Program-made: the position numbers and the translations under genes
Source: Tequatrovirus LF73P3
Direction: 5' to 3' (one strand)
DNA length: 64,000 nt
Sequence record: OZ035756.1
Notes under the pieces: generated by a model
What the model saw: only the letters and a program-made list of their open reading frames with translations
The model's database searches: none
What the model was told of the DNA's origin: nothing
Part shown: positions 1 to 64,000 of the stretch, in pieces
How the letters are laid out: each line of letters begins with the position of its first letter
Position numbering within the stretch: the first letter of the stretch is position 1

Positions 1-254
1 CGAACGAAATCAATTTTACAGTCTGATCCATTCACAAACATCATATCAGCATTTACATCATGACACAATGCTTTTGCTACAGTTGTTTTACCTGTTCCTG
101 GAGAAGGAGAATGAAGAATAATATGTGGAATTTTACCTTTACTTGTAATAGATTTAAAGGTTTCTTTATCAAAGGCGGGAAGAATACATTCATCGATAGT
201 AGATGGACGATATTTCTGTTCAAGAATGTGTTCTTTTTCATTTACAGTAATCAT
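1..254 (-). CDS. 44: clamp loader large subunit gp44, N-terminal part (truncated at window edge)
   Basis: Minus-strand ATG at 252-254 gives MITVNEKEHILEQKYRPS...HSPSPGTGKTT (Walker A); reading frame runs off the window start. Confidence 0.85.
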   Translation of the reverse strand, partial: MITVNEKEHILEQKYRPSTIDECILPAFDKETFKSITSKGKIPHIILHSPSPGTGKTTVAKALCHDVNADMMFVNGSDCKIDFV

Positions 255-284
255 AATTTCCTCATTCAAGTTTTAGTGTAAATT

Positions 285-302
285 TAAGGGCCGAAGCCCT
301 TT
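285..302 (-). terminator. intercistronic GC hairpin (GGGC-UUCG-GCCC on minus transcript)
   Basis: aagggccgaagccctt palindrome between genes 45 and 44; same motif recurs at 4996, 8635, 36358. Confidence 0.4.
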
Positions 303-303
303 A

Positions 304-990
304 TTAAAAGTCGTGGGTAGAATCAGCTTCAAGAGCTACTACATAATTCGCGTGTTCACCTTCAAATTTAGCAGCACCCTGTTTACCTTTTGCCCAGAGC
401 AGAAGTTTATAATTTCCTGGTTGCATTTTCATATTTGCCATGTTGATAATGAAATTAAATGTATTTTCACCATCATAATCACCAAGAGTCAAAGAATATT
501 TAACACGGGTCAAAGCAGAATCTTCTACTTTATTAAAACCGTTAATTACGATTTTACCTTCTTTTACTGTGATAGCAATTGTATCAATCTGCAGACCACG
601 AGATACACGCAATAGTTGTTGAAGGTCTTCAGCTTTAATTTCGGTAACAACAGATGCTACCGGAAATGGAATTGGTTTATTAGGAGCAACTACTGTACTC
701 GGATCGGCTGCTGGCCAAAAAATTGTTGAACGAGCATCAGCAATTTTAATATTTCCATCTTCTGACTGGGAAATTTCTGCATCATCATTAACTAGAGACA
801 GAATACCGAGAAAACCGTTCAAATCGTAAATCGCTACATCAAAATCAATAGTGTCGGAAATATTTGCTTCCGCATAAGTTGTACCATTAACTGCGCGAGT
901 CATAATAAATTGACCAGATTTAAGCATAATGCCAGAGTTAATAGTAGCGAAATTTTTAAGCAGAGCAGTAGTATCTTTAGACAGTTTCAT
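304..990 (-). CDS. 45: sliding clamp gp45
   Basis: 228 aa, MKLSKDTTALLKNFATINSGIMLKSG...; sequence and length match T4 gp45 from memory. Confidence 0.95.
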   Translation of the reverse strand: MKLSKDTTALLKNFATINSGIMLKSGQFIMTRAVNGTTYAEANISDTIDFDVAIYDLNGFLGILSLVNDDAEISQSEDGNIKIADARSTIFWPAADPSTVVAPNKPIPFPVASVVTEIKAEDLQQLLRVSRGLQIDTIAITVKEGKIVINGFNKVEDSALTRVKYSLTLGDYDGENTFNFIINMANMKMQPGNYKLLLWAKGKQGAAKFEGEHANYVVALEADSTHDF

Positions 991-1045
991 GTAATTTCCT
1001 TCAATTCAAGTGAGATTTAATTTTATAACTAATTTAATAAAGCAA

Positions 1046-1435
1046 TTAACGATTAAAATCGGCAGCAATTGTTTCCGCAACAAGTTGAGCAGCAACAATT
1101 AGACGTTCATCTGCATTACCGCAATAATCATCTTCAAGGCGCTCACCACATGAAGTCATAATAAATTTAGCACCAGCATTTAAAGATTCTGTCGTATGTT
1201 TGCGCATTAGTTCAATCCATTTATTACTTACTTCACGATCGATAGCTTCATAATACGCATGACGAGCAGGTGCAGATTTAATTTTGCTCTGAATAACTTC
1301 CATCGCGTTATCAGAAAGAGACAAAACCCATGCTCGACGAATTTTATTTTGGTTTTGTGGATTTGATTCAGAACGCACGTGTTTTGGCTGAATATCTTTT
1401 ACATCAACAGTATAATTCACAGTAATTTTAGTCAT
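1046..1435 (-). CDS. rpbA: RNA polymerase binding protein RpbA
   Basis: 129 aa ORF immediately upstream of gene 45, position and length as T4 rpbA. Confidence 0.8.
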
Positions 1436-1444
1436 AATACACCT

Positions 1445-1633
1445 TTAGTCATAATAATCAGTAACAGTCCAAGCTTCATTTCTGTTGGACATTATTTTCG
1501 TATATTCTGATTTAAATGCATTCTTAAGCATAGATTCAGTAACTATATGCTCTTCATTAGAAAAATTATTTCTCAGAATATATCGTTTTATTTCAGGAAT
1601 AGTTAATAGATGCTGTCCAGTTGAATATTCCAT
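1445..1633 (-). CDS. hypothetical small protein (T4 45.2 position)
   Basis: 62 aa ORF packed between rpbA and gene 46. Confidence 0.5.
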   Translation of the reverse strand: MEYSTGQHLLTIPEIKRYILRNNFSNEEHIVTESMLKNAFKSEYTKIMSNRNEAWTVTDYYD

Positions 1634-1688
1634 GTTTTTCCTCCATAGAGATTATACTCTAATAAATTAAAGCATAATCTCTTATAAA

Positions 1689-3371
1689 TTAAACCATTAC
1701 AGTAAATCGACCAACTTTCTTCATTTGAAGATGCTGACCATATTCTTGCGGGTCATGGTCTTTATGTGAAATTATAAAAACATTAGTATTTTTCATTGAA
1801 TTTATAATATTAGCTACACCTTTAATACCTTCGGCATCAAATGATCCATCAAACACTTCATCAAGAATTAATGTACTAATACTAACACCAGATACGATAG
1901 AAGCAATATCACGCCAAGTAAATAAAAGAGCAATATCGATTCGTGCTTTTTCACCTTCACTAAATGAAGCATAACTAAAATCTTCACGACCGCGGGATTT
2001 AATTGTCTCATTAAATTCTTCATCTAATGTAAACACATAATCCGCTTCCATTATTTTAAGATAATGGTTAATCTGCTTATTAAATAATGGAATGTACTTT
2101 TTAATGATAGCACCTTTAATACCAGAATCTTTGAGCATATCAGTCAAAATTCCTCTGTGGTATTTTTCCATTACTAAATTAGTTTTTGTCTTAACAATTT
2201 TATCAAGTTCTTCTTGAAGCAGTGCTATTTCATCAGCATGGTCAATAAACTCAGATGATGCTTTTTCTATAGCTGCTTTAACTTTTTTAGCTTTATCTAC
2301 CGTCGTGATTAGAGATTGCTTTTTATTGCGAATATCATTCGCCAACGTCTGCTGGGTTTTAATATTATCTCGGTATTCATCAACGAGAACTTTTAAATTA
2401 TCACGATGTGTTGAAAGCTGTTCAAACGAATGCGTGCATTCAGAAACTTTATCTTTAATTTTAGAAACAACTTTATCACCGGAACTTAATTGTGACAAAC
2501 AGGTTGGACATAATCCACCTTCGTGATACATATTAATGACTTTATTATACGAGTCAATTTTTGATTTAATTAAAAATGCTTCTTGACCGATTTTATTAAA
2601 TGCATCAGTTGGGTCTTCATCCAAAACAATATTAACTAATCTTTCATTAGCTTCTTCTATTTCCGATTTTAACGTTCTAGCTTCTTTCGCCAAATCATCA
2701 TACATATTCTGCAGACGAGTAAGGTTATCACCAGTTAATTTTTTCTGACGTTCAACGTTATCATTATATATTTTAATTTGCTGGATAATACTATCTTTTT
2801 TAACATCAAGCACTTGGTTTTGTGAATTTAATTCACGTATTAGTGCTTTATTAAGCTTATCCATTTCAGCTAATGTTCCTACCTCGAGCAGGTCTTCGAC
2901 GAGTTTTCTTCTTGCAGGAGTGGATAGGCCCATAAAAGGGGTATACCCTGCTGTACCAAGGACAACAATCTGTTTGAAACTGGCATATGACATTCCGATA
3001 AGCTGTTCAAATTCTGCTTGGAAATCTTTACTGCTGGCAGATTCATTAAGACGTGTACCGTTAACGGTGATTTCGAAAACATTCGGTTTTTGTCCTCTTT
3101 TGATATAGTACTTTTTCTCATCATATTCCATCCACAGTTCAACTAAAAGTTCTTTCTTATTTGTGCTGTTTATTAATTGACCTTTCTTTACATCACGAAA
3201 TGGCTTGCCAAAAAGCCCAAATGTGATGGCTTCTAACATAGTAGACTTACCACCGCCATTTCGTCCAGTAATAAGAGTTTTTTGAACCTTATCTAGTTGA
3301 ATGTCAATAGGATTTCCACCTACTGACATTATATTTTGATACCTAACTCGGTTTAGTTTAAAATTCTTCAC
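1689..3371 (-). CDS. 46: recombination endonuclease subunit gp46 (Rad50/SbcC-like ATPase)
   Basis: 560 aa, N-terminal Walker A GRNGGGKST, long coiled-coil middle, C-terminal Walker B LILDEVF. Confidence 0.92.
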   Translation of the reverse strand: MKNFKLNRVRYQNIMSVGGNPIDIQLDKVQKTLITGRNGGGKSTMLEAITFGLFGKPFRDVKKGQLINSTNKKELLVELWMEYDEKKYYIKRGQKPNVFEITVNGTRLNESASSKDFQAEFEQLIGMSYASFKQIVVLGTAGYTPFMGLSTPARRKLVEDLLEVGTLAEMDKLNKALIRELNSQNQVLDVKKDSIIQQIKIYNDNVERQKKLTGDNLTRLQNMYDDLAKEARTLKSEIEEANERLVNIVLDEDPTDAFNKIGQEAFLIKSKIDSYNKVINMYHEGGLCPTCLSQLSSGDKVVSKIKDKVSECTHSFEQLSTHRDNLKVLVDEYRDNIKTQQTLANDIRNKKQSLITTVDKAKKVKAAIEKASSEFIDHADEIALLQEELDKIVKTKTNLVMEKYHRGILTDMLKDSGIKGAIIKKYIPLFNKQINHYLKIMEADYVFTLDEEFNETIKSRGREDFSYASFSEGEKARIDIALLFTWRDIASIVSGVSISTLILDEVFDGSFDAEGIKGVANIINSMKNTNVFIISHKDHDPQEYGQHLQMKKVGRFTVMV

Positions 3372-3631
3372 AAAAGATTCCTTTTAATGTATCTTTTAGA
3401 CCATTCTATCATATCATCATAATCTAAAAAGTATTCATCAAATTCAGCCATGCAAACAACGCCTTGTGCTGCTTTTGATGTGATATAAATTATTCCAACA
3501 TATCTAGAATCTTCTTCGGTATAATCAATGTTTGCTATGAATTCATCATTAATGTCAAATGTCGAAAACTTCACAGTATGCATCCTTAATACAAGATACA
3601 GCCATATCTTGTAATGATTTAGGTGTGTCAT
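3368..3631 (-). CDS. hypothetical protein (46.1 position); true start may be internal Met at 3583
   Basis: 87 aa ORF; 4-nt overlap with gene 46 start; N-terminus overlaps next ORF by 77 nt so a shorter product is likely. Confidence 0.45.
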   Translation of the reverse strand: MTHLNHYKIWLYLVLRMHTVKFSTFDINDEFIANIDYTEEDSRYVGIIYITSKAAQGVVCMAEFDEYFLDYDDMIEWSKRYIKRNLL

Positions 3632-3818
3632 TATCTAAAATGTTGAAGTTAAAAGATACTGCCCAGTCAGTGCAGACCGTAACCTTTTTAATACAATTAT
3701 CTTCAACCTCTAGCGGTTCAAACCAATATTCAATAATTTCTTTATGCCCAATATCATCTTTTACTTCGCATTCAAAATGCTGACTCATCATAACATTTTT
3801 AAATTCATCAAAAGTCAT
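3555..3818 (-). CDS. hypothetical protein (46.2 position)
   Basis: 87 aa ORF, ATGA-type overlap with gene 47 stop. Confidence 0.5.
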   Translation of the reverse strand: MTFDEFKNVMMSQHFECEVKDDIGHKEIIEYWFEPLEVEDNCIKKVTVCTDWAVSFNFNILDNDTPKSLQDMAVSCIKDAYCEVFDI

Positions 3819-4834
3819 TGTGTTGCCTCTACATATAACTGATTTGCATATTGAATAAGTGCTTCGCGATCAGAATCAGTGATGTCTGGAATTGCATTAA
3901 TGTATTCTTCCATCAACGTCTGAAGAGATTGAACTTCCACTTCTTCGTTATCATCTGATTCGACAGAGTTATCAATCTTTGACACAACTCGTAATGAATG
4001 CACAACTTTTTCTAGTTCAGATTCGAACTTCGTTAGATTTTTGTCTACCTCAGTTACTATAACACGTACTGATAGATTTGTAAAATCTTTATAGTCAATT
4101 TTTCCCTTAAATGGATATTGAATTCGACGATGCCAGGTAGTGTTGTTTGGAATAAATTCCATTCGTTCTGTTTCTGTATCAAACATCCAGAACCCACGAG
4201 GGTCATTCTCGTCACCTGCAGTTAGTGTCCATGGTGTCCCAATATATCTGACGTTAGCAGCCTCAGAGATAGTATGGAAGTGACCAGACCACACTTCTTT
4301 ATAAGTCTTAAGGAAATCAGGTTCAAGACCATGAGATTTCATTCCTTTATAAAAATAAAATCCATTCAGTTCCCAGTGACCAACACAAAAAGAAGCAGAT
4401 GAAGTTTTGATGTGTTCAAGAATTTCACCAGTATTTTCTTCACACATCCAAGGAATTAAATCAATCAAACATCCGTCAAAATCTACTGTAGTAGGCTTAT
4501 CATATACTTTAACATTAGGATATTTAGCCAAAAGTTCAGTAGAAGCATTTGGATGCATTACATTTTTGTAGTGGAGATCGTGATTTCCTACAATAGTATG
4601 TAATGTGATTCCAGCACCATCAAGCATTTGAACTATTTCACGGGCAAACTCCATAGTTTTATGCGTGATCGCTTTTCGTACATCAAAAATATCACCGTAT
4701 TGAATCCATACCGTAATTCCATTTTTCTTAGAATATTCTATCGCTTGCTTAATTCCATCAATTTGAATACCGCGAATCCACTCATCATCAGCTTTAACGC
4801 CTAAATGCCAATCACCTAAATTTAAAATTTTCAT
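3815..4834 (-). CDS. 47: recombination endonuclease subunit gp47 (Mre11/SbcD-like phosphoesterase)
   Basis: 339 aa, MKILNLGDWHLG...GNHD calcineurin-like phosphoesterase motifs. Confidence 0.92.
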   Translation of the reverse strand: MKILNLGDWHLGVKADDEWIRGIQIDGIKQAIEYSKKNGITVWIQYGDIFDVRKAITHKTMEFAREIVQMLDGAGITLHTIVGNHDLHYKNVMHPNASTELLAKYPNVKVYDKPTTVDFDGCLIDLIPWMCEENTGEILEHIKTSSASFCVGHWELNGFYFYKGMKSHGLEPDFLKTYKEVWSGHFHTISEAANVRYIGTPWTLTAGDENDPRGFWMFDTETERMEFIPNNTTWHRRIQYPFKGKIDYKDFTNLSVRVIVTEVDKNLTKFESELEKVVHSLRVVSKIDNSVESDDNEEVEVQSLQTLMEEYINAIPDITDSDREALIQYANQLYVEATQ

Positions 4835-4971
4835 ATATCAAGAACCGTCATTGAAATGCAAAATAAAATTATTGAAATAAATCCATCTGGAGTGCTAAAG
4901 AACCCAATCCAACATGCTCTAGTGAATAGATAAAATGCAAGAAAAAGTATCACATATCCAAGAAATATCAT
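4831..4971 (-). CDS. small hydrophobic protein (46 aa), translationally coupled to gene 47
   Basis: Hand translation MIFLGYVILFLAFYLFTRACWIGFF...; stop overlaps gene 47 ATG (ATGA); below ORF-track size cutoff. Confidence 0.35.
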   Translation of the reverse strand: MIFLGYVILFLAFYLFTRACWIGFFSTPDGFISIILFCISMTVLDI

Positions 4972-4995
4972 TATATCAAACTCCGTATAAAGCTA

Positions 4996-5013
4996 AAGGG
5001 CCGAAGCCCTTTA
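4996..5013 (-). terminator. GC hairpin with UUCG loop after alpha-gt
   Basis: aaagggccgaagcccttt directly after alpha-gt stop. Confidence 0.4.
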
Positions 5014-6213
5014 TTTTGTAATAATGTCAAACTGTTCTTTAAAACAGAAGCTTGAATCTTGATGCTGATACAAAAATTCATATGCTTTTTCTCGCTCACG
5101 GTCATAAAGAGCTTGGTCAGATGACAGTTCTTTAATACGTTCAAATGTTGATTCCATATCATTTTCATCAAACCAAACGATACCGCTATCATGCGAAATT
5201 AGCGGAGTATTATCAACACGGAATTTTAAATTTTCGCCCGTAGATTTCCAAAATACTGGAATTGTTCCACATGCACCAAGCTCGAGATGAGTATATTCTA
5301 AAGAACGTTGTAGATATTTTTTATCTAATTTACTCAGCTGATAACCAAATCCGGATTTACTCATGCGTTCAAGCATTTCGCTATTTACATAACGATCAAG
5401 AATTTGCGTTGGCAAATTAGGAGCAATTTTAATTTGGTCTACTTGATGAAGACGATAATACTCATATGGAATTCCTTTTTCTTTAATAGGAATGAACGCA
5501 GGAGAACGTTCCAGACCTTCCATAATAGTACTTAGCCCAGCAGGTTTAAGATGTTTTTCGTGAAAATCAAACATCTGATAAAAACCTTTCCATGTAGTCG
5601 TACGACCAATCCAGCGGTTGATATTCATGTTAATTTCAGAAACATCTTTCCAGTAGGTTGATCGAACCTTCGCGATATCCATAGGAGGCTGAAAGTTGTA
5701 TACGGTCGGTGCTTCTTCAATATCATCAAACAGAGAAACAGTTTCTGGATACCATTCTTTCATCAGAACTTTATTAAAATCACCATTATCAGAATGACTA
5801 AAAATAACATCAGCTCGACGAACAGTTTCTTCTAATCCCAAATTTCGACGCAAAGAAAGAGAAGAATGGTCATGTTGATAAACTACAACACGAACAGAAG
5901 GTTTAATGTTATCAATAATTTTTTTATAGTTATTAATAGGGTCTTCTTCAACCGAAGTAGCAGGAACTGAATTGATAATTAGAATATCACAATCATTTAC
6001 CAGCTTAAGTGTTTTATCGTATTCTTTTGCCAATAAAACCGGAATTGAAAATGATTTATAATCATGTGCACAGTTACGAGTAAATGATTTATCTTTAGCA
6101 TAAACCAAAGTTACTTCATGACCATTTTTAATAAACCAATCACGCTGCTCGAGAGAAAATTTAGTTACGCCGCAACCTTCAAGACCTCGAGCCATAAAAA
6201 TGCATACTTTCAT
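5011..6213 (-). CDS. a-gt: DNA alpha-glucosyltransferase
   Basis: 400 aa, IFMARGLEGCGVTKFSLEQRDWFIKNGHEVTLVYAKDKSF..., matches T4 alpha-gt. Confidence 0.92.
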   Translation of the reverse strand: MKVCIFMARGLEGCGVTKFSLEQRDWFIKNGHEVTLVYAKDKSFTRNCAHDYKSFSIPVLLAKEYDKTLKLVNDCDILIINSVPATSVEEDPINNYKKIIDNIKPSVRVVVYQHDHSSLSLRRNLGLEETVRRADVIFSHSDNGDFNKVLMKEWYPETVSLFDDIEEAPTVYNFQPPMDIAKVRSTYWKDVSEINMNINRWIGRTTTWKGFYQMFDFHEKHLKPAGLSTIMEGLERSPAFIPIKEKGIPYEYYRLHQVDQIKIAPNLPTQILDRYVNSEMLERMSKSGFGYQLSKLDKKYLQRSLEYTHLELGACGTIPVFWKSTGENLKFRVDNTPLISHDSGIVWFDENDMESTFERIKELSSDQALYDREREKAYEFLYQHQDSSFCFKEQFDIITK

Positions 6214-6262
6214 TTAATATCCTCATTGTTTTGGTTTATTTTACCAAAAATTTATAAAGCAA

Positions 6263-6282
6263 TATAGGAGCCGAAGCTCCTA
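6263..6282 (-). terminator. GC hairpin (AGGAGC-UUCG-GCUCCU)
   Basis: ataggagccgaagctcctat palindrome at the end of a small ORF. Confidence 0.35.
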
Positions 6283-6453
6283 TCCGCATAATACACCATA
6301 CAGAGGCTCATTAGAGCTTCTAAATTTTATACGCTTATATGTTATAGTTCCTTCCGCTTTAGCTTTATCATGCGCCTCTTTAAAGCGTCTCATCATTTCT
6401 ACTTTAGAGGAACGAATTTTATTATAATCTATTTCAGAAGTCTGGGTGTTCAT
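6280..6453 (-). CDS. hypothetical small protein (57 aa)
   Basis: Hand translation MNTQTSEIDYNKIRSSKVEMMRRFKEAHDKAKAEG...; starts 4 nt after stop of upstream ORF. Confidence 0.3.
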   Translation of the reverse strand: MNTQTSEIDYNKIRSSKVEMMRRFKEAHDKAKAEGTITYKRIKFRSSNEPLYGVLCG

Positions 6454-6456
6454 CTT

Positions 6457-6663
6457 TCACAGTTGCCACCATTTTTTGACTTGATAGGAATCAACCCACA
6501 CTTTCATATTAGGGTCTGCTCTTACAATAGGAGGATTAACTTCTTTAATTGAACTATCATGGTATTCTTTTTCAGAAATTTTCACACAAAGATGCCCATT
6601 CAAAGATTCAGTAAATCCTGCATTAATTTTAAGACGCTTGAATTTTACGTGTGTAAGCATCAA
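6457..6663 (-). CDS. hypothetical protein
   Basis: 68 aa ORF in tightly packed minus-strand array. Confidence 0.4.
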   Translation of the reverse strand: MMLTHVKFKRLKINAGFTESLNGHLCVKISEKEYHDSSIKEVNPPIVRADPNMKVWVDSYQVKKWWQL

Positions 6664-6946
6664 TCATATCCTCAATCTGCGATCTAGTAGTCTTCCAAAG
6701 AATACTAATGAGTTCATCGTTATATGGCTGTTTTAGAATATCCCGACTTTTCTTGATAGCATATTCGTATTGAGCAAAATTATTGTTTTCAGCTGCAATC
6801 TGAGCGTGCTTATAAAGACGGTTCAGTTCGCGTTTGTTTTTAGACAATAACTTATTTGCTTTTCTTTCTGCTTCAAGACGGTTCTTTTCTTCAATAGAAG
6901 AAATAAGCTTTTCCACTTCATCATTAATTTCGGGTTTATCAGTCAT
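6629..6946 (-). CDS. hypothetical protein, coiled-coil rich
   Basis: 105 aa ORF, charged helical composition. Confidence 0.5.
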   Translation of the reverse strand: MTDKPEINDEVEKLISSIEEKNRLEAERKANKLLSKNKRELNRLYKHAQIAAENNNFAQYEYAIKKSRDILKQPYNDELISILWKTTRSQIEDMIDAYTRKIQAS

Positions 6947-6947
6947 A

Positions 6948-7166
6948 TTATTTCTCTAATATAAAATAAAAATCATCATCTGTTAAATGATACCGATAGT
7001 TTAATTCTACACCATTAGATTTAAAAGCGGTATCATACGGATTTTCTGGATCAATATCAATGTCAAGAGCTAAAACTTCCCTGAGATACATTTTAAGTAA
7101 ATAGGGAATAGCTTCAACTTCAGGTATTTCTTCCAAGAATCCGGAGAGGTTAATCGTTAGCCTCAT
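6948..7166 (-). CDS. hypothetical protein
   Basis: 72 aa ORF, stop 2 nt from downstream start. Confidence 0.5.
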
Positions 7167-7707
7167 ATAAAAAATCCAAACTAGGAGAATCGTCTACAAC
7201 ACTTTTCTTTTCAGCCCCCGGTGTTCTATAGGTTGATTCTTCGTAATGCGTCATTTTATCGTAGATGTCTTGAATAAAAGTTTCATCTACTAACGCAACC
7301 ATATCGTCGTCACGACTGTCATAGACATTGTGAACGAAGTAACTATATTTCTTTGCAACTTCCTTACGTTCTTTTTTAATACGTTGGACGAATGCATTAA
7401 AACAAGCTTGAGTTATATATGCATGTGGGTTTTTATATTTCGTTTCATCAAAATTATGAAGCCCCTTAATAGAAGCTTCTATACCATCTGCAATCATTTC
7501 TTGTTTCCAGGATTGGGTGTATCCTGAAAAGTTGAAACGTTTAGATAAGCCTTCTGCAATAAGCATAATGGCTAATCCGATAGTATCATTCTGACGAACT
7601 ACTTTATTTGGGTCTTTATTATTTGCTAATTCTGTTTTCCAATCAATAATAGCTTGTAAAAGCTCTTTATTGTTTACGTAATTATATTTAGGCTTAGTTT
7701 CTGACAT
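7150..7707 (-). CDS. 55: late-transcription sigma factor gp55
   Basis: [24 protein letters not shown]...; track ORF has 2-codon N-extension; 185 aa from MSETK. Confidence 0.9.
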
Positions 7708-7740
7708 TTTCACCTCTTAGCTCAATTCATAGATCTATTA

Positions 7741-7776
7741 TATCATAATATTTGAAGATCTATCTTAAAGCATAGA
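7741..7776 (-). promoter_or_regulatory. candidate MotA-dependent middle promoter upstream of gene 55
   Basis: Minus strand reads TATGCTTTAAG (mot-box-like TGCTTtA) then about 14 nt then TATTAT. Confidence 0.3.
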
Positions 7777-7785
7777 GGATATCAG

Positions 7786-8055
7786 TTATCTAAGTAAGCA
7801 GTATGCTTGGAACACTTTCTCCATCATCTTTTTAAATTCATGAATATCTATGTAATGACTAGTTAAATCAGCATGATATAAAAAGTCTAAAAACTTTTCA
7901 TGTGTGCTAACATATTCGCTTTCATTTAATTCAGAAACATGGCTTTCCCAATATCCAACACCAGTCTTATTTGGGAAAAATGAAATTTTCATATATTGGT
8001 CAACATAGAAAATTCCATAATTTTCAATAGTAATAGAAATATTAATAAATTTCAT
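7786..8055 (-). CDS. hypothetical protein
   Basis: 89 aa ORF, 4-nt overlap with upstream gene. Confidence 0.45.
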   Translation of the reverse strand: MKFINISITIENYGIFYVDQYMKISFFPNKTGVGYWESHVSELNESEYVSTHEKFLDFLYHADLTSHYIDIHEFKKMMEKVFQAYCLLR

Positions 8056-8267
8056 ACATTCATCAACTTAGCCGCTTCAAGAGCTGCATCTAACGAATCA
8101 AATTGGTCGACGTATTCAATCAATTCGCCGTAATTAGCGTATAACCACCATTGACTAAATTCATACTCAAGGATGAATCCATTTCCTTCAATTTGAGTTA
8201 AACCAATGCCATTTGTATTTACTTCATATCCGGCAAGACGCAAATCGTTAATAAGAGCTTCGTTCAT
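8052..8267 (-). CDS. hypothetical acidic protein
   Basis: 71 aa ORF. Confidence 0.45.
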   Translation of the reverse strand: MNEALINDLRLAGYEVNTNGIGLTQIEGNGFILEYEFSQWWLYANYGELIEYVDQFDSLDAALEAAKLMNV

Positions 8268-8269
8268 AA

Positions 8270-8596
8270 TTATGCCTTAGTAATTTTCAGGTCAGCAAAT
8301 TTTTTCTTGCGTTGATTTTTCATACGACGAATAGTTTTATCAGAAATTTCATGCTTTTGATAAGCTTTAGATTCTACGCCAAAAGCTTTAACATCAAATT
8401 CTGACAAGATATATTGAACCAACAATTCACGGACAGTATTGCGCCCAATTTTCTGATCATTTTGTTTCATCGTCTGATGAAGCTCTTTTTCCCATTTATC
8501 CAAAATTTGAGGAGTTACAATATCGCCTTTTTCTAGCAAAGAAACCACTTTATCATATGCGTAAGAATTGATGGCGTTTTTAATTTGAATAGTCAT
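8270..8596 (-). CDS. hypothetical protein
   Basis: 108 aa ORF, basic C-terminus. Confidence 0.5.
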   Translation of the reverse strand: MTIQIKNAINSYAYDKVVSLLEKGDIVTPQILDKWEKELHQTMKQNDQKIGRNTVRELLVQYILSEFDVKAFGVESKAYQKHEISDKTIRRMKNQRKKKFADLKITKA

Positions 8597-8634
8597 ACAT
8601 TATCCTCAATTGCGTTAAAATTTTATTATCCAAA

Positions 8635-8650
8635 AAGGGCCGAAGCCCTT
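8635..8650 (-). terminator. GC hairpin with UUCG loop
   Basis: aagggccgaagccctt between two small genes. Confidence 0.35.
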
Positions 8651-8849
8651 AGCTAAACTGTTTGGCGCCCTTCCAGCCTTCGTACATCATTGCGGCTGAT
8701 ATTAATATTGCTCCTGAGCAACTTGAATATTTGTGATTCCAAAACCAGTTTAGAAAAACTTCGTCATCAATACCTTGGGCTATCATATTTTCAAAGAACT
8801 GACGACGAGCTTCAGCAATTCGTTGCGATAATTTAGATTCAGGATTCAT
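8649..8849 (-). CDS. hypothetical protein
   Basis: 66 aa ORF. Confidence 0.4.
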   Translation of the reverse strand: MNPESKLSQRIAEARRQFFENMIAQGIDDEVFLNWFWNHKYSSCSGAILISAAMMYEGWKGAKQFS

Positions 8850-9065
8850 TTAAATTTTCCAGTTACCATTTTCATCAATAAATTTAATCCAGTCATTTAC
8901 TGACCACTTGGTCGTATCGCCCTTTGGAGCAACATTTAAAGTGTATAATCCCTGTTTAAAAAGCATGCGTTTGATATTCATATTTTCCTCAGCTGTAACG
9001 ATAGCACTCGTTTGATTTACGCTTAGCAACTCGTTGAGAAGTATTATAATCAAAATCATCGTCAA
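8850..9065 (-). CDS. hypothetical protein (start uncertain)
   Basis: 71 aa ORF; overlaps next ORF by 77 nt, internal Met start possible. Confidence 0.3.
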   Translation of the reverse strand: MTMILIIILLNELLSVNQTSAIVTAEENMNIKRMLFKQGLYTLNVAPKGDTTKWSVNDWIKFIDENGNWKI

Positions 9066-9327
9066 TGTAAACTGATTTTTTCAACTTTCTTACTTCACCA
9101 CGTAATTGGCGATTTAGCTCATCTTTAACTTCTGAATCAATGCCTTTCATTCTACGCCATTTATCAGAGCGAAAAATGTTTTCGACCATATCTTTATGAC
9201 TTACACCATCAGGAGCTTTACGCTTTCCGAAATAGTCATAATCACGAACTTTCAAGTCTTTACGACGATACGTTTTACCCATGGAGTTTAATTTCCTTAG
9301 CAACTGAACTAAATACAGCACGGTCAC
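8989..9327 (-). CDS. hypothetical basic protein (possible start at Met16, 9282)
   Basis: 112 aa ORF, Lys/Arg rich. Confidence 0.4.
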   Translation of the reverse strand: MTVLYLVQLLRKLNSMGKTYRRKDLKVRDYDYFGKRKAPDGVSHKDMVENIFRSDKWRRMKGIDSEVKDELNRQLRGEVRKLKKSVYIDDDFDYNTSQRVAKRKSNECYRYS

Positions 9328-9457
9328 AAATCATCTGTTTATGTAACTTGAGTATAAGATAATAAACTTCAAAACCGTTTACATAAGTAACACGAACAAC
9401 ATTACCATTAATAAAATAATATTGTCCCTTTTTAATTTCTTTATCAACCACAACCAT
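9275..9457 (-). CDS. hypothetical protein
   Basis: 60 aa ORF directly downstream of an early-type promoter. Confidence 0.35.
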   Translation of the reverse strand: MVVVDKEIKKGQYYFINGNVVRVTYVNGFEVYYLILKLHKQMICDRAVFSSVAKEIKLHG

Positions 9458-9484
9458 ATCAAATCCTCAAAGGCAATTCATGTG

Positions 9485-9518
9485 TTAATAATACCACAGT
9501 TTGAACTTCTTGTAAACA
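9485..9518 (-). promoter_or_regulatory. early sigma70-type promoter
   Basis: Minus strand GTTTAC(-35) + 18 nt ending CTGTGG + TATTAT(-10), A-rich upstream element. Confidence 0.5.
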
Positions 9519-9594
9519 ACTTTGTGAAAATTATTTTAGGGAATGATAAGAAGGGAACGATAGCTTAGAATGGTAATATACAGAATGTGAGAAA

Positions 9595-9615
9595 GAAAGG
9601 CCCAGAGGGCCCGTC
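9595..9615 (-). terminator. rho-independent terminator candidate
   Basis: ggcccagagggcc inverted repeat followed on minus strand by U-rich run. Confidence 0.4.
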
Positions 9616-9939
9616 TTAGTCTTCTATGATATCTCTATCATATCCAAGTGAAATGAGAGTTTCTTTGAAGTGTTTAATGTTCTTTTGTCTAGAATCATTA
9701 ATGAAAATGACTGGATAACGAATGTTAAGAGATGTAAATCCAGCGCGTTTAGCAAGAGATACAATCAGTGGACGATCATACTCGATCTTACCATTATTTG
9801 TAAGAACTTTATAGAAAGTAAAAGGAGCATTGAGCTCCTTTAGAAGTTTTGTAACTGATTGACATCCAGGACAACGACCAACTTCATCTGGAATTCCATA
9901 GACTTCAATCTTATTCTTTAAGTTCGAGTTTTGTTCCAC
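9616..9939 (-). CDS. glutaredoxin/NrdH-like redoxin (start codon uncertain, possibly GTG)
   Basis: CPGC redox motif in VYGIPDEVGRCPGCQSV; no in-frame ATG near expected start; GTG at 9937-9939 with AAGGA 10 nt upstream. Confidence 0.5.
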   Translation of the reverse strand: MEQNSNLKNKIEVYGIPDEVGRCPGCQSVTKLLKELNAPFTFYKVLTNNGKIEYDRPLIVSLAKRAGFTSLNIRYPVIFINDSRQKNIKHFKETLISLGYDRDIIED

Positions 9940-10222
9940 GAGAAATAATTCCTTGATAAGCCCAATATGGCGGGTTAACAGAATCATCGCCAGAATTTTC
10001 TTCAGGAAAATAAACCTGGATAACAAATCCAGATTCATCAAAGGTAAAATAAACCGTAGGTAATTCACCTAACAATTCAGCACGATTATTAATTTCTTCG
10101 AGTTCTCGTTCACGTCCGGCCCAAAAACTAGGATTTAGACTACATTCATAGAAATAATAGTCATTACCGAACATATCAAAACCATTCCAACTCTCTACCA
10201 CATACCGCTCAAAACTAATCAT
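9911..10222 (-). CDS. hypothetical protein
   Basis: 103 aa ORF, aromatic-rich. Confidence 0.45.
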   Translation of the reverse strand: MISFERYVVESWNGFDMFGNDYYFYECSLNPSFWAGRERELEEINNRAELLGELPTVYFTFDESGFVIQVYFPEENSGDDSVNPPYWAYQGIISRGTKLELKE

Positions 10223-10224
10223 AA

Positions 10225-10440
10225 TTAAGCCTTTTTATCAAGAACAGCATTCAGTTTGTTAGTAATTTTATCCAGACGCTCATTGAACTCGCTAGAAGAC
10301 AGTCCTTTTTCTGGAGAAATCAAACTAATCACGAAAAATATAGCAATAAAAGGAATAAGGAAAATAGCTCCAACTGCCATAAACAGAAAGAATGTTACAG
10401 TTGTAAGAAAATCAGCTAAACCTTTGCGAAATTTATACAT
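10225..10440 (-). CDS. small membrane protein
   Basis: 71 aa, central hydrophobic segment FFLFMAVGAIFLIPFIAIFFVISLI. Confidence 0.4.
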   Translation of the reverse strand: MYKFRKGLADFLTTVTFFLFMAVGAIFLIPFIAIFFVISLISPEKGLSSSEFNERLDKITNKLNAVLDKKA

Positions 10441-10555
10441 ATTTTACCCTTAATTGATTAACCAAGCATTGATAAGCACTAAACTATATTGTGAATAAAA
10501 TTCTGGACCAAAATGAAAAATCATATCATTTATAGTGTCCATGATATAATTCAAT

Positions 10556-11026
10556 TTAATCATGTTTCCACACCCCATCGGTATTTGACCAAAGTCGCTG
10601 ATTATCTGATCCTCGCCACAGCTTTTTGGTCGGAAGATTTTTCTCATACTTCCCATCAATAATAACATCAACATATTTAAGCATTTCTAGTTGTTTAATA
10701 TCTTCAAACTTATATCCTGTCCACACCCAAATGCTTTTATTCGGATAAAGATTTTTTACTGTTTGAACAATGCAATGAACAACATCTCGGTTATCAGGAT
10801 AAAGAGGGTCTCCTCCAGTTATAGTTAATCCTTCTATATAATCATTATTCAAACATTTAATTAATTGTTCCAGTGTTTCACCAGTGAATGGAACGCCATT
10901 TCTAGCATTCCACGTTGATTTATTATAACACCCTTCGCATTTATGCAAACAACCTGTAACGAAAAGAACGACCCTGCATCCAGGGCCATTCACAAAATCG
11001 CAGGGATAAAATCTATCGTAATTCAT
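10556..11026 (-). CDS. nrdG: anaerobic ribonucleotide reductase activating protein NrdG (radical SAM)
   Basis: 156 aa, CxxxCxxC cluster (CLHKCEGCYN). Confidence 0.9.
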   Translation of the reverse strand: MNYDRFYPCDFVNGPGCRVVLFVTGCLHKCEGCYNKSTWNARNGVPFTGETLEQLIKCLNNDYIEGLTITGGDPLYPDNRDVVHCIVQTVKNLYPNKSIWVWTGYKFEDIKQLEMLKYVDVIIDGKYEKNLPTKKLWRGSDNQRLWSNTDGVWKHD

Positions 11027-12840
11027 TGGTGTTTAACCCTATGCATGATTTCTTTATTTTTGCCGAGATTAAATCCGCGCTCGTTCGGATTTCCCAAATA
11101 GCCGCATGTTCTTCTTATTGTGTTCATCTTTTTAGGATCAGTTTCTCCACAAATAGAACAAACAAATCCGTTTTCAGTAGGAGTCATTTCATGGGTACTT
11201 CCGCATGTAAAACATTTATCTACTGGCATGTTAACACCAAAATAATCTAAATGTTGTGCGGCATAATCCCATACAGCCTCAAGACCTTTTAGGTTATTTT
11301 TCATATCAGGAAGTTCAACATAAGAAATGTGACCGCCTGTTGCAATGAAATGATATGGTGCTTCGCGAGAAATCTTTTCAAACGGAGTAATATTTTCTTC
11401 TACTGAAACGTGGAAACTGTTAGTGTACCAGCCTTTATCAGTAACATCCTTTACACTTCCATATTTTTCGGTATCAAGTTTACAGAAGCGATAGCACAGG
11501 TTTTCAGCAGGTGTAGAATACAAACTAAAAGCAAAACCAGTTCTTTCAGTCCACTGCTTAAGACGAGCATTCATTTTAGTTAAAATTTCCTGTCCAATAT
11601 CACGACCGACAAGAATATTCAATTCATGAATACCAATGTATCCTAAAGACACCGAACTTCTACCGTTTTTAAATAACTCAATTATGTCGTCATCAGGTTT
11701 AAGACGAACCCCGAATGCACCTTCTTGGTAAAGAATAGGAGCTACAGTTGCTTTAACTCCTTTTAAGGAACTAATTCTACACATCAAAGCTTCAAAACAC
11801 AGATCCATTCGTTCATTGAACAATTCGGCAAATTTCTGTTCATTGAACTGTGTTCCAATATAAGAATCTAATGCAATGCGAGGAAGATTCAGTGTTACAA
11901 CACCAAGATTATTACGTCCATCAAGAATTTCATTACCAGTCGAATCTTTCCATACACTCAAGAAACTACGACAACCCATTGGAGAAACAGGAATAGATGA
12001 ACCGGTGATAGCTTTATTGTTCTTAGCCGAAATGATGTCAGGATACATTCTTTTGCTTGCACACTCTAGAGCAAGCTGCTTAATATCATAGTTTGGATCG
12101 TCTTTATAAAGATTAACACCTTCTTCAACGAACATAACAAGCTTAGGGAAAATAGGAGTTATCCCATCGCGACCAAGGCCTTTAATACGATTTTTCAGAA
12201 TTGCTTTCTGAATCATTCGTTCAGTCCAGTCAGTTCCCGTACCAAACGTAATTGTTACAAAAGGCGTTTGTCCGTTTGAACTAAAGAGAGTATTTACTTC
12301 ATATTCATAAGCTTGGAATGCATCGTATACGTCTTTTTCTGTTTTAGATTGGGCATAATTCAATGCATCAGCGATTTGCCATTTTTCTGCATCCTCAATA
12401 TGTTTTGCATAGGTGCGTTTAACATAAGGAGAAAGTACTTTATCTACATTCGCAAAAGTCGTTCCGCCATATTGATGGGAAGCAACCTGTGCAGTAATTT
12501 GTGCCATAATTGCAGTGGCAACGCCGATTGATTTAGGAGTTTCAATCTGTGCATTACCTAATTTAAATCCATTCTCAAGCATCCCCTTTAAATCGACTAA
12601 ACAGCAATTAGTAAATGGAAGAGCAGGAGAATAATCAATATCATGCACGTGAATGATTCCGCTTTCATGCGCATTCATAATAAAAGACGGGACCATATTT
12701 TTGGCAATGTGTTTAGACACAATACCAGCCATAAGGTCCCGTTGAGTTGGAAAAACACGAGAATCTTTATTAGCATTCTCGTTTAAAAGGTCTTTATTAG
12801 TTTTATGAATCAATCCTTCAATTTCTTTTTCAATTGTCAT
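11023..12840 (-). CDS. nrdD: anaerobic ribonucleoside-triphosphate reductase NrdD, uninterrupted
   Basis: 605 aa continuous ORF, C-terminal glycyl-radical region and Cys-rich tail CFTCGSTHEM...CSICGETD. Confidence 0.95.
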   Translation of the reverse strand: MTIEKEIEGLIHKTNKDLLNENANKDSRVFPTQRDLMAGIVSKHIAKNMVPSFIMNAHESGIIHVHDIDYSPALPFTNCCLVDLKGMLENGFKLGNAQIETPKSIGVATAIMAQITAQVASHQYGGTTFANVDKVLSPYVKRTYAKHIEDAEKWQIADALNYAQSKTEKDVYDAFQAYEYEVNTLFSSNGQTPFVTITFGTGTDWTERMIQKAILKNRIKGLGRDGITPIFPKLVMFVEEGVNLYKDDPNYDIKQLALECASKRMYPDIISAKNNKAITGSSIPVSPMGCRSFLSVWKDSTGNEILDGRNNLGVVTLNLPRIALDSYIGTQFNEQKFAELFNERMDLCFEALMCRISSLKGVKATVAPILYQEGAFGVRLKPDDDIIELFKNGRSSVSLGYIGIHELNILVGRDIGQEILTKMNARLKQWTERTGFAFSLYSTPAENLCYRFCKLDTEKYGSVKDVTDKGWYTNSFHVSVEENITPFEKISREAPYHFIATGGHISYVELPDMKNNLKGLEAVWDYAAQHLDYFGVNMPVDKCFTCGSTHEMTPTENGFVCSICGETDPKKMNTIRRTCGYLGNPNERGFNLGKNKEIMHRVKHQ

Positions 12841-13310
12841 TTTAAACTCTTTCTAAGCTGCTTCTTAAATGAAGCTATTAATTGTGTTTTGGTGTCAGAT
12901 TCATTATATTCAAATCCTCTTTGAAGCATCTCAGCCATCATTTCCTCTTTTCCTAAACGAGAAAATTCCTTTGATTTATCTCCAACGAAGTTAGGGTGAA
13001 TATTATTTTGGGTGTAATCGGATTTTAAATAAGTAAGTAAATTTTCTAACCATTCAAGATAATCAACACCTTGTCCCTTTAAGCCAGAACGATTAAATTT
13101 GTGCTTCATTTGACCTTCCGCAGCATTGCAAAGATTACAGAGCAATCCACGTACCTTTCCTGCTTTTGGTCCATTTAATTCGTGGTCATGGTCGAGGTGA
13201 TTAGCTTGAACATCAGGATTTAGTTCTCGTTGGCAAATTAAGCATTTACCATTTTGCGCATTATAAAATTTTTGTTTTTCTTCTTTGTATAATTTGCCAG
13301 TCAATAACAT
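12837..13310 (-). CDS. 49: endonuclease VII (Holliday junction resolvase)
   Basis: 157 aa, MLLTGKLYKEEKQKFYNAQNGKCLICQREL...HLDHDH...; matches T4 gp49. Confidence 0.95.
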   Translation of the reverse strand: MLLTGKLYKEEKQKFYNAQNGKCLICQRELNPDVQANHLDHDHELNGPKAGKVRGLLCNLCNAAEGQMKHKFNRSGLKGQGVDYLEWLENLLTYLKSDYTQNNIHPNFVGDKSKEFSRLGKEEMMAEMLQRGFEYNESDTKTQLIASFKKQLRKSLK

Positions 13311-13352
13311 AATAAAACCCTTACCTTAAATAGATAAGGGTATTTATTATTT

Positions 13353-13529
13353 TCAAGTATTGTAAAACATTCGATGCAATCGCTTATATTGCCGAATCAT
13401 CTTTTTAGTAGGTCGAACATAAGTTCCTACACAAGTGGTCATATTAGAGTCGGTAGGACTTCCTTTAATAAAAAGTTTCCAAACCTTACCACCATTTAAC
13501 TTTTCAGTATAAATTAATTCGGTTTTCAT
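13353..13529 (-). CDS. hypothetical small basic protein (58 aa)
   Basis: Hand translation MKTELIYTEKLNGGKVWKLFIKGSPTDSNM...; start overlaps upstream stop by 1 nt. Confidence 0.35.
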   Translation of the reverse strand: MKTELIYTEKLNGGKVWKLFIKGSPTDSNMTTCVGTYVRPTKKMIRQYKRLHRMFYNT

Positions 13530-13993
13530 TAAAACGCTCGGTCAGAAAAAGAATTTTGAGTTTCAAGCCATTCAATATATTCTGCCGCAGCTTGCATTAA
13601 ATTTCCTTCATAACCATCGTTATTTTCTTGTGCAGCTAATTTAGCCAATGCGTATGAAATACGTTCACCCTGAAAAGCGGCTTTAGGTTTATGAATAGCT
13701 TGATCAACTCGTTCTACAACTTCTTCAATTTCGCCATTTTCTACTGATTCAGTATTCCACAAGCACCAATACGTAATTGGCTTATCATAGATGTTAATAA
13801 CCTTTCCGTCAGAAAGTTCAATTTCAATAATTCCAGTATCAGGTTCTATGTCATCTTCACATTCTTTTGCAAGTTCACGAACTTTAAATACAGTACCTGC
13901 ACTAAGTTCCGGCCAGTAATTACACAGCCCTTTATCAGCACGATTAATTCTAAACCACTTATCTACTGCAATCATGTCCCATCTCCATATCAA
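13529..13993 (-). CDS. hypothetical protein (pin/49.x region of the T4 map)
   Basis: 154 aa ORF, acidic. Confidence 0.5.
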   Translation of the reverse strand: MIWRWDMIAVDKWFRINRADKGLCNYWPELSAGTVFKVRELAKECEDDIEPDTGIIEIELSDGKVINIYDKPITYWCLWNTESVENGEIEEVVERVDQAIHKPKAAFQGERISYALAKLAAQENNDGYEGNLMQAAAEYIEWLETQNSFSDRAF

Positions 13994-14098
13994 TTATGTC
14001 ATTTATCGTTGGTTCATTATATACTGTTTCTTCATCAGTGTAAACCGGTTCTTCCGGCTCTGGCTCTACAGTTTCCCATCTAGCCGCCCACCAAGGTT

Positions 14099-14446
14099 TT
14101 ATAGCGTAATCCATTCTCGTACTGTCTGAGTTACTACGCGTTCACGGGGCTCGACTAGTTCAACAGTTGGAACTGCATAATACCAGTCAGAATGGTAAGA
14201 ACCTGAGCGAGTTTCATTTACAGACACATGAACGTTATGTTTTGGACTAAAATAAACACACTGACGATATTGGCATTTGCCATCTTGTACCCAATCTTCT
14301 ATTTCGACAGGTTTAAGATAATCCGAAAAATCGAAATCATAATTTTCTGAAAATCCATCATGGTCTTCGATGATTTCGCTCAGAACTGCATCAACATCGT
14401 AAATCATATTTACCCCAGTTTGACCATACAATCGCCATATTTCCAT
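14099..14446 (-). CDS. hypothetical protein
   Basis: 115 aa ORF. Confidence 0.5.
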   Translation of the reverse strand: MEIWRLYGQTGVNMIYDVDAVLSEIIEDHDGFSENYDFDFSDYLKPVEIEDWVQDGKCQYRQCVYFSPKHNVHVSVNETRSGSYHSDWYYAVPTVELVEPRERVVTQTVREWITL

Positions 14447-14625
14447 TTAGAAATAGACTTTTCACCATTAGAATAATAAACTTCGAGTTTAGCACGATTA
14501 TTTTTAATTTGAATAACTTTGGCTGTCATCAAAGTTCCATACCCATAGTAAACTGCAACCTCATCACCTACATATACCGCGCTTCCGCGGTAGTCATGGA
14601 TATAATCAGTTCCTTCGAGCATCAT
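14410..14625 (-). CDS. hypothetical protein
   Basis: 71 aa ORF, 4-nt overlap with nrdC. Confidence 0.45.
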   Translation of the reverse strand: MMLEGTDYIHDYRGSAVYVGDEVAVYYGYGTLMTAKVIQIKNNRAKLEVYYSNGEKSISKWKYGDCMVKLG

Positions 14626-14885
14626 TTAAAGTATTCCCGCAATTGGTCAAATCCACCAATATGACTTCCATCAGAAGCAAATACTTGTGGCATCGTCAAA
14701 CCAATTTGAGTATCACGACCCAGTTTCGTTAGAAGCTCAGCGATTTTCTCATCATCAAAAACACCTTTTTCCGGCATAATGTTGATAAATTCAAACGGCT
14801 GTTTCTTCACAGTCAAAAGACGTTTTGCATTATCACAATACACGCATTTATGAATGTTGCTATCATAACCATATACTTTAAACAT
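14622..14885 (-). CDS. nrdC: thioredoxin/glutaredoxin NrdC
   Basis: 87 aa, MFKVYGYDSNIHKCVYCDNAKRLL... CVYC redox motif, matches T4 nrdC. Confidence 0.9.
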   Translation of the reverse strand: MFKVYGYDSNIHKCVYCDNAKRLLTVKKQPFEFINIMPEKGVFDDEKIAELLTKLGRDTQIGLTMPQVFASDGSHIGGFDQLREYFK

Positions 14886-14886
14886 A

Positions 14887-15144
14887 TTATTCCTTAATTC
14901 CTAGTACTTGTTTAAAAGTCTCGTCGTAATCAAGACTTTGGCCAGTTTGTTCTTTATGTTTGTATATAATATCACTTACTTCTGATAGCATATTTTTATA
15001 TGAACGGGTTAAAGCAGATTTAAGCACGCTGTATCTATCAGGAAATTTACCATGTTCATTATAATACGCTATTGCTAATTCACGGACTGCCTTTTCAGCA
15101 GTCTCCATATATTCTTTACGCTTTGTCATTTTCTTCTCGGTCAA
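14887..15144 (-). CDS. hypothetical protein (nrdC.1 position)
   Basis: 85 aa ORF. Confidence 0.5.
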
Positions 15145-15433
15145 ATCGGTGTTTGCAATGACGGCATTTATAACGAAGATTACTAGTCTGCCAATGAATT
15201 AATTGAACCTGTTCAGTACCGCATTCAGGACAATTAGGAACGTTTTTAGAAGCCCTTTCGCGACGTTCAACCATAACCATAATAGCATCCCAGGCTGGAG
15301 GTTTAAAATCTAAATCATCACAACCATGAATCTTTCCACGCATTTCCAGATCGTCTTCTTCACCAGCCATAATAATTTTAATTAGACTGGAATTACTTGA
15401 AGCTGCAATATCTTCTAATAGACGCTTTTTCAT
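15116..15433 (-). CDS. zinc-ribbon protein
   Basis: 105 aa; CPECG...CRHCKHR four-Cys pattern. Confidence 0.5.
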
Positions 15434-16407
15434 TTCAGCACCTCAATAGCATTACGTAAACCATTTGCTTTGGCGGTTAAAGCCTTAAGAACTTTAGTAT
15501 GATCTTCAATCTGTTTTTCAACTTCAATTAAGCGTGTATTAAGATATTCGCGTTCTTCGCTCAGATTATCAGCCTTTTCTGCTTTAGGTTCTTTTACAAC
15601 TGGCTTATATGTATTAGGGTTCTTCAGTTTAATTAGAATGCGTGAACTGTATAACATTGAACCATTATCTTCGGTTTCGTCATACATTTCCACTACGTCC
15701 ATCATCTCCACCATCGTGCAGAGTTTATAAGACAACGAACGAATAGTTTTGTTATGCTTATTAATTTCTCTAGCTGTCATGGTGCCGAGATTACGTGAGT
15801 AATAATAAGGAACCTGGATATTAATTAATACTGATGAACCACCTGGCTTGTGTGTTACTTCATCAGCAATAACCCAATCCTTAACATGAACTGTATTTGT
15901 ACGGTCATCACCCGCGGTAAATAGTTTGCGAGCATGCTTAAAAAGCATATTCACTTGGTCATTGAATTGACAAGCAAATTTATCAGCAAATTTAGTTTCA
16001 GGAATGGTAGATAACCAATCAGCCAAGTGGGTCTTTTTAACATCGTTAACAATAGTAAATTCAACCAAATCAGTTATAGATGTCGCAGATTTAATGAAGC
16101 TCGGCTTCATAAAGTTTTCAATGTTATCACGAGCTATCACAGAAGATAGTAATCGGGAACGTTTGAACCACTCTAGCAAAGAACCAAGAGAATGTGAATA
16201 TGCATTTTGTGTATCTTTACAAATATGGTTTTCCCATCCAATATAGTCTAAAAAATCACGAAGAATATTATTGATTACTTCTCTGTGTCCGATCTGATAA
16301 TTGCGGTGTTTAGTAATAAGACTGTCAAAATAATCAATATAATGTTTACGAGTCATATTAATCTCCTCAGTAGAAAGTAAGAACATTATACCACATCCTT
16401 GTGGCAA
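15430..16407 (-). CDS. hypothetical protein with C-terminal coiled-coil tail
   Basis: 325 aa (possibly 308 from MTRKHYIDY); C-terminal EEREYLNTRLIEVEKQIEDHTKVLKALTAKANGL heptad-like. Confidence 0.6.
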   Translation of the reverse strand: MPQGCGIMFLLSTEEINMTRKHYIDYFDSLITKHRNYQIGHREVINNILRDFLDYIGWENHICKDTQNAYSHSLGSLLEWFKRSRLLSSVIARDNIENFMKPSFIKSATSITDLVEFTIVNDVKKTHLADWLSTIPETKFADKFACQFNDQVNMLFKHARKLFTAGDDRTNTVHVKDWVIADEVTHKPGGSSVLINIQVPYYYSRNLGTMTAREINKHNKTIRSLSYKLCTMVEMMDVVEMYDETEDNGSMLYSSRILIKLKNPNTYKPVVKEPKAEKADNLSEEREYLNTRLIEVEKQIEDHTKVLKALTAKANGLRNAIEVLK

Positions 16408-16413
16408 AGTAAA

Positions 16414-17433
16414 CTAGTTTAGTGCATTTAGTGCATTGTTCAGTTTAGAACGTTGCTTCGTAAGATTTTTGACTTTTTCTTGAGCTTTTTCTAGCATCTT
16501 TTCAGCTTCTAACACTTCATTAGTTGCTTTAACGAGTTCATCATCTACTGCCTTGATAGACTTCTCAATCGCATCCGCGTGCCATTTTTCAACAGGTTTA
16601 AGACTCGGATTTTCAACAGGAAGAAAATTCACTTTATTGAATTTCCATGCATCATTATTACCTGAACTATACATCCAAAATTTAGGATCGTTTGATGAGC
16701 AATTGGATAAATTTAAGTTATCTTGCACTTCCTGCTTTTTCTCTTGCGGGACTTCGTCCTTTCTCAAAAAATCGTATTTAAATGAAACGATCATATCAAG
16801 TTCATACGTTGTTGTATGTTCCCAATTTCGCTCAAAATGAGGTAAAATCTTAGACTGAACAGCGGCAACAACATCCATATACTTAAATGCTTCTGTCAAC
16901 TGTGATTTAAGGCATTCGCAAATTGAAAGAGAATTTTTTGTATTAGGTTTAAAGCTAATTCGCGCAGTTCTGTTATTTTCTTTTAATGGTCTTACTTCCA
17001 TCTGAAGAGTATAACCATCAAATTTCAGATTCTTTAAGTTAATATCAGAACCTTTTAATCGACTCGCAATTGATAAAATTTGTTTTAATTGTTTACGGAA
17101 TAGAGCAATAAATCTCCATTCAATACGATAATGATTTGGATTGAAAAATCCAGATGATAAATCGACCTTACTTTGACCAACGCCTTGAACAAATAGAGGA
17201 TTTTTATAATCAATAGTTTTACAGAAATCGGTGAGCTGCTCACGAGCCGTCATTTGCGTAATATACCCTGCTTCGCTAAAATTACGCACCCATTCACTGC
17301 TATTCGTATATTTAAAATGAATATCACTATTAACTTTATCAGGGTCTAAATTATTTTGGCATAAAAATGTCATAACATCACGAGTATAGCTGGCATTACG
17401 AACCATATCTTCAATTTGAGAACGAGTTTTCAT
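16414..17433 (-). CDS. hypothetical protein with C-terminal coiled-coil tail
   Basis: 339 aa; C-terminal ELVKATNEVLEAEKMLEKAQEKVKNLTKQRSKLNNALNALN. Confidence 0.6.
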   Translation of the reverse strand: MKTRSQIEDMVRNASYTRDVMTFLCQNNLDPDKVNSDIHFKYTNSSEWVRNFSEAGYITQMTAREQLTDFCKTIDYKNPLFVQGVGQSKVDLSSGFFNPNHYRIEWRFIALFRKQLKQILSIASRLKGSDINLKNLKFDGYTLQMEVRPLKENNRTARISFKPNTKNSLSICECLKSQLTEAFKYMDVVAAVQSKILPHFERNWEHTTTYELDMIVSFKYDFLRKDEVPQEKKQEVQDNLNLSNCSSNDPKFWMYSSGNNDAWKFNKVNFLPVENPSLKPVEKWHADAIEKSIKAVDDELVKATNEVLEAEKMLEKAQEKVKNLTKQRSKLNNALNALN

Positions 17434-17441
17434 GGTATTCC

Positions 17442-18344
17442 TTAAGATTTAAGTAAATCGACAATTTTAATTAACTTTTCACGCTCAGATTTAGCTTTAC
17501 TACTCAGTCCAGATAGTCTGAAAATTTCATCATCATATTGTTGAATAGAAATATTCAGCTCTTCAATCTGTTTATTAAAATAATCAATTTGTTCAGAATG
17601 TTTTTCGTTACTACGAACTGGCACAGGTTTCGTAGGCAATGTAGTTGAACTGGATTCATTCGGGCGATAAATTAAAATACAACTTGAACCGATAGGGCAT
17701 TTTGCACCAGATGAATATTCTAATGTTCCAGCTTCTTTTAAAATTTCAAAAGCTAAACAGAGATGATGCCCCATATTGACATAATCTGTAGAGCGAGCTC
17801 TGATATAATAATCAATGCCACGAGTACTAAATTTAAAGCATTTAAGGTCTTCTGTATTATTGGTCTTAAAAATCATTTGTTTATCTAGACCTTTAGCTAA
17901 TCGAGCGCCCAATGCTAATAATCGTCGTTGATTTTCCCACAAATCCGTAATCATTTGATCGAATGATAATTTTGGCATTAGTCGACCATAAAGGTCATAT
18001 CCTTTATTATAATTACGAAGGATTTCACTCGCGTTAATACGAGACAATGCTCCAATTTTATTAAGGGCTTTCATAATGCGATTAGATAAAAGCATTCCAG
18101 ACCCGTTTGTTCGCTGTAAATGTTTTTCTAATCCAAATCCAATATCAACTTTAAACTTATCTAAAATTTCGGCATGAACATCTTTATCAATAACATTCAA
18201 ATCCAAAGTTGGGTTAAATCTATGAAAAAATTTATCTGGCTCTCCACGACGAAGTACAGTCCATTCGTTCGATTTTTTATTAACTAAAGATTTAATTACT
18301 GCATTGACATTATTAATTACTACTGACATATTTTCCTCACTCAA
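17442..18344 (-). CDS. hypothetical protein with C-terminal coiled-coil tail
   Basis: 300 aa; C-terminal IEELNISIQQYDDEIFRLSGLSSKAKSEREKLIKIVDLLKS. Confidence 0.6.
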   Translation of the reverse strand: MSEENMSVVINNVNAVIKSLVNKKSNEWTVLRRGEPDKFFHRFNPTLDLNVIDKDVHAEILDKFKVDIGFGLEKHLQRTNGSGMLLSNRIMKALNKIGALSRINASEILRNYNKGYDLYGRLMPKLSFDQMITDLWENQRRLLALGARLAKGLDKQMIFKTNNTEDLKCFKFSTRGIDYYIRARSTDYVNMGHHLCLAFEILKEAGTLEYSSGAKCPIGSSCILIYRPNESSSTTLPTKPVPVRSNEKHSEQIDYFNKQIEELNISIQQYDDEIFRLSGLSSKAKSEREKLIKIVDLLKS

Positions 18345-18738
18345 TTTTACTGATTATGCGGAATAAGATTGAACAGACTATATAAGTACCACACACAGAT
18401 TGAACTAATACCATTCCAAAGAACCAAACAATATTATCAAACCATGTCTGTTTTACGTCGAAAGGACGTAAACTTACAGTAATATTATCGCCTTTTTCTA
18501 TTGATGAATACATCTCTGGGGAAATATATTCACTAAATCTATAACCGTCTTTGAGTTCATATACAGCAATAAACGATAAACTAGACCCTTTTCCTTGAGT
18601 TCCTGTAAGGGTATTAACTACAGTAACATCATAATCTTTATAATGCATATAATCATTAATTGCGTAATAACCATATGCAACTACTACACATAAACAACAT
18701 ATCAATAAATTCAATCTTTTAATTATCAACTGTTTCAT
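18337..18738 (-). CDS. membrane protein (N- and C-terminal TM segments)
   Basis: 133 aa; LLICCLCVVVAYGYYAI and WFFGMVLVQSVCGTYIVCSILF hydrophobic stretches. Confidence 0.5.
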   Translation of the reverse strand: MKQLIIKRLNLLICCLCVVVAYGYYAINDYMHYKDYDVTVVNTLTGTQGKGSSLSFIAVYELKDGYRFSEYISPEMYSSIEKGDNITVSLRPFDVKQTWFDNIVWFFGMVLVQSVCGTYIVCSILFRIISKIE

Positions 18739-18793
18739 AATAATCTCAATTAAAAGGGCTTAGAACCATTATACCATCCTTGGTATAAAGCGG

Positions 18794-19321
18794 TTATGCG
18801 AGTACCGTCTTTAACCGTTCTTCAAACTTCCGAAGAGTATTTTGGCGTTCAGCTCTTTGCTTTTTGTAAGTTTCAATACGCTCTGAAATGAGAGAATATC
18901 GTTCATTTATTGATTCTTTCATAAAATCAGGAATTTCACGAGAAGCTTTAATCTCGTCAAATTTATCAATAACAGCTTGCTCTTCAGCAATTAAGTTATC
19001 ATACATTAAAATATCTTTCTTGATGAACTCAATATCTTCTTGAGTTACACGAGATAATTTAGATGCTTTATCCTTTTTGTACTGTTCATTAGTATCACGA
19101 GACCAGTGTAATGTACGATTTTTATTCGTATTTTTGTAAATTTCTACAATACCGATCTCATCAATAATAACGATCCAATTCCAACGGGATTTGTAAATTT
19201 GTCCTCCATCAACAGTGATTTCACCTCCGATTGAGATGTCGTTAAAGAACTTGCTTTGTGCTTCAGATTTAAATTTACCATCGTTGTAATTTACCAAGTT
19301 GAAAATATCTTTAGCGTTCAT
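18794..19321 (-). CDS. hypothetical protein with C-terminal coiled coil
   Basis: 175 aa ORF immediately downstream of an early promoter. Confidence 0.55.
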   Translation of the reverse strand: MNAKDIFNLVNYNDGKFKSEAQSKFFNDISIGGEITVDGGQIYKSRWNWIVIIDEIGIVEIYKNTNKNRTLHWSRDTNEQYKKDKASKLSRVTQEDIEFIKKDILMYDNLIAEEQAVIDKFDEIKASREIPDFMKESINERYSLISERIETYKKQRAERQNTLRKFEERLKTVLA

Positions 19322-19346
19322 TTTCTGTTCCTCCGTAGTTGATAGT

Positions 19347-19380
19347 TGTATAGTACCACAGAGGAACAGTCTTGTAAACC
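19347..19380 (-). promoter_or_regulatory. early sigma70-type promoter with conserved 22-bp core shared with 21265 and 37897
   Basis: Minus strand GTTTAC...CTGTGGTACTATACAACTATCAAC. Confidence 0.5.
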
Positions 19381-19381
19381 A

Positions 19382-19696
19382 CTAAAAGAAACTTCTTTCA
19401 CAATTTTTTCCACTGAACCAGGCGCTCACTGCTTTCTTAGTCTCAGGAGCAGTGTTATCCATAAACCATTCAAAGGCAGCCTTTTTATGATTCTGGAGGG
19501 CTTCTCGGGCTTTAATCTGCTCACGGTCTATTAACACTAACATATGAGCCTTTCTTGTCACCATGGGCTTCTTATGATTTTTTGAATACTCCCAGTCATT
19601 TGTCCATCGCATTGTCGTTGCGAACTGAAATACTGCTTCTTTAATTTTAGTTTCGTAAATTTCACGAGCCTTTGAGTATAACATCACTACCTCCAT
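19382..19696 (-). CDS. hypothetical protein
   Basis: 104 aa ORF. Confidence 0.5.
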   Translation of the reverse strand: MEVVMLYSKAREIYETKIKEAVFQFATTMRWTNDWEYSKNHKKPMVTRKAHMLVLIDREQIKAREALQNHKKAAFEWFMDNTAPETKKAVSAWFSGKNCERSFF

Positions 19697-19786
19697 TCAC
19701 CAGTTTAATTCTAGTCATCTTTTTGATGGCAGTCCATATAATCTATTTCTGAACTGCCTTTTTGTCTTAGAAGGCCTCTTATGAAT

Positions 19787-20773
19787 TTATTTCAGAAGAG
19801 TAACCTCAGCGATTTCTTGCCAACCGTTTTTGTCGGTCATAATAAAGTCAGCAAGATAAAGAGCAGTACGCAGTGAAACATTGCGTAAACGATTAACATT
19901 AACTTTCATCCATGATAATGCTTTATAAGTTTCTTCATCAGAAAGACCGCGCTTTTGCATCATGTCAGTTGAAAGAATAACATCTTCAACCCTGACCATA
20001 ATTTCTTCATTAGTGTGAACACCCAAATCCAAATAAACCGAGCGGGACACTAATGCTTGTAAATGTGGAGCAAGTTTAGTACCACGGTCTAATTCGCGGT
20101 CAATGTCAACGTTTGTGATAAAAACAATCGTTCCTTTAAATTCAAACTCACGGTCAATGCCTTTTTCTTCTAAGTAAGAAGATGCAGTGCTCCAGCAGAC
20201 TTTACGGGTCTCTCCAGTGTCCAGAGCAGCTTTTAGAAGATTAAGAATGTCCATATCAGAGAAAACATCCACATCATCAATCAAAAGGACAGAATTCTCT
20301 TCACGATTATTCCAAAGCTGCTCATAAAGACCAATACCAGAGATTTTACCATTAATGCTTTTATATTCAATGTATCCGTTATCATTTGCTTTATTTAAAG
20401 CTTTATCTAAAGAATACGTTTTACCAATACCTGCTGCGCCAGAGATAATTAATGAACGAATATTTCCATTAATAATACCATTCGTCATCATTCCCATAAC
20501 ATTAAATCTTTTATTAATGCGGGTTTTCATATCTTCATATGATTCTTTAACTTCTTCAACTTTTACACCATCATATGAAATATCTGATTTGTAAACCCAA
20601 ACACCGCGACGTTTACCGTCAATTTCAACAAAAACTTTACCATCTCCTTGTGCATCTACCGGAGCATTATCTGGGAACCATTCGCCTAAGAGCTCAAAAG
20701 TTCCAGAGATTTCTTTACCGAAGTAGATACCCTTATTGATAGTTACAGTTTTCATTTTATTCTCCAATTTCAC
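19787..20773 (-). CDS. P-loop NTPase (AAA-like ATPase) of unknown role
   Basis: 328 aa; Walker A GAAGIGKT and Walker B VLLIDDVD. Confidence 0.65.
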   Translation of the reverse strand: MKLENKMKTVTINKGIYFGKEISGTFELLGEWFPDNAPVDAQGDGKVFVEIDGKRRGVWVYKSDISYDGVKVEEVKESYEDMKTRINKRFNVMGMMTNGIINGNIRSLIISGAAGIGKTYSLDKALNKANDNGYIEYKSINGKISGIGLYEQLWNNREENSVLLIDDVDVFSDMDILNLLKAALDTGETRKVCWSTASSYLEEKGIDREFEFKGTIVFITNVDIDRELDRGTKLAPHLQALVSRSVYLDLGVHTNEEIMVRVEDVILSTDMMQKRGLSDEETYKALSWMKVNVNRLRNVSLRTALYLADFIMTDKNGWQEIAEVTLLK

Positions 20774-20789
20774 ATTTGTTTTGATAGGG

Positions 20790-20823
20790 TAATAGTATCA
20801 CACTACTACCCTACTGTAAACAA
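20790..20823 (-). promoter_or_regulatory. early sigma70-type promoter candidate
   Basis: Minus strand GTTTAC with downstream TA-rich -10 region. Confidence 0.35.
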
Positions 20824-20824
20824 T

Positions 20825-21088
20825 TTATTTTAATGTTTGCCAAATTTTTACTGCTTCGCGACGAGATACTTCTACAGCTCCAAGTTCTACGGCTTTTTGG
20901 CGTCGGCGAGCATGTAAGTCATAATGTTTAATGCGTTTATCTTGAAACCAAGAACGTTTCATTCCTATTGCTTCTGCCATTTTATGAAGCTCTTCAATAT
21001 CTCCATCAGTGAACATATGACAATTTTTAGTTGGATGACCGCGAAGTTTCCATCCATGATTCATTAAAACATCTACGTAAACTGTCAT
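20825..21088 (-). CDS. hypothetical protein
   Basis: 87 aa, MTVYVDVLMNHGWKLRGHPTKNCHM... Confidence 0.5.
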   Translation of the reverse strand: MTVYVDVLMNHGWKLRGHPTKNCHMFTDGDIEELHKMAEAIGMKRSWFQDKRIKHYDLHARRRQKAVELGAVEVSRREAVKIWQTLK

Positions 21089-21279
21089 TGATTCTGCTCC
21101 AAATATGTTTCTATAATTTTCTGAGCGAGATAAACTGCGTTATCTTCAGTTGCATCTTCTAAGAAATTTTCAAAATAAGCTGAAATTTCTTCTGTGTCAA
21201 TCAACTTTTTTACTTCAATTAACGTAGTTTTCATTTTATTCCCCCAAATCCGTATCAGTTGATAGTTGTATAGTACCAC
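21085..21279 (-). CDS. hypothetical acidic protein
   Basis: 64 aa ORF directly after promoter at 21267-21300. Confidence 0.45.
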   Translation of the reverse strand: MVLYNYQLIRIWGNKMKTTLIEVKKLIDTEEISAYFENFLEDATEDNAVYLAQKIIETYLEQNQ

Positions 21280-21300
21280 AGTATGCTTTGGTTGTAAACC
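21267..21300 (-). promoter_or_regulatory. early sigma70-type promoter (conserved core)
   Basis: Minus strand TTTTCACAAAACGGTTTAC...CTGTGGTACTATACAACTATCAAC. Confidence 0.5.
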
Positions 21301-21329
21301 GTTTTGTGAAAAAAATTTTGAAATAAAAA

Positions 21330-21357
21330 AGGGGACCTTAGAGGTCCCCTTGCGTTA
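21330..21357 (-). terminator. rho-independent terminator
   Basis: Minus strand AGGGGACC-UCUA-AGGUCCCCU followed by UUUUUU. Confidence 0.6.
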
Positions 21358-21359
21358 GT

Positions 21360-21845
21360 TTATACCATTTCTATTATGTGCATATTCTTTTTGCTGTCAA
21401 AATATATGCTTTTAACTGTTAACTCAGAATTAATTGGCAGTAAAAACTCTCTTTCATAATCTACCATACAAAGATTATCATAAAGTTTGTTAAGCTTATC
21501 ATCATCAGTTTGACCAGATTCTTCAATTGCGATTAAATTTTCTAAAATGTCAATCATGGCAGTCGAATAGTCAAAAACGTTTGCATTTTTTAACACTACT
21601 AAAACATTAGTCATATAGCGTTCTGCAGCAAACGTTTCAGCTATATGAGACTCACTGCTAAAGGAAGTTATTCTTTTAAATTTGATTCTCCTATTAACTT
21701 CAAACTTATAAGATAGCACTTCCTCTATTGTAAGTCCTCTAAAAAGTATGTCTTTAATCTCAAGTTTGTCTTTAATGTAATCATTAACACGCTTATGATT
21801 AAAATCATTAATTTTGTTGCCAAGGCATTGCATTAAAATATGCAT
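21360..21845 (-). CDS. hypothetical protein
   Basis: 161 aa ORF bracketed by promoter (21890) and terminator (21330). Confidence 0.55.
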   Translation of the reverse strand: MHILMQCLGNKINDFNHKRVNDYIKDKLEIKDILFRGLTIEEVLSYKFEVNRRIKFKRITSFSSESHIAETFAAERYMTNVLVVLKNANVFDYSTAMIDILENLIAIEESGQTDDDKLNKLYDNLCMVDYEREFLLPINSELTVKSIYFDSKKNMHIIEMV

Positions 21846-21889
21846 TGTATTTTCCTCAATTTTTAAAGAACAATTAACTAACTTACAAA

Positions 21890-21924
21890 TATATTATAAT
21901 ATGCTTTGCGGTAGAAGTAAACAA
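21890..21924 (-). promoter_or_regulatory. early sigma70-type promoter
   Basis: Minus strand GTTTAC + spacer + TATTATAAT. Confidence 0.5.
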
Positions 21925-21951
21925 CTTTGTGAAAAAATTTTGAAATAAAAA

Positions 21952-21976
21952 GGGAGCCCGAAGGCTCCCTATCATT
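21952..21976 (-). terminator. rho-independent terminator
   Basis: Minus strand GGGAGCC-UUCG-GGCUCCC followed by UUUUU. Confidence 0.6.
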
Positions 21977-22985
21977 TATAATAACTTCGATGGTTTTCAA
22001 GATAAACCCTCTCAAGGAAGTCATCCCAGAAACCCATGTCTACTTTTTGCTGCATACCGTTCTTAGAAGCTTCAATGGATGCTGCTTCTACTTGATCGAC
22101 CACATCTTCCAAAAACTCTTGAACAGTTTTAAATGGATGTTTACCCAACTTCACGTCGAGAATAAATGGAGCGTCTTGAAGTGGATAGACTAAGTCACCA
22201 GTTTTGTAAATTTCCAATAGTTGGAGTCCACCACGGCAAGCATGACTCAGAGCTTTCCAGTCAATGCCCTCATTCGCTTCAGCCTTACGAGCACGTTCGC
22301 CGTATTCAGCATCAAGTTTATTCAAAGATTGCTTAAGCTCGATAAGAGAAAGCGTTGTCTGATATTTACGACCCAACACAGTGTAGAACGTTTGTGGACC
22401 TGTTTTCTCATGATTATGGAACACCCATTCACAGAATTCGTTCTCTGGAAGACGATGCTTAATATCTTCAATCTTAGTTCGACGTTGCTTAATGGAACCG
22501 TCTTCTTGATAATCAACCCACTGATCAGGGATTTGATTAACTACTTTCAATACATCACGTAATGCGGCCAAACGAGAACCCTTAACACCGTATTTAGAAG
22601 CTTGCTTGCGAACATATCCTAAGTAGGATTTCATGTTAGTCGTATAAAAACGAGAACGATTGTCTTGAATAAACTTCCATACATCAGGCAAATCAGATTT
22701 AACTACCAGTTCAGGTGGAGTGTGGAGCATATCCAATGCTACAGTTTCACCATCTGCTGCTAATTTAAAGAAATACTTAAGACTGTATAGTTCATGGTCA
22801 ATATCATCTTTAGTGTTTTTAGATGATGTGTTGTTAGTGTTTTTACTCATATGCTCTTTAACATTTCCGATAAGAATATCACGAGCAGGAGGAACAAAGA
22901 TTTCTTTAAAATCTACATCAGATTCTGGAGTAGAAGTTCCATAAAGATGACTACCAAAATAGCTTTTCATTACTGTTTTCATCAT
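21972..22985 (-). CDS. putative nucleotidyltransferase (Pol-beta superfamily fold) with C-terminal helical domain
   Basis: 337 aa; N-terminal FGSHLYGTSTPESDVDF (GS-x9-SDhD) and downstream ALDMLH acidic motif. Confidence 0.6.
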   Translation of the reverse strand: MMKTVMKSYFGSHLYGTSTPESDVDFKEIFVPPARDILIGNVKEHMSKNTNNTSSKNTKDDIDHELYSLKYFFKLAADGETVALDMLHTPPELVVKSDLPDVWKFIQDNRSRFYTTNMKSYLGYVRKQASKYGVKGSRLAALRDVLKVVNQIPDQWVDYQEDGSIKQRRTKIEDIKHRLPENEFCEWVFHNHEKTGPQTFYTVLGRKYQTTLSLIELKQSLNKLDAEYGERARKAEANEGIDWKALSHACRGGLQLLEIYKTGDLVYPLQDAPFILDVKLGKHPFKTVQEFLEDVVDQVEAASIEASKNGMQQKVDMGFWDDFLERVYLENHRSYYK

Positions 22986-23467
22986 TCAGCCTTATATTCA
23001 ATAACAGGACATACTTTAGCTTTACGCGCTTTTAAAAATTCGACGATAATAGATTTCTTGGGTTGAATAGGCTCAAGTCCATTTTTGATTCGTTCTTCGT
23101 TTTGTACAATGAGCTCAATTTCTTTATTGAGCTTTCGGTCGTTATATTTGTCTAACAACCAGGAAGGACCAATTACCGCCCCGACAGCAATAAGAACCAT
23201 GACCGATAATGCTAAAATGCCTATACCAATTGAAGCTGGAATTAATGTCCATAGACTACTAAAGACAAAGAATTTAATTAAAATTTCTTGGCCAATTATT
23301 GCAGCACCTGTTAAAGTTGCAAATCCAACAATTGAAACCGCTAATACCGGGAGAAACGTTTTCCAAAAATAAGCACATAACGTTTTTGGACGATTCCATG
23401 TGCTGTTAAATGCCGAGTAAATTTTAAAGTGCCAAGAGTTTTCATTAATAATCATAATTATAATCAT
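22982..23467 (-). CDS. membrane protein (2 predicted TM helices) coupled to the NTase gene
   Basis: 161 aa; hydrophobic FLPVLAVSIVGFATLTGAAIIG and IGIGILALSVMVLIAVGAVIG; ATGA overlap with downstream gene. Confidence 0.5.
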   Translation of the reverse strand: MIIIMIINENSWHFKIYSAFNSTWNRPKTLCAYFWKTFLPVLAVSIVGFATLTGAAIIGQEILIKFFVFSSLWTLIPASIGIGILALSVMVLIAVGAVIGPSWLLDKYNDRKLNKEIELIVQNEERIKNGLEPIQPKKSIIVEFLKARKAKVCPVIEYKAE

Positions 23468-23985
23468 CCTTTCATTGAAGGTGTAACAGTTGTTAAATAC
23501 TTAATCATAGCTTCAGCTTCTGATTTTGATAATGAAATTTCTCCATTGTTTTGACGAATAGAAATAAAATCCGGATGACGGTCACCACCAGCTTTTAAAA
23601 CACACATATAAGTATCAGTTTCATCTTCAATATCTGAAATGATTGAAGCAGTTCCACATGAATGTGGTTTTTGATAAATCAATACAGCTTTTCTTCCACC
23701 GTTTGACTGCTCATAAACTTTTAACACATCAAACAAATCACTTCTTTTATCAATAGCTAAGATGTTGTTTTCATCTTCAATGTTAAATCCTTCGGATACT
23801 TCATAAAGTGTCACCCATAAATCACCAATATCAATAACAGCGTTCACTTTTCCATGACTTTCAAGAGCATTACAAATTTTCTTAATTTCATCATAACTCA
23901 TTTTAATAATATCATCTCCTTGAATAAAGAAGATGTCATTTTTAAATTCAACGCGAATTAAACCACTTTCACTTGAAATAAACAT
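23464..23985 (-). CDS. hypothetical protein, paralog of 23992-24549
   Basis: 173 aa; C-terminal SKSEAEAMIKYLTTVTPSM resembles neighbour's TKDEAIALKTYLDSVIPTM. Confidence 0.55.
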   Translation of the reverse strand: MFISSESGLIRVEFKNDIFFIQGDDIIKMSYDEIKKICNALESHGKVNAVIDIGDLWVTLYEVSEGFNIEDENNILAIDKRSDLFDVLKVYEQSNGGRKAVLIYQKPHSCGTASIISDIEDETDTYMCVLKAGGDRHPDFISIRQNNGEISLSKSEAEAMIKYLTTVTPSMKG

Positions 23986-23991
23986 ATTTCC

Positions 23992-24549
23992 TCACTTTGA
24001 AATCATAGTTGGAATGACAGAATCAAGATAAGTCTTTAGCGCAATAGCTTCGTCTTTGGTAAATGTGACAATATATGAACGAAAATCATCAATTTGACGA
24101 ATAGTTAAGACATCTCCATCTTCATAACATTTTGATACATTTAAAACAGTTTCATCATTTTGATTGCAAGCGTTAGTAATAATAGCATTGCAATTTTTGA
24201 GCCATTTTAAACTATGTTTTCTTTCATTAGAATAATAAAAATATTTAATCTTATCTATAAAACTATCCCAATGGATAACTGATAAACACATTGACTCACT
24301 TTTAATATTAAATCCTGGGCATGAAGAATAAAAATGAATTTTGTGCTCATCATTGATGCTTACTATTTTATCAGTATAAGGATATTCTATTTGGATTAAA
24401 TGAATGATTTCACTAGGCGTAAAATATAGCATATCGTCTTCTTGCGTCAAACGATACATGTTATTTACTTTTTCTATAGCCAATTCACCAAAAAGCGGAC
24501 TAACTTCTAATACTAATCGTTTCATATTGATTCTCTTCGACTCACTCAC
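23992..24549 (-). CDS. hypothetical protein, paralog of 23464-23985
   Basis: 185 aa ORF. Confidence 0.55.
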   Translation of the reverse strand: MSESKRINMKRLVLEVSPLFGELAIEKVNNMYRLTQEDDMLYFTPSEIIHLIQIEYPYTDKIVSINDEHKIHFYSSCPGFNIKSESMCLSVIHWDSFIDKIKYFYYSNERKHSLKWLKNCNAIITNACNQNDETVLNVSKCYEDGDVLTIRQIDDFRSYIVTFTKDEAIALKTYLDSVIPTMISK

Positions 24550-24686
24550 AATTACATACTCCTTTGAATAATATCAATAATGTTGTTCACCAGATTATAA
24601 GTAAACATTGGATAATTATATTGAATCATCACATACACAACAAACAAAACTTTCATTCTCTTCTCCTTGGCAGTTGACAAGATTAC

Positions 24687-24890
24687 TATATCATAACCTT
24701 GCCAACTTGTAAACCATTAAATGACGTTTTCAATAAAATTCTGAAGCTTTGTGTGAGCATCAACCATGATTTTCATTTCTTCCTTTGCGAAAGCTGTACC
24801 TCTTTCTCGAGCAGAATACTCATAGTCAGAAACTGCATTAGCATATTCTTCAATTAGCTTCATTAAAAACATCTGCTTTTCAGTTTTCAT
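24687..24890 (-). CDS. hypothetical small helical protein (67 aa), absent from supplied ORF track
   Basis: Hand translation MKTEKQMFLMKLIEEYANAVSDYEYSARERGTAFAKEEMKIMVDAHTKLQ...; RBS AGGTGGA 4 nt upstream. Confidence 0.35.
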
Positions 24891-25074
24891 TATTCCACCT
24901 AATCATTTCAAGATATTGAACTAACTTAGCTTTGGATTTATCCAAATCCTTTTTAGCTGCTTCTATACCATCGTATGAGTATCCTTCACAATGCTCAACT
25001 GCTAATTGATATGAATCTATTTCAACATCACGTGCTAATTTAATAATTTTTTCAAACTGTTCACATGTTAGCAT
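24880..25074 (-). CDS. hypothetical protein
   Basis: 64 aa ORF. Confidence 0.4.
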   Translation of the reverse strand: MLTCEQFEKIIKLARDVEIDSYQLAVEHCEGYSYDGIEAAKKDLDKSKAKLVQYLEMIRWNNEN

Positions 25075-25076
25075 AC

Positions 25077-25280
25077 TTAAACTCTCGTATTATGATCGAT
25101 AATTTCATCAAGAAACATATCTAAAGCTTCTACAGCATTATCAACTTTAGCTTCAAATTTTTCAATACCTTTATTTGCAATGCCTGCCGAAAACCAAGCA
25201 AAGTCACTAAGTTCCTCATCTGCTTTGCGAATTAAAGCTACCAATTCTTTAATTTTATCTGCTTGTTCAATTCTAGTCAT
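25077..25280 (-). CDS. hypothetical protein (start moved to Met13)
   Basis: [24 protein letters not shown]...; identical RBS context AGGTGGAATAATG as the gene at 24890. Confidence 0.4.
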   Translation of the reverse strand: MTRIEQADKIKELVALIRKADEELSDFAWFSAGIANKGIEKFEAKVDNAVEALDMFLDEIIDHNTRV

Positions 25281-25513
25281 TATTCCACCACATATGAAAG
25301 AGAGAATATTGCACACGCCATATGAGTTGCAGCTTCATCACACATATCATAACGTTTCTTAAGAAGTTCTACAAGTTCTTCACTAGTAACTTCATCCATG
25401 TCGACGAAAAAATCACCATTAATGATGACGTAGATATTTCCTTCTTGATTGAGTGCTTCAATTTTCATGATGTTCTCCTCTTTATCCGATGGTTGTATAG
25501 TATCACGGCTCAA
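25280..25513 (-). CDS. hypothetical acidic protein
   Basis: 77 aa ORF after early promoter at 25494-25527. Confidence 0.4.
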
Positions 25514-25527
25514 ATTGAAAGTAAACT
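25494..25527 (-). promoter_or_regulatory. early sigma70-type promoter
   Basis: Minus strand GTTTAC...TGATACTATACAACC. Confidence 0.45.
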
Positions 25528-25541
25528 GGTAAAATGAAAAA

Positions 25542-25559
25542 AGTCTCCCGAAGGAGACT
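25542..25559 (-). terminator. GC hairpin with UUCG loop (AGUCUCC-UUCG-GGAGACU)
   Basis: Palindrome followed on minus strand by U-rich sequence. Confidence 0.5.
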
Positions 25560-25563
25560 AATG

Positions 25564-25950
25564 TTATTCGAGGGAAAGAAGATATTTGCTCTGGTAAAAC
25601 ATCCCAGTAATATCATCTATCGTGCTTTGAATGGCTGGAGGCATTTCTTTATAAATGCTGTTAGATTGGTCTAGTATGTGATCAATCATTTTAATTGTAT
25701 CGGTAGGAAGTTTACTGGCATCTGGAATAGAAGGCGTGTATTTTCTACCAGAATACCCTAAATATTGCTCACCAAATTTATCAATCAAATCTGGCAATTC
25801 AGAGAAAATAAAATCGTATGCTTTGTGTCTAGCATAACTTTTAGTTTCAAAATGTGCAGAATGAAAATAAGCTTGTGCAGCCATTAATAAACCTAAGTAT
25901 TCATCTGCCTTTGAAGGTTTTCCACTTTGTGAAAAGTCGCTGAATTTCAT
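25564..25950 (-). CDS. hypothetical protein (rI.-1 position)
   Basis: 128 aa ORF, 4-nt overlap with rI. Confidence 0.55.
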
Positions 25951-26240
25951 TCAGTCTCCAATTTAATGTTCATAATTCTAGCGTATGATTGTGCCATCTC
26001 CGCGCCTCGCTCTATACATTCAAAATCGGAAGAGCACGGGTCATTTTTATAAGTCGTTCGCATAAAACTATAGAACTGTTCAGATGATTCTACGCTTTTA
26101 TTTTCAAAAAGCATATAAACGTGTCTAATACCAGATTCCATAAATTTATCAAAATGAGGATCGACATTCGCTTCAATTGGTGGAGATAAAGCAAACGCTA
26201 ATCCTAGCATGGCAAATAGTGCCGTTGCTTTTAAGGCCAT
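25947..26240 (-). CDS. rI: lysis inhibition regulator RI
   Basis: 97 aa, MALKATALFAMLGLAFALSPPIEANVDPHFDKFMESGIRHVYMLFENK...; signal-anchor N-terminus, matches T4 rI. Confidence 0.85.
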   Translation of the reverse strand: MALKATALFAMLGLAFALSPPIEANVDPHFDKFMESGIRHVYMLFENKSVESSEQFYSFMRTTYKNDPCSSDFECIERGAEMAQSYARIMNIKLETE

Positions 26241-26252
26241 AAAGGCCTCCTA

Positions 26253-26465
26253 TCATTTTTGTCCTGTATTTACTTTATGCCGATGCACGGCCTTAACTTT
26301 ATCAAGGTATTTTTCAAAATTTCGCAATCTAGTATAGTCTGCCGGAGATTGGTTGAGTGATACTTCTCGACGCAAAGCTGAAATGATATTTCCAACTTCC
26401 CTACGAATTTCATCTAATTGAAGAACAGTAAGATTGCGAAGTTGCTTTTCAGTTAATTGTAGCAT
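26253..26465 (-). CDS. hypothetical protein (rI.1 position)
   Basis: 70 aa ORF. Confidence 0.5.
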
Positions 26466-26507
26466 ATATACCCCTTTAGTTAGATAAACCTATTTATAAC
26501 TTTTGCA

Positions 26508-27089
26508 CTAACCAAGCTTTTTAGTTAATTCATTCCAATGTTTTCTACACAAAGAAACATAAATTTCATCACCAATACAGATTTGATTACCTTCTTTAAC
26601 TGGCGTTCCATCTTCCATTAATCGAGCTGTCATAATAGCTTTTTTACCACAATGACAAACTGCTTTTAGTTCAATAAGTTTATCTGCAATCGCCAAAAGT
26701 TCTTTAGAACCTTCAAATAATTTTCCAGCGAAATCAGTCCTTAGTCCATAAGCCATAACAGGAACATTATATGTATCAACAATTCGGCTTAATTGATGCA
26801 CCTGTTCAGTTTTTAAAAACTGGGCTTCATCTACAAATACACAATGAATATCCTTTTGTGCTTCAGCCCATTTATAGAACTCAAAAATATCCATATCATC
26901 CGTAATAATATTCGCTTCCTGCTTAATTCCAATGCGAGAAACGACTTCACAGACAGAATCACGAGTATCAATAGCAGGCTTAAGAACTAATACACCCATT
27001 CCGCGTTCTTTATAATTATGCGCAGCAGTCAAAAGAGAAGCAGATTTTCCAGCATTCATTGTTGCGTAAGTAAAAATTAAACTCGCCAT
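26508..27089 (-). CDS. tk: thymidine kinase
   Basis: 193 aa; P-loop ATMNAGKSASLL, C-terminal Cys pairs CHCG...CR, matches T4 tk. Confidence 0.95.
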   Translation of the reverse strand: MASLIFTYATMNAGKSASLLTAAHNYKERGMGVLVLKPAIDTRDSVCEVVSRIGIKQEANIITDDMDIFEFYKWAEAQKDIHCVFVDEAQFLKTEQVHQLSRIVDTYNVPVMAYGLRTDFAGKLFEGSKELLAIADKLIELKAVCHCGKKAIMTARLMEDGTPVKEGNQICIGDEIYVSLCRKHWNELTKKLG

Positions 27090-27098
27090 ATCACCTTC

Positions 27099-27284
27099 TT
27101 AAAGCGTATTCACATAAGCTATTAATTCGTTTTCTTTCTTATCAAACCGATCAGCAAATTCTTCTTGTTGATCGGGAGATAGCGGGCCGTATTCATCATA
27201 AAAGGTGTTTGCTTCTGTATGCTCATCTAGAAGTTCATGGATAAGCTCAAACAATTTATCTTTTTGTTCTTTACTCAGACTCAT
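27099..27284 (-). CDS. hypothetical acidic protein
   Basis: 61 aa ORF. Confidence 0.45.
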   Translation of the reverse strand: MSLSKEQKDKLFELIHELLDEHTEANTFYDEYGPLSPDQQEEFADRFDKKENELIAYVNTL

Positions 27285-27450
27285 ATATTAATTTCCAGGA
27301 GTTTTAAAATAATTCGCTTTTGCTTAAATATTTCCATAGTTAAATGACCAGTATCTTTTTGACCGATTCCAATGGCAAAACCTTTATTGACAGCGAGTTC
27401 AATTAAATTATCAAGCTCACGTAACACTTCATATTGTAACTCAAAACTAT

Positions 27451-27678
27451 TCATTTCGGTTTACCTTCTTTAACGAAATCGGGATAAGGATAAAATCCTG
27501 AATAAAATCCTTCACCTTTATGATTGATGCATCCTTTATTAGAACAATAGCACCAATAATCGAAATCACAAGCCATTTCATCATTACATAAAGCAAAAAC
27601 AACTGGCCATTCACACTTTTCGCAGTGGGCATTTTTAAGAATACTTGTTTGGCTCATAACCATGTAACCTTTAAACAA
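27451..27678 (-). CDS. cysteine-rich small protein (likely zinc-binding)
   Basis: 75 aa; CEKCEW...CNDEMACDFDYWCYCSNKGC. Confidence 0.4.
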   Translation of the reverse strand: MFKGYMVMSQTSILKNAHCEKCEWPVVFALCNDEMACDFDYWCYCSNKGCINHKGEGFYSGFYPYPDFVKEGKPK

Positions 27679-27866
27679 TATTCTTCTACGTGTTGTTTAC
27701 GACCTTTCTTATCAATAAAGGTATATTCAACGAATGTTCCAATATAGTCTTTATCTACACCATGTGGACTATTAATTGGGCATTTAGTACGGCAAATGCG
27801 TTCCCATTGACGAATAATTTCCACTTTGTTTTTAGGATCAAACGGATGCGGGTAATGTACTTTCAT
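27654..27866 (-). CDS. hypothetical protein
   Basis: 70 aa ORF. Confidence 0.45.
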   Translation of the reverse strand: MKVHYPHPFDPKNKVEIIRQWERICRTKCPINSPHGVDKDYIGTFVEYTFIDKKGRKQHVEEYCLKVTWL

Positions 27867-28317
27867 AATCCACCACTATTAAATCAATATCAGGAGTAAA
27901 CATGTCGATTAATTTAGAAACCTTATCCCAATCGCCGCCAGCAATACCGCAACCTATACGTGGAATGTAAATTACTGGTTTAAACAAAAGGGTTTCTGCC
28001 TGTAGATTTAATTCTATCATGCAGTTTACTAAAGCACCATAATCAAGATTAGGACCCGGTTCGTATTGTGTATACAGGTTATAGCATATACCAAATCCCG
28101 TAGGACTATGTTTAAAAACAATAGACATATCGCCTAATTTATCACGAGAACCGTACTCGGTAGTGGTTTTATCTATTTCTAAAATTTTGGGATAGGCTCT
28201 TGCTAATTGACCCGCTACGCCAGAGCCCATTGTGTGGAAGCAATTGCACCCGTGCGCAATAATATTACCTTGAAGAAATAGGGCGACAATATCGCCCTTG
28301 ATATATTTTACAATCAT
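27838..28317 (-). CDS. macro-domain protein (putative ADP-ribose binding/hydrolase)
   Basis: 159 aa; GDIVALFLQGNIIAHGCNCFHTMGSGVAGQLA and IYIPRIGCGIAGGDW match macro-domain glycine-rich motifs. Confidence 0.55.
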   Translation of the reverse strand: MIVKYIKGDIVALFLQGNIIAHGCNCFHTMGSGVAGQLARAYPKILEIDKTTTEYGSRDKLGDMSIVFKHSPTGFGICYNLYTQYEPGPNLDYGALVNCMIELNLQAETLLFKPVIYIPRIGCGIAGGDWDKVSKLIDMFTPDIDLIVVDYESTLPASV

Positions 28318-28661
28318 CTAGTACTCAATCCTCGATTATAAGAATCTACTAAACGGTCAACCATTGAATGACAAGCGGCTTTATCTTTCTCCTCCGCAAC
28401 TGAACATTCTAAGGTATTCCACTTTTTAGCATATCGTTTTAACAATGTATCATTTTTGTATCTGCTTGATTTATCTCTTTCTCCGTCTTTATATGCATAT
28501 ATTAATTTCTGCGCAAATTCAGCTTGGCATGCTTTATTTTTCCCACAATAATCCGCGGCAGTACGGTTTACATACTCTCTAATTTCAGTATATGATGTAT
28601 CTGCTAACGCAGAAGCAGAAAATGAAATTAATCCTATACATAAAACCAAAATTTTAGTCAT
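28314..28661 (-). CDS. secreted Cys-containing protein (position of T4 vs)
   Basis: 115 aa; N-terminal signal peptide MTKILVLCIGLISFSASALA. Confidence 0.5.
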   Translation of the reverse strand: MTKILVLCIGLISFSASALADTSYTEIREYVNRTAADYCGKNKACQAEFAQKLIYAYKDGERDKSSRYKNDTLLKRYAKKWNTLECSVAEEKDKAACHSMVDRLVDSYNRGLSTR

Positions 28662-29199
28662 TTACTATTTCCAAAAGTTTATTATTTTTAAGGTAATTAG
28701 CCTTTTCTAGGACTTCAGAAGCATATTTAGAACCTGCTTTAACATTCCATCCCGAATTATAAGAGGATATCGCCTTTCTTATATCGCCCTTATGTATATT
28801 TAACCAATAAGAAAGTTCAATGTACGCCCAGGAAGCTGAATTGGACCGTTTATTCAACATTCTTTTTATTTCAGCATCGGTCATATTATAACCAAGTTCC
28901 TTAACTCTTGCTCGCATAGTAGGCAAATAATTTTGGAACATTCCATAGGCATGATGCTTTGGTTTAGATTTTAAATTAACTCCGGCAGAGCTTTCTTGCC
29001 ATAAAATAGCAGCCATTATATGACCCAATCCGCTCTTGTGGATATTTTTGTGTGTTTTATATTTTCCATCCTTAGAAAATTGTTCCCCGAATTGATACGC
29101 GTAACGCATGTTATCGAGTTGGACATTACTGAAAGTATGCTCGGAGCTATGTGCCATCATTGAAATGGCCAATAGACCAGCGAGTAGTGCTTTTCTCAT
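28654..29199 (-). CDS. periplasmic lytic-transglycosylase-like protein
   Basis: 181 aa; signal peptide, ...ILWQESSAGV...AYGMFQ... SLT-like ES/GxxQ motifs. Confidence 0.55.
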   Translation of the reverse strand: MRKALLAGLLAISMMAHSSEHTFSNVQLDNMRYAYQFGEQFSKDGKYKTHKNIHKSGLGHIMAAILWQESSAGVNLKSKPKHHAYGMFQNYLPTMRARVKELGYNMTDAEIKRMLNKRSNSASWAYIELSYWLNIHKGDIRKAISSYNSGWNVKAGSKYASEVLEKANYLKNNKLLEIVND

Positions 29200-29206
29200 G
29201 CTTACC

Positions 29207-29668
29207 TCATTGAGTTTTAATTACTGCTTTAGAAGCCTTTCCTGGTAAACGACGGCTGTTGATAATTGCCATTCTACACTGAAGTGACGGGTCTTTGAAC
29301 TTCGCATTAGGTTTACAAACTGTAAATCCAAGCCAAAGATTTCCATCTGTGATTTCTAAACGCCCAGGACGATATTCAACCCCATCAATAAAATCTTCGT
29401 CAATATCAGGGCGTGGAGGCATACTCAGGAATTCATTAACTTCTAAAACATGGTCTTTTATTTTGTGGAATAATTCAAAAACATATGTCTCATCAATCTC
29501 CCGTTGAATTGCACGATCAAGAAGATGCTGAGAATATTTTAGATGAAACGATGAGACCCCTGCTGCTTTTGATGCCTCACGAATCTCATTGTTAATTTGA
29601 CGAAACTCCGACTCAAAGTGACGACGAAGCTTATTTCGACGGATAAAAACTTCTGTGTTGATAGTCAT
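29207..29668 (-). CDS. regB: site-specific endoribonuclease RegB
   Basis: 153 aa, MTINTEVFIRRNKLRRHFESEFRQINNEIREASKA..., matches T4 RegB. Confidence 0.9.
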   Translation of the reverse strand: MTINTEVFIRRNKLRRHFESEFRQINNEIREASKAAGVSSFHLKYSQHLLDRAIQREIDETYVFELFHKIKDHVLEVNEFLSMPPRPDIDEDFIDGVEYRPGRLEITDGNLWLGFTVCKPNAKFKDPSLQCRMAIINSRRLPGKASKAVIKTQ

Positions 29669-29695
29669 GTTATTCTCCTCTTAACTGATAGAAAA

Positions 29696-29726
29696 ATTAT
29701 ACCACAGTCAAGAGGAAAAGTAAACA
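29696..29726 (-). promoter_or_regulatory. early sigma70-type promoter upstream of regB
   Basis: Minus strand GTTTAC + 18 nt ending TGTGG + TATAAT. Confidence 0.55.
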
Positions 29727-29727
29727 A

Positions 29728-30048
29728 TTATTCTTTAAATCTAATCAATTTATTCATAGACTTTGAAACTTCTGCACGGACCTCATGTAGGTTTTTGAGC
29801 TGTTCAAGACGCTGCTCATAGTAAGCAATTTCATCTTCTTCGAGACAGTCCTGTGAATCTTCTTTAAGATAACTTGCATAGTCCTGGAAAGCTTTACGGA
29901 CTACTTCTTGGAAGTCATCAAGACTTTGAATTTTCTTAGGAGCAACAGATACACGACGAGGGGCAGTATAATACTCATAACCAAACCCTGCGCTTAATTG
30001 AGCCATTAATATTTTTCCTCTGGTTGGAACACAGCACGACAAGCCCAC
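29728..30048 (-). CDS. hypothetical protein (vs.3 position)
   Basis: 106 aa ORF. Confidence 0.5.
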
Positions 30049-30272
30049 ATACTGGCTTCTTTGAGTTTCGTTTTAGCAATAGTTAACTGATCGAGACTTT
30101 CAGCATAATTCTTCGCGAATTCACAGTCTTCACAATTATCTAGCGCTTCCCAGAACTCATCATATAAAGCATCAAAGATAAGTCCTAAACGAACTTCAGC
30201 ATCTTTGATAGCATTCACTTTACTGATTTTATCGTCAGTATGTGGCTTATAACCTTTAATGTCTTCAATCAT
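30006..30272 (-). CDS. hypothetical acidic helical protein (vs.4 position; Acb2-like candidate)
   Basis: 88 aa; positional equivalence to T4 vs.4 only. Confidence 0.4.
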
Positions 30273-30486
30273 ATTTTACTTCCTCACCTGTTTCCAAATC
30301 ATATTCAACTAAACGAATAGGTTCATGAATGCCATATCCTTGAACAGAAATTTCTGTCGTAGGATAAATTCCATTAATATCACCCATGTTCCACGCTTCA
30401 TTAAATTGCTGTTCGCCTGAATTACTAAACCACTCGGCGAAAGCATTTAGCACATCTTCAGAACCTTCAATAATTATCTTTGCCAT
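30265..30486 (-). CDS. hypothetical acidic protein
   Basis: 73 aa ORF. Confidence 0.45.
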   Translation of the reverse strand: MAKIIIEGSEDVLNAFAEWFSNSGEQQFNEAWNMGDINGIYPTTEISVQGYGIHEPIRLVEYDLETGEEVKYD

Positions 30487-30848
30487 TACAAACTCTCGGT
30501 AAAGGTACGAGCGATAACGTCGCGCTGCTGTTCCGGAGTCAGAGAGTTAAAGCGAACTGCATAACCGGATACACGGATGGTCAGCTGCGGATATTTTTCC
30601 GGATGCTTAACTGCATCTTCCAGAGTTTCGCGACGCAGAACGTTAACGTTCAGGTGTTGACCACCCTCGATTTTAACTGTAGGTTGTGTTTCAATTTCAA
30701 TTTCACGGGCATGCAAACCATAGAAAATTTCTGGGTCTACAAAAGAGTCCTCTTTAAAAGTTTTAGAGACAATAATTCGTGCTTGAATACCATCTTCAAA
30801 ATAAATAGTACCTTTATGCGTGCCTTCAAGAATTTGATATGCTTTCAT
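30486..30848 (-). CDS. autonomous glycyl-radical cofactor (GrcA/YfiD-like; T4 Y06I-type)
   Basis: 120 aa; C-terminal [59 protein letters not shown] as in E. coli GrcA; locally GC-rich. Confidence 0.85.
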
Positions 30849-30854
30849 ATAACC

Positions 30855-31184
30855 TCAATTAGAAAATAAATTTATCCAAGATTGTTCTTTAATTAAAAAT
30901 GGCTCAGAATCATATGCCATTAAACTTTGGGTGATTAGTCCTTTAAAAGGTCCATCAATAAATTCCATGGTAAAATATGGAATTTTATTCATTAATCTTG
31001 CATTAGGAGCAGTGCACAAAACTCTGCATCCTTTGAATACACCTTTTTGTAATTTGTATTGCTTAGGATAAAATTCGCTCAAGACGTTGTTATTTGCCAA
31101 AATTTCAAAATGATTCACCAATTTATTTTTAACAGTTTTTGGCGAAAAATAAAGATATTCGAAAAGTTGCGTGTCTGTCATCAT
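30855..31184 (-). CDS. hypothetical protein (start moved to internal Met)
   Basis: Track ORF 30855-31235; MMTDTQLFEYLYF start gives ATGA overlap with upstream gene. Confidence 0.45.
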   Translation of the reverse strand: MMTDTQLFEYLYFSPKTVKNKLVNHFEILANNNVLSEFYPKQYKLQKGVFKGCRVLCTAPNARLMNKIPYFTMEFIDGPFKGLITQSLMAYDSEPFLIKEQSWINLFSN

Positions 31185-31771
31185 TGCATTCCGATTATGA
31201 AAAACTGTGGACGAGTAATACCACCAATGCAGCATTTACTATTGCAACAGTGGTGCACAGTTTCAATATGAATATCGTAAATTTTATCCATATCAGGAGA
31301 TTTAACAGGCTCATCAATTATATACAAAATTCGTGAAAGCGATAAACCTCTGAACTTGCTACCTCTATTTCCAACAAAACTACGGACAGAATCAGTAAAT
31401 AAACGGAATCGAATATCATCACTAGAATAACGAGAAAATTCTTTTTTAATGTGTCCCGCAGAAATTTTAGCGTAAGCTGAAGTATTAGAAAGAACAATAA
31501 CTGTTCCACCGTCATACAACCAATTAGCGGCAAAATTAGTTACTGCAGCTGATTTACCGGATTGTCTGCCACCATCTAAACGAAGTGTACAATATTCTTT
31601 AAATAAATGCGACGAATCAGGTACATAAAATCCACTATTACAAATTTCTTCTACTCTAGCATCAGAATGGTGTGTAAAAGCATTCATCAGGGATAGATAA
31701 GGACCAGTTAAAAATGTTCTCATTTTATTCTCTCTAAATTTGGGCCATTCCATGGCGCATGAATTGTCCAT
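31181..31771 (-). CDS. P-loop containing protein
   Basis: 196 aa; Walker A-like GGRQSGKSAA. Confidence 0.5.
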   Translation of the reverse strand: MDNSCAMEWPKFRENKMRTFLTGPYLSLMNAFTHHSDARVEEICNSGFYVPDSSHLFKEYCTLRLDGGRQSGKSAAVTNFAANWLYDGGTVIVLSNTSAYAKISAGHIKKEFSRYSSDDIRFRLFTDSVRSFVGNRGSKFRGLSLSRILYIIDEPVKSPDMDKIYDIHIETVHHCCNSKCCIGGITRPQFFIIGMQ

Positions 31772-31900
31772 TTCTGTATTTACCCATTACCGCACTTGGG
31801 CTCGACCTTATTACAGGTTGGCGGGAATCCCTCATAGAATCATGAGGTCCAGCTTGTTCCCATGTTATTTGAATGTAAATAGGCCTAAGTATCGGACTTA

Positions 31901-32479
31901 TTAATTACCACGGGCTGCATTAGCAACGGCGTAAGCATACTGAACATTAGCGTCTTTAAACGTACCTTTAGAGGTATCTATTTCTGCCTTAAAGCCGCCT
32001 TTAGCCATAACATCAGCAAATTCTTTACGGAAAGCCATTGCATCAAGACCTTTCCATGATGATTTATGCTTGGCAAATTCAAGACCGGCGAAGTTGACAG
32101 CCTTAGCCAATTTATTGTCAATAACCCATTTACCAGCTTTAGGCACAAACACCGGGCCTTTCTGCTTAGAGAATAGTTTTAAATTCCAGCGACGAAGGTC
32201 ACTGTCAGCTTTAACAAAAGCTGCGTCCAAGTTACTAGCAACAACATCTTGAATATGGCCAAATTTAAGCCCATCAACTTCAATATTTAGATCGGTACGC
32301 CAGCGAAGTCCTTCCCAAGCGAAGGCTTTAAAATCAGAAGCTTTTGTGGCTAGATATCGTTCAAGTGGAGCAGTTTTAGGGTCAAAGCCGTTTCCGCCAC
32401 GATAAGTCCACTCGTCCTTATTAATGCCTTGAGCTTTTCCTGCAAAGGCCTCGGCGATAAATTCTTTATACGTTTTCAT
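31901..32479 (-). CDS. ipIII: internal head protein IPIII
   Basis: 192 aa; N-terminal capsid targeting sequence MKTYKEFIAEA, basic Ala/Lys-rich body. Confidence 0.8.
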   Translation of the reverse strand: MKTYKEFIAEAFAGKAQGINKDEWTYRGGNGFDPKTAPLERYLATKASDFKAFAWEGLRWRTDLNIEVDGLKFGHIQDVVASNLDAAFVKADSDLRRWNLKLFSKQKGPVFVPKAGKWVIDNKLAKAVNFAGLEFAKHKSSWKGLDAMAFRKEFADVMAKGGFKAEIDTSKGTFKDANVQYAYAVANAARGN

Positions 32480-32506
32480 GTGTTTCCTTGTTTGTTTTGA
32501 TAGAGT

Positions 32507-32540
32507 AATTATACCATATTAATACTTAAGCGTAAACTGT
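32507..32540 (-). promoter_or_regulatory. early sigma70-type promoter upstream of ipIII
   Basis: Minus strand GTTTAC + spacer + TGGTATAAT. Confidence 0.5.
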
Positions 32541-32867
32541 TTAAGCTTTACCGCCAGAAATAATTCCGAAGTTGTTAAAATCGTATCCAATATCGTCAAC
32601 ATCTACTTTAGGGCTTGCTACAACATAAGCAATTTCACTACGTTTTGCATAGGTGTTTATTTCTTTACCATTGCCGCCTAAGAAAGAATACCCATTACGT
32701 TTTAATGAGCCAAAATCTTCGGCATCACCAATGAAAGCTTTAACTTTAAATTTGGGGGCCTTTGGCATCTGCTTCAGCGATAAATTCTTGATACATTTTA
32801 ATTTTTCCTTAGTAAATTGATTTACCATAGTATTTGTACCAAGTAGGACGTTGAGCAATTTTTTCAT
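32541..32867 (-). CDS. hypothetical protein (start uncertain; overlaps denV end)
   Basis: 108 aa track ORF; internal Met starts at 32828 or 32768 more likely. Confidence 0.35.
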
Positions 32868-33222
32868 CTAAGCGTGCTTGACTTATCGCAATGGACGCTT
32901 CGTCCGGGACATAATTATTACGAAATTCGGCAGGGATGTCGGAAATATCCTGGACAGTCGTGTCCTTGATTTTGAAACCACGTTTCAAGCATTCAGCGAT
33001 TAGCTCGATTTGACGTAAACGTAAAAATTCGAGCTTGTCGTAAAAGAATGTTACGTGACCTGTGCCTAATATAAATGTTGGAGAGATTTTAAAATCCTTT
33101 ACACATTTACCGTTTTGAACATGTTTACGGACTGCACCAAATACGCGTGGTAATTCACGATACTCTGCCATAAGATGTTGGTCGGTCAGTTCAGAAACAA
33201 GTGTTAAATTGATACGGGTCAT
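32809..33222 (-). CDS. denV: endonuclease V (pyrimidine dimer DNA glycosylase)
   Basis: [12 protein letters not shown]...[19 protein letters not shown]...[10 protein letters not shown]; start at Met5 of track ORF; matches T4 DenV. Confidence 0.9.
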
Positions 33223-33246
33223 AATTTCCTCCAAGTAGTTGATGAA

Positions 33247-33280
33247 TGTATAGTATCAAAACCCTTGGAGGAAGTAAACA

Positions 33281-33281
<1 letters not shown>
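33247..33281 (-). promoter_or_regulatory. early sigma70-type promoter upstream of denV
   Basis: Minus strand GTTTAC...TGATACTATACATTC. Confidence 0.45.
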
Positions 33282-34083
<802 letters not shown>

Positions 34084-34539
34084 TTAAAAGAGGTTGTTCA
34101 TTATTCGGTAAAGTGAAGGACCCATCACATATTGCCACTGAGTACGAGGAATAAGAGCAAAAGCATCCATCTCTGGAATCATAACGCCATCTTTATTTTC
34201 AAAATAAGACTCGCAGCGGCAATTTCTAAACATCTCATGCTCTACTGGAACCGTATAATAAAATAACTGTAAGTCTTTATTACTAGAATATTTAAATACA
34301 CCTAGGTCTTCTAGAAGGTCTGGATTATAATTGCTAAAGCCAGTCTCTTCTAAGCATTCTCTTCGTGCTGCGTCTAGTGCGCTTAAATCAGAATTTTCTA
34401 TACGGCCCTTTGGAATATCCCAGCGATGTGCCATCATTCCAGGTTTACGAGAACCGGTAACTCGTCCCATAAATAAATCTTTATCTTCTGTCATAAAGAT
34501 AATACCAGCTGATAATGTTTTCATTTTAATTTCCTGCAT
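34084..34539 (-). CDS. nudE: Nudix hydrolase NudE
   Basis: 151 aa; Nudix box GRIENSDLSALDAARRECLEETGF. Confidence 0.8.
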   Translation of the reverse strand: MQEIKMKTLSAGIIFMTEDKDLFMGRVTGSRKPGMMAHRWDIPKGRIENSDLSALDAARRECLEETGFSNYNPDLLEDLGVFKYSSNKDLQLFYYTVPVEHEMFRNCRCESYFENKDGVMIPEMDAFALIPRTQWQYVMGPSLYRIMNNLF

Positions 34540-35009
34540 TCAGTGATAAAATTATTTAAATTTTGAGCATATTTCTTTTCATCAAAAATCTTTTGTTGTC
34601 TGCGCATCCGCCATGGCATTTCAATGAACATGTACCATATTCCTGATAATATTGATGCTGTAAAAATATTAACAAGTATGGTTAAAAGAATCCAATCTCC
34701 TATTCTGTCCATTGGATTTTTTATAAAAAAGTAAAATACGAATGATGACACAGGAAGACTAATGATATACCACAGAATCATAATCTTATCTGTGAACCAT
34801 TCAGCATTCGTTAACTTAGCACGACCATTATGAATACACACGAATTTATCATCTGTTACAGTAGATGGCTTAACTGCTTGATATCCCATTCTAAACTCCC
34901 TAATTAATCGTTTCTTTGTATCTTCAGAACAGCCGCTCCAGTCAACTCTATCAACTGAAATGCCATCGTCCCCATCATCTAAATCATACCAGCGAGTTTT
35001 TAAAATCAT
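34521..35009 (-). CDS. membrane protein, member of triplicated paralog array
   Basis: 162 aa; TM segments; C-terminal NNFITECRKLK. Confidence 0.5.
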   Translation of the reverse strand: MILKTRWYDLDDGDDGISVDRVDWSGCSEDTKKRLIREFRMGYQAVKPSTVTDDKFVCIHNGRAKLTNAEWFTDKIMILWYIISLPVSSFVFYFFIKNPMDRIGDWILLTILVNIFTASILSGIWYMFIEMPWRMRRQQKIFDEKKYAQNLNNFITECRKLK

Positions 35010-35380
35010 TTAATTTTCCTACAATCACTCACAAACTCTTCCATTGATTCTTTTTCAATATAAGACATATAGCTATTATATTCCTTTAATTGTATTTTGT
35101 AATTCTTTTTTCTTTGCCAATTTATTTTAAAATTATCATAATGAAAATATAACATGGTACCAAAGAATGAAAATAATGAAATTGCTATAGTATAATGAAG
35201 TTCACTCCAAACTTCTATTATATCTACTATACCGCTGACGTTACTGCGGATGTTTAAAATAAAACAGTCAATTAACAATCCAATAAAACTACCCGCAAGA
35301 GCTGCAGCCAATGCCACAGCAAAAATTAAAAATGACTCAGAAAAAGAATATTTGACTTTATTTAGTCTTGGCTTTTGCAT
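35006..35380 (-). CDS. membrane protein, member of triplicated paralog array
   Basis: 124 aa; two TM segments; C-terminal EEFVSDCRKIK. Confidence 0.5.
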   Translation of the reverse strand: MQKPRLNKVKYSFSESFLIFAVALAAALAGSFIGLLIDCFILNIRSNVSGIVDIIEVWSELHYTIAISLFSFFGTMLYFHYDNFKINWQRKKNYKIQLKEYNSYMSYIEKESMEEFVSDCRKIK

Positions 35381-35775
35381 CGTGATTCCTTAACAAATTT
35401 CATAATTTCATTAAATTCATACTTAGCAAGTTTAATCTGGTGTTCCTTTTTAATCTTTTTACACTGGGCTTTCCAATCACGTACGCGTTTACGATAATGT
35501 CTTCCTTGATACCAGTATCCTACCCAATTTACGGGTACTAATAAAAGTGGAACTACCAATGGAAGAATTAGCATTAACACAAGTATTTCGCCAGAATCAA
35601 TATCAGTCATAACATCTAAAACACCTCCAATAATCAATAGAATTACAAATGATATAAGTATAACAGGACCTATTAATACATCGGTAGAAATTATCTGGTG
35701 CTTTGATTCATACTTCACAGGTTTACTTGGAAGGTATAGTGATGGCTTTGACATATTCTCTACATTCCTTAACAA
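35362..35775 (-). CDS. membrane protein, member of triplicated paralog array
   Basis: 137 aa; TM segments; C-terminal KAQCKKIKKEH...FVKESRCKSQD. Confidence 0.5.
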   Translation of the reverse strand: MLRNVENMSKPSLYLPSKPVKYESKHQIISTDVLIGPVILISFVILLIIGGVLDVMTDIDSGEILVLMLILPLVVPLLLVPVNWVGYWYQGRHYRKRVRDWKAQCKKIKKEHQIKLAKYEFNEIMKFVKESRCKSQD

Positions 35776-36337
35776 ATTTTTCTAATAATAAATCGCTTTC
35801 AAAATTGGGATTTTCCACGAATTTATCAAAAAGATCATCAACAATAGTTAAGATATTCTTTTTACTAAGAATACGCTTATTTTCATGCTTCGTTTCAGAA
35901 TCAACTATAAGAGTAAAGAAATATTTCTTTCCCTGAAATTTTACCGTAGTATCAATATAAAATAAATTTGACTTTTGTAAATTACGTTTAAACCATGCGT
36001 CACTTAAACTATAAACGCCAAGATAATCATAATCGTCATTTAAATAACAAACTGTCCATTCAGGAGAAATGAAATCAGTAAATTCAACATCAAAATCACA
36101 TGTCAATGAATGAATTGATTCAATACTTTTAATGAGTATTCCAGGACGTATTAAAGACTTTTTACCTCTACAAAATCTTCCAGAAAGACTTTCATCAGTT
36201 TCATATGAAGACCCCCAATAATAATTACGTCCTTCTGCCATACGTTTAAGAGCATTTAGTAATTGGTCTGGAACATCAACCTGTCTTTGGAACTCTTCAA
36301 ACATTGAATTGAAATCACTTTGCATTTTCATTTTCAT
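35723..36337 (-). CDS. hypothetical protein
   Basis: 204 aa ORF. Confidence 0.55.
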   Translation of the reverse strand: MKMKMQSDFNSMFEEFQRQVDVPDQLLNALKRMAEGRNYYWGSSYETDESLSGRFCRGKKSLIRPGILIKSIESIHSLTCDFDVEFTDFISPEWTVCYLNDDYDYLGVYSLSDAWFKRNLQKSNLFYIDTTVKFQGKKYFFTLIVDSETKHENKRILSKKNILTIVDDLFDKFVENPNFESDLLLEKFVKECREYVKAITIPSK

Positions 36338-36357
36338 TCCTATTTACTCCAAGTAAT

Positions 36358-36373
36358 AGGGGCCGAAGCCCCT
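36358..36373 (-). terminator. GC hairpin with UUCG loop
   Basis: aggggccgaagcccct between two genes. Confidence 0.4.
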
Positions 36374-36378
36374 TATCA

Positions 36379-36972
36379 TTATTTCAGAGAATTAATGTAT
36401 TCCTGGACATCGGCAGAGGTAGTTTCAACCCCGGAAATATTACCGTTAAAGGTTTCAACTCGAGCAAGAGTATCTTCAATATCAACCTTAGTCAGCGCTG
36501 CAATTTCAACTACATCATCAGCAGTACTAATTCCAAGGGCATTTGCTGCGCGAGTTTCACGGATATATTCCAATTTAACTGCAAGTTCTTGCCGAGCATC
36601 ATCTAACTCAACTACTTTCTTGGCGATTTCAATTCGCATTTCAGCATAACCATCAGCTTTAGTAGTCAACTGTTCAGCTGTTCGACGATATAGCAAGCCG
36701 AGTTTAGCGTGCATTGTTACATCTTGACCTTCAGAAAGAAGTTTACGAATTTCACGCTCTTTTGATTCGGCCTGTCGATTCTTTTCGATAACAAGTTCAC
36801 GAATACGCTTTTCTTCATTAATAGATTTAACAGAAGCAGTTTTTAGATCTTTAATTTTATCAAGTAGTTTTGCTGCTGCAGCAGTATACTGTTCTTCAAC
36901 AGATAAATTTTTAGCCATAGCAGAACCAAGTTTAGTGCGAATAAACTCAACAATTTTCTTCAGTGTGTTCAT
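36379..36972 (-). CDS. coiled-coil protein, possibly PspA/IM30-like
   Basis: 197 aa, long amphipathic helices; weak resemblance to PspA C-terminal LARxExF motif. Confidence 0.5.
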
Positions 36973-37014
36973 AGTATTTCCTTAGGTTGATTAAAAATAA
37001 AATCTGTGGAAGAA

Positions 37015-37560
37015 TTATATCATACTATTTAAGAGATGTAAACTATTTTTAATTTTACAAATTCGTTCAGCTTCTTCAACAGCGGCGGCGATAATGCTTT
37101 TAGCTATAGGAGTATTAATACTAGTAGCTTTTACACTTAACACGATTTCTTTATCTTTACTAGGCCAACCCCACGATTTTTCACCATGAGTGCCTTTAAT
37201 TACAGCAGACACCTCAAGTGAGCATCCATTATCACATGTTTTTACATTAACAACCCAAGGATCACTTTTCTCAACCGGTTTATCAAACGGTTTATCCCAG
37301 TAAATATTAAGAATACGTGGGACATCAAATACAGCAGGACAAATCTTAACTGTAAGACCTTCGCTTTCTAGCCAATTAATAAGAGGGCGTTCATACATGC
37401 GGCGATGTGGGCTTCGGACTCGACAAGCCTTGTGCCCATTGCTTGCGGCTTCACTAAGCTGTTCTAATACCTGCTTTTGCATTATTGATAAGATACCATC
37501 AAAAGATTTTTCGGAAGTTTCATTCAGTTCTGTATAAAGAGACATAACAGTTTTCCTCAA
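37015..37560 (-). CDS. hypothetical protein
   Basis: 181 aa ORF (true start may be MSLYTELNE). Confidence 0.5.
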   Translation of the reverse strand: MRKTVMSLYTELNETSEKSFDGILSIMQKQVLEQLSEAASNGHKACRVRSPHRRMYERPLINWLESEGLTVKICPAVFDVPRILNIYWDKPFDKPVEKSDPWVVNVKTCDNGCSLEVSAVIKGTHGEKSWGWPSKDKEIVLSVKATSINTPIAKSIIAAAVEEAERICKIKNSLHLLNSMI

Positions 37561-37601
37561 GTTATAGGCTCATAATATCTCAATCATGAGCCTATGTAAA
37601 C

Positions 37602-37877
37602 TTATTTCATATTATTGAAATATTCTTCTGCGATTTCGTCGTTATCGTGGTAAACTTTAGAAGACAGTTTAACATAACCTTCTGCCGTGAACATATTAAT
37701 CACAACCTTTACAGTATACCACTGACCGTCTTCATTACCCATTACTGCGTAAGTTTCAAACATCGGATGATCAGGACCGATAACTTTAATATCATTCACT
37801 GTACGACCGAAATCTTCTGAAACACATTTCATAAAGAAGTTGAACAGTTCGCCGTAATTATCCATTTTATTCTCCAA
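37602..37877 (-). CDS. hypothetical acidic protein
   Basis: 91 aa ORF directly after early promoter. Confidence 0.5.
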   Translation of the reverse strand: MENKMDNYGELFNFFMKCVSEDFGRTVNDIKVIGPDHPMFETYAVMGNEDGQWYTVKVVINMFTAEGYVKLSSKVYHDNDEIAEEYFNNMK

Positions 37878-37904
37878 GTTGTTTTCTGTATCAGTAGTTG
37901 ATAG

Positions 37905-37940
37905 TTGTATAGTACCATGGAAGAACAGGGATGTAAACCA
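37905..37940 (-). promoter_or_regulatory. early sigma70-type promoter (conserved core)
   Basis: Minus strand TTTTTCACAAAATGGTTTAC...CATGGTACTATACAACTATCAAC. Confidence 0.5.
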
Positions 37941-38067
37941 TTTTGTGAAAAAAATTTTTAAAAGTTTTAGGGAATTCTAGGGAGGGAAGGGGCGATTAAA
38001 GGATAGGATAATATATTATAAAGGGTAGAAACTAAATGATGCCTAGAGAGGTCCAGAAAGGTCTAGA

Positions 38068-38098
38068 TACCAAAAAGCCCTATCATTTAGATAGGGAT
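38068..38098 (-). terminator. rho-independent terminator after CTS-protein gene
   Basis: Minus strand CCCUAUC-UAAAU-GAUAGGG followed by CUUUUUGG. Confidence 0.5.
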
Positions 38099-38104
38099 TT
38101 AAAA

Positions 38105-38668
38105 TTATTTATCTAGTTTAGTTATTATAGCTTCGGCAGCAGCTTTTAGCTTAGATGCGGTGTTAATACGATTTTTAATTTCAGTATACGCATCGCCAAG
38201 AACGTCGAGGCTATCAGAATAAACACTTACACTATTGCGTTCGCTATTTGAAATAGAACCTTTAGTTTTACGATCAAAATCAGTGTACACGTCTTGAAGA
38301 TCACGGGCTGCCTTCTTTGCATCATCCAATGCATCAAGAGCTTTATTCAAAGCATTAACGTATTTTTTAGTGTCGAACATATTCTTAGAAATTTTAACAG
38401 GTGCACGTTCAGGAGTAGCTAAGGCAGATTTAGGAACCTGAGCGCCTGATGCTAATTTCTTAGAAATTTTGAAAAATGCTTTATTGAATTTATTTTCTTG
38501 ACTCATCGTAAAAGAACTATTATCAATGTTATACATTTCAATAGCTTTAGCTTTCCACTTAAGAAAATCGCCACGGTCTTTTGGGTCCAATTGGAAGAAT
38601 ACTTTAGTAAGATCTGCTTCAGATGGTAATTTTGCTGCTTCGGTTAAAAATTCGGCATAGGTTTTCAT
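38105..38668 (-). CDS. internal-protein-like capsid-targeted protein (CTS-bearing)
   Basis: 187 aa; N-terminal MKTYAEFLTEA matches the capsid targeting sequence/prohead-protease cleavage context of T4 internal proteins. Confidence 0.6.
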   Translation of the reverse strand: MKTYAEFLTEAAKLPSEADLTKVFFQLDPKDRGDFLKWKAKAIEMYNIDNSSFTMSQENKFNKAFFKISKKLASGAQVPKSALATPERAPVKISKNMFDTKKYVNALNKALDALDDAKKAARDLQDVYTDFDRKTKGSISNSERNSVSVYSDSLDVLGDAYTEIKNRINTASKLKAAAEAIITKLDK

Positions 38669-38756
38669 TTAAAATCCTTGAAATAATTTATCGGTTGGTT
38701 ATTAATTATTTATTACTTTGTTATTATCCGTAACAGCATTCTCTATGTGATTCAAA

Positions 38757-38792
38757 CTAAAAAGCCCCAACCTTTCGGTCGGGGCTAAGCCT
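38757..38792 (-). terminator. strong rho-independent terminator ending the tRNA/stable-RNA transcription unit
   Basis: Minus strand GCCCCGACC-GAAA-GGUUGGGGC (9 bp stem) followed by UUUUUAG. Confidence 0.75.
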
Positions 38793-38794
38793 TG

Positions 38795-39090
38795 CGGCAA
38801 CCTTGTCGGGGTTCCACCTGCTAAGGCAAGTGTTTGTACGAAACGCCGGGATTCGAACCCGGTTATTAAGCAGTTGACGCTACTCAATATTTTTAAAAGG
38901 CCATATCTCGACCATATCCGAACGTTCCGTCAAAAACGCTACTCGGCTTACGGCAAAGATATTTCCTCGAATCGATAATTCGATGCGCCGTTTCTGCTGT
39001 GATAGTAAAGAATCAGAACACAGTAAAACTGTGGGAGAAACTATACTCCAGGGAACATCAGTCCGACGACTTACCGGTAGCGACCCGGTT
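38795..39090 (-). ncRNA. candidate small stable RNA(s) with tRNA-like T-arm (not a canonical tRNA)
   Basis: Minus strand CCGGG-UUCGAAU-CCCGG T-arm-like hairpin at 38845-38865, locally GC-rich, between tRNA-Arg unit and the terminator. Confidence 0.4.
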
Positions 39091-39092
39091 TC

Positions 39093-39443
39093 TTAATATT
39101 CTTTTAAAGCATCAATCTGTTCACGACGTTTACGCCATAAATCAATTGCTTCATACGCAGATTCAGCATTTCGAATTGGACGGCATTTATATAAAGACTT
39201 GTGATTTTGATATTGTGTAGATAATGGAATTTTATCTAAAAGGTCTTTACGTTCAAAGTATTCGTAACCATCTAAACCAAATGAACGATTTTTGAGAAAT
39301 TGCCAATGACCATATTCATTTTCGACATAAACATAATCCGCGTGTTGATAAAGCAAATTAATTACACGTTCAGAAATAACAGTGTCATTGTGATTAAAAT
39401 AAAATGTTAAATCATGAACTACTAAATAAACATTACCTTTCAT
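39093..39443 (-). CDS. hypothetical protein within tRNA region
   Basis: 116 aa ORF starting 17 nt downstream of tRNA-Arg. Confidence 0.45.
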   Translation of the reverse strand: MKGNVYLVVHDLTFYFNHNDTVISERVINLLYQHADYVYVENEYGHWQFLKNRSFGLDGYEYFERKDLLDKIPLSTQYQNHKSLYKCRPIRNAESAYEAIDLWRKRREQIDALKEY

Positions 39444-39459
39444 ATTTTCCTCACTTAAT

Positions 39460-39535
39460 TGGTCGAGGCAGTAGGGATCGAACCTACGACCTAGGACTTA
39501 GAAGGTCCTTGCTCTTCCTTCTGAGCTATGCCTCG
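39460..39535 (-). tRNA. tRNA-Arg (anticodon UCU)
   Basis: Cloverleaf by hand: 7-bp acceptor CGAGGCA/UGCCUCG, anticodon loop CUUCUAA, T-loop GGUUCGAUCC, encoded CCA. Confidence 0.85.
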
Positions 39536-39538
39536 TAG

Positions 39539-40204
39539 TTAAAATTTCATTTTTCGACCTTTAAACCATCCTTCTGGAATTGGGTCAGTTTTCTTAATAC
39601 GTTTAGAAACTTTTTCATCTAATGAATGAATCCACATCATACCAAATTGGGAATTCTTTTCACCTTTTTGGTGATTATTTTTAGCGTGAATTTCTTTCAT
39701 TTTATTAATAGTTTCAAGAGTATGATGCTTATTTAAAAATCGGCTATTATTTAAAAATTTTTCTTTGTATTCAGGAGTTGACCACAAACGTTTAAATACA
39801 TTTGAACCATTTTTACGATATTTTTCTTGAAGTAAAATATCATTTTTAAAACGTGACTTAAACGATTTAGCTCCTTTTAAACTAGCGTCTTTCTTCTGAT
39901 TTAGCATCTCAGGAATATTTATATGATCCCATCCACCTTCACCGCCAAGTTTTAAATTATACACATCAGGTCTATTTAAAAACTCTTCTGTGACAATATT
40001 TTTCTCGGCTTCAAGCATAGATTCTTTATCGTCAAAATATTCTAATATTTCTTTAGAAAAATTTTCTATACCATACCTGTCTTGGGCTCTTTTTAATAAT
40101 TTACCAGAACCCATATATCCATCATCTAAATTTTCGGTAGAATGCACACCAATATAAATTTTATTATTAATTTTATTTGTTATTTTATAAAGATAAAAAT
40201 GCAT
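39539..40204 (-). CDS. segB: GIY-YIG homing endonuclease SegB
   Basis: 221 aa from MHFYLYKITNKINNKIYIGVHS (GIY-YIG) ... GYMGSGKLL; track ORF N-extension runs into tRNA genes. Confidence 0.8.
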   Translation of the reverse strand: MHFYLYKITNKINNKIYIGVHSTENLDDGYMGSGKLLKRAQDRYGIENFSKEILEYFDDKESMLEAEKNIVTEEFLNRPDVYNLKLGGEGGWDHINIPEMLNQKKDASLKGAKSFKSRFKNDILLQEKYRKNGSNVFKRLWSTPEYKEKFLNNSRFLNKHHTLETINKMKEIHAKNNHQKGEKNSQFGMMWIHSLDEKVSKRIKKTDPIPEGWFKGRKMKF

Positions 40205-40250
40205 ATCAGTCCCTAATAAAGAACTGAGCGTCTCACGACGAGTCATAAAT

Positions 40251-40337
40251 TGGTGGGGAGTGATGGAGTCGAACCACCCGAGTCGCAATGACAATGGATT
40301 TACAGTCCACACCGCTACCTCTACGGGATAACTCCCC
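40251..40337 (-). tRNA. class-II tRNA with anticodon GUA (tRNA-Tyr-like)
   Basis: Hand fold: perfect 7-bp acceptor GGGGAGU/ACUCCCC, anticodon loop CUGUAAA, long variable arm, T-loop UUCGACU, encoded CCA. Confidence 0.6.
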
Positions 40338-40346
40338 TAATTAATT

Positions 40347-40423
40347 TGGTGACCCAGACCAGATTTGAACTGGTAACCTTTCCCTTATGAGGGGACTGCT
40401 GCTAACCATTGAGCTACAGGGCC
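40347..40423 (-). tRNA. tRNA-Ile (anticodon CAU, presumably lysidine-modified)
   Basis: GGCCCUGUAGCUCAAUGGUUAGCAG...CUCAUAA...GGUUCAAAUC...ACCA. Confidence 0.8.
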
Positions 40424-40424
40424 T

Positions 40425-40500
40425 TGGTGCTGATTGACGGAATCGAACCGCCGACATCCTCATTACAAGTGAGGCGCTCTACCTACTGAGCTAAATCAGC
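40425..40500 (-). tRNA. tRNA-Thr (anticodon UGU)
   Basis: GCUGAUUUAGCUCAGUAGGUAGAGC...CUUGUAA...GGUUCGAUUCC...ACCA. Confidence 0.85.
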
Positions 40501-40502
40501 AA

Positions 40503-40589
40503 CGGAGGCGATAGGATTTGAACCTATGAGTCGCCGGAGCGACTGCCGGTTTTCAAGACCGGTGCATTAAACCACTCTGCCACGCCTCC
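40503..40589 (-). tRNA. tRNA-Ser (anticodon UGA), class II
   Basis: GGAGGCGUGGCAGAGUGG...CUUGAAA..., long variable arm, no encoded CCA. Confidence 0.85.
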
Positions 40590-40591
40590 AG

Positions 40592-40665
40592 TCTCCGCGG
40601 CAGGATTTGAACCTGCGACATTCTGCTCCCAAAGCAGACACTCTACCAAACTGAGCTACACGGAG
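40592..40665 (-). tRNA. tRNA-Pro (anticodon UGG)
   Basis: CUCCGUGUAGCUCAGUUUGGUAGAG...UUUGGGA...GGUUCAAAUCC; abuts tRNA-Ser (dimeric precursor arrangement). Confidence 0.85.
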
Positions 40666-40675
40666 TAAATTAAAT

Positions 40676-40749
<74 letters not shown>

Positions 40750-40754
40750 AAATT

Positions 40755-40841
40755 TGGTGCGAGAAGTGGGACTCGAACCCACAAGGAAATCATTCCGCAG
40801 CATTTTAAGTGCTGTGTCTTTACCAATTTGACCATTCTCGC
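40755..40841 (-). tRNA. tRNA-Leu (anticodon UAA), class II
   Basis: GCGAGAAUGGUCAAAUUGGUAAAG...CUUAAAA...GGUUCGAGUCCCACUUCUCGCACCA. Confidence 0.9.
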
Positions 40842-40842
40842 G

Positions 40843-40915
40843 CTGGGAATAAAGGACTCGAACCTTTGCATCTAGCAGTCAAAGTGCTATGCCTTACCAA
40901 CTTGGCTAATTCCCA
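40843..40915 (-). tRNA. tRNA-Gln (anticodon UUG)
   Basis: UGGGAAUUAGCCAAGUUGGUAAGGC...CUUUGAC...GGUUCGAGUCC; directly abuts tRNA-Leu. Confidence 0.85.
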
Positions 40916-40982
40916 ATTATTAACAAAGGCTCTCTAACAAGAACCCTTGATGATAGAGGGTATTAATCAGTGCGATATGAGT

Positions 40983-41010
40983 TAATAATAACAAATAATT
41001 CTTAAAGCAT
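40983..41010 (-). promoter_or_regulatory. candidate MotA-type middle promoter for the tRNA cluster
   Basis: Minus strand ATGCTTTAAG (mot-box-like) + about 12 nt + TATTAT, about 70 nt upstream of tRNA-Gln. Confidence 0.3.
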
Positions 41011-41012
41011 AT

Positions 41013-41300
41013 TTACCATTTATGATAATACATATTTACGATGCATTCAAGACCCAAAGGATTCTTGAAAATATCATATTCAAGAGGACCTTTTTCTGTT
41101 TCAATAAAGAAATCAAAATTTACTGTATTAAATTTACGGTCTTCCTTTACTAATTTAACTTGAGAAGATGAACGGTCAGTGTAAACCTTTTCAACTTCAA
41201 AACATGTTAAAATGCCATAATCATCAATCAAGGCTTTAGCTGCTTCTTGATCATATTTATATCCATTTTCAATGGATGATACTTTCGCATAAAGAATCAT
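41013..41300 (-). CDS. hypothetical protein
   Basis: 95 aa ORF. Confidence 0.45.
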   Translation of the reverse strand: MILYAKVSSIENGYKYDQEAAKALIDDYGILTCFEVEKVYTDRSSSQVKLVKEDRKFNTVNFDFFIETEKGPLEYDIFKNPLGLECIVNMYYHKW

Positions 41301-41302
41301 TA

Positions 41303-41707
41303 TTAACCTTTATCAACAATAGTATGTGTATGGGCATTTACGATTTGCCACCAATCGAAACTATCGCCAAATCGTTTTGATTTATTGTCTTCAATAATTT
41401 GGCGTAATTCATCTTCTGTTTCAGCATACGCAATCAAATCATCATATCCACCGCAAGGATAGTAATTATCGCCTGCGAACAAAAGAAAATTTACTTTAGA
41501 TGGGTCTACATAATAATGCTCTTTAGGATATTTAGTTCCTCTCCAATCAGTTACTTCAACATAACGATAAGAAAATCCATTTTTACTTTCAATCCAACTC
41601 CACGCTTCAAAAGGAGTATTAAAAACTTTATCAGGTATTAAATTACCTTCAAAATGAGAAGGATTTGCATAATCCCCGGCATAAACATAATATTCGTTAA
41701 TACTCAT
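41303..41707 (-). CDS. hypothetical protein
   Basis: 134 aa ORF, aromatic-rich. Confidence 0.5.
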   Translation of the reverse strand: MSINEYYVYAGDYANPSHFEGNLIPDKVFNTPFEAWSWIESKNGFSYRYVEVTDWRGTKYPKEHYYVDPSKVNFLLFAGDNYYPCGGYDDLIAYAETEDELRQIIEDNKSKRFGDSFDWWQIVNAHTHTIVDKG

Positions 41708-41932
41708 TTATTCACCTTTAGAAATTTTATCCATAACGATAGCGATTAAACCAATTAAAAATGCTACTACAAGTGAAAACACATTTTCTGCTGTAGTTAA
41801 TAATCCGCATATAAATCCAACAAACATTGAAAAACTAAAAGCAGAAGCAGAAACTGCAATAGCAACATTTCGAATTAATTCACAACGTTTCATTTTTATT
41901 CTCCTCAGTAGTTGATAGGGTAATAATATCAC
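41708..41932 (-). CDS. small membrane protein
   Basis: 74 aa; two hydrophobic segments. Confidence 0.45.
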   Translation of the reverse strand: MILLPYQLLRRIKMKRCELIRNVAIAVSASAFSFSMFVGFICGLLTTAENVFSLVVAFLIGLIAIVMDKISKGE

Positions 41933-41954
41933 TACCCCATCTAAAAGTAAACGG
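41915..41954 (-). promoter_or_regulatory. early sigma70-type promoter
   Basis: Minus strand GTTTAC + spacer + TA-rich -10. Confidence 0.4.
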
Positions 41955-41962
41955 TTTATAAA

Positions 41963-42271
41963 CTATTTTATTCCGCGTGATGCAATTGTGTTCTGCCGTT
42001 TAACACCAGTTTGTTTAAAGTCATGATTGTCGATTTGATCGGTACGAGCAACTCCGAATGATGATTTGATCTTAGCTTTAGATCCTTTAGTTATAGAAAT
42101 AAACATCTCGGAAGCCCCTTTCTTAAAGTCCGAAGCGATTACTTCAACGCCGTTCTTAGCAAGTGACTTCAGAATTGCCTCTGCATACTCATCGTCAAGA
42201 CTCGTCTGAGTATTAATAACGAATGTCTTTGGCGCAGCCGCTTCATTGATAAATTCTTTAAATGTTTTCAT
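41963..42271 (-). CDS. internal-protein I-like capsid-targeted protein
   Basis: 102 aa; N-terminal CTS MKTFKEFINEA; sits at the ipI position next to 57B. Confidence 0.6.
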   Translation of the reverse strand: MKTFKEFINEAAAPKTFVINTQTSLDDEYAEAILKSLAKNGVEVIASDFKKGASEMFISITKGSKAKIKSSFGVARTDQIDNHDFKQTGVKRQNTIASRGIK

Positions 42272-42299
42272 TTTATTTTCCTAATTAATTTTGATGAGA

Positions 42300-42333
42300 T
42301 AATAGTATCACTACCTCATCAGCATGTAAACAA
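42300..42333 (-). promoter_or_regulatory. early sigma70-type promoter upstream of ipI-like gene
   Basis: Minus strand TTCACAAAGTTGTTTAC...GATACTATTATC. Confidence 0.5.
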
Positions 42334-42343
42334 CTTTGTGAAA

Positions 42344-43040
<697 letters not shown>

Positions 43041-43041
<1 letters not shown>

Positions 43042-43766
43042 TATAGTACCTTTAGTATATTTTTAATTTTAGAAAAAAGTTCTTCAAGAGAACCATCGTT
43101 TGTAATTACTAAATCGCCATCACGAATTGGCAATCCAGCTTCTGTAATATGAGTATCATTGGATTTTTGACCAGGACGAACTACATGAATTACTGTAGCA
43201 CCCATCGCCCTAGCCGCATCCATTTCATGATCTTGACGAGTATCAGGAACGATATAATAATCATAACCTGAGTTAAATTTATCAAGATAATCTAAAGCAA
43301 ATAATTTTACCCAATACATGCGGTCGAAGTTATTAACAATCAAATCCGTACCTAGGGCTTGCATCAGACGACGGACTGACCATTGATCTTCAATATTATT
43401 TATAACGTCAATAATCTTGTTACATGCTACGGAATCAACTGATTCTTGTCCTTCGTCCTCAAAAACACACACACCCTTAATTGGGCTTTTACTATTAAGA
43501 TAGCAAAATGCTTGTTCCATAATCGTGATTACTTCTGATTTAGTCAGATTTAAATTAGTCTCACGATCATAGTCAATTCCTTCAAACTCTTTACGAGTTA
43601 AGCAAGGATAGTCAGTGTTTTCTGCAAATACGCCCCACGCATAAGCCAATGCATCCTTAATAGGACCAGCAAGTTGGTATTTAACTGCAGAATAATTGCT
43701 CATGATAAAATCAGCAGTAGTATCTTTTCCACTACGCTTTACACCGCTTAAAAAGATTAGTTTCAT
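43041..43766 (-). CDS. 1: deoxynucleoside monophosphate kinase gp1
   Basis: 241 aa; MKLIFLSGVKRSGKDTTADF P-loop, matches T4 gp1. Confidence 0.95.
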
Positions 43767-43815
43767 ATGTTTCTCCTCAAATTTAGTTAAGATTATAACA
43801 CATGAAACTGAAGCA

Positions 43816-44346
43816 TTAAACTTCTGCTATAATTTTGCCATCTTTTTCTACTTGAAAATACGTATAAGGAATCGTTGCTGTGCATACTAAGGCTGGGTCT
43901 GAATCTTCTGTGTAGCTAAATTCTACTTCAGACAGGTCAGAAACCCAAGGCTTATAAAAGTTTATTGACATCACGATTTCAGTTTTACTATTATCTAAAA
44001 TGTAAAGCGTAATGTATTCAGGACCTGTTTTTTGGGCAGTATTTTCACCTGTAAGATAGTTACTAGTTCCTAGCATCCATTCATACATTCCTATCCACGA
44101 CTTAAGCTCTTCATCAACTATAAATCTCACGATGAGTGGATCGTACTCAAATGTAACTCCTGGACGTTGTGCTCTGCCTAGTCCAAACGGCCCAGTCACG
44201 GTATCAGTAACAGGTATCCTAATTCCTGGAATAGGAACTGACTGAGCATTTAAAGTAAAAGCAGATGTAGTATTACTATGCGGTATTGATACTACAAAGT
44301 TAGTTGTATTTGCTTGGTTAAAAATTTGTTGCAGTGCTTGCGACAT
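43816..44346 (-). CDS. 3: tail completion / sheath stabiliser gp3
   Basis: 176 aa from MSQALQQIFNQANTTNFVV (track ORF has a 27-codon N-extension). Confidence 0.8.
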   Translation of the reverse strand: MSQALQQIFNQANTTNFVVSIPHSNTTSAFTLNAQSVPIPGIRIPVTDTVTGPFGLGRAQRPGVTFEYDPLIVRFIVDEELKSWIGMYEWMLGTSNYLTGENTAQKTGPEYITLYILDNSKTEIVMSINFYKPWVSDLSEVEFSYTEDSDPALVCTATIPYTYFQVEKDGKIIAEV

Positions 44347-44452
44347 ATATTCCTCATAATGCTTTATAAATGTTGGTGGTATAATGGGTCTAAGTCCCTT
44401 CCATTCAATTCCAATTAGAACAAACAATAGAAAAGAATGGAAGATAATAGAA

Positions 44453-45277
44453 TTAGATATTTGACCAGACTTTGTTTGCAGAGAAACGTTTTCCTTTGGA
44501 GTAGAAGCTTTGGAGTGGCATTAACACAACGTTCGCCCAGTCTTTCGGGGCGATTTCAACAAGGCTACCCATAATATTACCAGGTATATATGCCTTAATC
44601 ATTTGGTCTGCACCCCTAAATCCTTTCACTTGACTCCAATCAATTTTTAATTTCGTTTTATTAGTAATAGTAGGTGTATTTGAATATTGCTTTAAAAGCT
44701 CTTCTAGAAATTGCTGACGAGCTTTAGGTGGAATATAGTGCAAGTTCAATCCGTACATTAAATTATGTTTACCTAAACCAAGGTAAATTATCAAAGGAAA
44801 TTTATCCCAGTAAGGAAGAGTTTCCTTGTGTTTAGCATCATAAGCAAAAGCATATATTCGTCCCGGCTGCGGGCGAACAACTTTATGTCCTTTTACTTGC
44901 TTAATAGTTTCAGCAAACCACTTTCTGGTTTTATTATTAATTGCTGCGCCTTCATTACGAATTTTATCACGCAATGTTTGCCTGAATGAATTTATCATAA
45001 GCAGTTGTCTTTCTTGCTTATTGAGTTTATTCATTGGTTTTGATTCAAGCTTTTGAATCTTTTCAGCTGTTTTAATTCCTGAAGCATATTTTGACATTGC
45101 TGAAGTAAACGTAGAGTATTTGATTCCTCTTTCTTCAGCAAATTGCTTTCCTGTCATTCCTTTTGCTTTGGCCTTTTTGTATTCAAGACCTATCTGAATC
45201 CATTTCTTTTCGTTTAATGATTGCTTAACCTTTGGAACTTGGGGAGTGCTTTCATTAATTATTTGAAAAATAGCCAT
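44453..45277 (-). CDS. 2: DNA end protector gp2
   Basis: 274 aa, [21 protein letters not shown]..., matches T4 gp2. Confidence 0.85.
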
Positions 45278-45729
45278 TATGCCCCCTTAAAGCCAAGAGC
45301 TCGTAATCCATCTTCTGTTAGAATTCTAAATTTTATTCCACGCTTTTCAGCTAAAGATTGCGCTGCTTTCCATTTGTCAGTATTAACGGAATATGTATAA
45401 ATTTCATTCATAAATCTTTTCTTCGCTGCAGTTGTTAGATGTGCCGGTTTAACTGGTGGTTGTGTTTCTTTTTTAGGTTTTATTTCAATAAAAAATTCTT
45501 GTCCAGAAGAATCTTTCATCCAAATATCCATGAAGTATCTACGTTTTTTCCCTTCTGCATTACAAAAATAAGGAATTACTGCTGTTTCACTACCCCATGC
45601 AATAATTTCTGGATTTTTATCTAACCATTCAAAAAAGAATTTTTCCCAATTTGATCTATACGTAATTTTTTTAGGGTCACCTCTATATTTTGATATATTT
45701 TTAGGAACCCATTTTCCAGAATATGCCAT
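45277..45729 (-). CDS. 4: head completion protein gp4
   Basis: 150 aa, [30 protein letters not shown]... Confidence 0.85.
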
Positions 45730-45740
45730 TGGATTCTCCT

Positions 45741-45748
45741 TATAAATA
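45741..45748 (+). promoter_or_regulatory. late promoter TATAAATA upstream of gene 53
   Basis: Exact TATAAATA 29 nt upstream of gene 53 ATG. Confidence 0.6.
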
Positions 45749-45755
45749 GATAATA

Positions 45756-45763
45756 TATTTATA
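45756..45763 (-). promoter_or_regulatory. late promoter TATAAATA (minus strand) upstream of gene 4, divergent from the gene 53 promoter
   Basis: Forward tatttata; about 27 nt upstream of gene 4 start. Confidence 0.45.
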
Positions 45764-45776
45764 AACAGGAGGGCCC

Positions 45777-46367
45777 ATGCTCTTTACATTTTTTGATCCG
45801 ATTGAATATGCGGCCAAAACGGTGAATAAAAACGCGCCGACTATTCCTATGACAGATATTTTTAGAAACTATAAAGACTATTTCAAACGTGCTCTTGCGG
45901 GATACCGCTTACGTACTTATTGTATTAAAGGTTCACCACGCCCGGAAGAATTAGCAAATGCTATATATGGAAATCCGCAGTTGTATTGGGTTTTATTGAT
46001 GTGTAATGATAATTATGATCCGTATTATGGATGGATTACTTCGCAAGAAGCTGCTTATCAAGCATCTATACAAAAATACAAAAACGTAGGTGGAGACCAA
46101 ATAGTATATCATGTGAATGAGAACGGTGAAAAATTTTATAATTTAATATCATACGATGATAATCCATATGTTTGGTATGACAAAGGCGATAAAGCTAGAA
46201 AATATCCTCAATATGAAGGAGCACTTGCTGCGGTCGATACGTATGAAGCTGCTGTTCTTGAAAATGAAAAACTTCGTCAAATAAAAATAATAGCAAAATC
46301 AGACATCAATTCATTTATGAACGACCTTATACGTATAATGGAGAAATCTTATGGAAATGATAAGTAA
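45777..46367 (+). CDS. 53: baseplate wedge protein gp53
   Basis: 196 aa, position and length as T4 gp53. Confidence 0.85.
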   Translation: MLFTFFDPIEYAAKTVNKNAPTIPMTDIFRNYKDYFKRALAGYRLRTYCIKGSPRPEELANAIYGNPQLYWVLLMCNDNYDPYYGWITSQEAAYQASIQKYKNVGGDQIVYHVNENGEKFYNLISYDDNPYVWYDKGDKARKYPQYEGALAAVDTYEAAVLENEKLRQIKIIAKSDINSFMNDLIRIMEKSYGNDK

Positions 46368-48081
46368 TAACCTTAATTGGTTTGTTGGTGTTGTTGAAGA
46401 TAGAATGGACCCATTAAAATTAGGTCGTGTTCGTGTTCGTGTAGTTGGTCTGCATCCACCTCAAAGAGCACAAGGCGACGTAATGGGTATTCCAACTGAT
46501 AAATTACCATGGATGTCAGTTATTCAACCTATAACTTCTGCAGCAATGTCTGGAATTGGAGGCTCCGTTACTGGTCCGGTAGAAGGAACTAGAGTTTATG
46601 GTCATTTTTTAGACAAATGGAAAACTAACGGAATTGTCCTTGGCACTTATGGTGGAATAGTTCGCGAAAAACCGAATAGACTTGAAGGATTTTCTGACCC
46701 GACTGGACAGTATCCTAGACGTCTAGGAAATGATACTAACGTATTAAACCAAGGCGGAGAAGTAGGATATGATTCGTCTTCTAATATTATCCAAGATAGT
46801 AATCTAGACACCGCAATAAATCCCGATGATAGACCGTTATCAGAAATTCCAACCGATGATAATCCAAATATGTCAATGGCTGAAATGCTTCGCCGTGATG
46901 AAGGATTAAGACTAAAAGTCTATTGGGATACAGAAGGATATCCGACAATTGGTATTGGTCATCTTATCATGAAGCAGCCAGTTCGTGATATGACCCAAAT
47001 TAATAAAGTTTTATCAAAACAAGTTGGTCGTGAAATTACCGGAAATCCAGGTTCTATTACAATGGAAGAAGCGGTAACTTTATTTGAACGCGATTTGGCT
47101 GATATGCAACGTGACATTAAATCACATTCTAAAGTTGGCCCAGTTTGGCAAGCAGTTAATCGTTCCCGTCAAATGGCATTAGAAAATATGGCATTTCAGA
47201 TGGGTGTTGGCGGTGTAGCTAAATTTAACACAATGTTAACAGCTATGTTAGCCGGAGATTGGGAAAAGGCATATAAAGCTGGTCGTGATTCATTGTGGTA
47301 TCAACAAACAAAAGGCCGTGCATCCCGTGTTACCATGATTATTCTTACAGGGAATTTGGAATCATATGGTATTGAAGTGAAAACACCAGCTAGGTCTTTG
47401 TCAGCAATGGCTGCTACTGTAGCAAAGTCTTCTGATCCAGCTGACCCTCCTATTCCGAATGATTCGAGAATTTTATTTAAAGAACCTGTTTCTTCATATA
47501 AAGGTGAATATCCGTATGTTCACACAATGGAAACTGAAAGCGGTCATATTCAGGAATTTGATGATACCCCTGGGCAAGAACGATACAGATTAGTTCATCC
47601 GACTGGAACATATGAGGAAGTATCACCCTCAGGAAGAAGAACAAGAAAAACTGTTGATAATTTGTATGATATAACAAATGCTGACGGTAATTTTTTGGTA
47701 GCCGGCGATAAAAAGACTAACGTCGGTGGATCAGAAATTTACTACAACATGGATAATCGTCTTCACCAAATAGATGGAAGCAACACAATATTTGTCCGTG
47801 GCGATGAAACTAAGACAGTTGAAGGTAATGGAACTATCCTAGTTAAAGGTAATGTTACTATTGTAGTCGAAGGTAATGCTGACATTACAGTTAAAGGAGA
47901 TGCTACCACTTTAGTTGAAGGAAATCAGACTAATACAGTAAATGGAAATCTTTCTTGGAAAGTTGCTGGGACAGTTGATTGGGACGTTGGTGGTGATTGG
48001 ACGGAAAAAATGGCATCTATGAGTTCTATTTCATCTGGTCAATACACAATTGATGGTAGCCGTATAGACGTAGGTTTATAA
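46351..48081 (+). CDS. 5: baseplate hub/cell-puncturing protein gp5 with lysozyme domain
   Basis: 576 aa; MEMISNNLNWFVGVVEDRMDPLKLGRVRVRVVGLHPPQ; internal lysozyme domain MAEMLRRDEGLRLKVYWDTEGYPTIGIGHL; C-terminal VxGxxxxx beta-helix repeats. Confidence 0.95.
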   Translation: MEMISNNLNWFVGVVEDRMDPLKLGRVRVRVVGLHPPQRAQGDVMGIPTDKLPWMSVIQPITSAAMSGIGGSVTGPVEGTRVYGHFLDKWKTNGIVLGTYGGIVREKPNRLEGFSDPTGQYPRRLGNDTNVLNQGGEVGYDSSSNIIQDSNLDTAINPDDRPLSEIPTDDNPNMSMAEMLRRDEGLRLKVYWDTEGYPTIGIGHLIMKQPVRDMTQINKVLSKQVGREITGNPGSITMEEAVTLFERDLADMQRDIKSHSKVGPVWQAVNRSRQMALENMAFQMGVGGVAKFNTMLTAMLAGDWEKAYKAGRDSLWYQQTKGRASRVTMIILTGNLESYGIEVKTPARSLSAMAATVAKSSDPADPPIPNDSRILFKEPVSSYKGEYPYVHTMETESGHIQEFDDTPGQERYRLVHPTGTYEEVSPSGRRTRKTVDNLYDITNADGNFLVAGDKKTNVGGSEIYYNMDNRLHQIDGSNTIFVRGDETKTVEGNGTILVKGNVTIVVEGNADITVKGDATTLVEGNQTNTVNGNLSWKVAGTVDWDVGGDWTEKMASMSSISSGQYTIDGSRIDVGL

Positions 48082-48107
48082 ATTTACATCATTAGAGAAT
48101 TCAACAA

Positions 48108-48644
48108 TTGGCTAATATACTTCCAATGAGCGCTGATTTAGGAGAATCCATGGAAGGTTCTTCTATCGACGTCACCTTTACCGCTCAATTAGAAACAGGT
48201 GAAACGTTAGTATCTATAAATATAACTAGTTACGAAGAAACTCCTGGGGTTTTAGTAGAAGAAAATCGTTTATATGGAACGTATGAATCTGTGTTTGGAT
48301 TTGGAAATGATGCGTTGAAATATCGTTTAGATAATGAATTTAAAACTGCTGCTTCATGGGAAGACCTTCCAACTGATTCTAATACCCAATTGTATTTATG
48401 GAAAGCTCCTCAGAACCTCCAGAAGACATTCACTTACGAAGTAACATTAATATATGACTACCAAGAACAAAGTGAATCTGGAGGTTCTGGTAGTAATTCT
48501 AGGTCATCTTCTGATACCACTGAACCAACTGATCCTCCAGCTCCAATAAGAAAAACTCTTGTTAAAAATTATACAAAAACTATAGTTGGAAATTGGAGTC
48601 GTTGGGCTGATAAATTAAGAAGCTACGTATATGAGAGGCAATAA
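48108..48644 (+). CDS. gp5.1-like protein
   Basis: 178 aa ORF between gene 5 and 5.4. Confidence 0.6.
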
Positions 48645-48937
48645 TGTCAGGATTAAGTTATGATAAGTGTGTTACTGCTGGCCATGAAGCGTGGCCTCCA
48701 ACAGTTGTGAATGCTACACAAAGTAAAGTATTCACTGGAGGAATTGCTGTTCTCGTAGCAGGTGATCCAATTACAGAACATACAGAAATTAAAAAGCCAT
48801 ATGAAACACATGGCGGAGTGACACAACCTAGAACTTCTAAGGTATATGTCACTGGAAAGAAAGCTGTTCAAATGGCTGATCCAATATCATGTGGTGATAC
48901 TGTGGCTCAGGCATCATCTAAAGTATTCATTAAATAG
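48644..48937 (+). CDS. 5.4: PAAR-repeat spike tip protein gp5.4
   Basis: 97 aa, [30 protein letters not shown]... Confidence 0.85.
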
Positions 48938-48945
48938 GATTTAAA

Positions 48946-50928
48946 ATGGCAAATACCCCTGTAAATTATCAATTAACACGAACAGCAAATGCTATTCCCG
49001 AGATATTCGTCGGGGGTACATTTGCTGAAATAAAACAAAACCTCATTGAATGGCTTAATGGCCAAAATGAATTTTTGGATTATGATTTTGAAGGCTCAAG
49101 ATTAAACGTTCTGTGTGACCTTTTGGCTTATAATACATTGTACATTCAGCAGTTTGGTAATGCTGCCTTGTATGAAAGCTTTATGCGTACTGCTAATTTA
49201 CGTAGTTCAGTAGTTCAAGCTGCACAAGATAATGGATATTTACCTACTTCAAAATCAGCTGCTCAAACTGAAATTATGCTAACTTGTACAGACGCATTGA
49301 ATAGAAATTATATTACTATTCCTCGTGGTACTCGCTTTTTAGCATATGCAAAAGATACTTCCGTTAATCCTTACAACTTTGTATCTACCGAAGATGTTAT
49401 TGCTATTCGTGATAAAAATAACCAATATTTTCCGCGTTTAAAATTAGCCCAGGGGCGTATAGTAAGAACTGAAATCATCTATGATAAATTAACACCTATT
49501 ATCATTTATGACAAAAATATAGATAGAAATCAAGTTAAACTATACGTTGATGGAGCAGAATGGATTAACTGGACAAGAAAGTCAATGGTTCATGCTGGTT
49601 CTACATCAACAATTTACTACATGCGTGAAACTATTGATGGAAATACTGAGTTTTATTTTGGTGAAGGAGAGATTTCTGTTAATGCGGCAGAAGGAGCATT
49701 GACCGCTAATTATATTGGAGGTCTTAAACCTACCCAGAACTCTACGATTGTTATTGAGTACATCAGTACTAACGGTGCAGATGCGAATGGCGCAGTCGGA
49801 TTTTCATATGCAGATACATTAACAAATATAACTGTCATCAACATTAATGAAAATCCAAACGATGACCCAGATTTTGTTGGGGCAGATGGCGGCGGTGATC
49901 CAGAAGATATTGAACGTATTCGTGAATTGGGTACTATTAAACGCGAGACCCAGCAACGCTGCGTAACTGCGACGGATTATGATACATTCGTTTCAGAGAG
50001 ATTTGGTTCTATTATTCAAGCAGTTCAGACTTTCACTGATTCTACTAAACCTGGTTATGCATTTATTGCTGCTAAACCTAAATCAGGACTATATTTAACT
50101 ACTGTACAGCGCGAAGATATTAAAAATTATCTCAAAGACTATAATTTAGCTCCTATTACGCCATCAATTATTTCTCCTAATTACCTTTTTATTAAGACTA
50201 ATTTAAAAGTCACATATGCTTTAAATAAGCTGCAAGAATCCGAACAGTGGCTCGAAGGTCAAATAATTGATAAAATTGATCGTTATTATACTGAAGATGT
50301 AGAAATTTTTAACTCGTCTTTCGCTAAATCTAAGATGTTGACATATGTAGATGATGCAGATCATTCTATCATTGGCTCATCCGCGACAATTCAAATTGTT
50401 CGTGAAGTACAAAACTTCTATAAAACGCCTGAAGCAGGTATTAAATACAATAATCAAATAAAAGATCGTTCTATGGAATCTAATACGTTTTCATTTAATT
50501 CTGGACGAAAGGTTGTAAATCCTGATACTGGTTTAGAAGAAGATGTGTTATATGACGTTCGCATAGTATCAACAGACCGAAATTCTAAAGGAATTGGTAA
50601 AGTTATTATTGGTCCATTTGCTTCTGGCGATGTTACAGAAAATAAAAACATTCGTCCATATACAGGCAACGATTTTAATAAATTAGCAAATTCTAGTGGA
50701 CGCGACAAATACTATGTTATCGGTGAAATAAATTATCCAGCTGATGTGATTTATTGGAATATCGCTAAAATTAATTTAACATCTGAAAAATTTGAAGTTC
50801 AGACTATTGAATTATATTCTGACCCAACCGATGATGTTATCTTTACTCGCGATGGTTCACTGATTGTATTTGAAAATGACTTACGTCCACAATACTTAAC
50901 TATCGATTTGGAGCCTATATCACAATGA
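48946..50928 (+). CDS. 6: baseplate wedge protein gp6
   Basis: 660 aa, order and length as T4 gp6. Confidence 0.9.
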   Translation: MANTPVNYQLTRTANAIPEIFVGGTFAEIKQNLIEWLNGQNEFLDYDFEGSRLNVLCDLLAYNTLYIQQFGNAALYESFMRTANLRSSVVQAAQDNGYLPTSKSAAQTEIMLTCTDALNRNYITIPRGTRFLAYAKDTSVNPYNFVSTEDVIAIRDKNNQYFPRLKLAQGRIVRTEIIYDKLTPIIIYDKNIDRNQVKLYVDGAEWINWTRKSMVHAGSTSTIYYMRETIDGNTEFYFGEGEISVNAAEGALTANYIGGLKPTQNSTIVIEYISTNGADANGAVGFSYADTLTNITVININENPNDDPDFVGADGGGDPEDIERIRELGTIKRETQQRCVTATDYDTFVSERFGSIIQAVQTFTDSTKPGYAFIAAKPKSGLYLTTVQREDIKNYLKDYNLAPITPSIISPNYLFIKTNLKVTYALNKLQESEQWLEGQIIDKIDRYYTEDVEIFNSSFAKSKMLTYVDDADHSIIGSSATIQIVREVQNFYKTPEAGIKYNNQIKDRSMESNTFSFNSGRKVVNPDTGLEEDVLYDVRIVSTDRNSKGIGKVIIGPFASGDVTENKNIRPYTGNDFNKLANSSGRDKYYVIGEINYPADVIYWNIAKINLTSEKFEVQTIELYSDPTDDVIFTRDGSLIVFENDLRPQYLTIDLEPISQ

Positions 50929-53900
50929 CAGTAAAAGCACCTTCAGTCACTAGTCTCAGAATTTCCAAGTTATCCGCAAATCAGGTGCAAGTACGCTGGG
51001 ATGACGTTGGTGCTAATTTCTACTATTTTGTAGAAATCGCTGAGACAAAAACAAACTCGGGGGGAAATCTCCCGAGTAATCAATACCAATGGATTAACTT
51101 AGGATATACTGCAAATAACAGCTTCTTTTTTGATAATGCTAATCCATTGACATCGTACATTATTAGAGTAGCTACAGCTGCACAGGATTTTGAGCAGTCT
51201 GATTGGATTTATACCGAAGAGTTTGAAACTTTTGCTACAAACGCTTATACATTTCAAAACATGATTGAAATGCAATTAGCTAATAAATTCATTCAGGAAA
51301 AATTTACTCTTAATAATTCTGACTATGTTAATTTTAATAATGACACTATAATGGCTGCATTGATGAATGAATCATTCCAATTCAGCCCATCATATGCTGA
51401 TGTTTCATCAATAAGTAATTTTATTATTGGTGAAAATGAGTATCATGAAATACAAGGTTCTATTCAGCAAGTATGTAAGGATATTAACCGAGTTTATTTG
51501 ATGGAATCAGAAGGGATTCTATATCTTTTTGAGCGCTATCAGCCTGTAGTTAAAGTATCCAATGATAAAGGACAAACCTGGAAAGCTGTAAAGCTCTTCA
51601 ATGACCGTGTAGGATATCCTTTATCTAAGACTGTATATTACCAATCTGCGAGCACAACATACGTTCTAGGATACGACAAGATTTTCTATGGCCGCAAATC
51701 TACTGATGTTAGATGGTCAGCTGATGATGTCAGATTTAGTTCGCAGGACATAACATTCGCTAAACTTGGTGATCAACTTCATTTGGGATTTGATGTTGAA
51801 ATCTTTGGTACTTATGCTACATTACCTGCAAATGTGTATCGTATAGCTGAAGCTATTACTTGCACTGATGATTACATTTACGTTGTCGCCAGAGACAAAG
51901 TTAGATACATAAAAACGAGTAATGCACCTATAGATTCTGACCCATTATCTCCAACATATTCGGAAAGGCTATTTGAACCTGATACGATGACTATAACCGG
52001 AAATCCTAAAGCAGTATGTTATAAAATGGATTCTATTGGTGATAAAGTTTTTGCTCTTATTGTTGGAGAAGTTGAAACATTAAATGCTAATCCTAGAACA
52101 TCAAAAATAATTGATTCTGCCGATAAAGGAATATATGTTTTAAATCATGACACAAAAACGTGGAAAAGAGTTTTTGGCAACACTGAAGAAGAAAGAAGAC
52201 GTATTCAACCTGGATATGCGAATATGTCAACTGACGGTAAATTAGTTTCTCTATCTTCGAGTAATTTTAAATTTTTAAGTGATAACATTGTTAATGACCC
52301 TGAAACTGCAGCGAAATATCAGTTAATCAGTGCTATTAAATATGAATTTCCTCGTGAATGGTTAGCTGATAAGCATTATCATATGATGGCATTTATAGCA
52401 GATGAAAAATCTGATTGGGAAACTTTTACACCTCAGCCGATGAAATACTATGCAGAACCATTCTTTAACTGGTCTAAAAAATCTAACACACGCTGTTGGA
52501 TAAACAACTCTGATAGAGCTGTAGTAGTTTATGCTGATTTAAAATACACCAAAGTTATAGAAAATATTCCGGAAACATCGCCAGATAGATTAGTTCATGA
52601 ATACTGGGATGATGGTGATTGTACGATAGTAATGCCAAATGTTAAATTCACGGGATTTAAAAAATACGCGTCTGGGATGCTTTTTTATAAATCTTCTGGT
52701 GAAATAATTTCTTACTATGATTTTAACTATCGAGTGAGAGACACTGTCGAAATAATTTGGAAGCCAACTGGAATATTTTTAAAAGCATTTTTACAAAACC
52801 AAGAGCATGAGACTCCTTGGTCGCCAGAAGAAGAGCATGGATTAGCTGACCCTGATTTAAGACCATTAATTGGCACAATGATGCCTGATTCTTATTTGTT
52901 GCAGGATTCGAATTTTGAGGCATTTTGTGAAGCATATATTCAATATCTTTCTGACGGATACGGAACTCAGTATAATAATTTACGAAATTTAATTCGTAAT
53001 CAGTATCCACGAGAAGAGCATGCGTGGGAATATTTGTGGTCAGAGATATATAAAAGAAACATTTATTTAAATGCTGACAAACGTGATGCTGTTGTAAGAT
53101 TTTTTGAATCACGTAGTTATGATTTTTATTCTACTAAAGGAATTGAAGCATCATACAAATTTCTTTTTAAAGTTCTTTATAATGAAGAAGTTGAAATTGA
53201 AATTGAATCTGGGGCTGGTACTGAATATGACATAATCGTTCAATCTGATTCTTTGACTGAAGATTTAGTAGGACAAACGATTTATACAGCCACAGGAAGA
53301 TGTAATGTTACTTATATAGAAAGAAGTTATTCTAACGGTAAATTGCAATGGACCGTAACTATTCATAATCTTTTGGGAAGATTAATTGCTGGTCAAGAAG
53401 TTAAAGCAGAAAGACTCCCTAGTTTTGAAGGCGAAATTATTCGTGGAGTTAAAGGAAAGGATTTGCTTCAAAACAATATAGACTATATTAATAGAAGTAG
53501 ATCATACTATGTAATGAAAATTAAATCCAATTTACCTTCTTCCCGCTGGAAATCTGACGTTATTCGTTTTGTTCATCCAGTAGGATTTGGATTTATAGCA
53601 ATTACCCTTTTAACGATGTTTATTAATGTTGGTTTAACTCTTAAACATACAGAGACTATAATTAATAAATACAAAAACTATAAATGGGATTCTGGATTGC
53701 CTACTGAATATGCTGATAGAGTAGCTAAATTAACTCCAACCGGTGAAATTGAGTATGATTCAGTAACAGGCGAAGCAATTTATGAGCCTGGCCCAATGGC
53801 TGGTGTAGAATATCCTCTTCCTGATGACTATAATGCTGAAAATAATAATTCAATATTTCAAGGTCAATTGCCGTCTGAACGACGTAAATTAATGAGTCCC

Positions 53901-54023
53901 CTATTTGATGCTTCTGGAACAACATTTGCGCAATTTAGGGATTTAGTTAATAAACGTCTAAAAGATAATATAGGAAATCCAAGAGACCCTGAAAATCCAA
54001 CACAGGTTAAAATAGATGAATGA
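50925..54023 (+). CDS. 7: baseplate wedge protein gp7
   Basis: 1032 aa; 4-nt overlap with gene 6. Confidence 0.9.
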   Translation: MTVKAPSVTSLRISKLSANQVQVRWDDVGANFYYFVEIAETKTNSGGNLPSNQYQWINLGYTANNSFFFDNANPLTSYIIRVATAAQDFEQSDWIYTEEFETFATNAYTFQNMIEMQLANKFIQEKFTLNNSDYVNFNNDTIMAALMNESFQFSPSYADVSSISNFIIGENEYHEIQGSIQQVCKDINRVYLMESEGILYLFERYQPVVKVSNDKGQTWKAVKLFNDRVGYPLSKTVYYQSASTTYVLGYDKIFYGRKSTDVRWSADDVRFSSQDITFAKLGDQLHLGFDVEIFGTYATLPANVYRIAEAITCTDDYIYVVARDKVRYIKTSNAPIDSDPLSPTYSERLFEPDTMTITGNPKAVCYKMDSIGDKVFALIVGEVETLNANPRTSKIIDSADKGIYVLNHDTKTWKRVFGNTEEERRRIQPGYANMSTDGKLVSLSSSNFKFLSDNIVNDPETAAKYQLISAIKYEFPREWLADKHYHMMAFIADEKSDWETFTPQPMKYYAEPFFNWSKKSNTRCWINNSDRAVVVYADLKYTKVIENIPETSPDRLVHEYWDDGDCTIVMPNVKFTGFKKYASGMLFYKSSGEIISYYDFNYRVRDTVEIIWKPTGIFLKAFLQNQEHETPWSPEEEHGLADPDLRPLIGTMMPDSYLLQDSNFEAFCEAYIQYLSDGYGTQYNNLRNLIRNQYPREEHAWEYLWSEIYKRNIYLNADKRDAVVRFFESRSYDFYSTKGIEASYKFLFKVLYNEEVEIEIESGAGTEYDIIVQSDSLTEDLVGQTIYTATGRCNVTYIERSYSNGKLQWTVTIHNLLGRLIAGQEVKAERLPSFEGEIIRGVKGKDLLQNNIDYINRSRSYYVMKIKSNLPSSRWKSDVIRFVHPVGFGFIAITLLTMFINVGLTLKHTETIINKYKNYKWDSGLPTEYADRVAKLTPTGEIEYDSVTGEAIYEPGPMAGVEYPLPDDYNAENNNSIFQGQLPSERRKLMSPLFDASGTTFAQFRDLVNKRLKDNIGNPRDPENPTQVKIDE

Positions 54024-55020
54024 TTCAAGTGTTATCTATCGTGCGATAGTTACTTCAAAATTTAGAACAGAAAAAATGCTGAATTTTTATAATTCAATTG
54101 GAAGTGGTCCGGATAAAAACACTATCTTTATCACATTTGGAAGATCAGAACCGTGGTCATCAAATGAAAATGAGGTGGGCTTTGCCCCACCTTATCCAAC
54201 CGATTCTGTATTAGGCGTAACTGACATGTGGACGCATATGATGGGAACAGTAAAAGTTCTTCCATCAATGCTTGATGCTGTTATTCCTCGCAGAGATTGG
54301 GGAGATACTAGATATCCGGATCCATACACATTTAGAATTAACGATATTGTAGTGTGTAACTCAGCTCCTTACAACGCTACTGAATCAGGCGCAGGCTGGT
54401 TAGTATATCGTTGTTTAGATGTTCCTGATACCGGAATGTGTTCAATAGCATCTTTAACTAATAAGGATGAATGCCTCAAATTAGGCGGAAAATGGACTCC
54501 TTCTGTTAGGTCAATGACTCCTCCTGAAGGTCGAGGAGATGCGGAAGGAACAATCGAACCTGGAGACGGATATGTTTGGGAATATCTTTTTGAGATTCCG
54601 CCCGATGTATCTATAAATAGATGCACAAATGAATATATCGTAGTTCCTTGGCCTGAGGAATTAAAAGAAGACCCAACTAGATGGGGGTATGAAGATAATC
54701 TCACTTGGCAACAAGATGATTTTGGATTAATTTATCGCGTTAAGGCAAACACTATACGTTTTAAAGCATATTTAGATTCAGTTTACTTTCCTGATGCTGC
54801 ATTACCGGGAAATAAAGGATTTAGACAAATATCAATAATCACCAATCCTCTTGAAGCTAAAGTTCATCCAAATGACCCAAACGTTAAAGCTGAAAAGGAT
54901 TATTATGATCCGGAAGATTTAATGAGGCATTCGGGTGAAATGATTTATATGGAAAATAGGCCACCTATTATCATGGCAATGGATCAAACAGAAGAAATCA
55001 ATATTCTGTTTACATTTTAA
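54016..55020 (+). CDS. 8: baseplate wedge protein gp8
   Basis: 334 aa. Confidence 0.9.
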   Translation: MNDSSVIYRAIVTSKFRTEKMLNFYNSIGSGPDKNTIFITFGRSEPWSSNENEVGFAPPYPTDSVLGVTDMWTHMMGTVKVLPSMLDAVIPRRDWGDTRYPDPYTFRINDIVVCNSAPYNATESGAGWLVYRCLDVPDTGMCSIASLTNKDECLKLGGKWTPSVRSMTPPEGRGDAEGTIEPGDGYVWEYLFEIPPDVSINRCTNEYIVVPWPEELKEDPTRWGYEDNLTWQQDDFGLIYRVKANTIRFKAYLDSVYFPDAALPGNKGFRQISIITNPLEAKVHPNDPNVKAEKDYYDPEDLMRHSGEMIYMENRPPIIMAMDQTEEINILFTF

Positions 55021-55024
55021 ATTA

Positions 55025-55049
55025 AGGGAGCCCATGGGCTCCCTTTTTC
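55025..55049 (+). terminator. rho-independent terminator after gene 8
   Basis: GGGAGCCC-AU-GGGCUCCC followed by UUUUUCUUU. Confidence 0.7.
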
Positions 55050-55051
55050 TT

Positions 55052-55059
55052 TATAAATA
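55052..55059 (+). promoter_or_regulatory. late promoter TATAAATA upstream of gene 9
   Basis: Exact TATAAATA 25 nt upstream of gene 9 ATG. Confidence 0.6.
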
Positions 55060-55083
55060 CTATAAACTCATAAGGAAACCGCT

Positions 55084-55950
55084 ATGTTCATTCAAGAACC
55101 AAAGAAATTGATTGATACCGGCGAAATTGGTAACGCTTCTACTGGTGATATCTTATTCGACGGTGGTAATAAAATTAATAGTGATTTTAACGCAATTTAT
55201 AATGCGTTTGGCGATCAGCGCAAAATGGCAGTAGCAAATGGCACTGGAGCAAATGGCCAAATTATCCATGCTACTGGATATTATCAAAAGCACTCTATAG
55301 CAGAGTACGCAACTCCAGTAAAAGTTGGCACTAGACATGATATTGATACCTCTACTGTAGGTGTTAAAGTTATCATTGAAAAAGGCGAACTTGGCGACTG
55401 TGTTGAATTTATTAACTCAAATGGATCAATATCAGTTACTAATCCTTTAACAATTCAGGCTATTGATTCAATCAAAGGTGTTTCGGGTAATTTGGTAGTA
55501 ACTAGCCCATATAGTAAAGTTACTTTACGATGTATTTCATCTGATAATTCTACATCTGTTTGGAATTATTCTATTGAAAGTATGTTTGGACAAAAGGAAT
55601 CACCAGCTGAAGGTACATGGAATATTTCTACATCTGGATCAGTTGACATTCCACTATTTCACCGTACTGAATATAACATGGCTAAATTGTTAGTTACGTG
55701 CCAATCGATAGATGGAAGAAAAATTAAAACAGCAGAAATAAATATTCTTGTGGATAATGCTAATTCAGAGGTCATTTCTTCTGAATATGCTGTCATGCGA
55801 GTTGGGAATGAAACTGAAGAAGACGAAATCGCTAATATTGCATTTAGTATTAAAACAAATTATGTAACAGCGACTATAAGTTCTTCAACTGTCGGTATGA
55901 GAGCAGCAGTTAAAGTTATCGCTACGCAGAAAATCGGGGTGGCTCAATAA
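55084..55950 (+). CDS. 9: baseplate protein gp9 (long tail fibre socket)
   Basis: 288 aa, MFIQEPKKLIDTGEIGNASTGDILFDGGNKINSDFN... Confidence 0.9.
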   Translation: MFIQEPKKLIDTGEIGNASTGDILFDGGNKINSDFNAIYNAFGDQRKMAVANGTGANGQIIHATGYYQKHSIAEYATPVKVGTRHDIDTSTVGVKVIIEKGELGDCVEFINSNGSISVTNPLTIQAIDSIKGVSGNLVVTSPYSKVTLRCISSDNSTSVWNYSIESMFGQKESPAEGTWNISTSGSVDIPLFHRTEYNMAKLLVTCQSIDGRKIKTAEINILVDNANSEVISSEYAVMRVGNETEEDEIANIAFSIKTNYVTATISSSTVGMRAAVKVIATQKIGVAQ

Positions 55951-57755
55951 TGAAACAAAATATTAATATCGGTAATGTTGTTGATGATGGTACCGGTGAC
56001 TACCTGCGTAAAGGTGGTATAAAAATAAATGAAAACTTTGATGAACTTTATTATGAACTTGGTGATGGAGATGTTCCATATTCAGCCGGTGCCTGGAAAA
56101 CTTATAATGCTTCATCTGGACAAACACTAACGGCAGAATGGGGAAAATCATATGCCATTAATACTTCGTCTGGAAGAGTAACTCTACAACTTCCTAAAGG
56201 AACTGTTAATGATTACAACAAGGTAATTAGAGCTAGAGACGTATTCGCTACATGGAACATCAATCCAGTTACTTTAGTAGCTGCTTCCGGAGATACAATT
56301 AAAGGGTCGTCATCATCGGTTGAAATTAATGTTCAATTTAGTGATTTAGAGCTCGTTTATTGCGCACCAGGACGTTGGGAGTATGTCAAAAACAAACAAA
56401 TTGATAAAATTATTAGTTCAGATATTAGTAATGTAGCTCGCAAAGAATTTTTAGTAGAAGTTCAAGGACAAACTGACTTTTTAGATGTTTTCCATGGAAC
56501 TAGTTATAATGTCAATAACATCAGAGTAAAACACCGCGGTAACGAATTATATTACGGCGATGTATTTAGTGAAAACAGTGACTTTGGCTCTCCGGGGGAA
56601 AATGAAGGAGAATTAATTCCTCTTGATGGATTTAATATTAGGTTAAGACAGCCTTGTAATATTGGCGACACTGTTCAAATTGAAACGTTTATGGATGGTG
56701 TATCACAATGGAGAAGTTCATATACAAGACGCCAAATAAAAGTACTAGATTCAAAACTAACATCAAAGACTTCTTTAGAAGGAAGCATTTATGTTACTGA
56801 TTTATCGGCGATGAAATCAATTCCATTCTCTGCGTTTGGATTAATTCCTGGCGAACCCATTAATCCTAATTCTCTCGAGGTTCGTTTTAATGGAATTTTA
56901 CAGCAACAGGCTGGAACAGCTGGGTATCCTCTGTTTTTGTGCGAAGGCGCTAATTCAGATACGCAAGAAGGATGTATATCTCTTGGTGGCGAATGGAAAG
57001 AATCAAACACAGATTATTCTATAGAATATGAAGATGGAAAACCTACCAGTCTTTTATTTGATAGAAAATTTGAATCAGGCGATATAATCGTTATAACGTG
57101 GTTCAATAATGATTTAGGAACTCTTTTAGAAAAAGATGACATCATTGAATTAACGGATGACCGTTATGTTAGTAAAGGATCATCTACCGAAGTTACTGGT
57201 GATGTAGCCTTAACGGATTTTGATAAAATCGGTTGGCCAAATGTTGAAAAAGTTGATTCTTATACTAGAACGTATAATTCAATATCATCTATTTTCGATA
57301 GCATTTATCCTGTAGGTTCAATTTATGAAAATGCTATAAACCCAAATAATCCGGTGACTTATATGGGGTTTGGTTCATGGAAATTATTTGGTAAAGGACA
57401 AGTTTTAGTAGGATGGAATGATGATGTTACGGATCCAAACTTTGCTTTAAACAATAATGATTTAGATTCTAGTGGAAATCCTTCACACACTGCCGGTGGA
57501 ACAGTTGGAACAACATCAGTAACGCTTGAAAACGCAAATCTTCCTGCGACTAAAACTGATGAAAGAGTTTTAATTGAAGATGAAAATGGATCAGTTATTA
57601 TTGGAGGTTGTCAATATGACCCAGATGAAACTGGTCCTATATATACAAAATATCGTGAAGACTATGCAACAACAAACTCTTCACATACTCCTCCTACTAA
57701 TATTAGTAATATTCAACCGTCTATTACTGTATACCGTTGGATAAGGATTGCATAA
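55950..57755 (+). CDS. 10: baseplate wedge protein gp10
   Basis: 601 aa, [23 protein letters not shown]... Confidence 0.9.
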
Positions 57756-58414
57756 TGAGTTTACTTAATAATAAAGCGGGAGTTATTTCCCGCTTAGCGG
57801 ATTTTCTTGGTTTTAGAACTAAGAAAAATGATATTTCGATTATGAATAATCAGCCAGTAGGCGCTGTAACAATTTCACAAATATCAAAAGGTTTTTATGA
57901 TTCAAATGTAGAATCTGCTATCAATGATGTTAGAAATATGGCAGAGCAACCGGTTGGAGCTGTATTAGTTAATATAAGCGGCGTATCTCCTACTGGCGTG
58001 CAACAAACCGACTATTGGTCATTTGAAGGAACTGTTACTGATACTTCAGTCAAACCAGGTGACCCGGTTATTGTTAACATGTTTGGTATTCCAGTTAAAG
58101 CTACTAATGGAATGACTTCAATTGAATTTACTAGTGCCGTTAGAATAGCTCTACAGGAAATGGTTGTAAAATTTATTGCAATTGATTCATTTGAAGACCA
58201 TCCTACCATAGGAAATAAAATACAAGTTAAGTATTTAGATAACCAAGAACATATCTTAGAACAATACTCTGATAAAGGAATTACTTTCAAACAGGAAATA
58301 ATTTCTCCTTCTAAACCTGGGTATGGAACTTGGCAATTATTAGGTGCGCAAACTGTTACGCTAGATAGTCACACACAACCTACAGTATTTTATTATTTTG
58401 AGAGAGTAGCATGA
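57755..58414 (+). CDS. 11: baseplate protein gp11 (short tail fibre attachment)
   Basis: 219 aa from ATG overlapping gene 10 stop (TAATG); track ORF begins at a TTG upstream. Confidence 0.85.
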
Positions 58415-59961
58415 GTAACAATACATATCAGCACGTATCAAATGAATCAAAATATGTTAAATTCGATCCAGTAGGATCGAATTTTCCTAACACTGTCACG
58501 ACAGTGCAGTCTGCATTATCAAAAATAAGTAATATCGGCGTAAATGGTATTCCTGATGCAACTATGGAAGTTAAAGGAATAGCAATGATTGCGTCAGAAC
58601 AAGAGGTTTTAGATGGAACTAATAATTCTAAAATCGTTACACCAGCTACATTAGCAACAAGATTATTGTATCCAAATGCTACTGAAACTAAATATGGTTT
58701 AACGCGTTATTCAACAAATGAAGAAACATTAAAAGGCTCAGATAATAATTCATCAATAACACCACAAAAACTGAAATACCACACTGACGATGTGTTCAAA
58801 AATAGATATTCGTCTGAGTCATCAAACGGGGTTATTAAAATATCATCTACACCTGCAGCTTTGGCTGGAGTTGATGATACTACTGCGATGACTCCGCTAA
58901 AAACCCAAAAACTTGCAATAAAATTAATTTCGCAAATAGCTCCTTCAGAAGACACTGCAACAGAATCGGTGAGAGGAGTAGTTCAATTATCTACTGTTGC
59001 GCAAACTCGTCAAGGAACTCTCCGCGAAGGATATGCAATTTCCCCGTATACCTTTATGAATTCTGTTGCAACAGATGAATATAGGGGTGTTATACGTTTA
59101 GGAACACAGACTGAAATTAATAATAATTTGGGGGGTGTTGCAGTAACAGGTGAAACACTAAATGGTCGAGGAGCTACCGGTTCTATGCGTGGAGTAGTTA
59201 AATTAACGACGCAAGCCGGTATTGCCCCTGAAGGTGATAGTTCTGGAGCATTAGCATGGAACGCAGATGTAATTAATACTCGTGGTGGACAAACTATTAA
59301 TGGTTCTTTAAATTTAGACCATCTTACAGCAAACGGAATTTGGTCGCGTGGTGGAATGTGGAAAAATGGCGATCAACCTGTTGCCACTGAAAGATATGCG
59401 TCCGAAAGGGTTCCAGTTGGGACTATTATGATGTTTGCAGGTGATTCAGCACCTCCAGGTTGGTCTATGTGTCACGGTGGAACTGTGTCAGGTGACCAAT
59501 TTCCTGATTATAGAAACGTAGTTGGAACAAGATTTGGTGGTGATTGGAATAATCCTGGTATTCCTGATATGCGAGGTCTTTTCGTCAGAGGAGCCGGCAC
59601 AGGCGGTCATATTTTAAATCAACGAGGACAAGATGGTTATGGAAAGGATAGACTTGGCGTAGGATGTGACGGAATGCATGTTGGTGGTGTCCAGGCACAA
59701 CAAATGTCATACCATAAACACGCCGGTGGTTGGGGGGAATATAACAGAAGTGAAGGCCCATTTGGCGCGTCTGTTTATCAAGGATATCTTGGAACTAGAA
59801 AATATTCCGACTGGGATAATTCTTCATACTTCACTAATGATGGATTTGAATTAGGTGGACCGAGAGATGCCCTTGGTACACTTAATCGTGAAGGATTAAT
59901 TGGTTATGAAACTAGACCATGGAATATATCATTAAACTATATTATTAAAGTTCATTACTAA
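58411..59961 (+). CDS. 12: short tail fibre protein gp12
   Basis: 516 aa, [26 protein letters not shown]..., repeated beta-motifs, C-terminal receptor-binding domain. Confidence 0.9.
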
Positions 59962-59970
59962 GGATTACAA

Positions 59971-61428
59971 ATGATTGAATTAAAAGAGTTACCTTTTGTT
60001 GATAGCGTTCCTGACGAAGGTCAGGAACGTATTTCATGGATTAAAAATGGTGAAGAAATATTAGGAGCTAGTACTAAGTATGGAAATGATGGATCAATGA
60101 ATAGACCAATTGTTTCCGTGTTTAAAAACGTCGAAGTTCTTGATGAAAATGTGGGAATTCTTAAAACTGCCATTGAAACATCGCAGAAAGATATTAAAAC
60201 AATTCAAGGAGTTTTAGATGTATCAGGAGATATAGAAGCACTAGCACAGATCAGTGTTAATAAAAATGACATATCAAATTTAAAGACACTTACTAATGAA
60301 CACACTGATATATTAACTGGAACTAATAATACAGTTGACAAAATTATTGCTGATATAGGTCCATTTAATGATGAAGAAAACTCTGTTTACAGAACAATTA
60401 GAAATGATTTATTGTGGATTAAACAGGAATTAGGACAATATTCTGGTCAAGACATTAACGGTCTTCCTGTTGTTGGTAATGCTAGCACAGGAATGAAACA
60501 CAGAATAATAACAAATAGTACGTTATTATCTTCACAAGGCATTCGTTTAAGCGAATTAGAAACTAAATTTACTGAATCTGACGTAGGATCATTAACTGTT
60601 GAAGTCGGTAAATTACGCGATGAACTTGGTAATAAACCGGTAGATTTTGGGCCAAATATTTATAATAGATTAAACACCATAGATGATAAACAAACTTTAA
60701 TAATTTCTGATATAGCAGAAATTAAATCTTCTATTGGATACCCAGAAAATGTTTCTATAATAACAGAAATTAATAATAACAAAAGTAGCATTGAAGCTAT
60801 TAATAATGAATTAAATCAGAGTGAAGGTGTTAAACAGCGCTTAACGGCTATTGAAACTTCTATCGGTTCAGATGATATTCCTTCTAGTATTAAAGGAAAA
60901 ATTAAAAATCACACAACTTCTATTGAGTCTTTAAATGGAATTGTCGGTGAAAACACTTCGTCTGGTTTAAGAGCAAATGTTTCATGGTTAAATCAAATTG
61001 TTGGAACTGACTCCAGCGGAGGACAACCGTCTCCTTCTGGATCTCTATTAAATAAAGTTTCAGTGATTGAAGGAGAAGTTTCAGTTTTAAACAATAATGT
61101 TCAAAATATACAAGTTGAAATAGGAAATAATAGAACAGGAATTAAAGGTCAAGTTATTGAACTTACTTCACTTATAAATGGAAATAATCCTGACGGATCA
61201 ACTGTTGAAGAACGAGGATTAACTAATTCTGTAAAAACGAATGAAACTAACATTGCGGCAGTCACACAGGAAGTAAATACAGTTAAAGAAAATATATCCT
61301 CTTTACAGAGTAGCGTTCAAGATCTACAAGAAGCAGGTTATATTCCTGAAGCTCCAAAAGATGGCCAAGCTTACGTTCGTAAAGACGGCGAATGGGTATT
61401 ACTTTCTACCTTTTTATCACCAGCATAA
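59971..61428 (+). CDS. wac: fibritin (whisker antigen control)
   Basis: 485 aa, segmented coiled coil, C-terminal foldon [27 protein letters not shown]. Confidence 0.95.
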
Positions 61429-61431
61429 CAT

Positions 61432-61449
61432 GGGGCCGCAAGGCCCCAA
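61432..61449 (+). terminator. GC hairpin after wac (GGGGCC-GCAA-GGCCCC)
   Basis: Perfect 6-bp GC stem with GNRA loop immediately after wac stop; no strong U-run. Confidence 0.5.
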
Positions 61450-61459
61450 AGGATTTTAA

Positions 61460-63161
<1,702 letters not shown>

Positions 63162-63202
63162 TAAATATTATAAACTAATTAAAGCCCAGATTAGGAGAAA
63201 TC

Positions 63203-64000
63203 ATGTTTGGTTATTTTTATAATTCGTCTTTTAGACGATATGCTACCTTGATGGGCGATTTGTTTTCAAATATCCAAATCAAACGTCAGTTAGAATCTGG
63301 TGATAAGTTTATACGTGTTCCTATTACGTATGCATCAAAGGAACACTTCATGATGAAATTAAATAAATGGACATCGATAAATTCACAAGAAGATGTAGCT
63401 AAAGTTGAAACTATTCTACCTCGTATAAATTTACATTTAGTTGATTTTAGCTATAATGCTCCATTTAAAACAAACATTTTAAATCAAAATTTACTACAAA
63501 AAGGCGCAACTTCTGTAGTATCACAGTATAATCCATCTCCTATTAAAATGATTTATGAATTGAGTATATTTACTCGCTATGAGGATGATATGTTTCAAAT
63601 AGTTGAACAAATTCTTCCATATTTTCAGCCTCATTTTAATACAACTATGTACGAACAGTTTGGAAATGATATTCCATTTAAAAGGGATATTAAAATTGTA
63701 CTGATGTCTGCTGCTATAGACGAATCTATAGATGGAGATAATTTATCTCGTCGTAGAATTGAATGGTCACTAACATTTGAAGTAAATGGATGGATGTATC
63801 CTCCGGTAGATGATGCAGAAGGATTAATTCGTACTACTTATACAGATTTTCACGCCAATACAAGAGATTTGCCTGATGGTGAAGGTGTTTTTGAATCTGT
63901 TGATAGCGAAGTTGTTCCTCGAGATATTAACCCAGAAGACTGGGATGGAACAGTAAAACAAACTTTCACCAGCAATGTAAATAGACCAACACCGCCAGAA
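63203..64000 (+). CDS. 15: tail sheath stabiliser/terminator gp15 (3' truncated by window end)
   Basis: ATG at 63203 with AGGAGAAA RBS; MFGYFYNSSFRRYATLMGDLF...; no stop before window end. Confidence 0.85.
   Translation, partial: MFGYFYNSSFRRYATLMGDLFSNIQIKRQLESGDKFIRVPITYASKEHFMMKLNKWTSINSQEDVAKVETILPRINLHLVDFSYNAPFKTNILNQNLLQKGATSVVSQYNPSPIKMIYELSIFTRYEDDMFQIVEQILPYFQPHFNTTMYEQFGNDIPFKRDIKIVLMSAAIDESIDGDNLSRRRIEWSLTFEVNGWMYPPVDDAEGLIRTTYTDFHANTRDLPDGEGVFESVDSEVVPRDINPEDWDGTVKQTFTSNVNRPTPPE

Follow-up and report, generated by a model that had tools for sequence, protein, structure and literature searches.

A putative tandem family of diverged paralogues with heptad-repeat C-terminal tails downstream of nrdC in a T4-like phage

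Background

The NrdC.5 protein of bacteriophage T4, encoded by what has been termed an early gene, counters the host defence protein Dsr1: when nrdC.5 is supplied on a plasmid, a deletion mutant can again plate on MG1655 carrying dsr1 (PMC9391042). Two further proteins of the same early accessory island are inhibitors of host immunity. Gp49.2 acts against OLD (PMC13096335) and NrdC.1 against Septu (preprint 10.1101/2025.11.20.689424). Recognition of major capsid proteins has been reported for Dsr1 sensors (PMC13581612); this provides no hint of the mode of action of NrdC.5. Finally, the phage protein DSAD1 is reported to neutralise the SIR2-type, NAD+-depleting protein DSR2 by binding (PMC10973363, PMC11087589).

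Here we consider a window of 64,000 nucleotides from Tequatrovirus LF73P3 (OZ035756.1). The first-pass annotation, made from the letters and the open reading frames, had noticed three consecutive mid-sized proteins ending in similar coiled-coil tails, and had suggested that they form a paralogous family or a hetero-oligomeric complex.

Gene identities and early expression

The window belongs to a T4-like phage and is about 96% identical to known genomes (740 phage records matched by megablast, best 96%). The three ORFs, listed as 325 aa (15430-16407), 339 aa (16414-17433) and 300 aa (17442-18344), lie head to tail on the minus strand. Judging by sequence and gene order, they are the orthologues of T4 nrdC.3, nrdC.5 and nrdC.6, the identity to the T4 proteins being 64%, 92% and 97% respectively, and 98% for the nearby NrdC.8. 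All three are thus catalogued T4 ORFs, each with a Pfam family of its own, and to that extent the finding is largely ordinary.

The nrdC.5 orthologue (16414..17433, minus strand, 339 aa) matches DUF7235 (PF23882) with E 6.3e-125 and 417 bits (cut-off 30), residues 1-339 covering positions 1-307 of the 307-position profile. The 92% identity to T4 NrdC.5 extends over 331 residues, and the neighbours and strand are alike. The nrdC.3 orthologue (15430..16356, minus strand) belongs to PF26897 (Phage_T4_Y04OP), a domain precomputed on 33 of 33 homologues at 60-94% identity, and matches PHROG 1435 over its full length (E 2e-115). It is a divergent allele, closer to NrdC.3 of phage SA21RB (92%) than to that of T4. 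The nrdC.6 orthologue (17442..18329, minus strand) belongs to PF26899 (Phage_T4_Y05B), found on 105 of 105 homologues, and has a full-length match to PHROG 2257 (E 5e-150). Further upstream on the same strand are orthologues of nrdC.8 (18794..19321, 175 aa, PF26901, Phage_T4_Y05D) and, between nrdC.8 and nrdC.6, of nrdC.7 (18337..18738, 133 aa), a predicted membrane protein outside the NrdC.3-6 family. Orthologues of Gp49.2 and NrdC.1 are encoded at 14102-14398 and 14890-15129.

Two of the listed starts were moved. For nrdC.3 we prefer the ATG at 16356, yielding 308 aa instead of 325, because the 5' extension is occupied by a promoter-like site and a GAGGAG Shine-Dalgarno box. For nrdC.6 the start is ATG 18329, preceded by GAGGA, and the product has 295 aa instead of 300. 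The site upstream of nrdC.3 (16385..16413, minus strand) resembles a T4 early promoter, TTTACT-17 nt-TATAAT with an upstream TG, and falls in the gap between the stop codon of nrdC.5 and the start codon of nrdC.3; SA21RB has an annotated early promoter at the corresponding position. The same junction holds nrdC.4 in T4 and SA21RB. In the window nrdC.4 is absent, and the single Y04OP copy is of the nrdC.3 type. The three genes are non-essential early accessory genes of the variable block downstream of nrdC.

No published function was found in the literature for PF26897 (NrdC.3 and NrdC.4) or PF26899 (NrdC.6). An enzymatic role was rejected, as no enzyme motif or family was recognised with Pfam, and NCBIfam and PADLOC had no match at all, in agreement with the absence of an enzymatic motif noted at first pass. 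Many GenBank records label these proteins as thioredoxins. None of the four proteins has a Pfam or NCBIfam thioredoxin match, and the label is a carry-over from the gene names nrdC.N. The NrdC.5 family is narrow, since phmmer, run exhaustively with NrdC.5 over 1.84 billion representatives, found only 12 proteins, none of them from the other NrdC families. A scan of viral contigs for related loci found five, all close relatives.

C-terminal tails

The last 42 residues of each protein were scored for L, I, V or M at heptad positions a and d versus the other positions, and the score was compared with those of 5000 shuffled versions of the segment. The observed score was reached by 3 shuffles for NrdC.3, 15 for NrdC.5, 90 for NrdC.6 and 296 for NrdC.8; that is, the heptad periodicity is significant in NrdC.3 and NrdC.5, weaker in NrdC.6 and marginal in NrdC.8. 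Ranked against 2389 background 42-residue segments from the ORFs of the window, the same tails fall in the top 0.13%, 0.7%, 1.6% and 5% respectively. Judged by the shuffle tests and the long helices of the AF2 models, the tails of NrdC.3, NrdC.5 and NrdC.6 conform to the sequence pattern asked of coiled coils, namely hydrophobic heptads in a long helix free of proline and glycine. NrdC.4 has no continuous heptad run of 42 residues.

The tail of NrdC.3 comprises residues 263-308 (15433..15570, minus strand) and is supported by the heptad test, the register and a match to the NrdC.5 tail HMM. In NrdC.5 the tail (residues 281-339; 16417..16593, minus strand; the C-terminus quoted as an example at first pass) is modelled by AF2 as a single 58-residue helix, 281-338, with pLDDT 82-93. 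The NrdC.6 tail (residues 242-295; 17445..17606, minus strand; heptad test, register and model) is modelled as two helices, 242-271 and 277-294, with a break at LSGLS. Such a helix-break-helix could fold back on itself, which would speak against oligomerisation through this tail. In both models the tail is preceded by a low-confidence linker. The ORF layout, the heptad tests and the modelled helices thus bear out the initial description of three consecutive head-to-tail ORFs with heptad tails.

The tails are similar in register, less so in sequence. When anchored on the terminal lysine, the register holds in 15 of 15, 20 of 20 and 33 of 34 distinct tails of the NrdC.3, NrdC.5 and NrdC.6 families, and the tails end in a common motif, L-x-x-[AI]-[ILV]-x-x-L-K. 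However, tail-only HMMs barely cross-detect: in a search of all 539 ORFs of the window the sole match between families was that of the NrdC.5 tail to NrdC.3 (E 0.003), and the HMM of the NrdC.5 tail gave an unrelated 187-aa ORF at 38105-38668 nearly as good a score (E 0.021). A profile search of PDB sequences gave non-significant coiled-coil matches, e.g. keratin and the myosin rod (E 0.25-0.65). A putative trimerisation motif, R-h-x-x-h-E, can be read in the tails of NrdC.3 (RLIEVE) and NrdC.4 (RLDRLE); no weight is placed on it here. The 175-aa NrdC.8, initially thought to have the same kind of tail, does have a helical C-terminus rich in Lys, Glu and Arg, but has the marginal periodicity given above and no detectable relation to NrdC.3-6 by hhalign or tail HMMs. 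With profile comparisons not significant, it was rejected as a family member.

Bodies and paralogy

Direct pairwise alignment of the three window proteins, one of the checks proposed at first pass, gives only blastp E-values of 0.04-1. Profiles are more informative, although they are shallow (Neff 1.5-2.6): with close homologues alone (Neff about 1.5) hhalign had little to say, and it improved with the addition of proteins from Gaprivervirus, Dhakavirus, Mosigvirus and metagenomic loci. By sequence, NrdC.3 is a clear paralogue of NrdC.4 (blastp E 8e-14, hhalign probability 97.8%). NrdC.4 and NrdC.5 are probable remote paralogues in both body and tail, aligning by hhalign over 243 columns, almost the full length, with probability 93.1% and E 3e-7. 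The signal persists when the tails are removed (92.3%, E 5e-7) and stands well clear of the controls, the score of 57 comparing with 16.5 for the reversed control and at most 22 for shuffled ones, so the bodies are not distinct, contrary to the first-pass annotation. DUF7235 also touches residues 150-325 of the window NrdC.3 in its listed form, with E 0.014.

The position of NrdC.6 is less certain. It aligns with NrdC.3 in the C-terminal third only (last strands, linker and tail), with probability 32-53% and a score of 34, where the controls reach 20 at most, and the body alone gives 2-4%. Local alignments of NrdC.3/4 with NrdC.6 are collinear (58-167 with 83-168; 209-308 with 187-294). NrdC.5 and NrdC.6 are not significantly similar by hhalign, and DSSP strings derived from the models did not rescue the comparison. 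Taken together, the profiles suggest that NrdC.3, NrdC.4 and NrdC.5 are diverged paralogues and that NrdC.6 may be another. The suggestion of a paralogous family thus stands clearly for NrdC.3 with NrdC.4, probably for NrdC.4 with NrdC.5, for the C-terminal third of NrdC.6, and not for NrdC.8.

The AF2 models of NrdC.5 and NrdC.6 have the same order of elements: alpha-alpha-beta-beta-alpha-beta-beta, a low-pLDDT linker and a long helix. In NrdC.5, whose model is of moderate confidence (mean pLDDT 64.8), the predicted alpha/beta core spans residues 99-227 (16753..17139, minus strand). The linker, residues 228-280 (16594..16752, minus strand; pLDDT 28-47), is probably disordered and ends in the conserved pattern KP[VI]E-x-[WY]HA[DE] with invariant K279, P280, E282, H285 and A286. 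In this model the core has a possible resemblance to the folds of tail-terminator and tail-completion proteins. RNA polymerase alpha/RPB11 and designed proteins are matched as well by this fold, a simple two-layer alpha/beta sandwich. The tail-terminator matches were not recovered with the NrdC.6 model, and hhalign of the NrdC families with T4 gp3 (window gene 43819-44346) detected no relation. The proposed link uniting NrdC.3-6 in a superfamily and the predicted tail-terminator-like core are what is new here, and both are modest.

Distribution among phages

The order NrdC.8-(7)-6-5-4/3 is kept in Tequatrovirus, Gaprivervirus, Dhakavirus and Mosigvirus. Within this order the genes come and go. 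RB69, like the window phage, has no nrdC.4, the families are represented in unequal numbers of phage records (741, 653, 581 and about 550), and natural deletions take out several of the genes: ACG-C40 retains NrdC.6 and has no NrdC.5, NrdC.4 or NrdC.3. Deletions and fusions between paralogues occur in P0056 and ACG-C40. NrdC.3 falls into three allele classes, at 90-97%, 73-76% and 62-64% identity. The variable presence, the allele classes and the deletions and fusions support an accessory, arms-race behaviour of nrdC.3-6.

Discussion

The explanation that we favour, and consider rather probable as a whole, is that the locus is an accessory anti-defence island containing a diverging paralogue family with variable bodies and an oligomerising tail. 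On their common plan, a helical region at the N-terminus would be followed by a small alpha/beta core, then a flexible linker, and finally an amphipathic C-terminal helix in which the last two heptads are conserved. A solvent-exposed helix of 58 residues would be unstable alone, which implies an intermolecular partner; we infer that each protein forms a homodimer or homotrimer through its tail and so displays its fast-diverging body in two or three copies. These bodies would bind host immune proteins stoichiometrically. NrdC.5 would be directed at Dsr1, a SIR2-type NAD+-depleting defence protein, which NrdC.5 most likely binds so as to block its activation, NAD+ then not being destroyed. Paralogy and neighbourhood suggest NrdC.3 and NrdC.6 as candidate factors of counter-defence or host range, with targets other than Dsr1. 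A bolder version is doubtful. It holds that NrdC.3, NrdC.4, NrdC.5 and NrdC.6 are one diversifying family of early, coiled-coil-oligomerised inhibitors or decoys, each for a different sensor, that the core derives from a tail-terminator-like protein recruited as an immune-evasion scaffold, and that the tail provides avidity against oligomeric sensors.

One alternative is that the tails are convergent, amphipathic C-terminal helices being common in small phage early proteins, and that the bodies are independent inventions with no shared ancestry or function. The poor cross-detection by tail-only HMMs, the near-equal score of the unrelated 187-aa ORF, the weak direct blastp values, and the non-significant comparisons of NrdC.5 with NrdC.6 and of NrdC.8 with all others speak for it. 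It is nevertheless unlikely, given the clear NrdC.3/NrdC.4 similarity, the body-only NrdC.4/NrdC.5 signal far above reversed and shuffled controls, the DUF7235 match on NrdC.3, the collinear alignments of NrdC.3/4 with NrdC.6, the like order of secondary structure in the NrdC.5 and NrdC.6 models and the identical heptad register. The register and the terminal motif, alike in three or four families, could also be read as the signature of a single multi-subunit machine in which NrdC.3, NrdC.5, NrdC.6 and perhaps NrdC.8 are joined through their tails, the more so as the genes are adjacent, tightly packed on one strand and kept in order in four genera. We find such a hetero-oligomer quite improbable, because the genes come and go independently, as the lack of nrdC.4 here and in RB69, the unequal family counts and ACG-C40 illustrate, and because NrdC.5 alone appears to suffice in trans against Dsr1 in a deletion mutant. 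Moreover, nrdC.3 has a promoter-like site for its own early transcription, and the tail sequences are hardly alike.

The tail-terminator-like core might instead point to neck or tail-completion paralogues acting in morphogenesis. This is very improbable indeed: the genes are located in the early-promoter block downstream of nrdC and not in a late morphogenesis module, phages that lack them, whether through natural or laboratory deletions, stay viable, and the fold likeness is shared with RNA polymerase alpha/RPB11 and designed proteins, comes from a model of moderate confidence, fails to recur with NrdC.6 and is accompanied by no sequence relation to T4 gp3. A virion role was rejected, the genes being early and dispensable; that deletion mutants are reported viable implies that their particles are normal and that the proteins are no part of the virion.

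By itself the observation is minor, as it concerns catalogued T4 ORFs, one of them with a published anti-Dsr1 phenotype. What it usefully adds is that NrdC.5, the anti-Dsr1 protein, appears to be one of several diverged paralogues encoded in tandem on a common body-linker-helix plan, in an island where anti-OLD and anti-Septu factors are encoded too. NrdC.3, NrdC.4 and NrdC.6 thereby become candidates to screen for counter-defence, and mutagenesis aimed at the mechanism of Dsr1 inhibition would best begin with the C-terminal helix and the alpha/beta core.

Comparison with known systems

Gp49.2 and NrdC.1, encoded within 3 kb, are small, unrelated and without the body-linker-tail plan. The tail-terminator and tail-completion proteins (lambda gpU fold; P74-26, T5 p142, SaPI1 DUF3168) have 4-13% sequence identity to NrdC.5, which differs from them by extra N-terminal helices, a disordered linker and the coiled-coil tail; they are late structural proteins, whereas the nrdC genes are early and accessory, and a hexamer-ring context is known for none of the latter. 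DSAD1 serves as a working analogy for the putative binding of NrdC.5 to Dsr1; it comes from Bacillus phages and targets DSR2, not Dsr1. The closest known system is T4 NrdC.5 itself (Y05A; Srikant et al. 2022, PMC9391042). The 339-aa protein of the window is its orthologue with no material difference: only the extreme C-terminus and a few residues of the linker vary, and an anti-Dsr1 activity is putative here.

Gene order and family assignment

The window comes from a Tequatrovirus, that is, from a T4-like myovirus. Region 15430-19321 matched 740 phage records in a megablast search, with a top identity of 96%; endonuclease VII, Pin and the NrdC thioredoxin serve as upstream markers. In T4 and the well-annotated relative SA21RB, nrdC.1 to nrdC.11 are minus-strand genes downstream of nrdC. 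The 325-, 339- and 300-aa ORFs at 15430-18344 encode NrdC.3 (92% identity to SA21RB NrdC.3, 64% to T4 NrdC.3), NrdC.5 (92% to T4) and NrdC.6 (97% to T4), the 133-aa ORF encodes NrdC.7, a membrane protein, and the 175-aa ORF at 18794-19321 encodes NrdC.8 (98% to T4). NrdC.3, NrdC.5, NrdC.6 and NrdC.8 are already known genes with existing Pfam families: PF26897 'Phage_T4_Y04OP' (NrdC.3 together with NrdC.4), DUF7235 (PF23882; the window NrdC.5 reaches 417 bits, the cut-off being 30), PF26899 'Y05B' and PF26901 'Y05D', respectively. The gene order NrdC.8-(7)-6-5-4/3 is maintained in four genera. Many GenBank and UniRef records label homologues of NrdC.3 to NrdC.8 as thioredoxins, and a few as 'Mur ligase domain-containing'. 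The thioredoxin identity was rejected, since none contains a thioredoxin domain; the label is inherited from the gene names nrdC.N.

A site resembling T4 early promoters, TTTACT-17 nt-TATAAT, was found between the nrdC.5 stop (16414) and nrdC.3, followed by GAGGAG and ATG 16356. Thus NrdC.3 has 308 residues, not 325. NrdC.6 starts at ATG 18329 with GAGGA in front (295 aa). Comparable promoter-like sites occur upstream of nrdC.8 and nrdC.10, and nrdC.5 has been described as an early gene in the literature.

The start of NrdC.2 (15116-15433, minus strand, 105 aa) overlaps the nrdC.3 stop by 4 nt. It carries a C-terminal CxxC...CxxC zinc-ribbon signature and weakly matches several Zn-ribbon families (E 7e-5 to 1e-3, under the cut-offs). 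The NrdC.10 orthologue (19787-20773, minus strand, 98% identity to T4) weakly resembles P-loop NTPases (nSTAND3, AAA_16, AAA_22, clamp-loader PHROGs; E ~1e-4, in every case under the family cut-offs) and has no match in PADLOC.

C-terminal tails

The heptad tails reported at the C-termini by the first-pass annotation are real. The last 42 residues were scored for L/I/V/M at a/d versus other positions, and the scores were set against those of 5000 shuffled versions of each segment and of 2389 background 42-aa windows from the window's own ORFs. The score is reached by 3 of 5000 shuffles for NrdC.3 (top 0.13% of the background), 15 for NrdC.5 (top 0.7%), 90 for NrdC.6 (top 1.6%) and 296 for NrdC.8 (top 5%). 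NrdC.4 of SA21RB has no continuous heptad run (2568 of 5000 shuffles, ~34% of the background). The AlphaFold2 models agree. That of NrdC.5 (9-sequence alignment, mean pLDDT 64.8) ends in one helix, 281-338, with pLDDT 82-93, preceded by a linker, 228-276, with pLDDT below 50. That of NrdC.6 (24 sequences, mean pLDDT 77.8, pTM 0.65) has a low-confidence linker, 227-241, and then helices 242-271 and 277-294. The exposed amphipathic helix of 58 residues predicted for NrdC.5 implies an intermolecular partner.

The tails are weakly alike by sequence and clearly alike by geometry. HMMs built for each family from its 50 C-terminal residues were run against the complete set of 539 stop-to-stop ORFs in the window. 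The only match between families is that of the NrdC.5 tail to NrdC.3 (E 0.003); the NrdC.3, NrdC.4, NrdC.6 and NrdC.8 HMMs matched only themselves. The best heptad register anchored on the terminal Lys is identical, with Lys at 'e', in 15 of 15 distinct NrdC.3 tails, 20 of 20 NrdC.5 tails and 33 of 34 NrdC.6 tails. The end motif L-x-x-[AI]-[ILV]-x-x-L-K (e.g. ...RLEQALQLIK, ...KLNNALNALN/K, ...KLIKIVDLLK(S)) is common to four families, and inspection of the sequences shows that the linker of NrdC.3, NrdC.5 and NrdC.6 ends with a KPV motif.

The second-best non-self match of the NrdC.5 tail HMM (E 0.021) is an unrelated 187-aa ORF at 38105-38668 (minus strand) with a helical C-terminus (…SKLKAAAEAIITKLDK). 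It belongs to no family of Pfam or NCBIfam, and nothing in T4 between 69 and 81 kb corresponds to it.

Relationships between the families

The three window proteins NrdC.3, NrdC.5 and NrdC.6 show no significant similarity to one another by direct blastp (E 0.04-1). NrdC.4, which this phage lacks, is matched by NrdC.3 in blastp (E 8e-14). Family profiles were enlarged with sequences from SA21RB, T4, VR26 (Gaprivervirus), QL01 and IME281 (Dhakavirus), RB69 (Mosigvirus) and two metagenomic contigs. With hhalign, NrdC.3 matches NrdC.4 over the N-terminal ~221 columns (probability 97.8%, E 6.5e-13), and NrdC.4 matches NrdC.5 over 243 columns (64-337 with 50-339; probability 93.1%, E 3e-7). With the tails removed, the latter match persists over 157 columns (92.3%, E 5e-7), above the controls. 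Thus the bodies, that is, the parts before the tails, are not distinct in NrdC.3, NrdC.4 and NrdC.5 as had been claimed, and these three probably form a paralogous family. The Pfam DUF7235 model also reaches NrdC.3 residues 150-325 (E 0.014).

The proposed family possibly extends to NrdC.6, which matches NrdC.3 in the C-terminal third only (probability 32-53%, E 1.3e-4 to 4.9e-4); NrdC.6 bodies have a probability of 2-4% against the others (E 0.009-0.021), and NrdC.5 versus NrdC.6 is not significant whether or not DSSP strings are added. Reversed and shuffled controls back the stronger matches: the NrdC.4-NrdC.5 score is 57, versus 16.5 for the reversed template and at most 22.3 for 40 column-shuffled templates, and the NrdC.3-NrdC.6 score is 34, versus 15.6 and at most 20. 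Two local alignments of NrdC.3/4 with NrdC.6 are collinear (58-167 with 83-168, 209-308 with 187-294), and the structural elements follow one another in the NrdC.5 model as they do in that of NrdC.6: N-terminal helices, two helices, beta-hairpin, helix, two strands, linker, tail helix. Both favour, although they do not prove, that NrdC.6 is a very remote homologue. NrdC.8 matched none of the other families in hhalign and does not belong to the family. The modest novelty here is the link between NrdC.4 and NrdC.5 at the superfamily level and the common register and end motif of the tails.

Plasticity of the block

The block is accessory and plastic. In T4 and most Tequatrovirus genomes nrdC.4, a paralogue of nrdC.3 annotated with 333-343 aa, is situated between nrdC.5 and nrdC.3, at the junction corresponding to window positions 16407-16414. 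Since it is missing in the window, the best megablast matches are split in two pieces and are ~1.07 kb longer than the query. RB69 lacks the gene as well, and so do a few near relatives (the alignments of ECO07P1 and LYE-01 are unbroken). In tblastn searches, NrdC.6 was found in 741 phage records, NrdC.3 in 653, NrdC.5 in 581 and NrdC.4 in ~550. The NrdC.3 alleles fall into three identity classes (90-97%, 73-76% and 62-64%), with the N-terminal 75 residues and the tail conserved and the body divergent.

Natural recombinants and deletions between the paralogues occur. The metagenomic protein P0056 (299 aa) consists of the NrdC.5 core and the C-terminal half of NrdC.3, with the junction ...KFNKVN|MLFKHARKLF. 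In phage ACG-C40 (locus L018, 3305-3716), a deletion fuses the first ~70 codons of nrdC.5 to the nrdC.3 tail, and nrdC.4 is lost. The 173-aa protein P0201, from an 803-bp ENA contig (L002), combines an unrelated N-terminal body (MEQRLDEWRRYFKDL...) with a 95%-identical NrdC.5 tail. The combination reflects either real shuffling of modules or a chimeric assembly, between which so short a contig does not discriminate.

In the T4 reference (L005, NC_000866.4, 3603-4500), the annotated NrdC.6 has 275 aa and ends aberrantly, and the conserved tail (…ISIQQYDDEIFRLSGLSSKAKSEREKLIKIVDLLKS) is coded in another frame. Resequenced T4 (L017, MT984581.1, 3192-4082) has an intact NrdC.6 of 296 aa, and thus the reference probably contains a frameshift error. 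NrdC.5 of RB69 (L010, AY303349.1, 5974-6990) is annotated as 300 aa without the tail, while the canonical tail (…LSVELDKAQAKLRDAQSVVTNLQLQYSKLFNAMNALKS) lies just downstream in a different frame, owing either to a frameshift in the record or to real pseudogenisation.

Possible function

An anti-Dsr1 phenotype has been published for T4 NrdC.5: an evolved T4 clone with compensatory deletions lost plating on ECOR17 and regained it upon disruption of the host dsr1, MG1655 became protected when given dsr1 on a plasmid, and T4 nrdC.5 supplied from a plasmid let a deletion mutant plate again on MG1655 with dsr1 (Srikant et al., eLife 2022, PMC9391042). No later paper on how NrdC.5 counters Dsr1 was found in the literature, nor were publications on NrdC.3, NrdC.4 or NrdC.6.

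The best explanation is that these are diverged paralogous early accessory proteins, each of which would combine a variable body, a flexible linker and an oligomerising C-terminal helix. NrdC.5, the anti-Dsr1 factor, would most plausibly act by stoichiometric binding of Dsr1, and an oligomeric tail may provide avidity. NrdC.3 and NrdC.6 may be factors of counter-defence or of host range. The other reading of the common tails, a hetero-complex of NrdC proteins held together through them, fits poorly: nrdC.3-nrdC.6 are gained and lost independently, and NrdC.5 acts alone in trans.

The predicted core fold is a simple two-layer alpha/beta sandwich. The top Foldseek matches in BFVD are uncharacterised ~220-370-aa proteins of other Straboviridae (including Erwinia Cronus, Klebsiella Mineola, Aeromonas 65.2, Serratia CBH8 and PS2, Pectobacterium PM2 and Citrobacter Merlin), followed by tail completion proteins; RNA polymerase alpha/RPB11 and designed proteins match too. 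Sequence searches linked neither T4 gp3 (43819-44346 in the window) nor any solved structure to the NrdC.3/4/5/6 families. A tail-terminator-like core of NrdC.5, tentatively suggested by its model, would be a modest addition and is a lead only, because that model is of moderate confidence, its fold is simple and the sequence link to gp3 is lacking.

Dsr1 and Avs7 have a common sensor domain, which recognises the major capsid protein in Drexlerviridae phages (Nature 2026, PMC13581612). Just downstream of nrdC.3, on the minus strand, lie orthologues of Gp49.2 (14102-14398, 95% identity), which inhibits OLD (PMC13096335), NrdC.1 (14890-15129, 100% identity), which inhibits Septu (HIDEN-SEQ preprint), and Pin (13538-13975), by annotation an inhibitor of Lon. 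Thus the whole block looks like a counter-defence island.

Follow-up and report, generated by a model that had tools for sequence, protein, structure and literature searches.

An RlaP-family nucleotidyltransferase of Tequatrovirus LF73P3, orthologous to T4 NrdC.11, and a coupled two-TM membrane protein with a possible accessory role in RNA repair

We analysed a 64,000-nt stretch of Tequatrovirus LF73P3 (OZ035756.1; hereafter the window), focusing on two minus-strand genes at 21972-23467. The distal gene is, by sequence, the T-even orthologue of T4 nrdC.11 and a member of the RlaP family (PF10127) of the Pol-beta superfamily, and its start is coupled to the end of a gene for a two-TM membrane protein. 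As a joint reading, we consider it probable that the former encodes an RNA end-repair nucleotidyltransferase (NTase) and the latter an optional membrane accessory. The NTase is no discovery in itself: it is an already annotated, near-identical copy of T4 nrdC.11, and the chemistry of its family was reported in 2025.

Results

The 337-aa protein is assigned to the RlaP family

The NTase gene and its motifs lie as follows:
21972..22985, minus strand: nrdC.11 orthologue, RlaP-family Pol-beta nucleotidyltransferase, 337 aa (336 from the second ATG); from the ORF list, Pfam, phrog and the T4 annotation
22911..22955, minus strand: codons of G11-S12...S22-D23-V24-D25, the NTase glycine-serine and DxD metal-binding motif; from sequence reading
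22731..22733, minus strand: codon of D85 (in TVALDMLH), likely third catalytic carboxylate on a beta-strand; from conservation and Pol-beta topology
22797-22799, minus strand: codon of D63, invariant, an alternative or additional acidic residue; from the alignment

The original prediction had described a 337-aa ORF with a GS-x9-SDhD signature and a downstream ALDMLH. Both were read in the minus-strand ORF, as G11-S12-x9-S22-D23-V24-D25 and A83-L84-D85-M86-L87-H88. The Pfam profile PF10127 (RlaP) matched residues 7-135 against profile positions 23-142 (E=3.4e-11; 43.8 bits; gathering cut-off 23), and because this match exceeds the cut-off, the signature goes beyond chance. The phrog_388 profile ('nucleotidyltransferase') matched at E=2e-136, and PF10127 was also found in all 120 close homologues listed. 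The family was reportedly defined by Burroughs and Aravind in 2016. Among 47 relatives with 34-55% identity (alignment A6; a deeper set comprised 3420 relatives), G11, S12, G16, S22, D23 and D25 were invariant, while D63 was present in 100% and D85 in at least 90% of the sequences. This conservation agrees with the proposal that the GS, DxD and D residues form the catalytic set. By analogy with Pol-beta NTase topology, D85 is the likely third catalytic carboxylate, with D63 as an alternative or additional candidate.

The protein was 97.9% identical (329/336 residues) to T4 NrdC.11 (NP_049709, 'nucleotidyltransferase', 38.9 kDa, nrdC-mobD region). Both genes lie on the same strand between nrdC.10 and mobD.1-like genes and end at the same terminator. 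The upstream slot, however, holds the HNH homing endonuclease gene mobD in T4, whereas in LF73P3 it holds the two-TM gene and an extra y05I-like gene; downstream, LF73P3 has two elements absent from T4, a cassette with a ModB-like ADP-ribosyltransferase and a DUF4031 gene. The nrdC.11-mobD.3 region of T4 is deletable, as expected for an accessory counter-defence gene, and the earlier remark that no T-even function had been characterised for this protein still holds experimentally.

A 2025 preprint (PMC12776372) placed T4 NrdC.11 in the PF10127/RlaP network. In that study, the Pseudomonas enzymes PfRlaP and PaRlaP, which consist of an N-terminal NTase and a C-terminal helical domain, extended RNA 3'-OH ends by one or two NMPs in a Mn2+-dependent manner with a preference for broken tRNA, as seen with a mimic of cleaved tRNA. 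They labelled RNA, not DNA or E. coli proteins, and free cyclic or linear oligonucleotide products were not reported for the RlaPs studied. Phage RlaPs have been predicted to restore lost nucleotides ahead of ligation (PMC7824862). The LF73P3 protein shares with the P. fluorescens and P. aeruginosa enzymes the PF10127 family and, by prediction, an N-terminal Pol-beta NTase domain, a helical C-terminal region and the chemistry, which is carried over here between different sequence clusters (5 for T4 NrdC.11, 1a for the Pseudomonas RlaPs). Bacterial RlaP genes lie between rtcB and rtcA; next to the phage gene there is no ligase gene but a coupled gene for a membrane protein.

An AlphaFold2 model of the NTase, built from a shallow alignment (homologues 78-99% identical), was of low confidence (pLDDT 57.7 overall and under 50 in the N-terminal domain) and predicted a helical structure for residues 100-337. 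A Foldseek search of the PDB with this model returned nothing meaningful (top matches formin FH2 domains, E~0.1). Sequence and profile searches of the PDB matched no RlaP structure, and the PfRlaP crystal structure is perhaps too distant.

The gene pair appears to close a longer operon

The junction and the flanking signals were located as follows:
22982..22985, minus strand: ATGA overlap of the membrane-gene stop with the NTase start, a translational-coupling arrangement; from sequence reading
21941..21970, minus strand: strong intrinsic terminator, AGGGAGCC-TTCG-GGCTCCCT then TTTTATTT, one base past the NTase stop; from a terminator scan
24685..24713, minus strand: candidate sigma-70-like promoter, TTTACA-17-TATAGT with an extended TG, the best site upstream of the four-gene run; a consensus match only

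As first described, the NTase start codon ATG (22985-22983) shares bases with the stop codon TGA (22984-22982) of the membrane gene, and the same ATGA overlap was found in Tequatrovirus and Mosigvirus-like loci. The membrane gene in turn overlaps the end of a y05I-like gene (23464-23985), and a gap of 6 nt separates that gene from a second y05I-like gene (23992-24549). Given these tight junctions and the position of the best upstream promoter-like site (24713-24685), the pair appears to close an operon of four or more genes and not to form, as had been proposed, a cassette with its own promoter and terminator. A regex search upstream of the pair detected no MotA-box middle promoters and no TATAAATA late promoters.

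Terminators had been predicted at 21952-21976 and 21330-21357, and terminator-like hairpins with T-runs were indeed found on the minus strand at 21970-21951 and 21351-21329; 7 such sites occurred in 4.5 kb, against 1.5 expected from shuffles. An early promoter postulated between the two has a counterpart in a sigma-70-like site at 21921-21893, but this site faces the ModB-like ADP-ribosyltransferase gene (21360-21845) and would serve it, not the NTase pair.

The upstream gene encodes a two-TM protein of a nearly phage-restricted family

The membrane-protein gene comprises the following features:
22982..23467, minus strand: two-TM inner-membrane protein gene, phrog_944 family, 161-aa maximal ORF; from the ORF list, phrog_944 and AlphaFold2
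23165..23359, minus strand: two TM helices (residues ~37-59 and ~72-101) with their short connecting loop; from Kyte-Doolittle, AlphaFold2 and alignments
23360..23443, minus strand: conserved cytoplasmic N-terminal motif NSWHYR...LCxYFWK with invariant C31, Y33, F34 and W35; from alignment A3
22994..23056, minus strand: conserved cytoplasmic C-terminal motif IIVEFLKAKKAKVCPxIE with invariant K151, C153 and P154; from alignment A3

Two strong TM helices had been anticipated in the 161-aa product. Kyte-Doolittle analysis gave two hydrophobic segments at these positions, and AlphaFold2 (pLDDT 77) predicted that the helices form a hairpin and that the N-terminal strand pairs with the C-terminal one. 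The phrog_944 profile matched at E=1e-50. Judging by homologues and Shine-Dalgarno spacing, the true start is probably M5 (23455), giving 157 aa. The hairpin is flanked by LCxYFW and K-x-K-x-CP motifs, whose residues C31, Y33, F34, W35, K151, C153 and P154 were invariant in 55 sequences. In the topology predicted from alignment A3, AlphaFold2 and Kyte-Doolittle, all conserved residues are cytoplasmic and none periplasmic.

Across T-even phages, the alignments showed more variation in the TM/middle region than anywhere else in the protein. The family is nearly restricted to phages, with 1 match in 185,579 species genomes. Pfam and PADLOC gave no match for the protein, no nucleotide-sensing domain was recognisable in it, and a Foldseek search of viral structures with its model retrieved uncharacterised family members only. 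A holin is unlikely, because the gene lies in the early/middle region and its conserved residues are cytoplasmic. The 'LC' motif was not accepted as a lipoprotein signal, since the hydrophobic stretch comes after the Cys, not before it.

Relatives of the membrane protein precede diverse RNA end-repair genes

The 64-kb window contained no relative of an RNA ligase or Pnk, including pseT and gene 63; T-even phages encode Rnl1, Rnl2 and Pnk elsewhere in the genome. A ligase lay within 3.5 kb of an nrdC.11 relative in 1 of 78 related phage loci. The name RlaP refers to a ligase-associated gene context, which is not a requirement for membership in the family.

Relatives of the membrane protein, in turn, preceded a variety of RNA end-repair genes. 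In Pakpunavirus K8, the membrane-family gene was directly upstream of an Rnl1-like ligase and an AAA_33 kinase, and in Aeromonas T4-like phages it was upstream of a PHA02142-type RNA ligase. Elsewhere, it preceded an Rnl2-like ligase, a tRNA NTase with a ligase, an unclassified Pol-beta-like NTase, Thg1, or a HAD_PNKP phosphatase with a kinase and an Rnl1-like ligase. In some genomes, it headed a complete phosphatase-kinase-ligase cassette with a 10-nt gap. In 18 of 47 clusters, an RNA end-repair gene followed within 2.5 kb, 10 of these 18 representing one inherited T4-like synteny; on the upstream side, such a gene lay in 4 of 48. This pattern suggests an accessory role of the family in phage RNA repair.

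Some members adjoined primase, RuvC-like, sigma factor or PRPP synthetase genes. Genes of nucleotide metabolism were abundant in these neighbourhoods overall, so that RNA-repair neighbours are more readily expected by chance. The immediate downstream neighbours L029 (305 aa), L068 (361 aa), L225 (268 aa) and L238 (252 aa) were placed in no class.

The strongest competing explanation, to which we give somewhat less than an even chance, keeps the NTase as an RlaP repair enzyme and makes the membrane protein an unrelated one, such as a superinfection-exclusion, membrane-remodelling or other early protein; synteny and translational coupling would then reflect the tight packing of T-even early genes. 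In T4, mobD has replaced the membrane gene while nrdC.11 is retained, so RlaP is independent of the membrane protein, and distant RlaP-bearing phages also lack the membrane gene. (In jumbo-type phages of Vibrio and Klebsiella, the genes that precede distant RlaP homologues were compared with the membrane family and rejected as members, at E>0.5.) In many T4-like phages, one to three small genes intervene between the membrane gene and RlaP, and about 60% of the membrane-family clusters had no RNA-repair neighbour, as this explanation would have it. Two further observations fit it: ATGA overlaps are commonplace all along this operon, and among near-identical phages the membrane protein was mostly ~55% identical whereas the NTase was 95-99% identical, a contrast typical of surface or arms-race proteins. 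Against an unrelated partner, seven further RNA end-repair enzyme families were found immediately or a short way downstream of the membrane gene, in separate lineages, always on the same strand and with the bias of 18 versus 4; the full cassettes headed by the membrane gene, and the cytoplasmic rather than periplasmic placement predicted for its conserved residues, also argue for a link.

Profile searches offer little for other NTase activities

A second explanation holds that what the NTase modifies is not RNA but a host protein, a substrate of the antitoxin type or a small molecule, in the manner of MntA/MenT or aminoglycoside NTases, with a function in host takeover or as an anti-toxin. We regard this as improbable. 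The similarity that speaks for it was sub-threshold, with NTP_transf_2 matching at E=0.069 over residues 10-27 only and an MntA profile scoring 13.2 bits against a cut-off of 60. An OAS, kanamycin-NTase or MntA-type identity was rejected, as such similarity is limited to the universal 18-residue GS...DxD segment, while the RlaP profile is above threshold; moreover, the substrate range of the Pseudomonas RlaPs points to RNA rather than to proteins or DNA. No OAS or KNTase family was among the profile matches listed for the NTase, and an NCBIfam profile search gave nothing useful.

The original prediction pointed to a possible nucleotide-signalling module, in which a second messenger made by a cGAS/DncV/OAS-like NTase gates the two-TM protein for counter-defence or host manipulation; despite the Pol-beta motifs and the superficially CBASS-like pairing with a coupled small TM protein, this is very improbable, because RlaP is the best family, the SMODS, Mab-21, DncV and OAS Pfam families gave no match to the NTase at E<=0.1, the PADLOC CBASS cyclase and effector profiles matched neither protein at E<=1, the studied RlaPs act on RNA ends, the TM protein has no recognisable nucleotide-sensing domain, and each partner occurs without the other, the TM protein beside ligases, kinases and Thg1 and the NTase in T4 and distant phages. 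Of the overall layout first proposed, the Pol-beta superfamily and the predicted helical C-terminal region were retained, and the cGAS-DncV-like or OAS-like identity gave way to RlaP. The membrane protein likewise did not prove to be a recognisable signalling effector, matching no PADLOC or Pfam effector and being absent from T4; the enzymes that its relatives accompany elsewhere point to RNA repair, not to nucleotide second messengers. CBASS resembles the LF73P3 pair in that a gene for a Pol-beta-fold NTase stands beside one for a small TM protein. However, CBASS is a host defence system, whereas this pair is phage-encoded, neither protein has profile similarity to CBASS components, the TM gene precedes the NTase gene although it is the dispensable partner, which inverts the order expected from dependence, and the TM family also pairs with RNA-repair enzymes that are not NTases.

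Discussion

Under the RNA end-repair reading, and by homology with the two studied Pseudomonas RlaPs, D23, D25 and D85 would most likely act with a divalent metal (those enzymes prefer Mn2+) and add one or two untemplated NMPs onto the 3'-OH of broken RNA. The likely substrate would be the 5' half that is left when a host anticodon nuclease such as RloC has cleaved a tRNA in its anticodon loop and the end has then been trimmed. Phage Pnk, Rnl1 and Rnl2 could next rejoin the full-length tRNA and keep translation going. The membrane protein, with both ends predicted in the cytoplasm, would present a small conserved Cys- and Lys-rich domain and be co-translated with the NTase. Because genes of its relatives immediately precede those of many other RNA end-repair enzymes, it is probably an optional RNA-repair accessory, for instance a membrane anchor or regulator of repair enzymes, rather than an effector activated by nucleotides.

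The proposed pathway follows the logic of the T4 Pnk-Rnl1 response to the anticodon nuclease PrrC, namely phage repair of host-cleaved tRNA. The enzymes differ, and RlaP would act before ligation and only after nucleotide loss; in other phages, the membrane-protein family heads cassettes of Pnk-like and Rnl1-like genes. Phage CCA-adding/tRNA nucleotidyltransferases are likewise Pol-beta NTases that rebuild RNA 3' ends, but they carry a PF01743 head domain and act at the tRNA acceptor end, whereas RlaP would act at the broken anticodon loop. One such gene lies downstream of a membrane-family member (L052).

More tentatively, and as a possibility that we hold short of likely, the phrog_944 protein may be a dedicated, hitherto undescribed part of phage RNA (tRNA) repair, serving to recruit, position or regulate the enzyme encoded after it. 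Its cytoplasmic mini-domain, which contains two invariant Cys and a Lys-rich motif, would then act while anchored to the membrane, and its candidate clients would be RlaP, the Rnl1, Rnl2 and PHA02142 ligases, PNKP, Thg1 and the CCA-type NTase. If this is true, phage tRNA repair might be organised at the inner membrane, or the protein might guard against membrane-entering tRNase toxins.

T-even phages are the classic system of tRNA repair against anticodon nucleases. The value of the NTase is that of a direct test case: an RlaP that refills the nucleotides lost to RloC-type trimming would complete the T-even pathway. The membrane protein is the more useful, if modest, lead, as one small, nearly phage-only family found before at least eight RNA end-repair enzyme families. 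If the link is functional, it would represent an unexpected membrane-associated component of phage RNA repair and provide a handle for finding such cassettes in metagenomes.

Gene organization of the nucleotidyltransferase region

Every gene in the stretch carrying the nucleotidyltransferase (NTase) and the membrane protein lies on the minus strand, and the two genes are translationally coupled. Their junction reads GCT GAA TGA, and the ATG lies in the +1 frame, so that the noted ATGA overlap of the NTase start with the membrane-gene stop is read directly from the sequence.

Features of the NTase region
22982-23467, minus strand: membrane-protein ORF, 161 aa (ORF list)
21972-22985, minus strand: NTase ORF, 337 aa, N-terminus MMKTVMKSYFGSHLYGTSTPESDVDFKEIF (ORF list)
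21970-21951, minus strand: terminator hairpin and T-run, one base past the NTase stop (terminator scan)
21351-21329, minus strand: second terminator hairpin and T-run (terminator scan)
21085-21279, minus strand: 64-aa ORF in the same inserted segment as the DUF4031 gene (ORF list)
20825-21088, minus strand: DUF4031 protein, 87 aa (Pfam, E = 1.6e-21)

The original prediction treated the pair as an isolated cassette with its own promoter and terminators. The terminators were recovered (the scan gave 7 terminator-like sites versus 1.5 expected from shuffles), but the promoter-like site between them (21921-21893) serves the next gene, 21360-21845. Upstream, the membrane gene shares an overlap with the end of a 173-aa gene (23464-23985, minus strand), which is spaced 6 nt from a 185-aa gene (23992-24549, minus strand), and the best promoter-like match upstream of the pair is at 24713-24685. 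Rather than standing as an isolated unit, the pair thus appears to close an operon of at least four genes. Homologue alignments and AAAGGA spacing favour M5 (23455) as the probable true start of the membrane protein. The 173-aa and 185-aa genes are tandem paralogues of the y05I/MobD.1 family (PF24449 and PF24448, labelled 'putative transcription factor').

Family assignment of the NTase

Pfam assigned NTase residues 7-135 to PF10127, 'RlaP, RNA repair pathway DNA polymerase beta family' (E = 3.4e-11; 43.8 bits versus a cut-off of 23), so the superfamily originally predicted, Pol-beta, was right. The generic NTP_transf_2 profile reached just E = 0.069, and PHROGs returned phrog_388 'nucleotidyltransferase' (E = 2e-136). 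The family is large, with 3420 representatives (50% clustering, E ≤ 1e-3). Across 47 relatives at 34-55% identity, G11, S12, G16, S22, D23, D25, N57, D63, Y132, K244, H248, R251, P268 and K279 were invariant, and D61 and D85 were kept in at least 90%; this conservation upholds the GS, DxD and D85 residues picked beforehand as the catalytic motif. The invariant D63 is a further candidate for an acidic ligand.

The proposal that the pair forms a nucleotide-signalling module did not survive. The Pfam search contained no SMODS, Mab-21, DncV or OAS family at E ≤ 0.1, PADLOC defence-system models, including CBASS cyclases and effectors, matched neither protein at E ≤ 1, and NCBIfam gave only a 13-bit MntA match over the universal motif. 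PDB sequence and profile searches with the NTase found no RlaP entry, and its structure model, built from a shallow alignment, was poor (pLDDT 57.7), so its Foldseek matches are meaningless. Judged by its profile matches, the NTase is an RlaP and not a CD-NTase or OAS-like enzyme.

Comparison with T4 and related genomes

The region was matched by hundreds of Tequatrovirus genomes, including T2, T6 and BW-1, and corresponds to nrdC-mobD-rI on the T4 map. The NTase is orthologous to T4 NrdC.11, with which it shares 329 of 336 residues, and is thus a known gene of a recently characterised family; a bioRxiv preprint of December 2025 named T4 NrdC.11 as an RlaP in similarity-network cluster 5 (PMC12776372). 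Window positions 22987-23966 have no counterpart in T4, where mobD, an HNH homing endonuclease gene, occupies the slot of the membrane gene and one y05I-like gene, leaving the y05I/MobD.1 family in single copy. The T4 segment nrdC.11-mobD.3 is deletable in the laboratory (PMC9825161). Metagenome contig OBRH01000009.1 (L169; 168,455 bp) encodes a membrane protein 100% identical to that of the window with an RlaP gene directly after it, and is probably the same phage or a near-identical one.

Downstream of the NTase, a ModB-like ADP-ribosyltransferase paralogue of 161 aa is encoded intact at 21360-21845 (minus strand; phrog_832, E = 5.8e-24; ~30% identity to modB). The gene has a sigma-70-like promoter (21921-21893) and a terminator (21351-21329) of its own. 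A direct repeat of ~38 bp, which takes in the foot of the terminator, flanks the gene at 21296-21333 and 21917-21954 and gives it the appearance of an inserted cassette. T4 lacks the gene, BW-1 has a frameshifted copy, and of 50,697 phage records only 43 contain a version with 90% identity or more. Segment 20768-21225, which carries the DUF4031 gene and the 64-aa ORF and is inserted between nrdC.10 and the intergenic terminator, is missing from both T4 and BW-1. Just downstream of the NTase region, the conserved T4-like NrdC.10 orthologue (328 aa; 19787-20773, minus strand; phrog_1250) showed weak sub-threshold similarity to STAND/AAA ATPase families (nSTAND3, AAA_16 and AAA_22; E ~1e-4).

Structure and spread of the membrane protein

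The membrane protein belongs to phrog_944 (E = 1e-50). The two TM helices predicted at the outset correspond to hydrophobic stretches at residues ~37-59 and ~72-101, and the strongly basic C-terminal tail fits an N-in/C-in topology. Among 55 family members, C31, Y33, F34 and W35 just before TM1 (LCxYFWK) and K151, C153 and P154 near the C-terminus (KAKKxKxCP) were invariant. The AlphaFold2 model (pLDDT 77) is a long helical hairpin in which N-terminal strand 4-8 pairs with C-terminal strand 155-159, so that in the model the conserved ends form one small cytoplasmic unit. Its structural neighbours were uncharacterised phage proteins only. The family occurs essentially only in phages: one genome per species from 185,579 prokaryotic species yielded a single match, on a 10-kb MAG contig.

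Near-identical T-even phages differ far more in the membrane protein than in the NTase: identity reaches 95% or more in only 9 of 1300 matching records for the membrane protein (most ~55%), against 492 of 1517 for the NTase (95-99% in hundreds). In the alignment the variation is concentrated in the TM/middle region, which is replaced, while the ends are conserved. Set against other Tequatrovirus genomes, the gene forms a hypervariable spot flanked by conserved neighbours. Acinetobacter phage Acj61 (L005) carries two tandem members of the family, at 3510-4004 and 4001-4390 of that locus, between rI and nrdC.11.

Genomic neighbourhoods of the membrane family

The membrane gene lay 0-1.8 kb upstream of the NTase in 45 of 78 IMG/VR loci, all from closer T4-like relatives. 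Direct overlap was confined to E. coli T-even groups; other T4-like loci had one to three small genes inserted between the two. Seen from the NTase side, the pairing is one inherited synteny. Among the loci compared, the membrane gene was not found in T4-type genomes or distant RlaP-bearing phages, and RlaP therefore does not require this partner. Away from RlaP, membrane-family genes recurred beside other enzymes.

Gene order downstream of the membrane gene in other phages and metagenomic loci
Pseudomonas phage K8 (Pakpunavirus): 12 nt, Rnl1-like RNA ligase, then AAA_33 kinase
Aeromonas T4-like phages: PHA02142-OB/PF09414 RNA ligase, the membrane gene having moved from nrdC.11
L053 (metagenomic phage): Rnl2-like ligase
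L052: tRNA nucleotidyltransferase, then ligase
L010: unclassified Pol-beta-like NTase, motif RSKQDFGDIDVLV
L188: Thg1 (E = 4.5e-29)
L233: 10 nt, then a complete cassette of HAD_PNKP phosphatase, AAA_33 kinase and Rnl1-like ligase
L204: RNase T-like exonuclease and HAD phosphatase
ICP1: dNMP-kinase-like P-loop protein

We grouped the family into 60 clusters (at least 50% identity). Among the 47 with enough flanking sequence, 18 had a same-strand RNA end-repair gene within 2.5 kb downstream; upstream, the count was 4 of 48. Nucleotide-metabolism enzymes abound in these early-gene regions, which raises the chance baseline. Of the 18 positive clusters, ten represent the single T4-like RlaP synteny, and ~60% of clusters had no RNA end-repair neighbour; primase, RuvC-like, sigma factor and PRPP synthetase genes were also found nearby. 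PRPP synthetase and NAMPT (NAD salvage) genes lie close to the membrane-family gene in K8 (L004) and L194-type metagenome loci; in K8, PRPP synthetase follows the AAA_33 kinase, with NAMPT further on, clustering RNA-repair and NAD-salvage genes. We consider the chances of a real functional link between the membrane family and RNA repair to be roughly even.

Proposed role in RNA repair

Two Pseudomonas RlaPs add one or two NMPs to RNA 3'-OH ends, are inactive on DNA and protein, prefer the 5' half of a cleaved-tRNA mimic, and favour Mn2+ or Co2+; the crystal structure has two domains, NTase and helical, and restoring a lost anticodon-loop nucleotide before ligation partly rescued aminoacylation (PMC12776372). 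A jumbo-phage survey gives the standing prediction that phage RlaPs, acting ahead of ligation, put back nucleotides that RloC-type nucleases have removed (PMC7824862). The literature searched contained no experiment on NrdC.11 itself and no description of an association between the membrane family and phage RNA-repair genes.

By analogy with the Pseudomonas enzymes and these predictions, NrdC.11 would add one or two untemplated nucleotides to the 3'-OH of RNA damaged by the host; the most plausible substrates are tRNA 5' halves that have been trimmed following cleavage in the anticodon loop. After this step, T-even Pnk and Rnl1/Rnl2 could rejoin a functional fraction. More speculatively, the cytoplasmic Cys/Lys-rich mini-domain of the membrane protein may tether or regulate repair enzymes at the inner membrane. 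The association of this membrane family with phage RNA-repair genes is the remaining lead worth pursuing.

Follow-up and report, generated by a model that had tools for sequence, protein, structure and literature searches.

Tk.4 (AdfM) of Tequatrovirus LF73P3 is a stand-alone macrodomain of the ALC1/TARG1-like class with a glutamine at the catalytic-lysine position

The minus-strand open reading frame (ORF) at 27838..28317 of the Tequatrovirus LF73P3 sequence is the gene tk.4 of T4-like phages, since renamed adfM, and its product is a macrodomain of the ALC1/TARG1-like class, to which TARG1, DarG, SCO6735, Bt_1257 and Poa1p belong. Within this class the aligned residues of Tk.4 speak for a phage branch of the glutamine-type group of SCO6735 and Bt_1257, and against a mimic of DarG. 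We consider it likely that Tk.4 is a DNA thymidine-ADP-ribose glycohydrolase with a Gln-type site, which would undo the marks left by DarT2 on single-stranded phage DNA. The assignment of tk.4 to the macro domains is already known and has long been annotated; hundreds of sequenced T4-like phages carry the gene, and its anti-DarTG2 function has been published, so that the original prediction of a macro-domain protein was correct, but not new. What the present analysis adds is an active site of the Gln type, the use of the name AdfM for two different phage proteins and a sharply bounded allele polymorphism.

Identity and context of the gene

The window is the whole stretch of LF73P3 DNA that was analysed (64,000 nucleotides of record OZ035756.1), and all coordinates refer to it. 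A macro-domain ORF had been predicted between tk (26508-27089, minus strand) and regB (29207-29668, minus strand), and exactly there we find an intact, uninterrupted minus-strand ORF of 159 aa, with an ATG start and a TGA stop, coding for a stand-alone macrodomain. It is directly flanked by tk.3 (27654-27866, Pfam DUF7202) and vs (28314-28661), the latter followed towards regB by vs.1 (28654-29199); a tk.2-like ORF and two small ORFs lie between tk and tk.3. All these neighbours are on the minus strand, like tk.4. Coordinates and sequence alike place the stop codon of vs and the start codon of tk.4 in a common ATGA (28314..28317, minus strand), an arrangement also found in T4, and regB, vs.1, vs, tk.4 and tk.3 are thus tightly packed in one direction. 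Because of this packing with regB, vs.1 and vs, tk.4 is probably expressed early. A promoter scan gave no more sites than expected from shuffled sequence (10 vs 11.4); its best sigma-70-like site is located directly upstream of regB. In the same cluster, the product of vs.1, labelled 'hypothetical protein' in the T4 RefSeq record, contains a lytic-transglycosylase domain of the SLT type (23.4 bits, cutoff 21.3) and starts with an N-terminus that by eye is hydrophobic and signal-like.

At the matching position the T4 genome (NC_000866) carries tk.4 (T4p110, NP_049723), whose 155-aa product is 58% identical to LF73P3 Tk.4 over its full length (E=1e-70); Tk.4 also matches PHROG 335 (E 1e-71). Full-length homology and the location, in the genome of a Tequatrovirus, next to tk.3 on one side and vs on the other identify the ORF as the orthologue of T4 tk.4/adfM. 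In another Tequatrovirus, Shigella phage vB_SsoM_113, tk.4 is 100% identical at the nucleotide level and the gene order is the same. A megablast search with the 480 bases of the gene retrieved 557 phage records, nearly all from T4-like phages of Escherichia, Shigella and Yersinia, 34 of them at 99% identity or more. The T4 RefSeq label reads "phosphatase; Tk.4; contains A1pp phosphatase motif", and other phage records name the same ORF "macro domain protein"; this identity with a named and annotated gene had escaped the original prediction.

A function for tk.4 comes from T4 genetics. In the HIDEN-SEQ preprint of November 2025, a T4 transposon library was screened on a host expressing DarTG2; tk.4 was the single significant hit, a clean deletion of the gene rendered T4 sensitive to DarTG2, and the gene was renamed adfM (bioRxiv 10.1101/2025.11.20.689424). 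This result fills a gap that had been foreseen, since T4 devoid of both adfA and adfN is still resistant to DarTG2 and a further factor had been predicted. The gene adfN (30.3), coding for a NADAR enzyme that acts on guanine-ADPr, and adfA (61.2) are located elsewhere in the T4 genome, away from tk.4. The need for tk.4 in DarTG2 resistance is established for the T4 allele only, and the de-ADP-ribosylation of DNA by T4 Tk.4 is deduced in the preprint from homology (10.1101/2025.11.20.689424).

Fold and active site

Two of the checks proposed with the prediction, a profile search and a structure prediction, spoke for a macro domain. Tk.4 matches Pfam PF01661 (Macro) with E=1.3e-7 and a score of 32 bits (gathering cutoff 22), over profile positions 2-117 of 118. 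A phmmer search of PDB sequences retrieved Bt_1257, Poa1p, SCO6735, DarG and TARG1. A profile of 112 Tk.4 homologues, which reach down to ~40% identity, matched PDB macrodomains with E values of 1e-19 to 7e-10, among them Bt_1257 (1e-19), TARG1 (1.5e-16), SCO6735 (7e-16), Poa1p (5e-14) and M. tuberculosis DarG (1.4e-11); coronavirus Mac1 was matched far more weakly (2e-3). AlphaFold run on the single sequence gave an unusable model (pLDDT 34.5), and we used the model based on the 112-sequence alignment, a high-confidence macrodomain (mean pLDDT 94.5, pTM 0.89) with the three-layer alpha/beta/alpha fold. TARG1, Poa1p, Bt_1257 and DarG ranked highest when this model was compared with the PDB by Foldseek (E ~6e-10 and TM 0.72-0.83 for TARG1 and Poa1p), and the nearest structures are ADP-ribose-bound hydrolases. 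By sequence and by structure, Tk.4 is nearer to the ALC1/TARG1-like class than to the MacroD, viral, PARG and macroH2A classes.

The two motifs that had been read as glycine-rich ADP-ribose-binding loops, GDIVALFLQGNIIAHGCNCFHTMGSGVAGQLA (residues 8-39) and IYIPRIGCGIAGGDW (residues 116-130), are present and coincide with two conserved macro-domain loops, in which His, Gly and Asn columns are invariant or nearly so in the 112 homologues. Loop 1 (residues 22-36, HGCNCFHTMGSGVAG; 28210..28254, minus strand) was delimited by column counts and by alignment with solved homologues; loop 2 (residues 119-130, PRIGCGIAGGDW; 27928..27963, minus strand), the putative diphosphate-binding loop, was delimited by alignments and conservation. 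Within the family, H22, G23, N25, C26, G33, A35, P119 and W130 never vary, and G122, G124 (111/112), G127 and G128 are near-invariant. ADP-ribose would be bound in the cleft between these two conserved loops.

The residue that sets Tk.4 apart from DarG and TARG1 is Gln84 (codon CAA, 28066..28068, minus strand), located by profile and MAFFT alignments and, like H22 and N25, found in 112/112 homologues. In an alignment of M. tuberculosis DarG, T. aquaticus DarG (TaqDarG), Bt_1257, SCO6735, TARG1, PhiKZ gp104 and the two Tk.4 alleles (LF73P3 and T4), Gln84 occupies the site of the catalytic lysine of TARG1 (K84) and DarG (K80), where SCO6735 has Gln85. The HMMER profile alignment likewise sets Gln84 opposite TARG1 Lys84 and Ala126 opposite Asp125, the catalytic dyad K84/D125 of TARG1 being replaced in Tk.4 by Q84/A126. 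The motif at this site reads FPTK in DarG and PhiKZ gp104, ITK in TARG1 and LYTQ in both Tk.4 alleles. N25 of loop 1 pairs with TaqDarG N22, SCO6735 N27 and PhiKZ AdfM N23. Tk.4 thus combines a glutamine at the catalytic-lysine site with the loop-1 asparagine and with equivalents of SCO6735 His24 and Gly128: H22, N25, Q84 and G124 of Tk.4 align with H24, N27, Q85 and G128 of SCO6735.

SCO6735 of Streptomyces coelicolor (PDB 5E3B) and Bt_1257 of Bacteroides (2AFC/2FG1) are Gln-type ALC1-like macrodomains, both with glutamine at the position of Gln84, and their second loops (PRIGCGLAGGTW and PRIGCGLAGGKW, respectively) are near-identical to that of Tk.4. SCO6735 efficiently removes thymidine-linked ADP-ribose from DNA and shields Streptomyces from DarT; its Q85A and Q85E variants are dead and N27S nearly so, and the proposed mechanism is water-mediated, with the distal ribose positioned by Gln85 (PMC9411070). 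The likeness has its limits. The loop after the glutamine, QYEPGPNLDY in Tk.4 against QHGMKTGSKGAPVRY in SCO6735, is some 5-6 residues shorter in Tk.4, which because of this shorter mobile loop has no counterpart of SCO6735 Lys89; the site of Lys34 is occupied by Ser/Ala (position 32 is Ser, Ala or Gly in the family), and Val25 is replaced by Gly23, at a contact that runs via the backbone. In the alignment Tk.4 lacks both features that have been proposed as aids to DNA binding and processivity in SCO6735, namely Lys34 and the longer mobile loop that bears Lys89 (PMC9411070).

TARG1/OARD1 and Poa1p have in common with Tk.4 the (K/R)GD N-terminus, the MG(A/S)G loop and the PRIGCG loop, and Poa1p also shares HxCNC. 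Poa1p differs by a long insertion ahead of loop 2 and by its characterized substrate, the yeast protein being an ADP-ribose-1''-phosphate phosphatase.

DarG is the sole defence-system model that Tk.4 matches, in PADLOC (27.5 bits) and NCBIfam (NF048014; 27.7 bits vs a cutoff of 250, hence below equivalog level), and the match is restricted to the macro part. DarG itself is a protein of ~340 aa that has a DarT-binding domain at its C-terminus and is encoded beside darT; Tk.4, with 159 aa, covers only positions 2-142 of the 338 of the NCBIfam model and lacks that domain, and tk.4 adjoins not darT but vs and tk.3, both of them phage genes. The motif FPTK(K/D)xW, which includes the catalytic Lys80, is present in DarG (M. 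tuberculosis, 5M3I; T. aquaticus, 5M31) and in PhiKZ gp104, whereas Tk.4 reads TQ(Y/F) at this site; the lysine of the DarG FPTKxHW motif is missing from the whole Tk.4 family. TaqDarG is inactivated by K80A, and lysine-dependent chemistry would therefore be closed to Tk.4. We rejected the view that Tk.4 is a true DarG homologue taken from a DarTG2 operon, given its low scores, the missing C-terminal domain and the glutamine in place of Lys80. The Pelagimonas phthalicica homologue of Tk.4 (40% identity) is encoded on its own in the chromosome, surrounded by housekeeping genes, and none of its neighbours resembles darT.

PhiKZ gp104, which has also been named AdfM, removes the thymidine-ADPr made by DarT2 in vitro, and its N23A variant has reduced activity (2026 Cell Reports, PMC13309987). 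Two phage macrodomains that are not orthologous, the Gln-type Tk.4 of T4 and the Lys-type, DarG-like gp104 of PhiKZ, have thus independently received the name AdfM, which conceals that phages acquired macrodomains on two separate occasions.

Proposed activity and its alternatives

The bacterial toxin DarT2 ADP-ribosylates thymidines of TNTC motifs in single-stranded phage DNA and so blocks replication. According to the reading that we favour, Tk.4 would hold the ADP-ribose in a cleft that has loop 1 (HGCNC...MGSGVAG) on one side and loop 2 (PRIGCGIAGG) on the other, and cleave the ribose-N3-thymine bond, releasing free ADP-ribose and leaving the DNA intact. Gln84, held by Asn25, would position the distal ribose and the transition state, the work being done by water. 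This chemistry is probably that of the SCO6735/Bt_1257 type and not the lysine-dependent one of DarG and TARG1. We infer the enzymatic activity, the substrate and the glutamine mechanism from homology and published genetics, together with the equal performance of the 58%-identical LF73P3 allele. Against this reading count the low identity of the LF73P3 allele to the T4 allele used in the genetics, the missing catalytic lysine of DarG and PhiKZ AdfM, the absence of the two SCO6735 features linked to DNA handling, and the HxCNC motif that Tk.4 has in common with the phosphatase Poa1p. TARG1-like enzymes are promiscuous and act on U-ADPr RNA and Glu-ADPr protein as well, so DNA need not be the sole or main substrate of Tk.4. 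If Tk.4 is of the Gln type, Q84 and N25, and not a lysine, are the residues to be targeted by mutagenesis.

Elsewhere in the window, a minus-strand ORF at 34084-34539, which adjoins the lysozyme gene and lies where T4 has e.1/nudE, codes for a 151-aa Nudix hydrolase (Pfam NUDIX, 52 bits). T4 NudE is reported to be active on ADP-ribose; if this holds, the Nudix product could clear away the ADP-ribose that Tk.4 would set free.

Three other activities were weighed against the removal of thymidine-ADPr from DNA. The old 'A1pp phosphatase' label and the proposal of Iyer and Aravind for phage macrodomains (PMC9503650) would have Tk.4 process small soluble derivatives, such as ADP-ribose-1''-phosphate (the Poa1p substrate), O-acetyl-ADP-ribose or ADP-ribose-based immune signals. 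We find this improbable: the lone known phenotype of tk.4 concerns DarTG2 specifically, and this system modifies DNA; the 'phosphatase' names are labels transferred by homology; and no source of Appr-1''-p of the tRNA-splicing type was seen in the part of the window that was inspected (26.5-37 kb). It is, in our opinion, very improbable that Tk.4 neutralizes DarT2 mainly by binding and blocking it, in the manner of the C-terminal domain of DarG, of ICP1 AdfB or of RB69 AdfA. Precedents for such a mode are AdfB, which works through direct interaction, and the catalytically dead SCO6735 Q85A, which inhibits DarT in vitro more than the DarG and TARG1 mutants do (PMC9411070); a toxin-contacting surface would, moreover, explain why Tk.4 is only 58% identical to its T4 counterpart beside flanking genes at 91-99%. 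However, H22, N25, Q84 and G124 are invariant or nearly so in homologues as distant as ~40% identity, which argues for selection on catalysis. Tk.4 also has no DarT-binding domain of the DarG type, and the K80A variant of the TaqDarG macrodomain alone failed to inhibit DarT.

The least probable of the three, in our view, is that Tk.4 reverses ADP-ribosylation of RNA (on uracil) or of proteins, including the marks set by the phage's own enzymes, and is a regulator and not a counter-defence protein. T-even phages do encode ADP-ribosyltransferases, of which Alt, ModA and ModB target arginine. Uracil-linked ADP-ribose on RNA is removed by TARG1, DarG and SCO6735, and SCO6735 and TARG1 de-modify proteins as well (PMC9411070). 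Activity on arginine is, however, absent from those reported for this macrodomain class in the literature consulted, and arginine-specific macrodomains such as MavL are described as a separate family. Furthermore, T4 can do without tk.4 on plain E. coli K-12, and the gene scored only in the presence of DarTG2 (10.1101/2025.11.20.689424). Of the two roles first suggested for the ORF, counter-defence agrees with the published genetics of the T4 orthologue, T4 Δtk.4 being sensitive to DarTG2; a part in Alt/ModA/ModB regulation finds no support here, the activities reported for the class in the literature consulted being on thymine or uracil bases and on Glu/Asp-linked ADP-ribose. Reversal of the arginine marks of Alt, ModA and ModB by Tk.4 was accordingly set aside as unlikely by class membership.

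Allele divergence at tk.4

The tk.4 gene differs strongly between LF73P3 and T4 in an otherwise conserved region. Sliding nucleotide identity and per-gene protein identities delimit a divergent cassette at 27810..28276 (4923-5390 in the numbering of the aligned T4 piece), within which nucleotide identity to T4 falls to 37-80%, whereas the flanks are mostly at 90-100%. The first 16 codons of tk.4 are identical to those of T4, and these together with everything upstream are 97-100% identical in nucleotide sequence. At the protein level, Tk, Tk.3, Vs, Vs.1 and RegB are 98%, 91%, 99%, 99% and 99% identical to their T4 counterparts, respectively, against 58% for Tk.4. The two Tk.4 proteins nevertheless align end to end without gaps and have H22, N25 and Q84 in common. 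Loop 2 reads IGCGIAGGDW in LF73P3 and IGAGIGKGNW in T4, and four additional C-terminal residues (159 vs 155 aa) extend the overlap with tk.3 to 29 nt (27838-27866), compared with 4 nt in T4.

This divergence is part of a wider pattern. A tblastn search found a Tk.4 homologue in 2,859 of 50,697 phage records: 312 records carry a protein at least 90% identical to LF73P3 Tk.4, ~110 one at 60-90%, and a large class, including the T4-type alleles, lies below 60%. At least three protein types (~100%, ~63% and ~58% identical to LF73P3 Tk.4) occur beside vs in T-even genomes that are otherwise near-identical. The sharp borders in the nucleotide alignment make tk.4 look like a gene-precise allele swap, in which a cassette would have been exchanged by recombination in the conserved flanks.

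Two further features were noted near the cassette. Inside the 5' end of tk.4 (28280-28298, minus strand) lies a GC-rich hairpin (AGGGCGATATTGTCGCCCT) with a perfect stem of 8 bp and, after it, a T-rich stretch, which the scan scored as terminator-like; the hairpin is identical in T4 and sits exactly where identity to T4 ends. The hairpin may be a coincidence of the coding sequence or a recombination or regulatory landmark. On the other side, the tk.1-tk.2 segment (27099-27678) also differs from T4: tk.2 is 54% identical, and T4 tk.1 is replaced by small ORFs at 27281-27454 and 27451-27657, which correspond to RB32ORF110c and RB32ORF111c in vB_SsoM_113.

The exchangeable alleles may counter different variants of DarT2 through direct contact with the toxin; they may counter other base-ADP-ribosylating toxins; or they may keep the macrodomain from being sensed or inhibited by host factors. 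It is a tempting but doubtful proposition that Tk.4 is the first phage counter-defence enzyme with a lysine-independent, glutamine/water mechanism and that its alleles differ in the target countered; if true, it would set Tk.4 mechanistically apart from the DarG-type AdfM of PhiKZ. For an enzyme whose substrate is a chemical product that does not vary, so strong a polymorphism as that of tk.4 would not be expected; it could reflect one more layer of the conflict.

Follow-up and report, generated by a model that had tools for sequence, protein, structure and literature searches.

The window considered here is the whole analysed stretch of 64,000 nucleotides, which comes from a T4-like phage of the genus Tequatrovirus. 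The gene of interest is an open reading frame on the minus strand with an ATG start and a TAA stop, which encodes a protein of 120 amino acids with the sequence given in the initial annotation. The order of genes in the window, vs.8-vs.7-vs.6-vs.5-vs.4-vs.3-regB-vs.1, matches the annotation of T4T, and the ORF occupies the position of vs.6; the neighbouring vs.4 product is Acb2 (Pfam). At the nucleotide level, the gene is 99.2% identical to its counterpart in Escherichia phage EP01 and 97.5% identical to vs.6 of T4T, and at least 80% of its length is covered in 744 phage records. The protein is identical to T4T vs.6 at 119 of 120 residues and occurs unchanged (100% identity) in RB68 and many other Tequatroviruses, where it is named autonomous glycyl radical cofactor GrcA; GrcA is also its RefSeq name. 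The stop codon of vs.6 overlaps the start codon of vs.5 (TAATG). A scan for promoters and terminators around vs.6 gave no signal beyond the shuffled expectation, which is compatible with co-transcription of the gene with vs.8-vs.7 on one side and vs.5-vs.4 on the other. An antisense ORF on the plus strand (30480..30869, 129 amino acids) is taken to be a by-product of the coding strand; nothing supports it. The features of the locus are listed in Table 1.

Table 1. Features of the vs.6 locus, in window coordinates
Feature	Position	Strand	Remarks
vs.6 (Y06I ortholog)	30486..30848	-	120-residue autonomous glycyl-radical 'spare part' protein, phage GrcA
Shine-Dalgarno-like GAGG	30856..30859	-	7 nt before the vs.6 ATG; overlaps the stop codon of vs.7; AATTGAGGTTATATG
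Phage-type 5' half, codons 1-60	30669..30848	-	GC 33%, GC3 20%
Full BLAST-level match to E. coli grcA	30486..30668	-	97.3% identity, both junction zones included
Host-derived tract	30499..30665	-	167/167 nt identical to E. coli MG1655 grcA; gene nt 184-350, vs.6 codons ~62-116
Gly95 codon (GGT), predicted radical glycine	30564..30566	-	RVSGY motif, Gly_radical domain
3' tail, phage-type synonymous codons	30486..30498	-	ACC GAG AGT TTG TAA, against ACT GAA AGC CTG TAA in the host

The initial annotation regarded the product as a GrcA-like glycyl-radical spare-part protein, and this is borne out by a Pfam Gly_radical match (2.2e-18) over residues 60-101 and by the closest solved structures, which are E. 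coli GrcA (PDB 6OWR, 4.6e-42), aligned with vs.6 over GrcA residues 28-127, and the C-terminus of PflB. The protein carries the RVSGY glycine loop at its C-terminal end, falls in the ~14-kDa size class and lacks the catalytic barrel. On the alignments, Gly95 would be equivalent to G102 of GrcA and G734 of PflB. Residues 1-120 match positions 1-121 of the phrog_1209 profile, that is, over its full length (5.4e-63); this full-length match, the synteny and the identical database entries make vs.6 a member of the phage vs.6/Y06I family (phrog_1209). It is GrcA-like (TIGR04365 / IPR011140) in every feature tested but one, the cutoff of the NCBIfam GrcA equivalog model (TIGR04365), against which it scores 154.6 bits where the cutoff is 170 and E. 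coli GrcA reaches 234. The score falls short because the alignment is restricted to model positions 25-126, and vs.6 is therefore filed in the phage vs.6 clade of GrcA-like proteins rather than as a strict GrcA equivalog.

The gene itself, its annotation and the biochemical activity of its product are already known. An early comparison of T4-like genomes recorded no more of vs.6 than that the ORF is conserved, matches Gly_radical and is possibly linked to nucleotide metabolism (PMC1524935). T4 Y06I, a protein of ~14 kDa, is described in a statement within PMC8683613, which cites Wagner et al. (2001), as being activated by PFL-AE and as restoring PFL that has been cleaved by O2. Searches of phage records returned a single place per record, giving T4 one GrcA-like locus; since this sole locus is also of fitting size, Y06I is probably the product of gene vs.6. 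The initial annotation had cited Y06I as a GrcA homolog able to rescue PFL, which stands, although it is more than the comparator that it was then taken for: the synteny at vs.6 and the near-identity of the two proteins make the ORF its ortholog. In each genome the gene is flanked by vs.7 and vs.5 within the interval from denV to regB, and the sole amino acid difference is P54 in T4T as against T54 in the window protein. A spare-part function like that of host GrcA/YfiD can thus be carried over to vs.6 by analogy with T4 Y06I, given the 119/120 identity and the published work. Following the steps described in the literature, host PflA would take a hydrogen atom from Gly95 of the vs.6 protein and so install the radical; the C-terminal domain would then fill the site in PflB that is vacated after oxygen cleavage at G734, and the rescued PflB would again convert pyruvate to acetyl-CoA and formate. 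The outcome would be that the fermentative supply of acetyl-CoA and ATP is restored during infection at low oxygen.

Two bacterial proteins are relevant for comparison. Like vs.6, E. coli GrcA/YfiD is a small autonomous glycyl-radical protein; the two have the same 59 C-terminal residues, 167 nt of identical DNA and a homologous N-terminal half, although vs.6 is seven residues shorter, its N-terminal half is only ~27% identical at the profile level, and it is carried by a lytic phage in AT-rich surroundings, inside the vs gene cluster. YfiD is disordered over residues 1-60 and has, in residues 61-127, a structured domain that replaces, and is equivalent to, residues 693-759 of PflB (PMC8683613). 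Correspondingly, vs.6 residues 58-120 align with 697-759 of the PflB C-terminal glycyl-radical domain (PDB 1H16/2PFL), the portion that is lost or loosened once O2 cleaves at G734. PflB differs in possessing the catalytic barrel, and the identity of vs.6 to pflB is ~80% at the nucleotide level; because the tract described below matches pflB no better than this, its donor was grcA and not pflB.

The two halves of vs.6 differ in composition. The 5' half has a GC content of 32.8% and the 3' half one of 50.0%; for GC3 the values are 19.7% and 45.5%, the second being close to the 45.0% of the C-terminal half of E. coli grcA, and the GC content of the tract stands at the 99.6th percentile for a window of 35% GC. 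The GC-rich, host-like segment reported in the initial annotation is therefore real, and composition is not uniform across the ORF. The same division is seen in sequence similarity. Nucleotide comparison of the 5' half with E. coli gives no match, and this half is 72-90% identical to other Tevenvirinae, whereas gene nucleotides 181-363 share 97.3% identity with grcA in 5,426 of 5,426 complete E. coli genomes. Relative to MG1655 grcA, mismatches are found only at the ends of the tract (gene nt 180 and 183 at one end, and 351, 354 and 357-358 at the other), which leaves the 167 matching nucleotides unbroken; these code for the structured glycyl-radical domain. In the protein, residues 62-120 are identical to residues 69-127 of E. 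coli GrcA, RVSG95Y included (BLASTP), so that the C-terminal ~60 residues agree with GrcA just as the initial annotation had stated.

Identity as high as this is well beyond what a diverged homolog would show and bears out the earlier suggestion of host-derived DNA. Over the same 167 nt, grcA differs from the tract at three positions in a cryptic Escherichia sp., at 14 in Citrobacter and at 19 in K. pneumoniae; apart from the cryptic Escherichia sp., the range in other enterobacterial genes is 14-42, the median enterobacterial or pasteurellacean grcA has 25 differences, and phage homologs without a host tract have 41-46. At a background identity of 75%, the chance of an exact run of 167 nt is ~1e-21. 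When positions 20001-45000 of the window were compared with E. coli chromosomes by megablast, the tract was the sole match (query 10482-10668).

The tract begins and ends within the vs.6 ORF. When a Karamvirus homolog and grcA of E. coli are taken as the parental sequences, the maximum chi-squared method finds one breakpoint, at codon column 69 of the alignment (vs.6 codon 62; chi2 87.3, permutation p<=0.0005); the ratio of phage-like to host-like informative sites is 65:7 to the left of it and 1:44 to the right. The 5' junction consists of the phage-type codons AAA ATY immediately upstream of GARGGTGG, and the boundary is six to seven codons into the structured domain of GrcA/YfiD, near the 60/61 limit between its disordered and structured parts. 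At the other end, the last four sense codons of vs.6 are phage-type synonymous choices. The 3' junction is variable among Tequatroviruses and Mosigviruses, T4T differing slightly from the window in its junction nucleotides, and it is reached earlier (~codon 111) in Klebsiella phages.

The Klebsiella phages are informative because they carry a different version of the tract. E. coli grcA matches 632 phage records at 95-99%, including phages of E. coli, Shigella and Yersinia as well as T4 and RB69, but Klebsiella phages at 86-89%. Conversely, the matches of K. pneumoniae grcA at 95-99% are to 106 records of Klebsiella and Raoultella phages, and E. coli phages score 86-88%. With both queries, no match to phages extended upstream beyond grcA nt ~199, and none spanned 80% of grcA. 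The Klebsiella phage KP17 (Jiaodavirus) gives the same maximum chi-squared breakpoint, and the 3' half of its vs.6 shares 97.1% identity with grcA of K. pneumoniae as against 88% with that of E. coli. Over 152 nt, the Jiaodavirus tract shows 1-3 differences from K. pneumoniae, 10-12 from K. aerogenes and 18-19 from E. coli, and the Klebsiella-specific residues LLDAVEH are present in the Klebsiella phages. Since E. coli-type and K. pneumoniae-type tracts are found at one and the same place, there have been at least two independent host-to-phage replacements, the former type in Tequatrovirus and Mosigvirus and the latter in Jiaodavirus. Two is the secure minimum because Tequatrovirus and Mosigvirus could share a single event that was then spread by recombination between phages. 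Not every host or phage group is represented. Salmonella grcA, compared with all phage records, revealed no Salmonella-type tract (the best match was 83.8%, and all matches were to E. coli-type tracts), and the Krischviruses that infect E. coli have no host tract, their best match being 75%, to pflB.

The reading that we favour, with a probability of roughly 0.85, is that vs.6 belongs to an old phage grcA lineage in which the 3' half has been overwritten by host grcA through homologous recombination, on at least two occasions and in a host-specific manner. The 5' half, which corresponds to the disordered, fast-evolving N-terminal region, would have drifted to phage composition; the 3' half, which encodes the structured glycyl-radical domain, would have been replaced by the chromosomal grcA of the host. 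The route would resemble gene conversion or marker rescue of host sequence into phage DNA as it replicates, with crossovers falling at the edges of the only stretch over which the phage and host genes keep nucleotide homology. Thus, the disordered half probably lost its DNA homology through rapid evolution, and the structured half was probably conserved enough to keep recombining. For the grcA tract, we infer both the mechanism of recombination and its frequency from sequence comparison. There is a laboratory parallel in T4 marker rescue (insertion-substitution), in which homologous plasmid DNA containing cytosine enters replicating T4 genomes by means of the phage recombination machinery. The route proposed for the grcA tract is of this kind, with the differences that the donor in nature would be the host chromosome and that the homology would at first have been imperfect.

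A natural precedent is provided by psbA and psbD of cyanophages, where intragenic recombination between host and phage genes has been described in T4-like phages, with patchy GC and statistically supported exchange of segments (Zeidner 2005; Sullivan 2006, PMC1484495). There, too, a host-derived metabolic gene is involved, and vs.6 likewise has patchy GC and a supported breakpoint. The differences are that in vs.6 the donor species can be named, the tract being 0-3 differences away from it; that the tract amounts to one defined protein domain, with two enterobacterial hosts each contributing their own version at one place; and that no transfer from phage to host was seen for vs.6.

Divergence between phages bears on the age of the tract and on whether exchange with the host continues. 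Between the window and a Mosigvirus the tract is 97-100% identical, as compared with 68-97% in the 5' half of vs.6 and in 60-nt windows within ~150 nt upstream and 300 nt downstream, and with 37-67% further out, inside vs.7 and vs.4. Third codon positions differ from Mosigvirus at 13 of 60 in the 5' half as against 3 of 55 in the tract (Fisher p=0.015). The corresponding figures for the tract-free Karamvirus are 26/60 in the 5' half and 31/55 in the region of the tract; constraint on the protein therefore does not explain the silence of the synonymous sites. Judged by these divergences, the host tract is younger than the split of the phage genera. Moreover, at a site that is polymorphic in E. 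coli (CGC/CGT), the window has the MG1655 allele and T4T the other, and the T4T tract then has 183 of 185 nt in common with certain strains of E. coli. The contrast in similarity with Mosigvirus, the CGC/CGT allele and the variable 3' junctions together suggest conversion that was repeated or recent. It may be that vs.6 and the chromosomal grcA of the current host species evolve in concert, the host allele being occasionally rescued into the phage; we give this an even chance or a little less.

The alternative is that there were two, or a few, one-off replacements of phage sequence by host sequence, followed by vertical inheritance and spread between phages, with no continuing exchange with the host. 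It is consistent with the 5' junction being common to all carriers, and also with the lack of a Salmonella-type tract in the phage collection. Added to this, Mosigvirus LF82-8 has two variants within the tract, both C to T, that are found in 0 of 5,426 E. coli genomes; such phage-specific changes look like decay, and imply that some tracts at least are not continually refreshed. On the other hand, a history of this sort does not readily accommodate a tract that is far less diverged between Tequatrovirus and Mosigvirus than the DNA that flanks it, 3' junctions that vary among close relatives, or CGC and CGT alleles in phages that mirror the polymorphism of E. coli. In addition, a stretch of ~170 nt in which phage and host chromosome agree perfectly is available in every infection, and T4, in marker rescue, recombines efficiently with homologous plasmid DNA. 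We regard one-off replacement as a serious contender with a little less than an even chance of being correct. If concerted evolution is the true description, the tract would never decay to phage composition and would form a natural record of the recent host species, and there would be a measurable, ongoing flow of genes from the host chromosome to a strictly lytic phage with modified DNA; no description of such flow at vs.6 was found in the searchable literature.

The initial annotation had envisaged something different, namely a host segment fused to a phage-specific N-terminus unrelated to GrcA. A fragment of host grcA would, on that account, have been joined by illegitimate recombination to an unrelated phage coding sequence, and the sharp step in composition and identity at codons 61-62, together with the lack of nucleotide similarity between the 5' half and grcA, could be read in this way. 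At the protein level, however, the N-terminal half proves to be homologous to that of GrcA by itself. The N-terminal halves of ten diverse phage proteins and of ten bacterial GrcA proteins were aligned separately, with the conserved C-terminal domain removed, and hhalign comparison of the two alignments gave 96.7% probability (E 3.8e-10, 60 columns, 27% identity); in T4-like contigs from oral metagenomes, the N-terminal halves are visibly intermediate between the phage and bacterial types. The claim of an unrelated N-terminus thus fails, and that of a fusion fares no better. Full-length homologs of vs.6 are found in 1,591 records across the Straboviridae and T5-like phages, many of them without a host tract. 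The Karamvirus homolog, for example, has uniform GC (38/38% in its two halves) and no host tract, and for those of Krischvirus, Aeromonas and T5-like phages, comparison with the grcA genes of an 83-species panel gives identities of 68-80% and no exact run above 29 nt. The 3' junction, furthermore, lies within the ORF, upstream of the stop codon, and the 5' junction is at an identical spot in the independent Klebsiella-type event. Such a coincidence of position is what one would expect from crossovers restricted to homology that was already there. Since the N-terminal halves are homologous, tract-free full-length relatives exist and the junctions are within the ORF, the simplest reading is that the tract is a patch, introduced by homologous recombination into a pre-existing full-length phage homolog of grcA; a fusion we consider very improbable.

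Even less credit can be given to a single ancient capture of the whole of grcA, after which the 3' half would have stayed host-like through purifying selection or adaptation to E. coli codon usage. The C-terminal domain is indeed strongly conserved as protein in all phage homologs, but synonymous sites are free to vary, and in tract-free homologs, whose protein domain is almost the same, 41-46 of 167 nt and 31 of 55 third positions are different. Furthermore, the Krischviruses that infect E. coli reach 75% identity, and the Klebsiella phages match Klebsiella rather than E. coli.

There is, lastly, the direction of transfer, on which near-identity alone says nothing. Host grcA is uniform in GC (46.5/49.5%) where the phage gene is not, and host grcA genes differ among themselves by amounts typical of their genera. 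The uniformity of the host gene, the host-like GC3 of the tract, its presence in all E. coli and the genus-typical divergence of the hosts together mean that transfer was from host to phage. That E. coli and K. pneumoniae should each have received the 3' half of grcA from their own T4-like phages has next to no probability, given that composition is uniform in the hosts and not in the phages, that the GC3 of the tract equals that of host grcA and not that of the phage, that the tract is present in 5,426/5,426 E. coli genomes, and that host grcA 3' halves diverge in step with the relationships of the genera, the sample being consistent with congruence with the species tree.

With the gene and its biochemical role established, the locus adds no new kind of system; the value of the recombination patch is evolutionary. 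A strictly lytic phage of the T4 type, which degrades host DNA, carries 167 nt identical to the host chromosome, and the corresponding segment in a sister genus that infects Klebsiella is of the Klebsiella type, which is unusually clean evidence for repeated recombination from the host chromosome to a lytic phage inside a metabolic helper gene. A full-text search, incomplete in its coverage, found no published account of the mosaic of vs.6 and grcA at the nucleotide level, or of the versions specific to each host, although an earlier mention is possible. The pair vs.6/grcA offers a simple experimental system in which the frequency of exchange could be measured, and the tract might be usable as a sequence marker of the recent host species of a phage. 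There is also a caution for annotation and for contamination filters: a perfect match to the host within a phage genome can be genuine.

Other candidate tracts were considered and set aside. An IMG/VR contig with 91% identity to Yersinia grcA encodes a bacterial-type GrcA (MITGIQITK...) and was discarded as host DNA in a 'viral' contig. A phage from an oral metagenome shares an exact run of 53 nt with H. parainfluenzae grcA, but, with so short a run and an incomplete host panel, it was not counted as an event. A putative pflB-derived patch in Krischvirus JEP8, which has the PflB-like residues REMLLDA, was rejected, as its best nucleotide identity to E. coli is 75%.

Finally, Tequatroviruses labelled as Yersinia or Pseudomonas phages have the E. 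coli tract, and phages of K. aerogenes or Raoultella have that of K. pneumoniae; both observations would fit concerted evolution. Slopek-, Pseudoteven- and Enterobacter phages have 3' halves that are enriched in GC (46-48%), but their identity to grcA genes of the panel does not exceed 85%, and no exact run is longer than 20 nt; these could be old, decayed tracts or could derive from unsampled donors.

The type of the host-derived tract, which makes up the 3' half of the grcA-like phage gene vs.6, does not always correspond to the host with which a phage is labelled. The two disagree in the records PV654520.1 (H15), LR215723.1/NC_055723.1 (H133/H135), OK499996.1 (L083) and PQ154968.1 (H175), where H and L numbers denote the compared sequences. 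An E. coli-type tract is present in a 'Pseudomonas phage' and in Yersinia phages, and in phages labelled K. aerogenes or Raoultella the tract is of the K. pneumoniae type rather than that of the labelled host.

There are also phages in which the 3' half is GC-enriched and has no close match among the grcA genes compared. In Enterobacter, Slopekvirus and Pseudotevenvirus phages (L086, L087, L088 and L109-L115), its GC content is 46-48%, compared with 38-41% in the 5' half; its identity to any grcA of the 83-species panel is only 80-85%, and no exact run exceeds 20 nt. These 3' halves could be old host tracts that have decayed, or could derive from unsampled donors. T4-like phage homologs of GrcA also occur on six IMG/VR contigs from human oral metagenomes (L116-L121, gene at approximately 601-990), and their N-terminal halves are intermediate between bacterial GrcA and T4 vs.6. 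One of these contigs, L118, matches Haemophilus parainfluenzae grcA exactly over a run of 53 nt, which may be a short tract of host origin in Pasteurellaceae phages.

Escherichia phage vB-Eco-KMB39 (OR539219.1; L178:471-580) has a 55-bp tandem duplication across the 5' junction of the tract, and the resulting frameshift splits its vs.6 into two annotated CDS. The duplication could be a by-product of recombination or an assembly error. Elsewhere it is the architecture or the setting of the gene that differs. Morganella phage vB_Mm5 (L089:137-790) has a 217-aa ORF whose C-terminal part is homologous to vs.6 and is preceded by an additional N-terminal region; the next gene is an HNH endonuclease gene, directly downstream. 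The homolog in Aeromonas phage Ah1 (L095:401-784) is flanked by nrdG (anaerobic RNR activase) and nrdC/nrdH, a setting of redox and anaerobic-RNR genes that is unlike the T4 context.

Some IMG/VR sequences filed as viral were rejected as phage vs.6: L126 encodes a Yersinia-like GrcA of the bacterial type (MITGIQITK...), and L167-L177 contain pflB-like C-terminal ORFs of approximately 50% GC. All are host DNA or prophage-adjacent regions. The grcA of K. aerogenes NCTC10006 (LR134122.1; L097:200-584) has a homopolymer with an extra A, probably a sequencing error, by which the annotated CDS is truncated; this A was deleted before comparisons.

Other features of the window
Feature	Position	Strand	Content or match
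vs.4, ORF two genes downstream of vs.6	30006-30272	-	Pfam Acb2/Tad1 hairpin domain, 1.2e-19
Nine-gene tRNA cluster	39460-40915	-	Arg, Tyr, Met/CAT, Thr, Ser, Pro, Gly, Leu, Gln
tRNA-Tyr	40251-40337		

The family matched by vs.4 is an anti-CBASS cyclic-nucleotide sponge. The remaining GC peaks of the window are explained by the tRNA cluster, the tRNA-Tyr of which is an approximately 90% match to tRNA-Tyr genes of some E. coli plasmids.
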